A stretch of DNA of 64,000 nucleotides, taken from contig OX597814.1 in the NCBI GenBank assembly GCA_951406725.2, positions 20,584,001 to 20,648,000 of the forward strand, in the 5' to 3' direction. The notes beneath the pieces are model-generated. The model saw only the letters and a program-made list of their open reading frames with translations. It did no database searches and was not told where the DNA came from. The stretch is from Octopus vulgaris. Lineage: Eukaryota. The position numbers and the translations under genes are program-made. This document shows positions 1-64,000 of this stretch, piece by piece (position 1 is the stretch's first letter; the number at the start of each line of letters is the position of its first letter).

Positions 1-16
1 TAAATCTCCATATTAC

Positions 17-160
17 CTGATACACATCTCTCAGTAGGTGCAACTTATTCATAAACACTTCAAAGGACCAAAATGTACAAATCTTCATATCAGTTAAGCT
101 ACATTTTATGAGCATTTTTAGATTGTTTTCATCATCAAAATAATCTTCTCTTGAAAATAC
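17..160 (-). CDS. KIF14: KIF14 exon 19; gene continues beyond the window
   Basis: ttacag|GTA...CAG|gtaata. Encodes VFSREDYFDD...ICTFWSFEVFMNKLHLLRDVYQ, similar to KIF14 TFWSLEKFESKL..MKELY. Confidence 0.88.
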
Positions 161-334
161 CTGTAAAGAACAAATTTAATTGGTTTAAAAAAAAAACATT
201 TAAAAACTTTTTTTAATGGAAACATATATAGTATCAAGTGATTTACTACTTTAGTCTTGTATGAATTTAGTTTGCTTCCCAACCATGTGGTTTTATGTTC
301 AGTTCTGCTATATGGCACCTTGAGCAAATGTTTT

Positions 335-690
335 CATCATCATCATCGTTTAGCGTCCGTTTTCCATGCTAGCATGGGTTGGACGGTTCTACTGGGGTCT
401 GTGAAGCCAGAAGGCTTCATCAGGCCCAGTCAACAAATCTGGCAGTGTTTCTACGTGCTGGATGCCCTTCCTAATGCCAACCACTCCGAGAGCCGATGGG
501 TGCTTTTACGGCTCACCCGCACAGGTGCCAGACAGAGCTGGCAAACGGCCATGAACGGATGGTGCTTTTTATGTGCCACTGGCACGAGGGCCAGGCGAGG
601 CTGGCAACGGACACGAAATGCTGGGGCGGTGCTGGCAACGGTCGCGAAACGGGAGGTTCTCTTACATGCCACCAGCACTGGTAACACATC
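335..690 (-). mobile_element. RTE-LINE 3' UTR/tail copy
   Basis: Ends in (GAT)n on the minus strand. Same sequence as follows the RTE RT fragment at 27640-28603. Confidence 0.8.
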
Positions 691-828
691 TGCAATTTCC
701 ATTGATCGATTGTTTGTGCTGTACATAGCTCACTCCCACCATCAAATTGACATTTTCTGTACAGATGCATGGAGTGCTGTATGTCAGATGGTGAGATGAT
801 TGCAGAGCCACATGAGAAAGTGTTTTGC

Positions 829-950
829 TAGAAACACTGAGATCAGACTGGAGCCTGGTGCAGCCTCCTGGCTTCCCAGACCCCGGTCGAACCGTCCAAC
901 ACATGCTAGCAGGGAAAACGGACGTTAAACGATGATGATGATGATGATGA
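829..950 (+). mobile_element. Short RTE tail copy
   Basis: ...CATGCTAGC...GGACGTTAAAC(GAT)n. Confidence 0.8.
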
Positions 951-1499
951 TATATATTGTAGACTCTCCTGTCACAGATGACAGATGAAGGTTCAACAAT
1001 TTCTCACTGAACAACCTGCACAGATGATTTGTTTAGTGATCAAATGTTTGTGCTGTACATAGCTCACTCCCACCATCAAATTGACATTTTCTGTACAGAT
1101 GCATGGAGTGCTGTATGTCAGATTGCAGAGCCACATGAGAAAGTGTTTTGCTTAAGAACACAATGCAATGCCTGATCTGGGAATCAGAACCAGGAACATG
1201 TAATTAAGAAGATAACACCATGACAACTGTGTGTTTACATCAGTTTATTTGAAACTTACGATGTTTGAACAGTATTATTGGCATTTCTGCTGTGACTAAC
1301 TTGTCCACGTATTTCATGCCTTCACACTTATGTGGAATAAGAGATCCACTACTTGTAAAACAGGTAAGGATTAACATTGGGAAGGATATCCAGCATGGGA
1401 AAACATAAAATGAAGGAATCTGTTGCTAGCTTATCTGAAATCCTATATCATATCTCGATTAATCATTAATTATGATTCCTAATGTCTTCTTTCTAAATA

Positions 1500-1652
1500 C
1501 CTATTTCTTTACTGCCCACAAGGGGCTACACAGAGGGGACAAACAAGGACAGACAAATGGATTAAGTCGATTATAACGACCCCCAGTGTGTAACTGATAC
1601 TTATTTAATAGACCCCGAAAGGATGAAAGGCAAAGTTGACCTCGGCGGAATT
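1500..1652 (-). mobile_element. tRNA-derived SINE family A, 3' half
   Basis: Reverse complement matches the 3' part of the copy at 30392-30624. Confidence 0.8.
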
Positions 1653-3117
1653 TGTACCAAGTACAGATGTGTCTCCCATACACCTGGTCTATAACAATTC
1701 CAATTACATAGCAAACAAATTGCTTTATTTTTGTTTTATTTTACTTGTACAACTCTTTTAGACTTTAAACACTCTCAGGTCCTAGAATTTAAGAGTTCAC
1801 ATATATTTTCTGAGAACCATCCATTGTACTTTTGACTTCAGGGCCCTTCTGTTTGTAGAAGGCTTGGTTTTAACTCAGATTTTATCTAATCACTCAGCAA
1901 TCAAAGTTAACTCTTGGATTATTGTAATTTGATTTCAGATTAACTGCTCTTTCCTAAACCAGTTGAAGATATGTGTAATAACATAACTGTGAGAAGCACC
2001 TGTTAGATTTCTGATGTTACGTACATTTTTCAACCAGCAATCACCATGCATATACACTATTGAAAGCACAATGGATTCATTCTATCATAATTCAATTCTA
2101 TTCTTTTCTTAGTGACAATCCACAAGAGCTAATCTTGTTGAGAAACCTGTTGGTTGCTATTAGAATTAGGAAAGAATGCTATGCAAACACAACATTAGTA
2201 CAAGAAACAGCAATAACATGAAATCTCTCAATAAATGTACAGAATTTGACCTCAGTTTGAAAGTAATGTTTAAGTTGGCAAATATATGTATGGAAGCAAC
2301 TAGGTATCATGTACATTGTACCATCACTAATGTTATTAATTCTACCTTTGTCCATCACTACAAAAATACAGTATACTTCTAAAAAGTGAGAAATGCTGAT
2401 GTGATTGATTTCCTACAAGTTTATTATCATATGTGCAGTCATGGTGGAAAAATTTAACACCCTACTGATAACTTAAGAAGTGGAAAAATATTATCTGATT
2501 TTGGAGATGCAACATTAGTTCCATGGTACCAGTAAAAGTTTGAAAGAACATACAATTTTGCTGTTGTCTTTAAATTATTTATTTCAATATCCGAAACAGT
2601 TGATAATGACAATCTCTGAAGTGAATTCAGCCAGTCACAATGGATTTTCTGACTTGATTACATTACTGTAGATACTATCTTCGTATGACATGAAAAGAAC
2701 AGTAGCTTGAGCAGAACATGAGCCTTCAAAGAAATCCAACTGCTGTAATGATTGTATGAAACAGATGTGTTCTTTACAGTTTAAATGCACATTCAGTTAC
2801 AAAACGAATTTGCTTTCAATTCTCAGCATTTACAATTACTCATATTATTCATACTGCTACAAATATGTGCCTGTTAGCCAATGTGCATAGACAAACGTGC
2901 ATATACATAGGAATGTATATGTATGTGCTTGTTTAGATATGATATATGGATCAGATATTCAAAGCTATTATGTAAAGGCATAGTTGTATAATTAAGTTCT
3001 CTCCCCAACCATATAGTTTCAGGTTCAGTTCCACAAAATATTTTAGGCAAGTATCTTCTACTATAGTCCCAGGATGACCAAAATCTTCTAAATGAATTTG
3101 ATAGATGAAACTGAAAG

Positions 3118-3119
<2 letters not shown>

Positions 3120-3158
<39 letters not shown>
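3120..3158. repeat. (TG)n microsatellite inside a decayed SINE
   Basis: Visible directly in the sequence. Confidence 0.95.
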
Positions 3159-3159
<1 letters not shown>

Positions 3160-3478
3160 ATGTCTGCGTTTGTTTACATTTGTGCCTTACAACAGTCACT
3201 TCATGTAGATTTCTTACCACTTTTGTCAAAAACTTATTCAATTGTTTTGCATCTTCATAGATGAGTGACTAAAAACAATTCCTTATTTAAAAAGCAGGTA
3301 AGGGTTAGTGATGAGAAGGGCATGCAGCTGTAAAATAATGCCCCATAATGTACCCAGCTAACCCAAGCAAGGACAGAAAAAGTGAACATAAAATGAATTA
3401 GTACACCAAACAAAATGATACTTAAACAGAAGAAAAATTATATGAAAGAGTTAAAAAATGAATTAAATTAATATTTAC

Positions 3479-3880
3479 AATGTTTTTCTTTAAATGCCAA
3501 CAAATTGCATTGGCCTCACATATTGCCAAATATGTGTGGTACAATCCAAAGGAACCGATAGTTATCTTTTGCTTTCTTTTTGCAGATAATGGTGTGTTGA
3601 ACTGATTAGATTCCAAGTTACATTGTCTCTCCTTTAAATTTTCAACACAGAATTGACTCTTCCCATGAACATCGTTAACAATTGCTGATAACGAATTTAT
3701 CATCAACATGGCTTGATTATATGAATCTAAAGAGCTTGAATTACTCGACTCAGATGAAATTGACAATGATTTTGATTTAAGCTCAGTTTCATTCCGATAT
3801 GATGAAAGTTGTTTTAAATTTTCTTCAGCATGACCTTTTGCTTTTTCGAGTTCCTTTAAGAGTGTATTTTCTGGTCGATC
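3479..3880 (-). CDS. KIF14: KIF14 exon 18 (402 nt, phase 0-0)
   Basis: ctccag|GAT...ATT|gtaaat, within ORF 3422..3934. Ends ...ICEANAICWHLKKNI (kinesin-3 stalk EANAI motif). Confidence 0.87.
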
Positions 3881-4079
3881 CTGGAGATCAAGAGAAAAAA
3901 AAAAAAGATATTTGTTTAAATATAAAAGTTTCATAATATGAAATAAAATTAAATAGTTACTTGATAAAATGTCACAAGAAAACTAATACCTAATATTTGG
4001 ATTGAATTACTAAAACAATTAAAACAGGAATATTTCATTAGATGTTGAATGTGTTTACATCTGATTAAACATAGTTTGG

Positions 4080-4425
4080 ATGGCTGTGTGGTTAAGATGC
4101 TCACTTTGCATCCATATGGTTTGGCATGTGGCACCTTGGTTAAGTGTCTTCTACTAAAGCCTTGAGCTGACCAATGCCCTGGAAGTGAATCTGGTAGATG
4201 GAAACTGTGTGGAAGCCAATTGCATGTATGTGTGACTCCACAGTGCTTAACAACCAATGTTGGTTTGTTTAAGCTCTTCTAACTTAGCAGTTCAACAGAA
4301 GAAACTGATACAATAAGGAATAGATTGAAAAAGTAAGTACTCGGGGCTAATTGTTCAACTAAAACCCTTCAAAGTGATGCCCCAGCCTGACCAGAGTCCA
4401 ATGGCTGAAATAAGTAAAAAATAAA
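4080..4425 (+). mobile_element. SINE family B, decayed
   Basis: Similar to the reverse complement of 58888-59240. Confidence 0.65.
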
Positions 4426-5625
4426 ATAACTGTCAACACATATTAATCTTAGTAAAAGTGGCTTTACAAGCAATATCTATGTGAATAGTCAAAATAAGGG
4501 ACTCAGTCATTGATGAAGTCCTAGCATAAGATGACTAAAATTAGTTCAGCTGATACCTTTTTCTTTTTAATCCTCAAATATATTGTATATAAAGATTAAG
4601 TGTTATCGCTAGGCCTAACTCATCGTAAAGTCAATACCACCATGACTGATATCCAATCTACAGTGGAGAAGGCTAGCCACTGGATTTGGTTAAAAAGAGA
4701 CGATGAGCGATGGCTAGAAGTATATTGAGTTCTTCATAACCAGCTGATCTAGCAAGCGGGGCCTCATATCAGTGAGGGGGGCCGGTGTGCATTGATGCCG
4801 TCGAGAGATAGGCCCCAAAACGGCGCGCATTCTCTCCTGATGACCCCATACACTTACTAGCTTCCGGTATACGGAGCTTTTAACTGGTAGCACTTGCATG
4901 TGTAAGTTGTTTGCAAGACATCTGGGCTATATATAAAACAATAGATAAAAAAAAACTATAGATATATTCTGTAGTATAGAATAAAATGTACCTTTAAACA
5001 TAATACTTTCTGATGTTACAAACTTTAATATTTTAAAATTTATGCATAAAGAGGACTATGACATTAAAATTGAATAGCAGTACAAATATTAGAAGAAAAA
5101 TGTGATTCATTAAACAGGCAATAATATATAAAAACCTGTCACATGTTTTCTTTTTTTCTGTTTTCAATAGTGGGGAAAGCAGGAGGTTATCAAATGACAA
5201 AGAGAGGGAGTAACAGAGTAGAATAGAAATGAGAAAGAGTTGAAGGATGATGTGTTTATCACATTGGCAAAACTACAGAGAAAGAGCATGTGAGAATTAA
5301 AGTGAGAGTGAGTTGAAGTAAGAGGTGTTACACTGGTCAGGGTGTTGACCTAACAAATGAAAGGGAGGGAGAAAAAACAGTGAGAGTCAACAAGAAATCA
5401 TATTTCAAACAACTAACACAATATAAAAGATAGCGGAGTTATTAGATGCAATATAGAATTCAGCTAACTAATTTTTTGGCTTGAAATTATAGATTGAAGA
5501 ATATAAAAATTTTCCTTGATCTTTATAATCTAGCATCTTCACAAAGAAGGTTGTAATTAAGGAATCATCACATTAAATAGTTTTTTTTTTTTACTGAAAT
5601 TGCATTTCCATAATTAATTCCATAT

Positions 5626-5770
5626 TGTGGTTGGCGTTAGGAAGGGCATCCAGCCGTAGAAACACTGCCAGATTTGACTGGGCCTGATGAAGCCTTCTGG
5701 CTTCACAGACCCCAGTAGAACCTTCCAACACATGCTAGCATGGAAAACGGACGCTAAACGACGATGATGA
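5626..5770 (+). mobile_element. RTE tail copy
   Basis: GTGGTTGGCGTTAGGAAGGGCATCCAG...AAAC(GAT)n. Confidence 0.85.
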
Positions 5771-5806
5771 TTTAAATAAACTTGGGTTGCTATATCTGAA
5801 CATTCA

Positions 5807-6674
5807 GGATCTTTTCGGTTTGAACGGCAGTTTTTAACATAATTTCAAGGTAACTAAAAAATTTTAAACTTCGTATACTGGTAGAATGTGTTTATAAAAC
5901 ATCTTTTTCTCTTGGCTTTATTGAGAAAATTCTATAGTTTGTAAGATATTTGTTCGCCGCCCCATCTGGCCTCCGTGCCGGTGGCACATAAAAGCACCAT
6001 CCGTTCATGTCCGCTGCCAGCCTCACCTGGCCCCCATGCCGGTGGCACGTAAAAGCACCATCTGTTCGTGTCTGTTGCCAGCCTCGCTTGGCCCCTGTGC
6101 CGGTGGCAAGTAAAAGCACCATCCGTTTGTGTCCGTTGCCAGCCTCGCCTCCATGCCGGTGGCACGTAAAAACACCATCCGCTCGTGTCCGTAGCCAGAC
6201 TCGCCTGGCCCCCGTGCCAGTGGCACGTAAAAGCACCATCCGTTCGTGGTCGTTTGCCAGCTCTGTCTGGCACCTGTGCGGGTGGCACGTAAAAAGCACC
6301 CACTACACTCACGGAGTGGTTGGCGTTAGGAAGGGCATCCAGCCGTAGAAACACTGCCAGATCTGACTGGGCCTGATGAAGCCTTCCGGCTTCACAGACC
6401 CCAGTTGAACCGTCCAACCCATGCTAGCATGGAAAATGGACGCTAAATGATGATGATGATGATGATGGGGTAAAAAACATTCTGTGCCGTATGAATATGT
6501 CCCTTGTTTAAGAAATAGATTGGGTTTATTTACATTTGTGAAGAAAAAAAGATACCCCCCCCCCCAACCCTAAAACGGATTGAAATGCAATAGATCGATA
6601 CTAGGGTTATAATTATGGGTGACAATTTCATATGACACCGCTAGAAAAAACTGCTGTTCAAACCGAAAAGATCC
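5807..6674. mobile_element. Non-autonomous DNA transposon (MITE; Merlin- or MULE-like) interrupted by an RTE tail
   Basis: 29-bp TIRs GGATCTTTTCGGTTTGAACGGCAGTTTTT with 1 mismatch. 9-bp TSD GAACATTCA at 5798-5806 and 6675-6683. Confidence 0.9.
5956..6466 (+). mobile_element. RTE 3' UTR with about 6 tandem ~60-bp units, nested in the MITE
   Basis: Repeated TGCCGGTGGCACGTAAAAGCACCATCCG, then the tail and (GAT)n. Confidence 0.85.
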
Positions 6675-7269
6675 GAACATTCATAACATGAGATGTTTTG
6701 GTGCTATGTGTCATTAAAACTGCTGCAATAATTTTGTATGTTTACTTAGCACACACTCATATATATATATATATATGTATGTGTTATTTTATGTAGCCGT
6801 TATGGACAGTCAGAAAGTTACCATTGGGTTCACATCTTGTTATTGCACTTAGCAACATAGGAAACTAATTAAACCTGCTGGCTGGAGGCACACAACCTGT
6901 TTACTTACAGAGGGAAGAACACAGTCTTGGTCAACATAGTGGTGAAAAAAAAAACCTTAAAACGAAATTCTTAGAAGTGAAAATCCCTTTTGGACAAGAT
7001 GAAGTTATCTTCCTTTGAGCAGTACCAGTTGTTTCTGAAAAGGGTCAGTTTACATTTTCTGTTTACTAGTCAGCAAGTGGGGAAGCCATTATTTGAATTT
7101 AAAAAGGCCCTCAGATCAAATGAATATTTTAGGATCCTTGCCCCCTTGGTCAAGCAAAAAAATTGCATTATCCGCTTCTGTTGAGGTATGGCCCAGATCC
7201 ATCTCCACCTGCTATTCTTGCAAGGATCATGGCGCGTGAGTTCAGGCACCTCCTCCATTGGGTCCTATC

Positions 7270-7800
7270 AGAAACAACAATCATTACTTTCCAGCTGGAT
7301 TCCCAAACATGACTAAGGCTATGGCTATTATCCAACTATTTCATTCTTGTACAACCCCTAGGTCTCCTGCCAGTTGACTGAGCTTGAAGAAGCTGTCTTT
7401 TTTTTTCCTGCAACATTCTAATCACATGTCCATAACATCAGAGTTGTGACTTTTCATTGCAGAGAACTTCTTGATCTCTGAGTTATGCATCCTGTTGAGC
7501 AACATTACAAGAGATTTCCTTCAGAGGAACCTCAACTTTGGTTGTTTGTATTTGCAATCGTACTCTTTTGGTCATTACCCAACATTCATGACCACAGGTA
7601 AGAATAGGCACAAAAACTAAATTGAAGATAGCAAGTTTGGCTTTTTAATCAATCTCTTCTCTTATGATGTTGGTGTATTACTGTGCCAGTATCTGAAATA
7701 CTGAAACATCTCCACTCGTCTCAGTAATGTTCAACTAACATGCAGAGTACACAAGGAAGACTTTCTGGAGAGGACCAGAGTCTTGGTCTTTGTAACACTA
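7270..7800 (-). mobile_element. Decayed RTE-clade RT C-terminal fragment (second family)
   Basis: Minus-strand translation AKLAIFNLVFVPILTCGHECWVMTKRVR resembles the RTE motif ...PTLTYG.E.W. Confidence 0.6.
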
Positions 7801-8276
7801 ACTGATAATGCATTGCTTTGCCCAGGGGTCTGTAATGCTGTTACAGAACCACTGGGTCCTGAAATTACATACATTGAGTGTTACTGTGCTACGCTTCATG
7901 TATGTTTATTTTAATATATGCATATAAATTTATTTACAACCAGTCGAACAATGTACTTTAGCTAATCTGTGTAGCCAATAGATGTACCAATATGCAAATA
8001 AGCAAAAGCAGTACTTGTGGTTTATAGTATCCTTCATAAGTAGTTGTAAGCTACACACACAAACATACACCCACTCACTCTCTCTTTGTAGATCAAATGA
8101 AGTAAACACTCCTGCCAAGCTAAGGAAAGATGAAACTAGTTGAGTTGTTCTTTATTCATTCTTCAGAATGTTCATTGATTTAACACAGTCTATTTGCAGC
8201 AGGGCTAAATGTTTATTTAATGTATAAAAGATAAAGTTGACTCCATATTCAACAATTTACAACTGAAAACACTCAC

Positions 8277-8388
8277 GCCATTTTGTATAAGTTGATTGTC
8301 ATTACAAAAACCATTTTGTTTTTCTTTAATTTGTTGATATAATTCCTTTTGAACCATATTTTTAGTATCTTCCAACTGTTGTGCAAGT
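8277..8388 (-). CDS. KIF14: KIF14 exon 17 (coiled coil)
   Basis: ttcag|A...GGC|gtgagt. Encodes LAQQLEDTKNMVQKELYQQIKEKQ..., and phases fit both neighbours. Confidence 0.8.
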
Positions 8389-8781
8389 CTGAAAATATAA
8401 CCACAATTTTTTTATTTTAATTACATCAAATTAACAAATGGCTAAGGTAATAAATAATTACCTTAACAGGTGCCTAAAAGGGTTGACAACATGAAGGGCA
8501 TACAGCTGTAAAACATTACCCCTGAAAGACTGTTCACACCAGAGCCAGATTTAGATCTAGTGTGGCCCCTGGGGAGGTCTACAATTTTGTACATGTACTT
8601 GCAATGAATCAGAATTGTAGAGAGTGAGCTGTGTTAAGTAAACACATTTTAGTATTCAAAATGAACAATAAATGCAATATTTTAATTTAAATAAAGAACT
8701 TTTAGGATTTTACTGTCATTTTAGATTGATTAAAAAGGTTGATTAAAGTTTTGGTTACATACTGATATACTTACCTTATAA

Positions 8782-9290
8782 TCTCTTATTATAAAAGGCA
8801 GATTTTATCTGCCTCCCTTTGGGAGTTATACAAATCTACAATATAGGATTTCTTCAATTACAATTTACCTGGCATTTTTAAGAGTACAATGCATCGCGTC
8901 ATGCCAGGTCCAGTTTTTAAAATTTAAACTCCAATTAAGCAAAATTTACAGAAAACTCACATTCTGGTGTGTGTGTCAAATGCTTTTCTTAGTCTGGTTT
9001 ACACCACACGCAAACGCACACACACAGTGGGCAACGAATAAAATGAAACTAATTCACTTACTGTGGTGAGTGATTCTTTCACTCTGCCTCCCACTTCCTC
9101 TTTCCACACATACACACGCAAATATATAAATAAAATTGTAAGCTAACGTGCGTGTGTGTGTGTGTGTGTGTGCGCATGTGTGTGTGTGTGAGACGGTGCG
9201 TGTGTGTGTGTGTGTGACGGTGCGTGTGTGTGTGTGTGTGCGTGTGCGTGAGTGTGTGACAGGAAAGTTTTTTTAGACGAATATAACACC
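8782..9290 (+). mobile_element. Helitron-like 5' portion with (TG)n tract
   Basis: A|TCTCTTATTATAAAAGGCAG start resembles the other Helitron 5' ends in the window. No dedicated 3' end was seen. Confidence 0.45.
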
Positions 9291-9796
9291 TATATCCAAG
9301 TAGCAGAAAGATAAGACAGTAAGGTGTGATTTGAGGGAGATTTGGCTGCTATTTCTACCATGTCTAGCTGCCATGTAGGGGTCTCCCTCATAGGCTCATA
9401 CATACATATATACATAGATAAGACAGTAAGGTGTGATTTGGGGGAAATTTTGCTGCTATTTCTACCAGGTCTAGCTACCATGTAGAGGTCCCCCTCAATT
9501 CTTTTATTCTTCTGCTTTTTCCAGCCATTGCTCTGTGGCCATGCTGGGGCAATGCCTTGAAGAATTGTAGTTTAATGAATCAACTCCAGTTTTATTTTTG
9601 TAAGCATTGTACTTATTCTATCTGTTTCCTTTGTCAAACCACTAGGTGACAGGGATGTAAACAAACCAACATTCGTTGTCAAGCAGTGGTGGAGGACAAT
9701 CACAAGCACAGACACGCACACACACACACATACATGCATACACATATACACACATACATACATACATACATATATATATATGTGTGTATATATATA

Positions 9797-10055
9797 TTGC
9801 AGCGTGGAAGGTGTTTGTAAGCCATTTAAGAAACACACAAAAACCGTTACATTCACTTCAACATTTAAATTTAATTTGCCAAAATATTTTCGTCGCTTTG
9901 AGACCGCGACCTGTTCACTGACAAAAATATCGTGCTAACAGGTCGCGGTCTCAAAGCGACGAAAATATTTTGACAAATTTAATTTAAATGTTGAAGTGAA
10001 TCTAACGATTTTTGTGTGTTTCTTAAATGGCTTATAAACACCTTCAACGCTGCAA
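9797..10055. repeat. Palindrome with 119-bp arms and a 21-nt loop (Penelope pLTR-like inverted remnant)
   Basis: 9797-9915 is the near-exact reverse complement of 9937-10055. Confidence 0.9.
9875..9925 (-). ncRNA. Candidate minimal type I hammerhead ribozyme, G3:C8 core variant
   Basis: UUUGUCA-GUGAACA-G-GUCGC(ggucucaaa)GCGAC-GAA-AAUAUU-U-UGGCAAA: stems I and II, palindromic stem III. Confidence 0.55.
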
Positions 10056-10223
10056 CTGTTTTCGTTCCAGCACACGATCTCAGATCAAGTCACTTGCTAT
10101 GCAAGTACATCTCTGTAACTATATATATATTTATATATATATATATATATATATGTATATTGGTAAAAACAGTAAGATAACAAAAGAAAGAAAGAGACCT
10201 CAATATTATGTAAATAGAGGAAA

Positions 10224-10618
10224 TCTTTATATATAAAAGTGAGGTTGTGTGTCTGTCTCCTACGATTTAGATTCCTAACTACTCCCACATTTTGCGGTGC
10301 AGTTTAACCAAAACCGGGTATCTTATAGTCGTGATTCATATCGAGACCGTCTGGGTATTAGCGCGCATCTACGATGAGTCTACGATTTAAAAAAAAAATT
10401 ACCATCAATTTTTCCCATTTTTAATCCATTTTTGACATATATAAGGGAAGTAACTCTCTAAAATTTATTATTAAATCTCAGAACGTAAAAAGCTACAGTA
10501 ACACCCCTCCCCCTTTGTGGTTAGCCATATTGAGATGGCTATTATACTTTACATCTCTAAAAATGCTTATATAATTATTTCCCTTACAAACCCGAGCAAC
10601 GCCGGGCGATACTGCTAG
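10224..10618 (+). mobile_element. Non-autonomous Helitron
   Basis: A|TCTTTATATATAAAAG 5' end. Subterminal hairpin CCCGAGCAACGCCGGG, then CTAG|T. No TSD. Confidence 0.85.
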
Positions 10619-11458
10619 TCATTATATAAAAGGTAAGATATGCCATGATATCACTATTCTGTCATTAATGACAATGGATGAAAGTCCAAGTTGTCCACCC
10701 TACTGAAACAGTTTTGTCTATGACTGCCAGTTCTATCTCTCCAATATAGGGGATTCAACAGGGTACCAGCCTGGGCAGAAAGACAAGTTGTTGCTCATGC
10801 AGCATGTCCCACCCATCTCCATAACTGATGGATCCAAAGGAACAGGATGGCCATTACAATTTGGCACCAGTGTTGTCATAGGAGTTGCTAAAATGAGGTT
10901 GTAGACAATGTCGACCTGGCTCGAGGGCTCCAACTCCCAATTTTTCTTCAAGGCTTACTCCTATAGTTTTTCCCATGACAGAGGGGTTTTGGAATCTGAG
11001 TTTTCCTTCCACTAGATTGGTTACCCCAATAGGCTAAAGAGGTCTATCTGCATGACTGACTTGCAAAGTAACCCATAGCTGGGACCCTGACGTGCTACTA
11101 CTCCACGTCAGAACAGACCTGAAAACAACAGTGACTAAAAGGTGGTCCACACTCTTCAAAACCCTGGAACTCCTGAACCACAGCCCCATTACAGGATGCT
11201 TACTGAGGGCTATTTCTACTTATTTCCATACTTTAGAGACTAAATTAAAAGACTTTATTTAAATCAAAATATAAAATTTCAGTCTCTCTTTCTCTGTGCT
11301 TTCTGATTAAGATTAAACTTATTAAAAATCTTTTCTATCAAAGGATTAATTCATTTTTTTCCTAAGAAAAAAGAAAGACTGATACTATTATTAACAAATT
11401 TAATTAGTGTGCTTGTAATGTTTTAATTAGTATATAAACCAAAAATGAAATCTCAAAC

Positions 11459-11572
11459 CTTAATTCTTGTACTCGTATCAATTCCTTGTGGGCAAAATCG
11501 AAATCTCTTACTTCTTTACAAGAAGATTGACTATTTTCTTTTGAATCAGATGATTTCATAGGATACATAAAT
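11459..11572 (-). CDS. KIF14: KIF14 exon 16
   Basis: ttcag|A...AG|gtttga. Encodes FMYPMKSS...VRDFDFAHKELIRVQEL, similar to the KIF14 DFEFAKNEL motif. Confidence 0.9.
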
Positions 11573-12017
11573 CTGAAAAATATTTTTAGAAATTATTCAA
11601 TTGGTTTAATTGTTTAAAGTAAGTAAATAATGTGTAAAAGTTTTTTAACATGATTTTAAATGATTTATCAAAAAGTGCAGTTTCCCAGCTTGAAAAATCT
11701 TAAGTGGTTCCATCCCTTTTGTGACTAGTCCTCATTCCTTACACCTCATTAAACAGAAGACTAAGTTACACAATCACTACACATCACTAGAAAACTGCAT
11801 CTCTACTTATGAACAGTATAACCAAAATCTTCAAAACCACTACATTTGCTAACTCACAAACTCTAATTATCTTTCAAGGTAACACACACACACACACACA
11901 CACATATAACATTGCTAAATGTGTATTAGAGACTAGTTTTCCTCTAGACTCAATAAATAGACTAACTGATCTTTTTGCTGACCCTTTATAAAGCTCATGT
12001 TAACCCACATTTGCATA

Positions 12018-12235
12018 TGTGCAACCAAAAGAATACCCTCCATCAGGCATTTGCCATATTCTGAACGCCTTACTTCCCTGGGCATGGACACATTGAAACT
12101 CCGACGTCTGGCAGCTGACTTGGCAGACACCCATAAAATTATTAACCATCTTACAAACAATAACTCTGAGCACCTTTTCAAACTCCACCTGTCTAACACC
12201 CGTATACAATAATTTCATTATTATTATTATTATAT
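12018..12235 (+). mobile_element. CR1/L2-group LINE 3' fragment with internal deletion
   Basis: ATKRIPSIRHLPYSERL...SNTR joined directly to the (ATT)n tail. Confidence 0.85.
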
Positions 12236-13256
12236 TATATTGCTTATATCTATGGGACAATGATATTCAAAAGAATATCACCAACAGAGACTCAGTTACC
12301 AACAAGTTACAACAATGATTCATAAACAAGCCGTTACCTCTGCACATCTAACACTTCTGTATATAATAATGGCTCTTCTGAACTAGCACACAACAAAATC
12401 TCTTCATTCAAATACCTTCTTCTCACACAATACCCTTACACTGTTCTAAACACTTTACCATTTGCTTCTTTCACCTAATCAGCTGGAATCCATTTACCAT
12501 TAATTGCATCAATCTTATGGCTGTTGGGGAGAGAAGGGACCACAAAGCTTATGAACACTACTCTTCCTCTTCTGGCTATCTTCTAAAAATAAAATCCACT
12601 TAAATAAATCATGTACTAAGAAAAATTTTAATTGATTATATTCTTCCTCCTAAGAGTTGAAGCAAAAGTAGTACTAAAGATTGAAAGGTGTCTGGAATTA
12701 ATATAGCACTGAGAAAATTCTGATATATGTGAATCAAAGTCAGTCGTAAGAGCTTTGGGTGGAATGCTATTCAACTGACTATCATGAAGTCACTCACCAA
12801 CACAGCTGTCCAGAGGTGTATTGCTGCTCTCTCCCTAACATTTCTATCACTACTACAGTGAACTCTGCTTCTCTGACTGACCTCACACTCCCTTCACTCA
12901 GTTTAAATACTACTAAGTTCAATTTGCCTTCCCCCAAATTCAAGGCCTTGTGCCTTTTTAAGAACTCTTTATTAGTATTATTATTGTCATCATCAAATTC
13001 TATGTGGATCATATCAATGGTTTTATAGATCTAGTGGTATGTTTTAATTTGTTATGACTTTGCCAAACACTTTTACAGTTAATGAATTTAGGGGAAGACA
13101 AATTGACTGTAGCAGTATTTGGACTCCAGACATATAAAACTGAAAGAATAAATGCAAGGCATTTTGTCCAACGCTTTAATGGCGTTACTAAACCAATAAA
13201 ACAAAAAAGCGAACAAGGATATTATTTTAACAGTACAAAAACTAATGGTCACTTAC

Positions 13257-13294
13257 CGGAAATAGTGATTTCCTCCTAATATAACTCTGTCTCC
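13257..13294 (-). CDS. KIF14: KIF14 exon 15 (38 nt, FHA end)
   Basis: ctctag|...CG|gtaagt. Encodes GDRVILGGNHYF(R). Confidence 0.93.
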
Positions 13295-15033
13295 CTAGAG
13301 AAAAAAAAAACAATGATACAACATATTTTTGCTTTACAAAACAAAAATTAACTTAATTGTAATTTAACTTTACTTAGTTTCATTGTCCTTCATCAGAATA
13401 TCTTAAACCCTAGCAATAATTTCATATGGAGTACATATAGTATATAAAATTCATAACCTTACATATAAAACATCAATGTAATAACTAGAATGCAAGTTAC
13501 AGACTTCTAAAATCTATTTTTCAACATTTTTGTCTTTTTGCTTCATTTTATCACTGACTACTAGTATATGAATGCTGGGTGATTATTCAAAATTTGAAGG
13601 GCAGAAAAAAATTAAGAATAATTGTTTTACCAACATTAGAGTAATTATGACATTGTATTAATATCTGATCATCTTTCAATACAAATAGGGTACACCATGT
13701 TTCAATGAATCCTACCAAGAATAAAAAAAACTAGAGTACACTACTCTAATTTCAAGTCTCTTAATACTTTGATCATGCCTAGTATTCTTGTTTAGCTCTG
13801 ATTCAGCTGACCTATAATTAAAAGCATTCCAGCTGTGACCACACTAACTTTTTCTCTCCCCCTGCCAAAGTAAAGTGTACCCCAACCTCATTATTCAACG
13901 TCTCCCTCCTGTTTTTCTAAATACAACAATGTGTGATTTGAAGGAAATTTGGTTGCAATCTCTAGTGACCATGTAGCAGTTTCTTCATTGACTATTCAGG
14001 CCTAGTATACCCATAGCAACACTAAGTGTGCTTACAGAAACATAATAGAGTTCATACCATATACTGTAAGGGGAAAGGTACAATTAAATACTTTGGGACT
14101 AGGAGGGGAAGTGATTTTGAGGAAGAGTTCAGCCCAGGCCTTTTGCAGACCCTCTGAGACCAGTAGGATCAACTGGTTAATATTTGTTAAAGTACATTTC
14201 ATTGGTTTGTGAATAGTACAGAATGTAAAGATCCTCTACTTTGTCATCTGACCTGTAAGAGATATCAGCTAATTCTCCTTTTAAACACACCAAACTATTT
14301 TAAAACAGTAAAAGATGCACTAGATAATGCAATTCCTGATACCCTTAAAAAGACAGGATGATCAGATATGGTACACCTTTGTTCATTCTTCTGCTTGAGT
14401 GGAGTTGATTTGGGATTGAACAAAATCAACAACATTTGTACATATATATTTTATAAAGCTAACTGCAGTATTTTGGAATTATTTTCTTTTGAATAATTAT
14501 AGTTATAAAACTTTTCAAAAGGACACCAAACAATGGAAATAGATGGTTATTCTAATAAATTTACTCTTATCGTGTTTTGCCTTTATCACCATAGTATTTG
14601 ACTATTTTATTATGCATTATTTTCCTGTTTATTCAAAAGATATCTACATAAACATGATAGCTGGGTTATTAAGGTGCAAACTGATAGAACTGGTGTACTT
14701 GACTACTAAAAACGTTTTCAAATATCTAAATTTGAATAACCAACTCTTATTACCACAATGCAATGTCATTTAAATGGAAAAGACCTTTTTTCCTGCTTGT
14801 TTATGTACATTTTTCCTTAGAAATAAAGATAAGATATTTCTGTAAGTTAGAATTTTCTTGCATATGAGTAATATTCTATTAATTAGATGCTCTGATTCAT
14901 ATCACTTGAGTAGAAGTGTTATCTATTTTCCAACTAGGTAAACAAAAGCATACAAGTATGAACTCTTTACTTAATAACTTGTTTGAAAATAAAATAATGG
15001 AAAGAATTGTAACCAAGTAAAATCAATACTTAC

Positions 15034-15136
15034 ATGTTGAAGAATAGTTGGTTCCTTAATCAATACACCATTGATATAGCAAAGAGCATTAACAATTGGA
15101 GAGAGTGTCACTACACCATCTTTATTAATAAATACA
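15034..15136 (-). CDS. KIF14: KIF14 exon 14 (FHA)
   Basis: tatag|T...CAT|gtaagt. Encodes VFINKDGVVTLSPIVNALCYINGVLIKEPTILQH. Confidence 0.93.
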
Positions 15137-15524
15137 CTATAAACAAATAATCCATTAAAAATAATTGATATAATATCAAATTTCCAAGTATGTAAAATTA
15201 ATTAACTTAGCCTGCAAGCATTTTTCTGCCATAAATCTATTTCAAGAAATCACATCACTATCACACAAATACATAATTTTCACATATATTTCACTCTTAT
15301 TCTCTGCTGTTTTGACTAACTGGCTGCTAGTCATAAATCCAGTCATTTTTGTATACCAAGAACTTTTTGTAACATAAACACAAAGATGGGGAAATGAAAA
15401 GGATGGGACACACTGATTTTAATGTTTTGCAAGTTCAGTTTTGAGGTAGAAGAGGCAGAGAATATTGTTCTATAGAGTATTATTCTGGTTTAAGTTACTG
15501 AATATTATTTCAGTAAATTATAAC

Positions 15525-16050
15525 TGTGGTGTGATGGTGAAGGAGTGTGACGGATGGGGGAGAGCGGAAGTGGGGCTTGTAGGGCTTGCAGGGCGCATGC
15601 GCCGGCGGAAGCAGAAGTGACAGGTAGAACGCACGTGCGGCATCGACCAGTTGACTCAGACACGACGAAGGGACAAGACGAGCGAGTTGGCTAAAGGCGA
15701 TCCAAGTTCATCTCCGACTAGGGAAGACCCAATTACATTCCATTTCTTCCTTTTTTACGAAACCGAGTGATTATTTGCCGGTCCCAGTGATTATTCGCCG
15801 AAATAGCTTGTAGTATGAACGGTGAAAAGAGTACAACAGAAAAAGGAAGAAATGGAATGTGATTGGGTCTTACCTAGTCGGAGATGAACTTGGATCGCCT
15901 TTAGCCAACTCGCTCGTCTCGTCCCTTCGTCGTGTCTGAGTCAACTGGTCGATGCCGCACGTGCGTTCTGTCTGTCACTTCCGCTTCCGCCGGTGCATGC
16001 GCCCTGCAAGCCCCACTTCCGCTCTCCCCCATCCGTCACACTCCTTCACA
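15525..16050. mobile_element. Foldback element with ~220-bp TIRs and TGT...ACA ends (Ginger-like, non-autonomous)
   Basis: 15538-15755 is the reverse complement of 15841-16049. ATAAC direct repeat on both sides (15520-15524 and 16051-16055). Confidence 0.8.
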
Positions 16051-16519
16051 ATAACTGTAACAGTTTCAAAATCACAGCCTACTAATATGTAAAAGAAGTT
16101 AATATGTCCCTCTTAACAGAAATTATTCTATCTATTTACCAATTGTAATTCACAAGAAACTGGTAAATTTATTGTGAATTAGAATTGCTGGATTACTGAA
16201 TCTATCCCAATGTTGTATAAAGATGAACTTTTTAGTGAATCCACAGCTAGAATGAATTGAATATGAACTGTTGTGTATAAAGTGCATACAACACAGACTG
16301 GAAGCAATTAAATTAGCATGACTGTTGCAAGAATTAAATCTGTACAGATGTGGAACTGTCCTATTCACTCACACAAAGTAAAAAAAAAAAATTTTTTTAA
16401 TTCTACATCAGAAAGACAGATAAATATATTTATAATACAAGACCTTACAAAGTGAGGTTTCACAAAGGAAAGTATAGCAATAGTGTGCTCATTGGAACCT
16501 TGATCTTACTGAATTTCTA

Positions 16520-16716
16520 TCATCATTCATTTAGCGTCCGTTTTCCATGCTAGCATGGGTTGGACGGTTCAACTGGGGTCTGGGGAACCCGAAGGCTGCA
16601 CCAGGCCAGTCAGATCTGGCAGTGTTTCTACAGCTGGATGCCCTTCCTAACGCCAACCACTCCGAGAGTGTAGTGGGTGATTTTATGTGCCACTGACACA
16701 GGTGCCAGACGAGGCT
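16520..16716 (-). mobile_element. RTE tail copy
   Basis: Matches the family tail. Confidence 0.8.
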
Positions 16717-16838
16717 GATTAGCACAAAATTAATAAAGATAGAAGGGAAAAGTAAAAAAAGAAGAATGAAGGACGATGATGGATGATAAGGATGAAAAGG
16801 TAATTACTTCTTAGGTAACAAATAAGAGTGTTACAAAC

Positions 16839-17023
16839 CAGTGATTCTTTGAAATTAGGGCTCCTATTAACTGAATATCACAAACAGAATCGGAAGAACT
16901 GTGTCCAACATGGGTGTTTCCATCTTTGATCAAATACAGCAAGACTTCAGATATTTGGGGATCTTCACTTAAATTAACCAAATGTGGTAACGTTTTATCC
17001 ATTTTTATGATTATACCAGAATT
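16839..17023 (-). CDS. KIF14: KIF14 exon 13 (FHA domain start)
   Basis: ttcag|...TG|gtttgt. Encodes NSGIIIKMDKTLPHLVNLSEDPQISEVLLYLIKDGNTHVG...DIQLIGALISKNH(C). Confidence 0.95.
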
Positions 17024-17889
17024 CTGAAAGTAATTGAAAATATAGCCAATAATGCATAAAACTATCATATCTATAACAACAACCAATGGCTGGTGAAACA
17101 AATTATAGGATTATTCAAGGAGTGTTACATAGGAAAATAAGAAACTAATGAAATCACCAACTGCTGTATAGTCACAAGATCCTTTAAAATGTTATTTTTA
17201 TCCACTCCTCACAAACAAGCTCTGCCCCGTCCTTCAGTGATTTATAGAGGAGTCTTGGTTATTGCTGTCATTGCCACTACCATTACCATGATCATTTAAT
17301 GTCTATCATCCATACTGGTATGAGTTGGAAAGTTCAATAGGATCCAATGAGTCACATGATAGCACCATGCACCTGTGTCTTCTTTAGTAGGGTTCTTATG
17401 GTTGGATGCCCTTTCTAATATATGTTAAGTTGCTCACTTGACCTAGTTAATAACTGCCCTAGTTCCAGCTTTATGCGAATCACCACAAATCCCAAGTTAC
17501 TCAACACAATGAGAATAATACTGTTCACATATACAAGAACTGCTTCCCTGTGTCTCAGTTCAGATGAGATCTCCCTTGGTGAAAATCACTCCTGTATTAT
17601 AATGCCAAGAGGCAGCACTCCTGACAAGCCAAGTGCATAAAATTAAGCTTCTGAAGATGGGATCTAACCTCTAAAATTAGCTGCATTTGGCCATTGCCAA
17701 ATACTGACAGTCAACTCTATTGGCTGTCAGTACTCAGTGACAGTAGAGTTCTGAACCTGAAATAATCAACTATTTCTCTCTTGCTTACATAACCACTCAC
17801 TGGTTCAGATAATTAACAATGCTCCCAAACATTATCTGTTGCATCCCATATTAACTGAGACAAGATTAAACAAGCCCAACATCTTTTAA

Positions 17890-18440
17890 CCCTTTTGTTA
17901 CCAACCCGGCTGAAACTAGTTTTGAGAACAAATGTCTTTTTTTCATAAGTTTTGAATTAAAATCTTCCACCAAACCATAGTCACAATTTATGTTCCTGAC
18001 ACTAGCTGAATAATAACTCAGTTATTGTATTAAATTCATCATCATCATCATTTAACATCCGCTTTCCATGCTAGCATGGGTTGGACAATTTGACTGAGGA
18101 CTGGCGAACCAGATGGCTGCACCAGGCTCCAATCTGATCTGGCAGAGTTTCTACAGCTGGATGCCCTTCCTAACGCCAACCACTCTGAGAGTGTAGTGAG
18201 TGCTTTTATGTGCCACCGGCACGAGGGCCAGTCAGGCGGTACTTGCAACGGCCACACTCAAGTGGTGTTTTTTACGTGCTACCTGCACAGGAGCCAGTCC
18301 AGCAGCACTGGCAACGACCTTGCTCGAATGTTTTTTATATGCCACCGCTACAAGTGGCAGTAAAGTGAAAATTCTTTGTTATATTTAAACTAATTGAAAG
18401 AAACACAGAGCATCTCAAAATAAATACAGTAACGAAATGG
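17890..18440. mobile_element. piggyBac-like MITE interrupted by an RTE tail (18038-18360, minus)
   Basis: TTAA|CCCTTTTGTTAC ... GTAACGAAATGG|TTAA. Confidence 0.7.
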
Positions 18441-18901
18441 TTAATACAGTTCTTAGAAGAGAGATGCTTTTAGTACTACCTGGAGAAGCAAGTAAAGTTG
18501 CAGGCCTCTCAAACTAAACATTTTACATGCTCCAGCTGTAATTAAAGCTGTACAAGTGTGGGGTGTAGTCATCAAATGATATGTAAATAAAGGAAAATAT
18601 GGTTAATATTGGATTCAGTTAACAATCATAAGCAAAACCATAAATATCTCTTAACTCCTTTCTAGGCTTCCTAATTGATTATATGAGGAACATAGTAAAA
18701 GAGAAAAAAAAAAAATCAAAGAGAAAAATTGTACAACATATGAAAATTGCAATGAATACTTAAGACTACTTTCTTATCCTGCTCAACAACAATCTAGACA
18801 TGAAAATCTTAATTTAGCATTCGGAAACATAGTAAATGTAAACACTGCCAAATCTAAAAATAATCATTTAAATTAAAAGTATATATAACGAAAGTAAATA
18901 C

Positions 18902-18965
18902 CTGAAGTATATCAAGCTGTTTTTTCTTCATTTTCTCGGATTCAGTTAGCTTTATTTCCCAAGTT
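18902..18965 (-). CDS. KIF14: KIF14 exon 12
   Basis: tttag|A...CAG|gtattt. Encodes (R)TWEIKLTESEKMKKKQLDILQ. Confidence 0.88.
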
Positions 18966-19093
18966 CTAAAATGCACAATTCGTTTAATAATAAATAAAAA
19001 ATGAAGATCAACGGTATGCTATTAAAATAATTGTTAAAACAATGATACTGATAATTTAAAGTAAAGAAAGAAAATTTTAACAATTAAACAAAC

Positions 19094-19232
19094 CTTTTTA
19101 AATTTTGCAGCTCCTTTTCTTTACCACTTAATTCTGAACGCAAAGAAGTAATTTCTGCCAAACGTATTTCATGTTCAATATTTCTACCTTTTGAAGTGAG
19201 TCTTTTTAGCCTTTCAATCTCGTCTAAAAGCT
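19094..19232 (-). CDS. KIF14: KIF14 exon 11 (neck coiled coil)
   Basis: tacag|AG...AG|gtttgt. Encodes (E)LLDEIERLKRLTSKGRNIEHEIRLAEITSLRSELSGKEKELQNLK. Confidence 0.9.
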
Positions 19233-19655
19233 CTGTAAGAGATTACAAAATATCAAATTATATATGATGATTTGATGAGAAATATAAAAATAAGAATTTG
19301 AAGGAATGCCATCTTCATAAATGCAATTACTTTCATCAGTGATGAGTTGCCTTGAAACACACATAAAGCTGAGGTATTTTCAAAGAACATAGAATTTAAG
19401 AAACATTCACTGTATATTAATGTTGATATTGCATGTGCACAGAAAACAAAGTAATCGTCTTATATTAGTCTAAATATCACAAAATAGGCTTTGTTCTTCT
19501 TTACCGTTATGACAAATAAAAAAAAAAATACAGTTTTATGCAAATACTTACAATATGAATTATGAAATGACTGAAATTTAAAATTTAGGTATATGTTTTA
19601 AATCATGGATTGATTCTGAACAAGATTTGACATTCTTCAATGCATAAATAGGATT

Positions 19656-20240
19656 CATCATCATCATTTAACATCTGTTTTCCATGCTAGCATGGGTTGG
19701 ACGGTTTGATTGAAAACTGGTCAGCTGAGGAGCTGCACCAGGTTTCGATCTAATTTGGTAAGATTTCTATGGCTGATGCCCTTCCTAATGCTAACCACTC
19801 CAAGAGTGTAGTTGGTGTTTTTATGTGCTGCCAGCACAGGTGCCACTGATCTGATACTGACACTGGCCACAACTACAGTCTCACTTGGCTTGGCAGGTCT
19901 ACACAGCACAGTATATAGCCAAAGGTCTTGGACACCTGTCACTGCCTCCATGAGGCCCAACACTCAAATGCTGCTTTTTACATGCCAGGCAGTCGGCACT
20001 GGCATCAGCCATGACTACAATTTCACTTGGCTCGACAAGTTTTCACAAGCACAGTATATCGCCCTTTATGTGAAGATCACTAAATATATAAAAATGAAAG
20101 TCGATGGTACCTGTGGAAGAGGGAGACCCAGGAAGACATGGGATGAAGTGGTGAGGACCGATCTCAGGATGTTGGGGCTCACAGAGGAAATAACAATGGA
20201 CTGAGATATCTGGCAATAAGAGGTTCTAGAGAAGATCCAC
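19656..20240. mobile_element. RTE fragments in opposite orientations (tail on minus, RT C-terminus on plus)
   Basis: GTCGRGRPRKTWDEVV on the plus strand at about 20100. (CAT)n and tail at 19656. Confidence 0.75.
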
Positions 20241-20877
20241 CCACATCAGTGAACCTGAGTTCTAGAAGTGTTGTGTTCCACCCGCCCTACCCCAACAAAT
20301 CAAATTACATCTCTCCCAAACTATCTCTTCTTTTCCTCACATTTCCTCTTCATACACTACGATTATCTCCCACTCTTCAATCCTGTCCTCACTACCCTGC
20401 TCACAGTATTGTTGCTTTCCCCACCCCCTCTATATATCCAGGTTCTCAGCAGTTACAATATTCCCCTACCCCCACCTTGGCAATACCTTGATGGCACCTG
20501 CCACCATATATCTCTTTCTTCCTTACTCTACTATCCCATTTATGCTCTGATCCCTGTACATTGTGAGATTACCTTTCACTGCCATCTCTCTCTTGCTGTC
20601 TCCCACTCTCACTCTCTCTCCCACTCTGCAGGGTGGTTGGTATTAGAAAGGACATCCCACCATAAAAGCCATGCCAAAACAGACACAGGAGTCTGGTGTA
20701 GGCTCCTGCCTGGCCAGCTCTTGTCAAACCATCCAACCCATGCCAGTATGGAAGGACGACGTTAAACAAAGATGATGATGATAGATACCAAAATCAATAA
20801 CACTGGAATATAAATACTTTGAAATATAAAAATGAGAATTATTAAAAATAACTGCTAAAAAAACTAAATTCTCTAAC

Positions 20878-20951
20878 CTTGAATCTTTTTACTTTTCGTA
20901 TCTTCATTGATTCGGACACGATTCACAATACAGCTAGCTTGCTGAGCATAT
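20878..20951 (-). CDS. KIF14: KIF14 exon 10 (end of motor, neck)
   Basis: ccttaa|A TAT GCT...CAA G|gttaga. Encodes (R)YAQQASCIVNRVRINEDTKSKKIQ. The acceptor is non-canonical. Confidence 0.88.
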
Positions 20952-21860
20952 TTAAGGCACATTAAAGAATATAATATATAATAAAACAAGAAGAAAAAAA
21001 AACACTATCATTTAAAAAAAATCTCAATAAATTCAATTTTAAAAAATTCTTGCAGCTTCCACTCTTTGATAATTTGATTACATTGTTACAAATACCCCAA
21101 AGCTGTTATATTTACTTTTCATGTATTACTGTCTATCATGAAGTGTCAAAAATTCTTGATTAACTTCTGACAAAATTTCACTGCACTGGAATTGTGTCAG
21201 TGACCAGGTCGCAGGAGTGCAACAAAATTTCTTGCCTTGATCCATCACTTGACTTAACACCAGTGTCTAGTACCTTGAGTAACTTTGGTGGAGTTCACTT
21301 CCTTTGCAAGCATTCAAGCCAGGTCTCTAGATTGAGGATATCTCCCACCCTCCACCTCAAAGATCCTCATGGATGCTGTCTTCCCACCTGACAATAAGAT
21401 TTTTTTTTTTTAAATAGACATTACTATTAAGAAATAACTAAAAGTGAATGTAACAATTTTTGTGTCTTCATAAATAACTAAACGGACTCTTCCACAACAT
21501 AATCCCTTCAGATTCAGCAAACTATCTCACACACCAATGCATTTGCCAAGTGAGTACAACTCAAAAATATATGGTATATCTAAAATGAGACAATGAAATT
21601 TGCAAGGTAGGAGTAATAGTGTAAAGAAAATATAAAATGAGGATCTGAAAAAAAACAAAGTAGATTTTAAAATGATGAAATTAAAATTAAACCCTAAAAC
21701 ATTAACTGCAAGAAAAATAGAAATAATTACGAAAAAAATTAATTATACATAATAATTTAAAACCGGAAATTAAGGATGCTTTGATATTTTTGGTATTACT
21801 TCTCATGTAATGAATGAAATGATGATAAAATAAAAGAAAGTGATGGCAATAAAAGGATAT
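20952..21860 (-). other. U12-type (minor spliceosome) intron with AT-AA termini, KIF14 intron 9, 909 nt
   Basis: 5' end ATATCCTTTT matches the U12 donor consensus. Branch-like TTCTTTAAT at 20969-20961, about 10 nt from the 3' end. No GT-AG join preserves the TLRYA motif. Confidence 0.8.
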
Positions 21861-21959
21861 CTGAGAGTACTTAGAGTCTCTTCACAGTGAATATTAGCAG
21901 GGCTGATGGTAGCAAGCATTGCTGTTCGAGAATTCCCACCAAGACTTTCTTTTAACAAC
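21861..21959 (-). CDS. KIF14: KIF14 exon 9 (followed by U12-type donor)
   Basis: ccaaag|G TTG...CTC AG|atatcctttt. Encodes [32 protein letters not shown](R). Confidence 0.93.
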
Positions 21960-21999
21960 CTTTGGAAAGAAAATATGCTCAGTGACACTAAAATGATAT

Positions 22000-22099
22000 C
22001 TGACAGTATAATAAAAGTTCATCCTAATGAATACTTGCCGGGCTTATGGTAGCAAGCATTGTTGTATGAGAATTCCCACCCAAATTTTCTTTTAATAGT
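22000..22099 (-). pseudogene. Tandem duplicate of KIF14 exon 9 (pseudo-exon or poison exon)
   Basis: Reads [24 protein letters not shown]. It is 100 nt versus 99 nt for exon 9, offset by 140 nt, and followed by ATATCATTTT. Confidence 0.9.
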
Positions 22100-22625
22100 C
22101 TCTGGGAATAATTATATGGAATTCATTAGTGATAAAGACATTTTGACTTATTTTAAAAATTTTAACATCAATAGGAAAAGGAATTACAAAGCTCATGACT
22201 GTATGGGATTCTGGTAAAGGAGAAGGGGTCAGTGAAATTATTTTTAATAATATATGTCTTCGTTTTTGCCAAAAATGATTTAAAATTGAGAAAGTTGGTC
22301 TTGCTATGAAAACAAATTTGAAATTATTATAAAGAAATGAAATTGTTAAAACTATGAGTATCTATATGAAAATAATTACAAAAGAAAAGCACAATAGATG
22401 GTCTTTTTTCTTTAATGAAATGACTGACCTGACAAACATTTTTAAAGGTATTTTTAATTATCTTCATGAAAAAATTAAAGTTGAAAGAAAAAAAGAAGTG
22501 AAAATGACTACCAAAAATTAAATTACAAATATTTGAATTTTTCTAACACATAAAAATCTAAAATTTCTCTTATATACCATTTAAATCTGAAGATTAATGC
22601 TTTTTTCTATAGTAATTAATTAGCT

Positions 22626-23679
22626 TGTAGTGTATATTTGAGTGAAATTCCTCTCCTCTCTATTATATATACATACAAACGTAGTAGATAACAGCTAGCC
22701 TTCGGCCGCATTTTGGACACTGTTGTGTCCACTACTCTGATTGGTTGGTATTGGCTCAATTTGTCTCTTGCTCTATCGCACGCTAATATGCAACCCAACC
22801 AATCGCAGCCTTCAAATAAGGTCACGTGTGATAGCCTGTTTTTCTACCTCAGCTGAGCCTACAACTCCTTATAAAAAACCTAACTTTTCCTTGTCTCGAG
22901 GTCATTCAGTTCCAGACCTTTTAAGGACTGGCCACTGACCACACAAGACACTGCCAATTCCAGTGACAACACAACAGCAGCCACATGGAGACTCCTCAAC
23001 TTCGTCCAACAGCATTCAGCGACCTCCATCTCTGCCGCCACCATTTGTCCTAAAGTTAACATCTCTCTATGTACACAACTCACCCAGGTTACAACACTGC
23101 ACTGTTCATGAACTACTTCACCATGGATCAACAATGAATATACAACCTGCGAGAACTCCTGTACCAAGTGACCCAGTCAGCAGCATCACAGCCACAACTT
23201 CACATACGACATATACCGCAACCGACTCTGCACTATCGCCACAACTTCTTGATACAGTATTTCAACTACTGTGTACAATTGACTACGAACTGGTGTTTAC
23301 CATTCTTGCATCTATGAACTTACTCCTCACTTCGATGGCTATAGACTCTTTCACTGTTTCTTCTTCATCGCCATCCTTGTATATTCTTAACATGCATACA
23401 TCTATGCCTACATACACACGCATACATCTTGTTCTTATGATGGCCTGTCTATTATTCTGTATATACGACACACACACAATCACACATGTTAACATATCAA
23501 TAAATCTTCTCTTAAACATTCTACCCGGTTGTGTCTCTTATTTCCCTCTGGCACATATATGCGTTGTTCTATTTATATTTATTGTATTGACTGTGTGATG
23601 TACTAAGGAGCCATTCTCATCACCTTGCTTCGCACGGATGTCACAAATCGGCGACCCATTCCAGCTCCTTGAAACTACA
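22626..23679 (+). mobile_element. Probable solo LTR (~1.05 kb)
   Basis: TGTAGT...ACTACA inverted termini, CCAAT boxes, TATAAAA at about 22870, AATAAA at about 23499, CpG-richer than the flanks. No TSD visible. Confidence 0.55.
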
Positions 23680-23744
23680 AAACAATTATAATGCGAGAAG
23701 GAGATACTCCACAGGTATCTAAACCTTCAATTCCATTATAATCT

Positions 23745-24775
23745 AATACAGTTCTATATTTAAGAGATGAGGAATTATGTAAATTGTTTACATTTGACGG
23801 ATATCTGTCCTCATCTTGTTTGTTGTTAACACAATGTTTTGGCTGATATACCCTCCAGCCTTTATCAGGTGTCTTGGGGAAATTTCGAACCTGGGTTCTC
23901 ATTCTTAAGGTATTTTTCGATGTTATCATCATCATCATTATTATTGTTATTATTATTATTATTATTATTAATCTTGGATAGTATGAAGAAAAGAGAGGAT
24001 GAAACCAATAAACTGTCCACAGTCTGTCTACCCTATGTGAAAGGCCTCTCTGAAAAGATACAGAAGATATGCGGCCCATATGACTTCAGGACAGTATTCA
24101 AGAATAATACAACACTTTGCAAATATCTTCTTCGGATAAAACCACCAATAGAAGAGAATATGACCAAAATCTGACCCGTACTCCATCCCATGCAGCTGTG
24201 GTAGATTATACAAAGGCGAAACATGCCGTCCACTAAAAATAATGGTAGACGAACATCGCAAAGCTGTGACATGAGGAGGTATTGATAAATCAGGTATAGC
24301 TGATCATGTATGGAAAAATGGAGACCACCTTCCCCTGTGGGATGAAGTTAAAATAATAGACAGAGAGCACCATTGGAAAATACGAAAACTAAAAGAAGCA
24401 GCACATATGCTAGGACACAACAACCTCCTAAGCAGACCGAGTGCAGATATGAATAGCATATGGGAACCGGTATTAAGGAAGGATAGGAAAATATTAGAAT
24501 TATAAGCACTAAAATTCACTCCATAATTGCCCAAAGGTATATGGCATAGTGGTTAAGAGCATGGGCTACTAACCCTAAGATTCCGAGTTTGACTCCAGGC
24601 AGTGACTTGAACAGTGGCAGTGGTGATGACGACAAAAAATACCTTAGGAATGAGAACCCAGGTTTGAAATTTCCCCAAGACACCTGATGAAGGCTGGAGG
24701 GTATATCAGCCGAAACATTGTGTTAACAACAAACAAGATGAGGACAAATATCCGTCAAATGTAAATAATGTACAG
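23745..24775 (+). mobile_element. Penelope-like element 3' fragment: GIY-YIG endonuclease remnant between inverted pLTRs
   Basis: LPYVKGLSEKI.../YSIPCSCGRLYKGETCRPLKIMVDEH...SGIADHVW...RKLKEAAHM, with a frameshift and a stop. 23780-23918 is inverted relative to 24635-24772. Confidence 0.88.
24679..24724 (+). ncRNA. Minimal hammerhead ribozyme motif in the pLTR
   Basis: GACAC-CUGAUGA-A-GGCUG(gaggguauau)CAGCC-GAAACAUU-GUGUU. Stem III ACAU is probably decayed from ACGU. Confidence 0.65.
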
Positions 24776-24825
24776 ACAAAAAAACAGTTGGAGTGTTATA
24801 TTGAGTAAGAATAACAATTATAATT

Positions 24826-26130
24826 CATCATCATCATTATTTAACATCTGTTGTCCATGCTAGCATGGGTCAGACAGTTTGATCTGAGCTGGCAAACTGG
24901 AGAACTGCACCAAGCTCCAGTCTGATTTGGCATGGTTTTTATGGCTGGATACCCTTTTTAACACCAACTACTATACTGAACATGCTAGGTGCTTTTACAT
25001 GGCACTGGTACAGGACTCTTGCAGGCCAATTGTCTTCACCAGGAGGAACAGCCTTAACACTTCTGCTGTGGAGGACAGTGCCAGGCATCTCTGTCATTTC
25101 ATCTGAAAGGTTGAGCATCCTGAGGTCATCCTTCAGCACTTCATCCTATGTATTCTTGTGTCTCCCACTTCTACATGTTCCATCTCCTTTGAGAGATCAG
25201 CACTTCTCTATGGAGCTGTCAATATCCATCTGCATCACATGACCATACCAGTGCACTCCTCTCTTGAACACAGCATCTAATTCTTCTTATACCTAACTTC
25301 TCTCTCAAAACACTAGCACACTATTGAACAAATACACTTATATTACACATATGGCGGACCACACTAGCCTCGTTCCTCTCTAGCCTTTGCATGTCCTCTG
25401 CATTCAGGCCCCACGTCTCACTACCATGTAGAATTGCTGTATAATTCTAATATGAATAAAAGATATAATAATACACCCCAAAGAAAATAGGCTTTTGTAC
25501 TAGCAATACTTAACTTTTAGACAGCTACCTTTTACCTTACTGATAGCACCCTAGTACATTCTACCTTACTTAGAGGTAGTTGTTATTGCTACCTAGGTGA
25601 TCTAATTAACTGAGGGAGAGTTGCTAGGATAAGAATAGGATGAAAAAAGTTAAGAGATATTATCACTGTTGGCAAAAAAAAAGTCTATATCTCTCTGAAT
25701 GGAAGACAGATTGTATGATGTCTGTGTATGTACAGCAGTGCCACATGGTAGTGAAATGTGGGATATGAATGCAAAGACATGTGAAGACAAGAAAGAAATG
25801 AAGCTAACATTTTTTGCTAGATGTGCAACATCAGTATACATGCAAGACAAAGTGCAAATGTATTGAGAGAAAAATTTGGCATAAGAGGTGTCAGAAAATC
25901 AAGCATAAGAGGTATCAGAAAATTGAGCAAGAAAGAAGAATGTGCTGGTATGATCATGAGATGCATATGGATGAGGACAGCTGCATAAAGAAGTGGATGG
26001 AATCTGTGGAAAAGCGAGACCTAGGAAGACATGAGAAAATGGTGAAGAACCACATCTGGATGTTGAATTTAACAGAGGATATGACAAAGGATTGATATGA
26101 CTGGCAATTTGCTACACTTGAGAAAACCCA
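24826..26130. mobile_element. Cluster of decayed RTE fragments in both orientations
   Basis: HGSE.W and EDSCIKK-type remnants plus tail sequence. Confidence 0.65.
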
Positions 26131-26155
26131 TCTGTCTAAGTAAAGATGAGGCCCT

Positions 26156-26563
26156 TGTAACGTGAAAGGATCTATTATCGAAGCACTGGAAGGGTGTCAA
26201 CATCCGATCTAGTCACATATAAAAATTCTAGAAAAACAATACAGACGAACTCAGGTTAAAAGGGTGAACAGACAGTAGTTTGGTTTATTGTTTTCAGTGT
26301 AGTACGTTGTCTGGTGGGAGAAAGACAGCCTCTGATATACTGCTCCGTGTTGGTCGTTGAAGTTGGTTGCTGGTCGTGTGGCTGTCAGAGCCCGGAATTC
26401 ATGACCGATCGCAATGCTGTCTTAGCCGAAGAGAGAGATTTGAGGTTCGCGGGCTCGAGGGACGTTTTCCCGCACATGCGCATGGGGAAGACTTCCGGTG
26501 GCCACCCGGAAGTAGTCCCATTCTGCGCATGCGCGCCGAACCCTACACAGTAGCATCACTACA
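26156..26563 (-). mobile_element. Solo LTR (Gypsy-like), 408 bp
   Basis: TGTAA...CTACA termini and 4-bp TSD CCCT (26152-26155, 26564-26567). AATAAA on the minus strand at about 26289-26284. Confidence 0.85.
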
Positions 26564-26694
26564 CCCTAAAGACATGTTAAGTCTATATCCCTGCATGCAC
26601 ACATGTTTTAATGCGTTTACAAATATTCTTCCTTAGTTTTTAAAGAAAAATGTAAAAGTTTATGTTAACATTTAAAATAAGACAAATTAGTTAC

Positions 26695-26822
26695 CAGGTT
26701 AATACAGAATCTCTGTATGGGATGAAGACCTTTTTCTTCTTGCTTGCGTTAGAAGATACCTCAGAAAGTAAACAAATAACTTTACCAAGTGTCATCAATG
26801 ATTTGTTGATATTAATACCTTC
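26695..26822 (-). CDS. KIF14: KIF14 exon 8
   Basis: tgcag|...TG|gtaact. Encodes [21 protein letters not shown]...[15 protein letters not shown](W). Confidence 0.96.
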
Positions 26823-26904
26823 CTGCAATAAAAACAAAAATATTTATTAAAAAATCATGTTTTAGGTATTAAAATTTAAATATATAATATATATATATAA
26901 TATA

Positions 26905-27400
26905 TAATGAAATTATTGTATACAGTGCTCAGGTGCACCACAACTTGTCAAAAGTGCGTATAAAGTATATGCAGTAATGTACAAATGTCTGGAAAGCGAA
27001 CAATGTATGAGTCAGATACATGCTTGTGTGTTTAAAGAGGGGGGAAAATCAGGTGTAGTGTTGGCGAATCTCAGGAAGCATGGAAGTTTTGAAAGATGCA
27101 GTGCTCCGACAATTAACAACTGATGCCGGCAGTCTGTTCCATGCTTCAGCAACTCTTAGCGTGAAAAAATGTTTCCGAAAGTCATGGGAGCTGTGCTGTT
27201 TTCTGACTTTGTAAACATGTCCACGGGTGTTAGACAGGTGGAGTTTGAAAAGGTGCTCAGAGTTATTGATTGTAAGATGGTTAATAATTTTATGGGTGTA
27301 TGCCAAGTCAGCTGCCAGACGTCGGAGTTTCAATGTGTCCATGCCCAGGGAAGCAAGGCGTTCAGAATATGGCAAATGCCTGATGGAGGGTATTCTCTTG
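26905..27400 (-). mobile_element. CR1/L2-group LINE 3' end
   Basis: ORF 27049..27375 (PYSERL...TRGH.YKV..FFTLRVAEAWNRLP) plus 3' UTR. Confidence 0.9.
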
Positions 27401-27639
27401 AGTAGAAATGTAGAAATGGTACCAGGTGCAATTTACTCATTGCATTAATTTCTTATAGAAATCATATGTAGACATAAATTTAACAAAACAAGTTTAAATT
27501 GTAATAACAAAGAGCAATTTGACAAATATGTACAAATAACCCATGCTAGCATGGAAAGCGGACGTTAAACGATGATGATGATGATATATCACGAAATTCC
27601 TCTGTCGCAAGGAAAAAGGTTTTAATAATTAATAGCTCC

Positions 27640-28603
27640 TGCTACCTAGGCAACCCAGTTTGTAATGGGAGTAGTTGCTCTGAGAGTGTAGCAGCAACTA
27701 AGGGCCTCTTGCTCAGGATGAAAGGTAGACCGTATGATACATATGTGCAAACTGCCATGCTACACGGCAGTGAAACATGGGCCATGACTGCTGAGGACAT
27801 GTGTAGGCTTGAAAGAAATGAAACTAGTATGATCTGCTGGATGTGTAATGTCAGTGTGCATATACGACAGAGTATAAGTGCCTGGAGAGAAAAGTTGGGT
27901 ATAAACATCAAATGTGGTGTGCAAGAGAGACGACTGTGCTGGCATGGTCACGTGTTATGTATGGATGAGGACAGTTGTGTGAGGAAGTGTTACTCCTTAA
28001 CTGTGGAAGGAACCTGTGGAAGAGATAGACCCAGGAAGACATGGGATGCGGTGGTGAAGCATGACATCCAAACAGTGGGCCTCACAGAGGCAATGACAGG
28101 AGACTGAGACCTTTGGAGATATGCTGTGATTGAGAAGACCCAGCAATTAAAGTGAGATCGCAGTCACACGTCTGGCCTAGTTAAGAGTACCCCTGATGCG
28201 TCATGCGATATGGTATGCTTGAGAAGACCTGCTGAGTAAAGTAAAACCAATATCGTAGCTGTGGCCAGTTCCCCCTAACTGGCTCCCGTGCCAGTGGCAA
28301 GTAAAAAGCACCAACTGAAAGTGACCGATGCCAGTACCCCCTAACTAGCCCCCATGCCAGTGGCACATAAAAAGCACTATCCAAATGCGATTGATGCTAG
28401 GCCTGCCTGACTGGCTCCTGTGCTGGTGGAACATAAAAAGCACCCACTACACTCTCAGAGTGGTTGGCATTAGGAAGGGAATCCAGCAGTAGAAACATCG
28501 CCAGATCAGATTGGAGCCTGATGCAGCCTTCTGGCTCTCCAGACCTCAGTCAAACCGCCCAACTCATGCTAGCATGGAAAACGGATGTTAAACAAAGATG
28601 ATG
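27640..28603 (+). mobile_element. RTE-clade LINE, 5'-truncated (RT C-terminus + 3' UTR)
   Basis: ORF 27709..28107 (KGR.YD..V.TAMLHGSETW...RRL.WHGHV...GR.RPRKTW), then tandem units and tail. Confidence 0.9.
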
Positions 28604-29781
28604 AATTGTAAATGTTATAGTTACATTTTTGTATTTGTTTTACAAGATTCCTGATGTAAAATTGTGTTGAAACAGATATTGTTATATTTTGGGATAATCA
28701 TTCTCTCTCTCTCTCTCTTTTTTTTTTTTTGGCCAAATAAATACATGCACTATATATTTGTTCTACTAAAACAAAAACAATAATAAAGGTGAAGTGAAGA
28801 ATGAATATATGGTGCATGTGTTTATTTAACAAAAAAAAAATGACCATCTCAAAATATAAAAATAAATGTCATCATCGTTTAACGTCTGCTTTCCATGCTG
28901 GCATGGGTTGGACGATTTGACAAGAGTTGGTAAGCTAGAGGACTGCACCAGACTTCTGCATCTGTTTTGGTATGGCTTTTTTTCAGTTGGATGCTCTTCC
29001 TAGCACCAACCAGCTGTAAAACCAGACACAGAAGTTTGGTGCAGGCTCCTGCCTGGCCAGCTCCTATCAAACTGTCCAATCCATATTCCTGACTATTAAA
29101 ATATATTCAATCTGCTACAAATTTTATATTATGAACACATTATACAGTTAGACTTTGTTTCAGTCAAAAAAACAGTTTCAGAGGTTAAACCACTTGTTCT
29201 CTTACTTTCAGTCCAAATCTTCTTATGGCTTATTTTATTCAAAATGATTGGGTTTAGGTTATAAACTTAAGACAGTATTAATTAAGAAAGCAAAATTTTC
29301 AGCAAAATCATTTGATTAATAATGGGAAAATGATACTTATAACTCGTTTTTGGATTTGGTTTGCAAGATTCTTTATATGAGTTCGTGTGTTGAAGCAAAA
29401 CTATTGAGAGTCAAAACTATTGAAAAGGTTGCAAGACGCAACGAAAATTTTAGGACAATAAAAATAAGAAAAAAGTGGAAATTTTACAGGTGAGTGTGTT
29501 AAATAATAAGGCACAAAAAGAAAATGACTCTCCCCAGACACAACAGAAGATACTTATAACATTTTTGAAAATATATAGCCCAACTCAATGCAATAATAAT
29601 TAATAAAATGTATCTGATTGGAAATCACAATCTCAACAGGAATGTGTGAAGCAGATGTTGGAAATCAAAACATACACACAGAAATAATAAGCATTAATTT
29701 TTAATACTCATTTTAAATATTATTAATAAGTTTAGCTTTTTGATAAAATATCTAAAAAAGTGAATTGTGTAATTTACTTAC

Positions 29782-29898
29782 ACGGAGTCTCTCCCCAGAA
29801 GACTGTGATGTCGATTGCCTTTCACTGCCAGCCAAATCAATCAAGTTTATTCTACTTGAAATGGAATGTTCATGCTTCTCACCATTTAAATCTTCAAA
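29782..29898 (-). CDS. KIF14: KIF14 exon 7 (switch II)
   Basis: tgtag|...CGT|gtaagt. Encodes FEDLNGEKHEHSISSRINLIDLAGSERQSTSQSSGERLR. Confidence 0.96.
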
Positions 29899-30391
29899 CT
29901 ACAATCCAAATTTGACAAAATGTGTAGGGAAAAAATGGAGAAAATAAACAAAATAATAAAAAAGGTTATGAGAGTGATATAAAAAAATATTCACATGATG
30001 ATAATGATGATGATGAAGAAATGTAAACAGCAAATTTTAAGGCAAGATGATGACTTAGTGAAGATTCAGTCCAATCTTATTTTCCTAATATGTTTGGCAA
30101 CCTAGTGGTGTAATATGGTGTGTGAACAGCAGAGGGAAGTCACTTTGAGGTGGGGGAGGAGAAATTGCTATAGTTTCAAATATGTTTCATTTAAGGAGAG
30201 TGACAACCAATCTGGTTACTACACAGAGCAACCAAAACATAATGCTATGCCACTGCAGCAGTCAGACAAGAAAGAGACATGGGATTGGGGCTGGGAAGAA
30301 GGAAATTATTCTTCAATCAAAGACCTGGCTTGAATTTTTGCAACAGAGTGGATTCCATTAAAAGCTCTCAAGATGATGGTATTAAAGTGAT

Positions 30392-30624
30392 AAGGCGGCG
30401 AGCTGGCAGAAACGTTAGCATGCCGGGCAAAATGCCTACTGGTATTTCGTCTGCCGTTACGTTCTGAGTTCAAATTCCGCCGAGGTCAACTTTGCCTTTC
30501 ATCCTTTCGGGGTTGATTAAATAAGTACCAGTTACGCACTGGGGTCGATATAATCGACTTAATCCGTTTGTCTGTCCTTGTTTGTCCCTTCTGTGTTTAG
30601 CCCCTTGTGGGTAGTAAAGAAATA
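30392..30624 (+). mobile_element. Full-length tRNA-derived SINE family A with TSD
   Basis: A box TGGCAGAAACG, B box GAGTTCAAATTCC, core GCCTTTCATCCTTTCGGGG (resembles the MetaSINE domain, from memory). 14-bp TSD GGTATTAAAGTGAT. Confidence 0.88.
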
Positions 30625-31143
30625 GGTATTAAAGTGATCAACTGATAATATCCCTTCAATGGGTTTCCCCACATTTTCTGTCTCCGAAATTTTACTTGCT
30701 AGGCTTTAGTCAACCAAATGCTAAAGTAGAAAACCCTTACCCAGAATGCTACTTAATGGGATCACCTCTATAATTAACAACTTCAAAACAATAGCAAATT
30801 AGCACTGAAGATAATGATAAACTAATTTTTCAGTTAGGATTAATTAGATATTAATGAGGTATTCATCCTAACCTATATCATATCTGATACTGAGTTCATG
30901 GACAAATAATTCATGTTAAACTGGATGCTTCTATATGATTTGTTTGATAAGGAATGATTAGTGGTCATTCAATTAAGTAGAAAATAAAACTGTAAAGCCA
31001 ACAGATGATATCTGCAGCAACAAGTAAGCCAATGGTTGTAGGGAAAATCATTTGTAAAATATAAAAGAAAAATAATCATTGAATTTATAAATACAAGTTA
31101 AACTTCAATATTTGCAAGAAAATGCAGAATATCTATATATTAC

Positions 31144-31251
31144 CTTTGTTTGGGTAAGAACCATTGTAAATATAGAATGTGATCGACTACTTTTATCATT
31201 CATTCCAGTGGAAGCTGTAGCACGATTTTTGCTGCCAAGGACAATCCATGT
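31144..31251 (-). CDS. KIF14: KIF14 exon 6 (switch I)
   Basis: tttag|...AAG|gtaata. Encodes TWIVLGSKNRATASTGMNDKSSRSHSIFTMVLTQTK. Confidence 0.96.
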
Positions 31252-32339
31252 CTAAAATATATGGAAAACCAGGTAGAGTAGATATTTAATAGCTGATATA
31301 TAACAACCAGATATTTAAATGACTGTTACATTAATTACATCATCATTCATCACCAATGTTTTCTTTCATACCAGCATTTTCTGAAAGAGCACATTCCTTT
31401 TCACTTTGTTAGATTCATTATCTCGTTCTTAGCTCTCCAAAATTATAACAAAATTAGAACCAAATCCTTCATTTCATGATTCTCTACCAATTTACTATAA
31501 AGTAGTAATACAAAAATGTTTCTTGAAAATAAAACTTTTTTAAGTTTCAAAATTTCTCTAATCCTTTCAGCTAATATATATAAAAGGAAATTTAACTTTT
31601 GTGTCCTCATAAGGAATGTTCACAACTTGAAAATATCACACTAGTAAGGAATTAATTATGAAATATGTCAATCACAAATTTTGTTGACTCAGAAGACAAT
31701 GCCTATATTTTATGTTTTTAATATTCTAAGATATAATTCAAGTTTATTACTGAAAAACATTCCATTAATGTGTGACACATTATCCATTCATTTTGTAATT
31801 GTATCTCTTCTTTCCTCTCCTTTTCAGATTACAACAATTTCACTTTTCTTCATAAGATATGTGGCCCTTCAAACCCACTCCCAACAAGATTATGTAATTC
31901 AGTTAACTGGACTAAAATAATATATATATCATACATGTATATGAATTCTTATATCATCCCCATATATGAATCTTAATATCACCATTATGAAAGAAATTTA
32001 ATGCACTGCAATAAACTATAAGCCTTTTTGCTTTGGGTACCATTTACAGAATAATGTAAAATTCCACTGACTGTAAAGACACCAATATATCACTAATGCA
32101 AACAATGGTTGTACAAATCTAGGCTAGTATATCATGAATGGAAAATGATGTGAGTGGATTATCAATCCTTTTGCTAGTTTGAAGGCTGAATCAATTCAAT
32201 ATTTGCAAAGCAGTGTTTATTTATAATATATTGAAATATTCTACTTTCTGTGTTGTAGAACAATTAAAACAACATACTTTACCAAGGAAAAAAAAAATGT
32301 TATTCCATTAGCTAATATGCTTAATCTGTCTTGCCTCCT

Positions 32340-32860
32340 CAATGCTCTGTAGTCTCAGTTCATATCAATGCTTTCTTCTTCTTCCCAAGGAAATACAGGT
32401 GCATTTTTATTTTTACTTGGTCTGGAGAAGGGAGCTGTGCCCATGGCCATTGCAGGCCCTCTAAGACTGGCAAGATCAATGTGGAGAAAAAAGGAAAGGT
32501 GGGAATACCAGGGATGTGACATTCTCTAGAGAAATAGCTAAGTGTAGTGGTTAGCATGGAGACTGGAAGCAGGTGACGAAAGGAGGATAGACAAGGGAGT
32601 TGAAAATGCTTTAGTGGAGTAGAAGCCACAGTTGCAGCAATAAAAAAAGCAAAGAGAGATGGCATGTCTGTAATCCAAAAGTTGGAGCATATCAATGAAT
32701 AACTTTCTGTCAATTAGTCAGATGGCCTTTGTTTGGATGTTATCTAAGATATCTGAACATGTTGCAGTGCTGTTTCAGATGTGGGACCAGAACATGCTTT
32801 CCCACCCAACTTGATCCACCAACTGCTGCATAGATGATCATCCACAGAGCCTAATTCTTG
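32340..32860 (-). mobile_element. Old LINE 3' remnant (CR1/Jockey group)
   Basis: Degenerate similarity to post-RT C-terminal motifs, judged by eye only. Confidence 0.35.
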
Positions 32861-32894
32861 AACAAAAATGTAGAAAACTAAATTACTGGCTTAC

Positions 32895-32978
32895 CTGAAT
32901 ATCTTCAAAGGAATTAACTACAAATGTAGAAAGTCCTTCAATATAAGGGCCCAAAACAGGATGTTCACGAACTTTTAA
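32895..32978 (-). CDS. KIF14: KIF14 exon 5
   Basis: ttcag|...CAG|gtaagc. Encodes [28 protein letters not shown] (kinesin-3 REHP motif). Confidence 0.95.
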
Positions 32979-34019
32979 CTGAAATCAAAAAATTGTAAAC
33001 ATTATTAACATTTTTTTTTTTAAAAGCTAATCAAAATAAGAGCAGCATTGTCTATGACCATAGCAAGACTTCTGAGACTGATGTGGTTGATGTTTAGCAT
33101 GTATATCTGTAGGTCAATATTTAAAGATAAAAAAATGGACAGGTAGGAAATTCAAGAGGATTGCAGTTCTGAGGAGGAAGTATTAAGCTGAGTGTTAGTG
33201 CAGGGTCTGTAAGGTGAAATACAGCAAAAAGTGAAAGGTGGGTCAATTGAAATGACAAATAGATAGTTCAGAGGGATAGAGATAGATGTAACAATAGAAG
33301 AGAAAGGGAGAAGAAACATATTAGTGAAGTAGTGACTGAAACAGTAATGACTCATTAACAGTTAATTAAAAGGATTGTGTGTTCATGTATGCACACATGC
33401 ATGCAAGTAGCAGTATGGTTCCATAGATGATAGGACTTTCTTGTAGGTCTTAGTCGAATTTTGTATGGAGTCAATCAGGGATGAAGTTTAAAGGGAGGAG
33501 TATAAAGAACAAATGAACATAGATGAATAGTGGAAAAGATTTTGAACTGGAGTAACAGGACGTTATTGTTGATATTCAGGTGATACAGAGAGAGATGAAT
33601 AATAAGGAGAATGAATTCTACATATATGCAAACACCGTCTTTCATGGAAAATTTAAAGAGTATGGCTTAGACAGAAGAGATGGATTGTGTCTCAGAGAAG
33701 AATTATATCCATTATTTGCATGTTAGCAGATGGTGACTTCACATCAATCTAAAACCTACATACATTTGCATAGCAGAAAGAGAATTATCAAGTGGATTAT
33801 CATCTTATTTGGTTTCTTGTGGTTTATAGTAGTAAGAGAGAATGAGCGACAGTAATGGTTAACCATTACTTCAATCAAGAAAAATGTCTAGTTCTATACA
33901 AATCAGGAGAGTGAACCTGGATAATTATTTAACTGCACACTGCTGCACCTATTATCCTGTTTATCATCATTTCTTAAATAGTTAGTAGACTTAGTAAGAT
34001 TGATGTCTACTGTTGTTAT

Positions 34020-34800
34020 TAAGGCAGTGAGCTGGCAGAATCATTATCATGCTGGACAAAATGCTTAGTGGCATTTCTTCCAGCTCCTTACATTCTGAGT
34101 TCAAATTCTGCCAAGGGTGAGTTTGCTTTCCATCCTGTCAGTGTCAATAAAACAAGTATCAGTCAAGCATTAGAGTCAATGTAATTGACTTGCTGTCCTC
34201 CCATCACCACCCCTCAAAATTTCAGGCCTTGTATCTATTGTAGAAAGGATTATTACTATTAAGAGAACCATCTGAACGTGGCCATAGCCAGCGCTGCCCT
34301 GACTGGCCTCCGTGCCGGTGGCACGTAAAAAGCACCATCCGATCGTGACCGTTGCCAGCTTCGTCTGTTCTCCGTGCCAGTGGCACGTAAAAAGCACCAT
34401 CCGATCATGGCTGTTTGCCAGCTTCGACTGGCACGTAAAAAGCACCCACTACACTCACGGAGTGGTTGGCGTTAGGAAGGGCATCCAGCTGTAGTAACAC
34501 TGCCAGATCAGACTGGGCCTGGTGCAGCCTTCTGGCTTCCCAGACCCCAGTTGAACCGTCCAACCCATGCCAGCATGGAAAGCAGACGTTAAACGATGAT
34601 GATGATGATGATTATTATTTTTATTAAGATAGCAAGCTGACAGAATTGTTTCTGTGCTGGGCAAAATGCTTAGCAGCATTTCTTCTGACTAATTACATTC
34701 TGAGTTCAAATATGGCTGAGATCAACTTTGCCTTTCATCCTTTCAAGGTTGATAAAATAAGTACCAGTTGAGCACTGGAATGGAAGCAATTGACTGACCC
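34020..34800 (+). mobile_element. SINE A - RTE tail - SINE A cluster
   Basis: Two SINE A heads (34020, 34630) flank an RTE 3' UTR at 34262-34612. Confidence 0.75.
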
Positions 34801-34819
34801 CCATTTCTAAAAAATAAAA

Positions 34820-36420
34820 GTGGCACCAGGGTGCGTTTATGTGCCAATTGCATAACACCGGTATCTGCCAAGACTGTGATTTTGCTCAGCTTGATGGGTC
34901 TTCTCAAGCATAACATAATGCCAAAGGTCTTGGTCATTGCCTCCGTAAGGCCCAACACTCGAAAAGAACTCAGCCACTTTGCTCTGTGAGGTCCAACACC
35001 TGAGCGAAACTTAGCCACCTTCCTTCTGTGAGGCCCAATGTTCAAAAGATGTTCTTTGTGTGCCACCAGCATGGGTGCACTTGGCTTGAAGGGTCCTCTT
35101 AAGCACAGCACAGTGCCAAAGGTCTCAGTCACCAGTCATTGCCTCTGTGAGGCTCAAAATTTGAAGATCATATTTCACCACCTCATCCCATGTTTTCCTG
35201 GGTCTACCTCGACCACAGGTCCCCTCCACAGTTAGAGATCCGCACTTCTTTACACAGCTGTCCTCATCCATACACATGACTATACCAGTGCAGTCGTCTC
35301 TCCTGCACACCACATCTGATTCCTCTTATGTCTAACTTTTCTCTCAAGATGCTTACACTGTCATTGCACATCCAGCAAAGCATACTGGCTTCATTTCTTT
35401 CAAGCCTACGCATGTCCTCAACTGTCATAGCCCATGTTTTACTGCCATGCGGCATAGGTGTTTGCAAATAGGCATCAAACAATCTGCCTTTCACTTTAAG
35501 ACTGAGGCTCTTTGTTACCAGCAGAGGTAGGAGCTCTCTGAACTTTGCCCAGCTTAATCTTATTCTCACAGCTATGTCTTGCAGCATCCACCTCCACTAC
35601 TAACTTGGTCACCAAGGTAACGGAAGCTATCTACTACCTCTAGCTTGCCCCCACTGGCAGTTCATGGAGTCTATTTTCTGTGCATTTTCAGCATTTATTG
35701 TACCTGTGCACCTTCCATATACAAAAGTTAGTTTCTTTGTTAACCTTCCTCTAATGTTGCTGCACCTTTTATGCGTCCAAAGCTTATATAATGGGTGCAT
35801 CTTATGGAGTTTCTACCTACGCCTTTTCTATAGATTGAGCAGGGCTATCTACCTAAAGGGATTTGTGATTCGTCTGCCTTCCTACTTACTATGACTTTGG
35901 TTTTTGCTAGGTTAACTCTAAGGTCATTTGATTCCAGACCTTGCTTCCATACCTGGAACTTCTCTAGTTCAGGTAGTGATTCAGCTATAAGAGCAAGGTC
36001 ATCAGCATAGAGGAGCTTCAAAGGAAAGCCTGTCTTGAATTCCTCTGTTATTACCTGGAGGACTATGATGAACAAGAGGAGGCTGAGCACCAATCCTTGG
36101 TGAACCCTTAATTGTACCCTGAATTCTTCATTGTACTCATTGTTCACCCTCACCTTACTGGTAGTGTCCTTGTACAAGGCTTATATGGCTCTCACCAACC
36201 ACTTGTCTATCTCTAGTTTCCGCAGATAAGGGATCGGGGGACTGTCAAAAACTTTCTCCAAGTCAACAGAAGCCAAGTACAGTATTTCTCCTGCAGTTGC
36301 CTTACCAGAAATATAGCATCAGTGGTGCTTCTACCTGGCAAAAACAACAAACTGCATCTCATCTAGACTAATTCTCTCCCTAATTAGCTGTGCTATGACT
36401 CTCTCTGCAACTTTTATGCT
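34820..36420 (-). mobile_element. RTE-clade LINE RT fragment, frameshifted
   Basis: ORFs 35845..36177 (VHQG.VLS.LLF...LLYADDLAL), 35264..35587 and 35125..35313. Confidence 0.92.
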
Positions 36421-36526
36421 GGGCTCTCCAAACCTTAAGTCTCCACATAATTTAATTAAACACAACATAATCATGTTAAAGAATTCAAAGAAAATCAAAG
36501 TAAAATGTTGTGCTTTCTAAACTTAC

Positions 36527-36625
36527 AGAGATTTTTTTGTCTGCTTTGTCTTTCTTTGATGATAAAAGGTCATGTATCTTTTCATTATAGATTTCAAAGA
36601 AACTGATCTCCAGATTAGTTTTCAC
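36527..36625 (-). CDS. KIF14: KIF14 exon 4
   Basis: ccag|...|gtaagt. Encodes VKTNLEISFFEIYNEKIHDLLSSKKDKADKKIS. Confidence 0.95.
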
Positions 36626-37129
36626 CTGGAATTAAAATAAAAGGTAAGTTTTATACTGTTTTACTTTGAAAGAATAAGAAACATGTAGAATTTTGAACTG
36701 AATGACAACAGTACAGTACATCAAAGTACCATTGGTGGAAAAATATCAGTAAAAATATGGATAGTTTAACTTGATAATTGATAATGTAAAAGGTAAGAAA
36801 ATGCTGCAACAAGACGTGACATGATATGGAGCTAAGAAAGTCTGCTCTCAACTAAAAAGACAAGAAAACAAATTACAGAAATGAGCCATGAAATATAAAT
36901 AATTTATATTCTGTAACTATTAGAATGGAGCACTCAAATGCCAGTATGAAAGTGTTACAACAGTCATAATGTGCAAAAGAAGAGAAATTACTAAAATCTA
37001 AAACTAATGAACAAATAATAAATTTAGTTAGGAGATAAATTTGAATGCTTGTGCAAGAAACAGCTCAAACAGGTAGAATGTTCTAGAATATTCTATAATG
37101 AATAGAAATAAAGGTGTAATATCTCATGT

Positions 37130-37520
37130 AATATACAGTTTATAGTCTTTTGTCTTTTACTTACTGCAGGCTCTGGTCTGCTGGGGCACCACCTTGAAGG
37201 GTTTTAGTTGAATAGATCAACCCTAGATCTTATTTTCTTAAGTTTGGTGCTTATACTTTTGGCCTCTTGTCAAACTGCTAAGTTATGCGGATTGTAAATA
37301 AACTATCACCAGTTGTCAAGAGGTGAGAGTAAGGACACAGTACAAGCACAAAGACATGCAGACACACACACATATACATGATGGACTTCCACAGTTTTTG
37401 TCCACCAAATTCACTAACGAGGTATTCATTGGCCCAGGGCTATGGTACTTGCCCAAGGAGCCACACAGTGAGGCTGGACCAAAAATCACGGTTGCAAAGT
37501 GAGCTTCTTGACCACACAGT
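37130..37520 (-). mobile_element. SINE family B, decayed
   Basis: Similar to 58888-59240. Confidence 0.65.
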
Positions 37521-38244
37521 GATGAGAAAATTTTTTTTCGTGCTTGTAGATCCAGAAAAAGAACTCAATAAAAACCAGAGTATGGACTCATGAGAGCTAC
37601 TTATACCATTTTTAATGACTAAGTATACAATTCAAGATTCAAATTAGTATTCATTAATACAGGCTTTAACCTTTTCTTCTTCATTTTTGCCCCTAGTCTT
37701 AAAATAGAAGTTCTATCCAGAAAAATATTGATTCACACTTTAGAACATTAGAAATTTTGGAAATGTTAAGCTTTAAATGAGATGTAGAGATAAGCAAAAC
37801 CATGGCCAAGTTGCTGCAGTATGAATCTCTAAAGCCCAGTAGCATTAATGAAATAAACATGAATAGCATATAAGGCATGTGTCAACTCAATATTAAGCGG
37901 GAAGTATAATGTGTAATTCAATTACACTATATACACAGTTTCAGTTGATGCCAATATGAATAACAAAGAGATTAAAAACTTTGGACACCGCCAATAAACA
38001 AATTAATACTAGATAACATTGTTGTTTAGATGGAAATGTTAGAAGCATAGTATTTCTGAAGGGTAAAATGGATGAAAGTTCTGTAAAATGTTAGGTGTTA
38101 AAACAAAGCAAGTCCAAGTAAAACTTCAAACAAAATAGCTCAAAATATTTAAGTTGATCTTGAAACATGAAATGACATAGAATTAAAAATTTGAAGGTAT
38201 GTGCAAACCATTACAGAAAATATTCCATGTTCAGATTATACATT

Positions 38245-39022
38245 TTACATGCTACTGGAATGGAAGCCAGTCAAGGAGCACTGGCCACAGCTGCAATTTT
38301 GATTTTACTTGACTCAACAGGACTTCTCAAGCATATCATATCACCCAATGCATCAATGGTACTCTTAAATGGGCCAGACATGCAACACTGGAATTGGCCA
38401 TGGCTGCGATCTCACTTTAGTTGCCGGGTTTTCTCAATCACAGCATATCTCCAACGGTCTCCTGTCATTGCCTCTGTGAGGCCCAATGTTCAGAGGTCAT
38501 GCTTCACCACCTCATCCCATGTCTTCCTGGTCTACCTCTTCCACAGTTAGGGAGTGGCACTTCCTCACACAGCTGACCTCATCCATATGTAACACATGAC
38601 CATACCAGTGCAGTTGTCTCTCTTGCACACCACATTTGATGCTTCTTATGTCCAGCTTTTCTCTCCAGGCACTTCCACTCTGTCGTGTATGCACACTAAC
38701 ATTACACATCCAGCAGATCATACTAGCTTCATTTCTTTCAAACCTACACATGTCCTCAGCAGTCATGGCCCATGTTTCACTGCTATGTAGCATGGCAGTT
38801 CGCACACATGCATCATACAGTCTACCTTTCATCCTGAGCGAGAAGCCCTTAGTTGCCAGCAGAGGGAGGATCTCCCTGAACTTTGCTCAGGCTATTCTTA
38901 TTCTAGCCACTACACTCTCAGAGCAACCACCCCCACTACAGACTTGGCCGCCTAGGTAGTGGAAGCTGTTAACTACTTCTAGTTTTTTCCCCTGGCATGT
39001 GATGGAATCTGTTTTCTGTACA
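38245..39022 (-). mobile_element. RTE-clade LINE fragment
   Basis: ORF 38512..38832 KGRLYDACVRTAMLHSSETW. Closely resembles the 27640 copy, inverted. Confidence 0.9.
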
Positions 39023-39085
39023 TCTTCAGTGTTTACTGTCCCTAATTTCTGAAAAATGAAGTAACCCTAAAGTAAAAACACACAC

Positions 39086-39173
39086 CTTAATATTTTCAGT
39101 ATCTTGACTTTTCAAGAAAAGTTCTCTGCTAAATCTTGGAATTATACCTTCTTCCTCAGTGTGACCCATCATA
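39086..39173 (-). CDS. KIF14: KIF14 exon 3
   Basis: tttag|T ATG ATG GGT...AAG|gtgtgt. Encodes MMGHTEEEGIIPRFSRELF. Confidence 0.93.
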
Positions 39174-39808
39174 CTAAACAAAAAAAAAATTTGGCACAGA
39201 TTAAAATGTCTACACACAATACAAAATTATAAATAAATTAAACATAAATGAATCATAGAAAAAATTAAACTGAAAAGAAAAATGAAACAACTATGCTGCC
39301 AAAAGGAAAAAGGCATTGTTTCACTGTGACACATATTTCAAGAAATGTGAAGATATGAATAAGAAGTATCAACTGTATCAAGCAGAGAAAATTACAATTA
39401 ACAAGTGCAGTGAATCAGCTGGTAATTGCTACCATATTGCAGTTTTCTGGAGGCTCACCACTAGCTATGGATGTTGTTTATATGAGTGTGGTTAGGGAGC
39501 TTGCTTCCTAGCTACATGGTTTCGGGTTCAGTCCCACTGCGTGGCACTTTGAGTAGGTGTCTTCCACTATAGCCCCGAGCCGACCGGAGCTTTGTGATTG
39601 AATTCGGTAAGTGGAAGTTACTGCCGTGTGTGTATGTGTGCGTATAGCTGCTCAGTGCCTCTCCGACAGAGAGAGAGGGAATTGACAAGAGATAATTTCA
39701 ATTTTAAATGGTAATAAATTCAGAATTTCATTACGGCAAAAATACTACTTCAAATAGAAAATATCAATGATGATGGTGATGATGATGATGGCAGTGGAGA
39801 ATACATAC

Positions 39809-40063
39809 CTGAAACTTTTTCCACTCCCTGTCTGACCATAAGCAAATAAACTGATGTTATATCCTTGCAGAGCTTTCTTCAGTAATGGTGCAGCTAAAGA
39901 TTCATAAACTAGATGTTGATCAGCAAAATTACTATCTTCTTTATTAAATGACCAGAAAGAATAATCAAAGGAATAGTTGTGTGTGTGACCTGTTTCTGTC
40001 TTCACGGTGGTTTGTTTATCTTCCACTGACACAATACAGTGTATATCAGATTGGCTTTGTTCA
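39809..40063 (-). CDS. KIF14: KIF14 exon 2 (motor, P-loop)
   Basis: ttttag|T...AG|gtatgt, 255 nt. Encodes YSFDYSFWSF...YNISLFAYGQTGSGKSF. Confidence 0.95.
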
Positions 40064-40674
40064 CTAAAACAAAAATAAAAATAGAAACAGAAGCAAATAT
40101 TCTCCATCAGCTTTTATAAGGTTAGCACTCCATTAACTTAATGCTCCCATTTATGCCTGAGTAATAGTCAAAAATCAACAGTGATTACATGTGGACTCAA
40201 GACACAGAGGTCTGGTTGAAAATCCATTAAGCTTTAAGGAACATATTGTGATACTTACCAGAAGATAACATCTCATTATCACTATAAATGATTCTAATCA
40301 TCAAAAACATCAGAATTTCTAGTAAGTTATTTCTTCAGCAACAAAATTACTATTAATAATGCAAATTATCAAAATATAAACATTTTGACCATTTCAAAAA
40401 CCACTACCAGATTGAAAGGTATACAATCCTGATTTTCGAGCTAGACTTTGGACTTAAAGGTGTAAAGTATATCATGAATTGCATGACATCGTTGCTTAGC
40501 TTACATAATATTCCTGACTGCTGAGTTGATCCCAAATCTGGTAAAACTACATCATATACATATATGATGTCAGCCAGGGTAAAGTTCAACTCCAGATATG
40601 AAAGGAGGTTGGTATGAATACATTATTGTTTATAAATTAAGGAAAGAAACAGCAGAACAAGACTTGCACTCCAT

Positions 40675-40862
40675 TTCATCATCATCATTGTTTAACGTCC
40701 GTTCTCCATGCTAGCATGGGTTGGACGGTTCGACCAGGGATCTGGAAAGCCAGAAGGCTGCACCAGGCTCCAGTCTGATCTGGCAGTGTTTCTACAGCTG
40801 GATGCCTTTCCTAATGCCAGGAGATGCCCTTCCTAACGCTAAGGGATGCCCTTCCTAACGCC
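40675..40862 (-). mobile_element. RTE tail copy with a triplicated 5' junction
   Basis: GATGCCCTTCCTAACG-like motif occurs three times at 40801-40860. Confidence 0.8.
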
Positions 40863-42600
40863 TCTTTATTAAAAAATAATCGTTCATCATAGAATCATTC
40901 TTGTTCCTTGAAGTTAGCATGTGTTTCTCATCATTTTGCTGAGTCTGGAACTATAGCCACACATAAAACCAAACACTATCTAGTATTTTCCACTAGACAT
41001 GAGATAACCTTTGCTATTAGACAACATGACACAATACTGCCATTATTCGAGTAACTAACAAAAGCTAATTGCATCCCATCCCAGTTTAAGCCAAGCAATT
41101 CAACAATAATGACAATCAGATATATTTGTGTTTTCATTTTGAAGCCCTGAAACAAATTCTGAATTAATTATTGATCCATTATTGGTTTCCTTTTGTAGAA
41201 TTAGGAAACAGTATTTCAATTTCAAGTAGTACCATTTAAAATTATATTTATCAGAATATTTCTCCTTCATAACATGTTAGAATGTCCTAATGAAGAAGTA
41301 ACAACAAATGTAATAATCTAAGATGCTAACGAAAATTCCCGCCTAGATATCTGCTAGAGATGGCACCCAAACCTCCCTCGGATCACATTCTACCATCTTC
41401 ATGAAGGAAGGACACATTAGATCATGTGATCTTTAATGCCTCATAAAAGACAGGCTGGTCGCAGCTGAGGTGCTTTTAAACGTGTTTGTTCACTCAGTGT
41501 TGACCCGACAAACAATAATTGGTAATTCCTTTTTATTTCATCTCCACAGTCTCAAATGAACCACCATGCTTGTTAGGCAAATAATGAGCAACCGACCTTA
41601 CTACTACTACTACGACGACGACGACGACTACAATGGGCGCTTGTCAGACAAGTCAGTCAAGAATTGTTCATCAACCTAATGGTACAAGAAGCAGGGGTGG
41701 CAACAAAACAACATGCAACTGTTGAAATGTGTGACAAAGAACCTCTACATGGTTTTTGGGCCTGCTACAAAAAGCAATACATGTTGCTGTCTTAAAATCA
41801 GAGATCTGGATAATGTAGTTCTGGATATTCTGTAGGAATAAAAGTTTGGTCCAGCATAGAATGTCTTTGATCATATATGTCTATTCGATCAAAGCTGGAC
41901 CAGGACAATAAAGCAGTAAGAAGATTTATTTTGGAGTTAACTGACAGTTTACATGTCGGGTGTTGTTTTCGTTTTACATAAGGGGCATGACCCAAATCTT
42001 GTTTCTGGTATTTACAGCTGACTGATATCAAGATTTCCTGATCTAGACTAAAGGGATTTAGGAGGTGGTTTTCTAGCAGACGATTATTTGGATACATTGG
42101 TGGCTTATTTTTTAAAGCAAGAAAAGTAAGAATTACATAATTTTCCCCTTCACTGAGTTTGTGTCATACATAATTTCTTTTTTCCTTCGAAAAGTTGGAG
42201 AAATATCGTAAGTATAATGTAAGTAATGTCAAAAAAAAAAAGAAAGCAAAGCATATGAGAGAGGAAACCAGGCGTGGAGATGACGAACAGAGTAAGCAAT
42301 GCTAGATTTAAAAGCCTCATTTTTCCCAATGCCACAAAATCGGTAATCTTGTGGGAGGGGACGATTGATTTCCTATTTCTTGGATTAGTGGAATTTGAAT
42401 ACAAAATATTTAGCGATGTATACAAAATACTTATTGTACCTAAATATTACGATGCGTTTAATCCGACACTGCATCGATTAAGCCAAGTCACCTCTTTAAA
42501 ATAATAATAGTTATCTATTTGCTACGAAGGCCAAGGATGACAGATACAAAGTAGGGGAGGGATTAAATAAAATCGAATGAATAAAGAAAAAGGAAATATA

Positions 42601-43236
42601 AAGGTAATTTTTCAGAGTAACACCCACACAATTTTCACTAAGAAAAAAAAAAAATCGAAATTTTTGCGTGGAATGAAGTACCCTGACTTCCTAATATGCT
42701 GCAAATCCCTTATTTTGGTTCGGGAGAGAGGGGGTGGGGCATTCGGCCCCCACGCCGGTCCCGGATTCATTGGATTTTTTTTTTTTCGTTGAATGAATTC
42801 CTAATATGCTACAAAACCCTTTTGGGGGTCCGAAAAACGGAGTGTGATGAGGTGAAAGCCTCGGAAATTTCATTCACTCCTACCCCCATTGATCTTTTCA
42901 CCAGCACGATTTTCACTAAAGAAAAAAAAATTCAATGAATCCGGGACGGGGTGGGTGAAATTTCCGAGGCTTCCACCTCACTCCCATTCCGTTTTTCGGA
43001 TCCCAAAAAGGGTTTTGTAGCATATTAGAATGTCACAGGAATTCATTCAATGAAAAGAAAAAAAAATTCCAATGAATCCGAGACCTAGGGGAAGGTCCCT
43101 TCGCCTCCCCTTTTTCCGAACCAAAATAAGGGATTTGCAACATATAAGGAGGTCAGGGTACTTGATTCCATGCAAAAAATCCGATTTTCTTTTCCTTCGT
43201 GAAAATTGTGTGGGTGTTACACTGAATAATTACCTT
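42601..43236. mobile_element. Foldback/MITE with ~270-bp imperfect inverted arms
   Basis: AAGGTAATT...AATTACCTT termini. 42601-42872 pairs with 42956-43236. Confidence 0.85.
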
Positions 43237-43691
43237 CTTTTGATATCATATCGAAAGAATGCCAATGTAAATATTGAAAAGTTCTTTATCTTTAAAGATG
43301 AAGTTAATTGTATGAATAAAAATAAATTGCGGGTAACAGAAACTACTCAAAGCACCGAGCCAGTTAATCAAACGAAACTGTGTCAATTTGTTTCGAAGTT
43401 TTTCAAAACAGTTTTTATATAACCGATTCAGTCTGACTGGGCTTTTCGGTCAAAATGAAAGAACTTAAGTGTGAAAAAAATACTCTAACAATAATTTGAG
43501 GTTATTATTCCGAAATATATATTAATTATTGAAGTGTTTTTCTTCACAATTTCTTTTCACTTAAAGGTTCTTTTGTTTGTCATTCATCCTTGCGTTTCTC
43601 GGGGTAAATACAATAGAAGTTGACTAAATTTCAAATACATACATGGACTCAGTTATATATATGTATATATATATTCAGTAACTACTGGCAC

Positions 43692-43736
<45 letters not shown>

Positions 43737-43980
43737 GGCATAGTTTCGGTTGTAGTAGCACAGATTTCCGTCGATTTCCGTAAAAAACTTTTATTTTTTT
43801 ACATAAGTAATGAGAGCGAAAGAGACTAAGAGGAAGCGATTTTACGACGAGAAGGTTTCACTTTGAAGTCGGCCTGTGTGTGTTTGATGGGGTGTGGGAG
43901 ACAGACAGTATGTTGTGTAAGTGAAGTGCTTCTGTTAGTGTGTGCGAAGAGACAGACATACATATACACATACACCGAGT

Positions 43981-44011
<31 letters not shown>

Positions 44012-44520
44012 TACATAGATACATACACACACACATACATACACACACACATACTTACACACACACACACACACATAGATACATACACACACACACATAC
44101 ATGCAGACATACATATACACATACACCGAGTAAAAAATTACGATGAATCGGCCATACATACATACATACACACACACATACTTACACACACACACATACA
44201 TAGATACATGCACACACACATATACACATACATGCATACATACATATACACATACACCGAGTAAAAAATCAGTTATCTCTCTCTTTCACACATTACTCTC
44301 TCTGTCTCTTCACACACACTAACAGAAGCACTTCACTTATACAACATACTGTCTGTCTCCCACAACCCATCAAACACACACAGGCCGATTTCAAAGTGAA
44401 ACCTTCTCGTCATAAAATCGCTTCCTCTTAGTCTCTTTCGCTCTCATTACTTATGTAAAAAAATAAAAGTTTTTTACGGAAATCGACGGAAATCTGCGCT
44501 ACGACATGCGAAACTTCGCC
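43737..44520. mobile_element. Foldback/MITE with ~215-bp TIRs around a (CA/CATA)n core, inserted in (TA)n
   Basis: 43737-43955 is the reverse complement of about 44302-44520. Confidence 0.88.
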
Positions 44521-45102
44521 ATATATATATATATTCAGTAACTATTGGCATAAATATAGGTTCAAAAAGAAAAGATCCTACATGGATCTTTTATACCCTG
44601 AATTGAGTTATCTGTTTAAAAATAAGCTAATAAAAATATCACTTCCATAAAAAAAATTATCGCCAGTTCCGAAGTTTGTTTCATAAACCTCAAAACCGGC
44701 AATAAATACATATTTCCCAGTCATTATCTATTTTCCTCTAATATATCACTAGTTGTATTTGACTTTTACCTCAAAACCGTAAATGAAATTTAATTTAAAT
44801 CAGAAATTATGCCAATAAAATCTCAAGTCGATTTACGCACATATTCTATGATTTAATGGTTCAAAGAAAGTAATATAGAAAAGGAATGCCTAGAGGACTC
44901 ACATAGACACAAGGGCAGGGGGGAAAATAATACAAATTACTCCACTTCCGTACTTAATATATGTCGAAATTAATTCATAAATTTGTTGAATATACAGACA
45001 ATAGACATACGTTGCTTTTATTAAATTGCAGTTTCTTCTTTACACTTAAAACAGGAATTGTCATAATTAACATGCTTTAACATGATATATTAGTATACTT
45101 AC

Positions 45103-45302
45103 TAATTATTGAAAGGTCTTACTCGTACAGCAACAGTTAAACTGCTTTGGTCCCCATCACGAAAAGTTCCTGGTGTCAAAGAAGTTTTCCCAATAGTTTG
45201 TGGGAGATGAATTGCTGAATAACAATCGGGTGTTCCCGAAGGTTTGTCAACTGTATGCCGTCGCATACCAGATTTCTCAGTAAATATAACATCATTATCC
45301 AT
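45103..45302 (-). CDS. KIF14: KIF14-like kinesin-3, coding exon 1 (short N-terminus + start of motor)
   Basis: ATG at 45302, with an in-frame TGA upstream at 45434-45432. Encodes MDNDVIF...SSLTVAVRVRPFNN (kinesin beta1 motif). Donor TA|gtaagt, phase 2. Confidence 0.85.
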
Positions 45303-45459
45303 TGTATTTTCTCGCGAATGAATCTCACAGTATTTCAGTTGTATTTTCTTTATTCCCACCTGGTTATAATCCCCATTATTATGCCAACCGAATATATCAA
45401 TGAAATATGACAACACCAACGTTATGCAATGTCAATTTGTATATGGCGGTGTTATTTAG

Positions 45460-45500
45460 AAGTAGCCAATCAGAAAACGTTACTTTCGTACGCGGGAAGT
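45460..45500 (-). promoter_or_regulatory. Putative KIF14 proximal promoter: CCAAT (NF-Y) box and E2F-like site
   Basis: AGCCAATCAG at about 45464-45473 and CGCGGGAA at 45491-45498, 160-200 nt upstream of the ATG. This combination is typical of cell-cycle gene promoters; function is inferred. Confidence 0.45.
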
Positions 45501-46924
45501 ATACAACTGTCACGGTACAGATTGTAATTAAACTGGTTATTGTAATAATTGATTTAGTAAATATTTTAAAATATCAACCTATTTTCCGATAATTAGAGTG
45601 CAGGGTAATTATCCCAATGATTAAAAAGTACATTTTTAATAAAGAAGTTAACAGCAATTAAATTCTAAAAATGATCTATGTGTGTAGGTGACCGTTAACT
45701 TTTCTACGAGATAAAAGTGGAATTATCAGATAAGTTTCGTATGAAAGCTACTTTTAGCTTTTCTTTTAATGACTATACATGGAGTTATCTTTTATTCGTT
45801 ATTTCAAATCGTTTTCTTCAATAATACAAAATTTATCTTTAATAGTTTGAATGCTTACTCGCCAACCAATGAAATAATTATTCCTTCAAACTGCAAACCA
45901 GAAAGCAATATAAAAAAAAGAGTACTGCATCTCACTCCACTTCTAGCTTTAAAGCCTATTTGATATGATGCTATATGAATGGAAACGAAATTTGCTTAGA
46001 GGATGCAAACCCAGTTTTTCAGGAGTATGTTCAAAGCATTTGTATTGTTCACCAAAACTTTTGGTGGACTTGCACCTGCTGTTCTTGAAAAAGGTGGACT
46101 TGCACCTGCTGTTCCTGAGCCTATGATACTCAGGACAGGTACTGGGTATGCAAAAAAAAAAAAAGTGGCATAGTGACAAAGAATCAAAACCTCAAATAGG
46201 ATATATTCACGAGTGATTAGAAGTAGGTGCTGTCTAGAAAAGAAAAATAACTGTTCAGATGTACTCCTAGAAATAGTTGGTCATTTCTGTTAGCTCAATA
46301 GTGCTGGAGGTGGCTGCAGTGAAAATATAATAATTACAGGGAGGAAATAATGAAAGAAATCTAGGGAAACATTACTTCTGCTTTGTCAAAAATGACTGTA
46401 CTTAACATGTATAAGAAGTATGATTCTGCATAATGATGATAAGCATTTAGTCTTAGCTCAGTCCCATTCATAAGCATCAAACAATGCAACATAGATGTAA
46501 GATGTTCATTATCTTCACTTGTAGGGTTTGGAACAGAACATGAACTATACATGAAACTTTTAGGAGGAAATTGCTGGGGATATTTCCACCAAAACACAAG
46601 TTTATTAATGATGTATGAACTCAATGAGGCACAATTATGTAAAATATAACAGCTGTAAAAATTGCTAGTCTCAAGACTAACAGAAGATCCTATGGGAAAA
46701 TATTAAATCTAAATTATAGATCATAGTAATTATGCCAAACCTTAATGAATCCAACAAATTCAAATCTACTTCTGAAGACAAAACTTGATTTTCCTGTACC
46801 ATTGTCTCACACACTCTTATCTAAGTTTTCACAAATATATACAGAGCACTCACTATTTTCTGTTTTGATTTTCCAATGCATTTTATAAAAATAAAATTCA
46901 CATGACAAATAGAAAAAAAATTAT

Positions 46925-47310
46925 TTACTTGTTTTAGTCACTGCATTGTGGCCATGCTGAGGCACTGCCTTGATGGTTTTTTTTTGTTTTTGTTTTTTTA
47001 GTCAAACAAATTGATCCCAATGTTTATTTTTTTAAAGTCTAGTACTTATTTTATTGGTTTGTTTTTACTGAACCACTAATTTATGGGAACATAACACATG
47101 TTAACCAGTTGTCAAGCAGTGGTGGCAACATACAAACATACACACACACACTGTTACACTGAGTAACAGATTAAGTAGCATCTGCAATAAACTTATAGTT
47201 TCCATCCACCAGATTTCACTTGTAAGGACTTGGTTGGCCTGAGGCTTTGTAAAAAACATTTGACAAAGTGTTGAGCAGTGGAACTGAACTTGAAATCTTG
47301 TCATTGCAAT
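46925..47310 (-). mobile_element. SINE family B, decayed
   Basis: Similar to 58888-59240. Confidence 0.6.
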
Positions 47311-48639
47311 GGAAACTTCTTTATTACAAAACAAATTCATGAAGGTTAGTGATGAATTGAGTATAGTCTTTTTAATGAGCACCATCAATTTTATCGCACA
47401 GATGAGAAAATGGCTGAGCACTAAAGGTATCAGTTTAGTATGTTTAGGTGAAGAAATATTGTGCTGACAGTGGAAGGTACATGTGGTGGGGGGAACACTT
47501 AGAAAAGAGGGGTGAGGGCAGATCTGAGAGTGATGAGCCCCATGGACAAGATGTTACAAGGAATGCTATCCAACCTATGCCAAAGAAAAGGATTACGGCA
47601 AAACTGATGATGCCAAAGGTGACATGAGAAGATGCTGTGAGATATTTCATGATTTAAATGTTTAAAAAAAACTCTAAGCAATGCAGGTGAAGAGTTAGGT
47701 AAGATATGTAAGGTGATGCCAAGAAATAAAAACAAAGACTAGATATTGCATTACCTTACATGGGTTGTTTAATGCTCTATAATATTTTGGGAAAGATTCC
47801 CCTTGTCAAATATAAGATAGAAAATAATCCAAGAGTTCAGAGAAAAAGTATTATTGGCAGGGCATCTTCCAGACCAATCAATAGAAAATAAAATGACAGT
47901 GAACATAGTGTCAAACTTTTAGTTGATGAGTTAGGAAACTGTATCTTGTCACTGGTGTAAAACTCTACATTTTGCTACATAGTCAATAGTTTCTGCTTGA
48001 CAAACCATTAAAAGTACACAAGTGGAAATTAAAAAGTGTTGAATTCTCTCATGATTTTCTTGGGAGTTCCTTTATAAGATTAATATCATTTTTAAAAACT
48101 TGATAAGAATAGACATCATATCTTAAAGAAATATATTTCAGCGAATGTGCATTAAATGGAATGAGATTATAAATTGCACCATTCCACAAATTAATAGGAT
48201 AGTAGTAAGTAGCTTGGTGTTTTGCTAAGCTGAATTAGGCCTCAAACTTTCGACTTTGGAGTCACCATTTAAGGCAAATTCTCGTGAACATTTTATATTC
48301 TTCAAAATAAAACTGTATCCAGCAATCTGGTGTTCTATTTAGAACAAAGAATTTTCAACCTTGAGTTGCTAGTGACTTTCTATCATGTTTAAATGTGTCC
48401 AATTCTGATGCATCTTGGATTTACAGGCACAAAGTAATGTTTAATTTGATAAATAATTCCTACAGGAATCTTCCAATCTCTGGTCACTGCTTGCTGTCTT
48501 TTCTACTAGCTTTGTTTATCACTAATAGATTAAACTTACCAGTAGTACATTGCTTGAGTGGACTTAATTTGTTGCTCAGTTTATCATCATCATCATCACC
48601 ACTCCTTGGCTGCCATTAGCAGAGTTCATCCTATCATAA

Positions 48640-48895
48640 GTCATCATCATCATTTAACGTCTGCTTTCCATGCTGGCATGAGTTGGAAGGTTTGACTGAG
48701 GGTTGGCAAGCCAGAAGGCTACACTGGGCTCCAATCTGATCTGGCTAAGTTTCTACTGTTGGATGCCCTTCCTAACACCAACCACTCAAAGAGTGAAGTG
48801 GGTGCTTTTTATGTGCCACCAGCATGAGGGCCAGTCAGGTGGTACTGGTATTGACCACGCTCAAATGGTGCTTTTTATGTGCTACCGGCACAGGA
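48640..48895 (-). mobile_element. RTE tail copy
   Basis: Matches the family tail. Confidence 0.75.
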
Positions 48896-51800
48896 CTACC
48901 AGCCTTAGAGGCATTATAAAAAGATTGTGGGTACTATTATTCATTTACAAAACATATTTTGTCAATTTACCTGTCATCTTGCCAATTACTAACTATACTA
49001 TTTCATTCCATAAACTATGAAACTGTACATAACATTCTCCCAATGTTCTAATAAAAGTAAACTTTAAATGTATAATTCTGTATTATTTAAAAAAAAACGT
49101 CATACATTCCCTTTCTGATCTGATCTAAGGTTTTTACCATATGTATGAAGAAAGGAATAATTCTTTGCATATTCAAAATACACATTGCACTACTGATTAA
49201 AATTCAAGAGTACTTAAACTTTACTTTATTAACATTAACAAAAGCAATAACATCTCCAAATCACAAGGCAACAAAGGAAGCCTCTACATGATTCAACCTG
49301 CTAGAAATACCAGCCAAATCTAAAAATCACACATTTTTCTCCTCACCCATATTTCATAATATACTTCTAGATACCCCTAAAAAGACAGGATTGTCAGTCA
49401 CAGTCATAATTTTCATAAATTTGCTCAATCAGGGTTGACTTAGAGTCCAACATCACAAGTGACATTGAAGAACAGAGGCTACAGTTAATGCTGGATAAGC
49501 ATCTTAGTGTTACATATAAGCTGATAAACTCAATTTGATAGAAATAATCAGTCACACTAGCCATTTTCTTTTTTTAAAGCTCTTCTTTCTCTTTTTGAAG
49601 CCATGAATTGACAATATATCATAAATATGACTGTTTTTAATCAGAATTAGTATAAGAAATCTGCATAATATGAAAAATTACAAATACTATACTGGAGTAC
49701 AACTTCAGTTATTTTAACTATTTTCTCAAGATGGAATGACATTTCCTGAAGCTCATAAGTTGAATTTAAGTATAAAATAAACAAAATATTGATCAAATTA
49801 TGTTTAACTTATTTTCTAGTTTCCTTAAGAATACCTTTATTGTCAGTGTTTTAACATAGGATCATATTTCATGCAATTTAGTGTTTGGAGAAATATTTTT
49901 GTCAATAATATTTATCTAAGACTAAAGTTCTTTAGGTAGACAGTAGAATGAAAAATACAAGATTGTTCAATAGGGAAAAAAATTAGATTTGCACAGACAC
50001 AAGAATGCTTTAATGAATGGTTCTTGTAGGCTATTCTTCTCAAAATGTTTCTTTGGAAAAGAAATACATTAACTTTCTGTTGAAACACACTACCTTTGTT
50101 ATTCTTTTGAAAATAATGAAGAAGTTAGTAAGATAACTAAGTCATTATTATGATAGTGTTTGGAACATAAATCAACATGAAATTTTTTGGTAGGTACAAT
50201 TTAGATCACTGTAAAAGCTTGTATCACAGAACCAGGGCAATTGGTATCAGAGGGGTCAAGATGAGTTGTTCATAAAAAGATATCTACAATATTTCAGCCA
50301 GAGGTCAAATTGATTGAAATATAGTGTAGATGTAAATATTACAAAAAAATTATAACCAAGAACATATATAGGTAAATTCATTAGTAATCTTTGGGTACCA
50401 GATGTATTTGCAGTTTAAAACATTTTAGTTGTCTCAAATAGTAAGTGAATCTTATGTTTATTTGTGAGTGCTTTATAGAATATTTTAACCAACTATATTT
50501 GAAAATATAATAATAATAATAATAACAACACTTGCATTTTGAAACATATTATAAACAATTAATGCTAATTGTGAATTCTGAAGAAAATAAAACTGAAAAG
50601 ACATTTTATTTCATTGGAAGGAAAATAGTTTTATTTAAGAAATGAAGATGATAATTCTTTTGGGTTACAAAACATGAAAATGTTCAGAGTAATTTCCAAG
50701 CTGATTAAGATAATCTTATGTTGAATCAAATCTAATGATCAGTAAAATATGCCTTTGGTATTTTTCTTTGCTTTCTATTAATTTTACAACTCTCCACCAA
50801 CCAACATAAACTTGTGAAAAATAGAGAGCAGAACAGATAATTCTAGTTCTAAGATTTAAATTGTTTTAAGAAAAAATTTAAAACAAAATTTTATCTGAAT
50901 AAGTAAACAAATATTTTAATGAATAAGTCCTTGAAAAATATCCAACTATGTAGACAGTTACATAATCATAAGTTCAATACACTAAATTTAAAAAAAAATT
51001 TTTTTAATTACTTTTTATTTTAGTTTATATAAAATTATTATATTATAATTTAACAATACTAAACAGTTAAAATGCTAGGTAATCTTTTACAAATATCATA
51101 CAGGGTTTGAGATTTATAGTGAAAACAAAATCATAAAATATTACTGGCTATTCAACATTTTTAGTTTTTAATTTTAGCTTTAATAATAAATTTATTTTGA
51201 AACTAGTCTGAGGCTGTAAAATACTGTATTTCTTATATTTGCTTGTAAAGAACAAAGACTGTAAATCAAATATATGAATGTTTCATTTGTGGAAAATACG
51301 AGATAATTTTTTTCCAAGACCACATTATCACAGTTAATGTTTTATTGATTAAATTCTGCTCTAAAACAAATGGGGCTTGGCTTTCAGAACAAATATTAAT
51401 CAAATGTTCCACAATGTTGAAACACATAAATGCAATAATTGAAAAGTTTAATGATGTGTTAATGTTTTAGTAATTGCTTTGCTTTTTTATATAATATTCT
51501 AACATTTTCTTAATTTTGATGTGGCGATTTGTGTCTATAATCAGAAATAAATCCACATCAAGATATATACAAGGAACTTGCCGAATATACTTAAATTATA
51601 CCATCTATTTTAATCTAAATGAGTAAATAATGTAGGAAGATTTAAATGAAACCTTTTATTTATTTTAGCTTTATAGGGAGAGATGTAAAGAGATTTTAAT
51701 ATATTTGTAAAGTTTGTATGAATGTTTCTAATAATAGTTGACATCCAAATATGCAATCACAATAACTTTGAGTGTCGAGAGTTTAAAAAAAAATTATTCA

Positions 51801-52355
51801 AAATTTAATATCATAAATTTATACAATCTTATTTGAATATTTAAAACTTATTTTGCTTCGTAATATTTCATTGAAATATTTTTAAAACATAATTTTAGTC
51901 AACATATTGGAAATTTTATGTATCTGATTGGGGAACTTTTACTTTTTGAAAGCAAGACTGAATATTTACAAACTTTTCAGGAATATAATAATAATAATAA
52001 TAAAAAAAAATAATAATAATTAAGGAACACAATTAGTAATTGTGTAAGCATGTGTATGTGTGTTTGTGTGTCTTCCCAGAAATATTTAAAAGAAAGAACA
52101 CAAAAAAAAAATTTTACATAATGAAAATAGCTACATATAAAACTCAAGAAGACATTTTACATTGAATTTATGTTAACCATTCACACATTTCTTTCAAAAT
52201 TCATGTTATAAATTAAATTTAACAACAGAGACAAATAATATGACACAAACAAGGTAAAACATTTTGCAGCAGCACAGCTATGTTTGTTCTCATTAAAGAA
52301 AAACAAAACAAAACAAAACAGAAAAAAAAAAACTAATTATTTACATAATACTGTT

Positions 52356-52523
52356 CTATTTATTTTTTAGTTCAGCTCGTTGACGTTTTGTTACTCTACC
52401 ACAAGTAAGACCAGCAATAAAAATAAATCCAATGAGTGTGATAATAACTCCAAGAAAGTAATATTTAGCTGGGGAACTATGCATTTCAGCAACTATATCT
52501 TTAAAACTTTCAGGAGGAGCAAC
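52356..52523 (-). CDS. GLG1: GLG1 last coding exon (TM helix + short basic tail, TAG)
   Basis: tgcag|GTT. Encodes VAPPESFKDIVAEMHSSPAKYYFLGVIITLIGFIFIAGLTCGRVTKRQRAELKNK*, similar to GLG1 CGRITKRVTRELKDR. Confidence 0.95.
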   Translation of the reverse strand, partial: VAPPESFKDIVAEMHSSPAKYYFLGVIITLIGFIFIAGLTCGRVTKRQRAELKNK

Positions 52524-52840
52524 CTGCAATTAAAAAGAGAAAAAAGGTAATTAAAAGTGAGATACAATCCCAAGTTCATTTTTGTTTGCTTTTCTATGCT
52601 AGCATGCATTAGATGGATATATTATTGAAGCATTATTTTATTATTTTCACAATTGGACGCCCTTTCTGTGGCAAACTCTTAATTGTTTTTCAAGTAAGGT
52701 ATCTTTTATTTCACGTCTTCAAAGGCATAAAAGTGGCAGGTGATTTGACAGAGGACATGGCAAGAAAGTTATTGCATGTAGCTGTCATCTTTGGAGAAGT
52801 GTAAAGGTAAACAAACACAGAGATACAAACATGCATACAT

Positions 52841-52879
<39 letters not shown>

Positions 52880-53649
52880 GATACTTAAAATTTCTGTTGG
52901 GTCAGAATTATAGAATGAGACACTTGCTCAAGGTGTCCTGAAGTGGGACTGAACCCAAAACCACATGGTTGGGAATCAAACTTCTGCAAGTGTAAAGATT
53001 TTCTTCATTGTATTCCATTTTTTATTTAACAGTAAACATTAGAAACTCTAAATTAACTAGGATTAATTGAGTAATCTTAGAGGTCAAGAAACAGCTTCCA
53101 ACATCCAGCCTAAGAAATCTGTTTATTTGATATTAACACGAGCATAAGACAGTTGGCACGCAAAAGCACACATGCTGTGCCATGCCACGTGAAAGCACCC
53201 AGTATACTCTGTAAAGTGGCTGACATTAGGAAGGGCACCAGGCCATAGAAACCATATCAAAACAGACAAATGGAGCACAGGCAGCTCTCCAGCTGGCCAA
53301 CTCCTGTGAAACCAGTCAACCCATGGCAGCATGGAGAATAGACATTAAAAGAGGATGATATTAAAAGCATAAAATTTGCAATGGCATAAATAAAAGATAA
53401 CTAAAAAAATCAATGAATAATTATAGTAATTAAGTAGGCATGGGTCTGTGGTTGAGAAGCTTGTTACCGAACAACATGGTCTTGGATTCAGTTTCACTGT
53501 GTGGCACCTTGGAAAAGTGTTTTCTATCTTAGCCCTACGTTGACTAAAGACTTGTGAGTGGATTTGGCATAGGGAAAGGAAAGAAACCTGTCAGGTGTGT
53601 GTGTGTGTGTGTCCTCTTGCTACACATCATGTGACGGTTATGTATGAGT

Positions 53650-54010
53650 ATCATCATCATTTAATGTCTGTTGTCCAACCTGGCATGGGTTGGACGGTTT
53701 GACCAGGGTTGGTAAGCTGGAAGGCTGCACCAGACTCCAGTTTGATTTGGCATGGTTTTCCATGGCAGGATGCCCTTCTTAATGCCAACCGCTCTGAGAG
53801 TGTAATGGGTGCTTTTAAGTGCCACTGGCATGGATGCCATTTGCGTGACACTGGTATCTGCCACAACTGTGACTTTGTTCGGCTTGATGGGTTTTCTTCT
53901 CAAGCACGATATAATGTCAAAGGTCTTGGTTATTGCCTCTGTGAGGCCTAAAACTCAAAAGGAACTCAGGCACAACACTCGAAAGGATCTCGGCCACTTT
54001 GCTTTCATGA
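53650..54010 (-). mobile_element. RTE 3' end copy
   Basis: Tail plus the end of the ORF (LGLTEA.T motif). Confidence 0.75.
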
Positions 54011-54523
54011 GGCTCAAGTGGTTGATAAACAAGAAGAAACATCATAAAGTTGAGAGGACCCTTACTCTTGTTTTACAGAGGACACGACAATCTTTGTGCT
54101 GGTGTCATAAAAAATGCATCCAATATACCCTGTAAATTGATTGGTGTTAAGAAGGGTATCCAGCCATAGAAACCATGCCAGAATATCAAAAAACAAGTGA
54201 GGCATGGTCCCCCAACCATGCCTAGGAGAGGAATAACTCTGAAGAAGAACAGGGTTGGACTATAACAACCTACCCAACCCATGCCAGAATGGAAAGCAGA
54301 AAAGAAAATGACACTGATGATGTCTAAATGGAATAAATTTCAAGAAATAATGAGAAAGGGTATAACCTCTGTACAGAATGTAGTACAATGCACATAAAGT
54401 ATAAGAAAAGTAAATGAATAACATAAGTCAAAAGGGAGTTATTGGCTGTAAATAGGGAAAGAGATACAAATGGGTTAAAAAAACAATGATGATGATGATA
54501 AAATTTGAATCATTTATAGAATA

Positions 54524-54570
54524 CTAGCATTATGACCCGTCATTGCCGGGTCATAGTGCTAGTGCATGTA

Positions 54571-54615
<45 letters not shown>

Positions 54616-56261
54616 ACATATTACATGTACATCTATATATATATACATCTACACATAAAATACAAAATACAAAGTTATATCTTGATATCGCTAGTAATAA
54701 CAATACTCAAAATATATAACAGACTGGAAGTCTCTTGCAATTTCGATCAACTGTATCTTGTCCTCCCTCTTGTATAGAAGTGTGGCTACAATCCAGCCTA
54801 CCTCTACTTCTGGAGGGACATTTTAAAATTTTTTATCTGGGACGTCCTACGTCTCAGATATAAAGGTAAAAATAAAATATTTCCACTTTGCAAGGTTCGA
54901 GTTGAGTACTCCCTTGTATGCTCCGTTGACTCGAACCTTGCTTCTATTGTGGCGAATTAACCGCCTCTGGTTAGATATCTTTCATAGTCACACCAAGACA
55001 CTTTTCGATGGTGCTTTCATCCAGGTGTTCAAATCTATTTTTTTCTCTACATTGTATACTTTATAGACAATAGTCTTTTCTTTAATTCAATTTTTTTATT
55101 TTGTTTGGTGGTGTTATCCTAGATTCACCGTCTTTGTCGGTGATCAATCCGAAATAGGTTTGTATTTCTTCCATTTTAATTTTAATGAGTTCGCGCCCGC
55201 TGACGGCTGCAGCGAAATTCATTTTTGGACTTTCTTCTATCGAAGGCATTTTAACCATGTAAACAGTGAAAATATTGTCAATTTCCCCAAACAGGGACAC
55301 AATTCAATTTTTAAACAGTAACCAAAGCTCCTTCTCCCAAAGGAGGAAGGTTACAGCAGTACTCAATAGAAGCGGCTGTTTGAGAAAACAGACATTACAT
55401 ACAGCCAAACTTCATATAGATACTTAATGCTAGCTAATTAGCAGATAATCTAATGTAAAAGCTGTGGTAAACTGTATTTGCACACCTCCATCTGGACTAT
55501 TTCTGCACACTAATTTTATTTTTAATTTATTCCCATTCGTGTGAAACCACTTATTCAAGTTCAAGTCATTGATGCAATTTTATACCAATTGCTATTTTTA
55601 CTTTTGTTATGTTACGATTATATTATACTCAGCGACGTGCAACCAAAAGAATACCCTCCATCAGGCATTTGCCATATCCTGAACGCCTTACTTCTCTGGG
55701 CATGGACACATTGAAACTCCGACATCTGGCAGCTGACTTGGCAGACACCCATAAAATTATCAACCATCGCACAAACAATAACTCTGAGCACCTCTTCAAA
55801 CTCCACCCATCTAACACCCGTGGACATATTTACAAAGTAAGAAAACAGCTCAGCTCCCATGACTTCAGGAAACATTTTTTCACGCTGAGAGTTGCTGAAG
55901 CGTGGAACAAACTGCCGGCATCGGTTGTTAGTTGTCAGAGCACTGCATCCTTCAAGACTTCCATGCTTCCTGAGATTCGCCAACACTACACTTGATTTTC
56001 TCCCCTCCATACATACACAAGCATGTTCACTTTCCAGACATTTCTACATTACTGCATGTACTTTATATGCACTTTCTGACAAGTTGTGGTGCACCTGAGC
56101 ACTGTATACAATAATTTCATTATTATTATTATTATTATTTAATTATTACTTACTACATATAATTCAATTGTTATTATTATCTCTAATTATTATTCTCAAG
56201 TTTTAGGGAAACACACAGACAGACAGACAGACACACATTTTCAGTTTTATATATATAGAGA
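54524..56261 (-). mobile_element. Helitron (non-autonomous, ~1.7 kb) with internal cargo
   Basis: Minus-strand 5' end A|TCTCTATATATATAAAAC + (GTCT)n at 56261. 3' hairpin TATGACCCG..CGGGTCATA and CTAG|T at 54524. Confidence 0.7.
55630..56140 (+). mobile_element. CR1/L2-group LINE 3' end nested in the Helitron
   Basis: ORF 55609..55995 and (ATT)n tail. Confidence 0.9.
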
Positions 56262-56276
56262 TATTATTTACATAAG

Positions 56277-56768
56277 ACTGGCATCTGTGCTAGCGGGGTG
56301 CAAAGAGCACCATACGAGTGTGATCGTTGACAGAGTGGCTATTTGAGTATGATCGTTACCAGCATCACCTTACTGGCACTCATGCCTGTGCTAGTAGGGT
56401 GCCAAGAGCACCATCTGAGCATGATCGTTGCCAGATCAGCCAACTGGCTTCCATACCTGTGGCATGTACAAGGGCATCATTCGAGCATGATCGTTACCAA
56501 CATCGCTTCACTAGTACCTGTGCCGGTGGCACGTGTAAAAAGATTTGAGCGAGGTCATTGCCAGTACTGCCTGACTGGCCCCCATGCCGGTGGCATGTAA
56601 AAAGCACCCACTACACTCTCGGAGTGGTTGGCATTAGGAAGGGCATCCAGCTGTAGAAACTCTGCCAGATCAAGATTGGAGCCTGGTGCAGCCATTTGGC
56701 TCGCCAGCCCTCAGTCAAAATTGTCCAACCCATGCTAGCATGGAAAGCGGACGTTAAACGATGATGAT
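56277..56768 (+). mobile_element. RTE 3' UTR with diverged tandem units
   Basis: About 5-6 units of ~60 bp, then the tail and (GAT)n. Confidence 0.8.
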
Positions 56769-56878
56769 AAATTAAAAACAAAACAAAAATAGAAATTATG
56801 CATTAATAAATATGATAAACAGAATATCAAGAAAGATTTTTCCAAAGTTCATTAAAATTATATCAAAGAAGTACTCAC

Positions 56879-56982
56879 ATGAGCAGCATACTCCCACATC
56901 TCTTTCCTTTGTTGTAATCTTTCACTGCATTGATGACTCAATTGCAATTTGTTCTCAAGAGCAGATAGCAAGCATGACATTT
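56879..56982 (-). CDS. GLG1: GLG1 penultimate exon
   Basis: tatag|AA...CAT|gtgagt. Encodes (Q)MSCLLSALENKLQLSHQCSERLQQRKEMWEYAAH. Confidence 0.93.
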
Positions 56983-57664
56983 CTATAAATGTAAGGGAAA
57001 ACTTAGCAGATATACTTTTATTAAATAATGACATTTTAATTATTAAATAAAATATTGTTTTTATTAATTCACAAATGTATCGACTCTGACTAGTAGATGA
57101 AGATGTGCAGAATATAATTGCAACAGATCTTTGCATTTAATAATTGAAAGAAACATTTTTTTTAAATATTATACCAAAACACCTCACTGGTACCACATGG
57201 AAAGCCACCAGTCCACTCTGAACAACCAAAGATGGAATGAGTGAGACATGGCTCCTGATACACTTCAAGGAAAGCAGTAGCTCCAAATAGGAACTACCGA
57301 CTCAGACACTGATGATGTCCCAAGTCTGGTTTCATTAGCTTCCATTTGCATAACCTGTTTATTGCTTAAATGAATATTCATAAAATTCAGTCTCTTCGTC
57401 TTTTCTGCTGAAGAAAAGACTGAAGTTCCAGTAAAAGCCATATGATTTAGATAGACGCTTAATCAAGAATAACACTCATTCATCATCATCGTAAATTTAT
57501 TTCATTTCTATTTTATACATAACTCTAAAATGACTGTCAATATCATTATTCATTTCTACCTCCCCTCCTCATTCTGGTGTGTATTAGATGCATCTGAAAC
57601 CCTTTATAGTTCACTCCATTTTATTCAGTAGGATAAACTTATCCCAGAGGCTACTGTAAGTTAT

Positions 57665-58063
57665 TCTTTTACTTGTTTCAGTCACTTGATTGCAGCCATG
57701 CTGGAGCAATGTCTTGAAGGGTTTTAGTCAAACAGATCGACCCCCCAGGACTTAGTCTTTGTAAACCTAGTACTTATTCTATCAGTAATTTTGCCAAACC
57801 ACTAAGTTAAAGGGACACAAACACACCAGCAGAGGTTGTCAAGTGATGGCGGAGGGACAAACACAGACATATACACATAAACACACACACACATACATAC
57901 ACACAACAGGCTCTTTCAGTTTCCATCTACCAAATCCATTCACAAGGCTTTGGTCGGCTTAAGGCTATAGTAGACATTTGCCCAAGAGGCCACACAATGG
58001 GACAGAACCTGGAACCATGCGGTTGGGAAGCAAGCTTCTTACCACACAGCCACACCTGCACCT
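57665..58063 (-). mobile_element. SINE family B, near full length
   Basis: tRNA-like head GGTGTGGCTGTGTGGTAAG...GGTTCTGTCCC on the minus strand, internal (TG)n. Confidence 0.8.
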
Positions 58064-58887
58064 ATTGTAAACTAATTTTCATCAAATTTGTTGTAAATAT
58101 TCATTTAACTCATATTACATCCAAAATTAATCCACTAGCATAATACAACCTTCTGTGTAGAAAGAAAATTTTGTCATTAATATCTCAGAAATGCTTCCAT
58201 TCTTTTTTGTACATGAATGACTAAGATATTGCTTGCTGCATATTACCACTTCCAAGAGATTTGATTACTGCTTCAGGGAGCATAATACATTTTTTCATAG
58301 AGTCACTAATGCACTCATTTTGATTTGGATCAATATACTTAATAAACAAATTTAGTTGCCAAGTGCGCACAGAATTAAATGCTGATCTGTTTCCTTCTTT
58401 GTCACTGAAGTGTATCTATTTTCCTGATGCAATAGGTTGATGGTAGCTCCCATGAAAGTATTGAATAAGAAATCTTTTTATTTGTTACTCCCCTTGCAAG
58501 AAATGTATTCATCCTTTAATAACAAAGTTCCACTAATGCAGTTATCAAGAAAACATTCTCAACTGATACTGAATTAAGCTTCCAACTTAATCATAGCATC
58601 AGCTACACATTATCCATTACAACGGAGGTTTTCCTCAAAAATCACTAAACGCAAAATATATTTGACTATTCTTCATAAAATCTCAATAATAAATTATCTT
58701 TGGTTTGTGAAATGGACTCAATATACACACACAATTTCTTAAAAATACTTTTTTCAACAGTATTTAATACTAATTCCCATTACTTTCATGACTTAGCCTT
58801 GTTTTCTCCATTTCAAGTACATTACCTTTTACTGGCTGACTCAGTTTGGCAGAAGCTTTCAATGCTTCTTAAATCTAGATAACTTAT

Positions 58888-59240
58888 TACTCTTTGCTCT
58901 CTTTTACTTGTTTCAGTCATTTGACTGCGGCCATGCTGGAGCACCGCCTTTAGTCGAGCAAATCGAGCCCGGGACCTATTTTTTGTAAGGCCAGTACTTA
59001 TTCTATCGGTCTCTTTTGCCGAACCGCTAAGTGACGGGGACGTAAACACACCAGCATCGGTTGTCAAGCAATGCTAGGGGGACAAACACAGACACACACA
59101 TATATATATACATATATACGACAGGCTTCTTTCAGTTTCCGTCTACCAAATCCACTCACAAGGCATTGGTCGGTCCGGGGCTATAGCAGAAGACACTTGC
59201 CCAAGATGCCAAGCAGTGGGACTGAACCCGGAACCATGTG
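58888..59240 (-). mobile_element. SINE family B (tRNA-derived, CORE-like), young copy
   Basis: B box GGTTCAGTCCC, CTTGGGCAAGTGTCTTCT core, intact CpGs, short repeated tail. Confidence 0.85.
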
Positions 59241-59274
59241 ATCTTTTTTAAATCATAACATTATCCTACATTAA

Positions 59275-59474
59275 CCCTTTAGCATTTAAACCAGCCATAT
59301 CTAGCCCAAATATTCTTCCAATTAGCCAGATCCAGCTTCTCACACTGACTCTACAAAATTATTCTAAAAATAAACAATCATTGAAATCTTGAAGCTACAA
59401 GATAATACATAATTAATTCCCAACAATGTAAATAAATAAGCATTACATTTGACAGTAATTTGAATGCTATAGGG
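59275..59474. mobile_element. piggyBac-like MITE, 200 bp
   Basis: TTAA|CCCTTTAGCATTTAAA ... TTTGAATGCTATAGGG|TTAA. Confidence 0.85.
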
Positions 59475-59547
59475 TTAAACTAATAAGAATTTAACAGTTC
59501 AACGAGTTTTAAGAAAATAAAACATTCAAATCACAATCAATACGTAC

Positions 59548-59668
59548 GTTGTCCCATTCCTTGTTGAACTTTCTGACAAAAGATCTGAATATCTCTTCTG
59601 CAAGCTGTGTGTAAAACTGGATCAACATGTATGTCTGAAGAACCTTCATAAATGATTCTAGCAATTTC
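59548..59668 (-). CDS. GLG1: GLG1 (Golgi glycoprotein 1 / cysteine-rich FGF receptor), third-last exon
   Basis: atacag|GAA...C|gtacgt. Encodes EIARIIYEGSSDIHVDPVLHTACRRDIQIFCQKVQQGMGQ (Cys-rich GLG1 repeat, DPVLHTAC). Confidence 0.93.
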
Positions 59669-60265
59669 CTGTATGAAAAGTACAAATTTGAATTTTATGT
59701 AATGATAAGTTAAATAAGTACAATATTTTATGAAAATATGTAAATCAAATGCATTTGGCTTTTTCCAGCTTAAAAATTTTTGTACACACACACACACACA
59801 TATATATTGTAAAAATAGTTGACTTGAACCTTGTGTCCAGATAACATGTAAATGGTAAAACTTTATATTATCTTTTAAACAGTTATATATTTAGCTTTAA
59901 TTGTAACAAGGTTTTTAAGAATAATTGTTAATTATAAGCATTCTTTTAGTAGTTTCTGATTCAATAAGGATATTTTAGTATTATCTATTTAATTACTGGT
60001 ATAAGTTTAACATTAATGTAAGGATAACGAATATTTAATATCTACGGAGTGTTTTAATTATCAACTTTTGGTTATGAAATAGTGTAATTCACTTAGAATT
60101 AGTTATATTATTAGTTATGTCCAATCGAGTTTGTTTTGTTTTGTTTTGGAAAGAATAGAATATAAAAGCTTTCACTTTTATATTAATAACTATGGAAGAC
60201 TGGTGGGAATATTGCCTGTATGGACTTCAAGGGCTGTGTTGCTATTTAGTTAGATAATTTAGGAG

Positions 60266-60447
60266 TTAAATATAAACAATATATCACTATGTGGATCCCT
60301 TGAATGCTAAAGAGAGACATCAAACCGTCTTACCACTAAATCTGTATTCTTAACTTAGTAACACAGATTTAATGGTAAGACAGTCTGACATCTATCTTTA
60401 GCATACAAGGGATCCACATAGTAATCTCTCATGTTGTTTATATTTAA
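60266..60447. repeat. Imperfect inverted repeat (~85-bp arms)
   Basis: ACTATGTGGATCCCTTGAATGCTAAA pairs with TTTAGCATACAAGGGATCCACATAGT, and pairing extends outward and inward. Confidence 0.8.
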
Positions 60448-61785
60448 ATAGAATTCACGGTCCTCAGACATTTTTAAGTATGCTAACCACTAGTTGAAAT
60501 TGATATTATTTAATAATATTAATTTATACTCTTATTATTTAATTTAGGAGTTAGTTTTAGGTTTACTTATAGAATTAATTTACTGATACTGATTTGTACA
60601 TAGGGTAAATGTAGTTTTTTTGTTGCAGTTTAATCAATAATGTTAACGTTTAATCCTTCCTAGAACTAAGATTGAATAAATGTGGCGATATCTAAGGTAT
60701 GTTTGTTCCCAAACAACACTTATTTTAGTGCTGTTCACAACACCGGATTGAATGGTACTGCCCTGGTGTCAAAACCATAGTGATATCTGTGGGGCAGTTG
60801 ATGATGGAGGTGTGTTGGATTGTTGGTATGGCTGCTATTGTATGTGCAGAATAGTTTTATAAGATCTCCATTTGATATATATATAAATAACTGGATACAC
60901 TTGGCAATGCTAACAACCATTCCACTGAACTCTATATGGTCAGACATAGACTATAAATTATACAAGCAAGCAACTTTGATGAGTATTTATGTATATACAT
61001 GAAAACTATCACCCTTGTTGACTTCTTAAGAGTAAATAATTACTTCGATATGCAATACTTCAGTTACTTTCCTTCATATTATCCCCTGTTGAGAACACAT
61101 CCTTGACATACTGGGACTGTATTATAAAGCAGATAAGGGATGCTTCCAAGACAAGAGATGCTTCAGCACCCAGCAACTCCATTTTGAAGGGATGTGTTTA
61201 TTCCAGTTCTAATCTGAGCAAGTAAGGCTGGTTTCTGTAACTGATAAATTAAGGAAAAGGAGAGAGGGGAGGAATAGAACCACACTTGGTTAATAGACCA
61301 GTGTTATGTTGTAGAGCGCTGACAAAGAAATCAAAGCTTTCAAGCTTATAACTGTCTAAACTCCACTTTCTATTAAGAACAATAATTTAACTAGAGGTTC
61401 CAAGTACATTCTTCAGAGAAACAAAGCCTGACCTAATCAGATAAACAAAATTTTATTAATTAGACAACTAACAACTTACACAAAAAGCATTTAAGCTCAA
61501 ACTAGAAACGCTGACCGAAACAAAGTTTCTACAGCATTGCATCTATAATTGTCATCAACCATCACCTTTGCACAGCAAGTCTTTGTGCATAGAGTATAGC
61601 GGTATGCACGACAGTAACCTTGTAAAAACACTCACAGGTTGACTTTGGTAAAAGTGAGTATAGGATTAAAATACTAATGTCCAAATGCTCTCATAAGCGT
61701 CATTACTAAAAACATTGAATGCTACAAATGAGAATTAATCGTAAAGTATAACTGATATTAAAACATAAGATATTGTATATCTAAG

Positions 61786-61836
61786 AATTTGCACAGTGTG
61801 TTCCACTTTATTTAAGTGGAACACACTGTGCAAATT
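61786..61836. repeat. Perfect 23-bp hairpin with a 5-nt loop
   Basis: AATTTGCACAGTGTGTTCCACTT-tattt-AAGTGGAACACACTGTGCAAATT. Confidence 0.95.
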
Positions 61837-63345
61837 ATCAAGTAAATGTGTCTAATTTGGGTGCAGCTATGAAGTTAGGAAGTTTATTTCACAACCAAAA
61901 CGGTTTCTAGTTTGAACGTAAATGCTTTCTAACACAGCTTTAGATTGATTTGATGTATTGTGAGTGAAACTTGCTTCACAGAATGTGAGTGTGTGTGTAC
62001 ATGTACTTTGTTCATTTGCATTCCTTTACAGAATAAATACCAAAAGATGTACAGTGGTTAATATAATTGACAAAATCTTTTGGAGACTGTGCTCTAACAT
62101 GGCAGTAGTCCAAAAACTGAAACTACTAAAAGAATAAGTGAATGTAAGTAAATTTTAGTTGTGAGTGTTTAGCCCCAAGTTAGTCCTGATTAAGAAGACA
62201 CATGACTATCCTAAACTTTTATATACCAAGAGGTACATTATCTAATGTCTCTGTCATCTTTTTTTAAATAGTAGGGTGTGGTCTGAGGCAGATGTAACTT
62301 CATTTATAGCAGGTCGAATAACGTTTAGATACAGATAACAATGTGTACATAAGTGTACAACAGGGTCAGATTTTATGGAAACTTAATTTTGTTCATAGCC
62401 CAGAATTTAGCCTAGTAAGTACAAGTAAGTAAAAAATACTTACAGAAAGCATAACATACAAATGGATTAAGAAATTGGCAAACATCCAATATATTAATGA
62501 CACAATTTAATTCATCATTATCTTTTAACATCTGCCTTCCTTGCTGGCATGGGTGGGATGGTTTGACATGAGCCAGCCAGGAAGACGCATGCATCAGACT
62601 TCTGTGACTGTTTTTGTAGGATTTTTACAGCTGGATGCCCTTCTTAACACCAACCACTCAGCAGGGTGAACTTAGTGCTTTTCATGTGGCACAAGCACAG
62701 ACAAGGTCAGTTTTGGCAAGGTTTTTACAACTCAATGCCCTTCCCAACACCAATCACTTTACAGTGTGGACTGGATACTTTTTAAGTAGTACTTGTACTG
62801 GTAGGGTCACCAAGTACCTTGCAAGACAAAAAAATCCTTTGAGAGGGGAGGGACATTGGAGGAGGTGATCTTGTGTCAGATGAAAGGTTATATTGAGACA
62901 GAGAGATAGAAACAGGTGTCTTGCTGTAGAGGAGGTAAATGGTTAGCCAGCCAGACAGAGAGAAAGAGGGAGATCAAGAATGAAGGCAGAAACAGGTGTG
63001 CTTTCGCTAAAGAGATACATAGTTACCCAACCTGAAGGAAGAGCAGCAGAAGGAGAGAGAGACAGCAGGGTAGAGATGGTGGCAAAGTGCTGGGTATACT
63101 CACAAAGGACAGGGATCAAAATATAAATGGGATGGTTGAGTAAAGGAAGAGAGATATATAGATGGTGGCAAGTGCTAGGGCATACCCTTGAGGTTTGAAT
63201 GTCATAATGTAAGTGGCAGGATATTGCAAAAGAAGCATGATATGAGAGTGTGGAGAGGGAGGGGGAAGTGAGTGGCAAAAATCTGGGTATACAGAGTGGG
63301 GGGGGGGGTGCAACCAGATAGCAATGATACAGAGAAACAAGGCCA

Positions 63346-63564
63346 TGGCAGAATCGTTAGCAGGCCGGGCGAAATGCTTAGCAGTATTTCGTCTGCCGCT
63401 GTGTTCTGAGTTCAAATTCCACCGAGGTCAACTTTTCCTTTCATCCTCTCGGGGTCGATAAATTAAGTACCAGTTACGCACTGGGGTCGATATAATCGAC
63501 TTAATCCGTTTGTCTGTCTTTGTTTGTCCCCTCTGTGTTTAGCTCCTTGTGAGCAATAAAGAAA
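63346..63564 (+). mobile_element. SINE family A
   Basis: Near-identical to 30392-30624. Confidence 0.85.
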
Positions 63565-63804
63565 AAAGAAACAGGGCCATGAGGACAGGATTGGGGAGTG
63601 AGAGGTAAGCATAGTATATGAAGGAGGAAATGTGAAGAAGAGAAGAAATGTAGAGCGATTTGTTGGGGTAAGTGTGTGAAAAGTTTTTGTTAACGAAGCC
63701 ACATTTGAATAATAATAACAACTTAGCTGTTGATTCAATAAAGAGCAAGCAATTGAGCAATTGATTCATGAACAGCAGCAAGAAAATGGAACAATATTTG
63801 GGAG

Positions 63805-64000
63805 TTTTGAAAGTGTAACTGCTAGAGTAAGAATAGCTTGGGCAAAGTTCAGAGAGCTCTTACCTCTGCTGGGGACAAAAGGCCTCTTGCTCAGAGTAAA
63901 AGGTAGACTATATGATGCATGTGTACGAACAGCCATGCTACATGGCAGTGAAACATGGGCCGTGACTGCTGAGGATATGCGTAAGCTCGCAAGAAATGAA
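63805..64000 (+). mobile_element. RTE-clade LINE fragment running off the window
   Basis: RVRIAWAKFRELLPLL..KGL.LRVKGRLYDACVRTAMLHGSETW. Confidence 0.88.

Follow-up and report, generated by a model that had tools for sequence, protein, structure and literature searches.

The 64,000-nucleotide stretch of DNA analysed here (the window) carries on its minus strand most of the gene for KIF14, a kinesin-3, and the intron between coding exons 8 and 9 of this gene contains a decayed tandem duplicate of exon 9, recognizable by its homology with the exon and its flanks, its lesions, its skipping in RNA and its intron-like rate of change. We lean towards an account in which one duplication created the copy, the copy was temporarily spliced as the either/or alternative to exon 9, and it now lies silent within the intron. 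The features on which this account draws are:

26695–26822, minus strand: coding exon 8, ending in the TG of a conserved Trp codon, with a GT donor; its end at 26695 joins the 21959/21960 side in both RNA contigs
22100–22118, minus strand: decayed acceptor of the copy, with two AGs, through which entry would fall at 22101 or 22099, and a purine-rich tract; crossed unspliced by a contig of run X11
22000–22099, minus strand: 100-nt duplicate of coding exon 9 of KIF14, decayed and left out by both RNA contigs
22033–22038, minus strand: proposed GC donor in the copy; where a G precedes it (22039), organisms E and F have T, as does the real exon
21960–21999, minus strand: 40-nt spacer between copy and exon 9, made up of ~17 nt of old U12 donor flank and the working U2 acceptor of exon 9
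21861–21959, minus strand: coding exon 9 (99 nt), which encodes the last part of the motor domain, placed by tblastn, protein matches and RNA contigs
20952–21860, minus strand: U12-type intron with AT-AA ends, 909 nt, with a U12-like branch motif at 20969–20961, RNA joints in X11 and X16 and matching proteins P0096 and P0098
20879–20951, minus strand: coding exon 10, placed by sequence, tblastn and RNA contigs

The gene was identified as KIF14 from its best sequence matches and from a layout of motor and FHA domains that fits this family member. Solved KIF14 structures are the best matches for exon 9, and exon 2 is 100% identical to P0001, a protein labelled at its source as Octopus vulgaris KIF14, 98% identical to that of O. 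bimaculoides and 85% to that of Argonauta. Placement of the coding exons by tblastn agrees with the exon numbering of the preliminary description, which had been made from the letters alone. KIF14 is a motor of cell division. Upstream of it lie open frames resembling exons of a neighbouring gene (59890–59540, 57136–56861 and 55303–55085, minus strand).

The likeness between copy and exon 9 is not a matter of chance, since self-blastn returns it with E 3.5e-19 over 130 letters. The preliminary description had reported a duplicate of exon 9 at 22099–22000 with two AGs, a decayed U12 donor and a 40-nt spacer, and all of these lie where it had placed them. Recounting codons 1–24 gave the same 6 synonymous and 4 non-synonymous differences (S5N, R11H, A13T and N22S; 13 of 72 letters differ), while 10 of the last 24 letters differ once the one extra base, which falls within the last 20 nt, is set aside. 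The first base of the copy is A and that of the real exon G, and the copy's donor ATATCATTTT carries a C>A change at +6 relative to the real donor ATATCCTTTT. As had been claimed, entry at either AG creates a TGA at the exon 8 junction, in 4/4 tested forms using the copy; entry at 22101, which gives 102 nt, still meets the junction stop, and a TAG follows at codon 25 (22026–22024). With its junction TGA, its TAG and its extra base, the copy is dead as a coding sequence. A-to-I editing of the junction stop, which had been suggested as a means of restoring the conserved Trp, was rejected: with two stops, two edits would be needed, the frameshift would stay, and 22099 is mostly unpaired in the local fold (0.08, weak).

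Three further observations concern the surroundings of the copy. Its upstream flank (22122–22100, minus strand) reads in frame as I-P-Y, an echo of the exon 8 end that is likely due to chance because these letters also agree with the flank of the real acceptor. A strong-looking unused acceptor with a branch-like motif, a pyrimidine tract and a CAG at 22211 (22235–22199, minus strand) lies 110 nt upstream of the copy; the 11 letters after this CAG equal a stretch near the exon 8 end, possibly by chance, and the X11 contig runs across unspliced. Comparing 24 exon pieces with the 3 kb around them revealed no duplicated exon other than exon 9, the five pieces of <85% identity falling outside blastn.

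The copy stretch occupies a single place in the genome (G000), and 20 of 24 listed runs contain all or part of it, with all 40 sampled words in three, one of them possibly the source. Single contigs of organisms E and F each span both copies in tandem, so that the copy is genomic and older than the E and F splits; together with the complete word sets found in runs of several samples, this disposes of the earlier caveat that the duplication might be an assembly artefact. We give practically no credence to an artefact, nor to a piece derived from another kinesin gene or from a processed mRNA. S5N and E26D are KIF1-type residues, and a flatworm unc-104 protein (P0100) matches the first 14 residues of the copy, as origin from another kinesin would have it. 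Such a motif match alone says little, because S-to-N is one transition, and the segment LLKENLGGNS, put forward earlier as a kinesin-3 form, has to be read in the same way: N5 does occur in kinesin-3s, but the change carries little weight. At the DNA level, 59 of 72 letters agree with exon 9 compared with at most 44 of 72 for each of 12 other kinesin-like loci, so the copy does not come from a paralogue, and no duplicated exon was found within 1.5 kb around these 12 loci. Against a processed mRNA, the sequence that follows the copy corresponds to the intron donor and not to exon 10.

Exon 9 is followed by a minor intron. The 909-nt joint seen in RNA is ambiguous by 4 letters, and because only the register 21860–20952 starts at a U12 donor, the intron has AT-AA ends, terminating in AA rather than AC or AG. 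It combines the U12 donor consensus, a branch motif near its end (judged by eye) and a spliced junction, the usual U12 and U2 site consensus and the general effect of a +6 change serving as background. P0096 and P0098 match the correct joint; 8 residues are missing at this point from P0001 and P0002, and P0003 continues into the intron, so that three of five full-length public cephalopod KIF14 proteins are mis-modelled. The Y-P-F of P0003 suggests, from the protein letters, the same donor in Argonauta. Introns of the AT-AN class (A-type) likewise combine AT-AA ends with a U12 donor (PMC1557818, PMC8280824); AT-AA ends are on record but rare, with 8 of 66 non-canonical U12 introns (PMC1557818 Table 2). 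No link between KIF14 and minor introns emerged: the text of PMC1557818 and PMC8280824 and the searched supplements of the latter contain no KIF entry, and supplement lists of other papers may name KIF14. Two other kinesin genes (L014 and L017; G000 C25:16224306 and C7:104179986) carry a GT donor of ordinary U2 look at the codon where KIF14 has its U12 donor, which suggests that the position of the intron is old and that its type has switched. Short repeats lie within 21160–21480 in the U12 intron, and many contigs from other places match them in all four runs.

The two copies sit 140 nt apart. Homology continues for 17 nt past the exon end (blastn) and for 12 nt before the exon (blastn; ~18 nt by eye), and the spacer consists of 17 nt of old donor flank and ~20 nt of old acceptor flank. 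Because homology to the two flanks fills the spacer, it represents the junction of one tandem duplication, and a single event of ~140 bp, comprising the exon and short flanks, probably made the copy. Such an event would itself produce the hybrid U2/U12 layout with its 40-nt spacing, no selection being needed. At birth, the upstream copy would have retained the old acceptor together with 17 nt of the U12 donor, and the downstream copy would have received ~20 nt of acceptor. Branch-like motifs lie in the spacer 20–23 nt from the AG of exon 9, and candidate branch points 18–21 nt from the U12 donor of the copy. With a U12 donor facing a U2 acceptor, and a branch point ~20 nt off the donor, the copies would not have been joinable to each other, and each mRNA would have carried one or the other. 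Spacing of <50 nt is counted as steric exclusion, and U2/U12 incompatibility is recorded in 5 of 629 human clusters (PMC5740500). The U2/U12-incompatible tandem pair of the preliminary description is present as a layout, and the arrangement of sites supports the view that it would have barred joint inclusion. While in use, the copy would have been purged of harmful amino-acid changes, with no new function required; donor (+6), first base and frame would have been lost later, before the split from organism F.

RNA counts were taken from X11 and X16, two of the six runs classed as RNA or possibly RNA that contain the stretch; they belong to different studies and their RNA status is guessed. The remaining four (X17–X20) hold 0.10–0.23 of the sampled words and were not counted as evidence. 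In both runs, a contig splices exon 8 directly onto 21959 and then skips 909 nt after exon 9 (8-9-10; depths 5.8 and 14.5). The proposed junctions into the copy were looked for and none occurred in the contigs of either run, which are low-depth assemblies from which rare and NMD-degraded forms are easily dropped. The data show that skipping of the copy is the main form, and rare or NMD-degraded inclusion is compatible with them. One 253-nt contig of X11 (22039–22288, depth 3.2) crosses the copy's acceptor unspliced. Its end at 22039 coincides with the end of a proposed 61-nt cassette, but its one leftover letter is unaligned, whereas splicing to 21959 should contribute a G that matches; this end was left out of the count. 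X16 contains an intronic low-depth contig of like kind at 21159–21310, so that pieces of this type represent background, and X16, with no cover on the copy, carries no weight as evidence by itself. Over 20840–22620, run X14 yields near-identical pieces as well as pieces 7–9% diverged and may be a mixed or heterozygous sample.

Organism F is represented by one contig covering 21749–22358, with 26 substitutions (25 used) and 5 gap letters. Relative to F, 4 substitutions and a single insertion fall within the 100 nt of the copy, and 19 substitutions and 2 other events within 371 nt of flanks (Fisher p=1). The copy diverges at the rate of its intronic flanks, and conservation above the flanking intron was not found (5 in 100 versus 21 in 371), in one comparison resting on one contig and five events in the copy. 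The real exon 9 shows 2 changes in 99 nt, both synonymous, and the spacer none in 40 nt. F's copy retains the stop as TAA and has a second frameshift near codon 3. Organism E is ~7–9% diverged, and its contig (depth 3.6) shows 19 substitutions and 2 extra letters over 21816–22079; only a minority of E's differences is listed, and E's copy is not readable from them.

These comparisons bear on a present role as a poison exon or NMD decoy, which the preliminary description had proposed. In this reading, the copy would sometimes be included (100, 102, 61 or 63 nt) and the junction stop would lower KIF14 via NMD. Every tested entry does lead to an early stop, as would inclusion of most dead copies. 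SCN8A 18N offers a precedent for a conserved poison partner exon (PMC8652244), and the copy's AGs and decayed donor are identical in the window and F; at the flank rate, zero change in these 20 signal letters has a probability of 0.31. Neither RNA run shows a joint into the copy, the sole contig lying on it is unspliced at the acceptor, its donor is without one consensus C, and the E piece holding the acceptor (22080–22178) gave no alignment at 85%. The GC donor was found at 22038 as described, but the preceding G is shared by neither E nor F; since 22039 has the real exon's letter in both, this G is likely new in the window lineage. We consider a live poison exon very unlikely. Of the earlier choice between a dead duplication and a decoy, death as coding sequence holds, and the decoy role finds no support.

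Whether the copy was ever under selection was addressed by simulation. When a dead copy is set against a live exon, ~40% of the differences should be synonymous, as the real exon adds its own, and against this null the synonymous excess gave p 0.057–0.128 (24 codons), 0.040–0.129 (27 codons) and 0.18–0.20 (whole exon). Taken alone, dN/dS is not significant (p 0.06–0.20). We further compiled the residues tolerated at each column from 70 distinct segments of 208 non-octopod kinesin-3 proteins, mostly KIF14 and KIF1B. For each of S5N, R11H, A13T, N22S and E26D, the new residue occurs at the same column among the 70 segments, and none of the 11 near-invariant columns in codons 1–24 has changed its residue. 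In this test, which is post hoc and was chosen after the data had been seen, a simulated copy dead from birth matched with p=0.0007 over 24 codons and p=0.014 over the full exon; omission of P0100, the only source of H11, raised these values to 0.018 and 0.054. About 22–27% of single changes give residues seen in relatives compared with 4/4 in the copy (p 0.004–0.049 given four changes). A single substitution separates the copy's TAG from a codon for Tyr, the residue that 94 of 208 proteins have at that column. The claim of a formerly functional alternative exon thus receives moderate support from the tolerated residues and none of significance from the synonymous excess, and we regard a past period of protein-level selection on the copy as fairly probable. 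Selection against inclusion of a damaged duplicate would suffice, with no new function of the copy implied. For a death of the copy at 0.045–0.07 per-site distance, the probability of no untolerated change in 24 codons is 0.15–0.05; its death would therefore have to be not much older than the E split.

The competing reading is that the copy was dead from birth, hardly ever spliced and drifting since the duplication, its first 72 nt kept by chance or by one old conversion with exon 9. The ~40% of synonymous differences expected even then and the whole-exon synonymous p of 0.18–0.20 agree with it, and duplicated exons fixed as alternative exons are highly infrequent (PMC8373072). Damage is uneven along the copy (13/72 versus 10/24 letters), a poor fit to simple decay after death without one complex tail event, and an old conversion tract would fit as well. 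No sign of recent gene conversion was found in F, whose two new real-exon changes are absent from its copy, and the four early residue changes, all seen in relatives, speak against a copy that never met selection. We hold this reading to be possible, though doubtful, and lean towards a copy that was once selected and later lost.

A tandem-motif scan of JGI metagenome contigs gave 7 loci, with no kinesins by tblastn, and a weak search for proteins with the copy's peptide gave 1 candidate, none scored. HMMER against 1.84 billion representatives returned 12 matches, none with the copy's residue set. Among 120 relatives of the exon 9 region, the column pattern was present in 118 and twice in none, the other two being checked by eye. 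No squid, cuttlefish or nautilus name occurs among the matches listed, in which some rows are unnamed, and no published report of the copy turned up in the papers searched, which lie outside subscription journals.

Decayed, unannotated exon duplicates are termed pseudoexons. Unannotated tandem exon duplicates in introns are known from surveys of human, fly and worm (PMC9013439, PMC8373072); like the copy, they are homologues of a neighbouring exon with its flanks and are not fixed as alternative exons, whereas the copy belongs to a mollusc gene and adjoins a minor intron. Interlocked U2/U12 mutually exclusive pairs are JNK (MAPK8/9) exons 6a/6b and TMEM87A/B exons 11/11a (PMC1874599, PMC8329584, PMC3584512). 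As in JNK, for which an origin from a single exon duplicated together with adjoining intron pieces has been proposed (PMC1874599), the copy has a U12 donor, here decayed, facing the U2 acceptor of exon 9, with a U2 intron upstream and a U12 intron downstream. KIF14 likewise has two tandem homologous exons for the same protein region, and its hybrid intron has the U12 donor and U2 acceptor layout, with a donor that carries C>A at position +6 and may no longer work. In JNK, both exons are open, expressed and tissue-biased, and the hybrid intron contains a long conserved pyrimidine tract; in KIF14, one exon is broken, the spacer is 40 nt, and only one isoform is seen in RNA (2/2 runs, whose contigs may miss rare forms). 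A U11-binding enhancer (USSE) was considered and rejected, since it requires two tandem intact donor motifs (PMC8329584).

We find it unlikely that a JNK-style either/or pair had an independent origin in the KIF14 motor of octopods, its second exon drifting to KIF1-type residues and the pair being either intact and spliced in some cephalopod lineage or acting here as a rare NMD-coupled brake. SCN8A exon 18N reportedly arose by duplication. Like the copy, it is a stop-bearing alternative to a coding exon, but its conservation spans fish to human and its splicing is abundant, whereas the copy is neither conserved above the intron nor seen included (PMC8652244).

The copy probably fits the starting point of a JNK-type pair while failing membership, being likely once used and likely silent now. 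For an exon between a U2 and a U12 intron, one short duplication would yield a mutually exclusive layout at once, and the KIF14 copy would be a clean example of the proposed origin of the JNK hybrid intron. Its own fate is loss, the common one. As a by-product, the end of the motor domain in P0001, P0002 and P0003 can be corrected at the AT-AA intron, and more octopod genomes could date when such a pair was born, came under selection and died.
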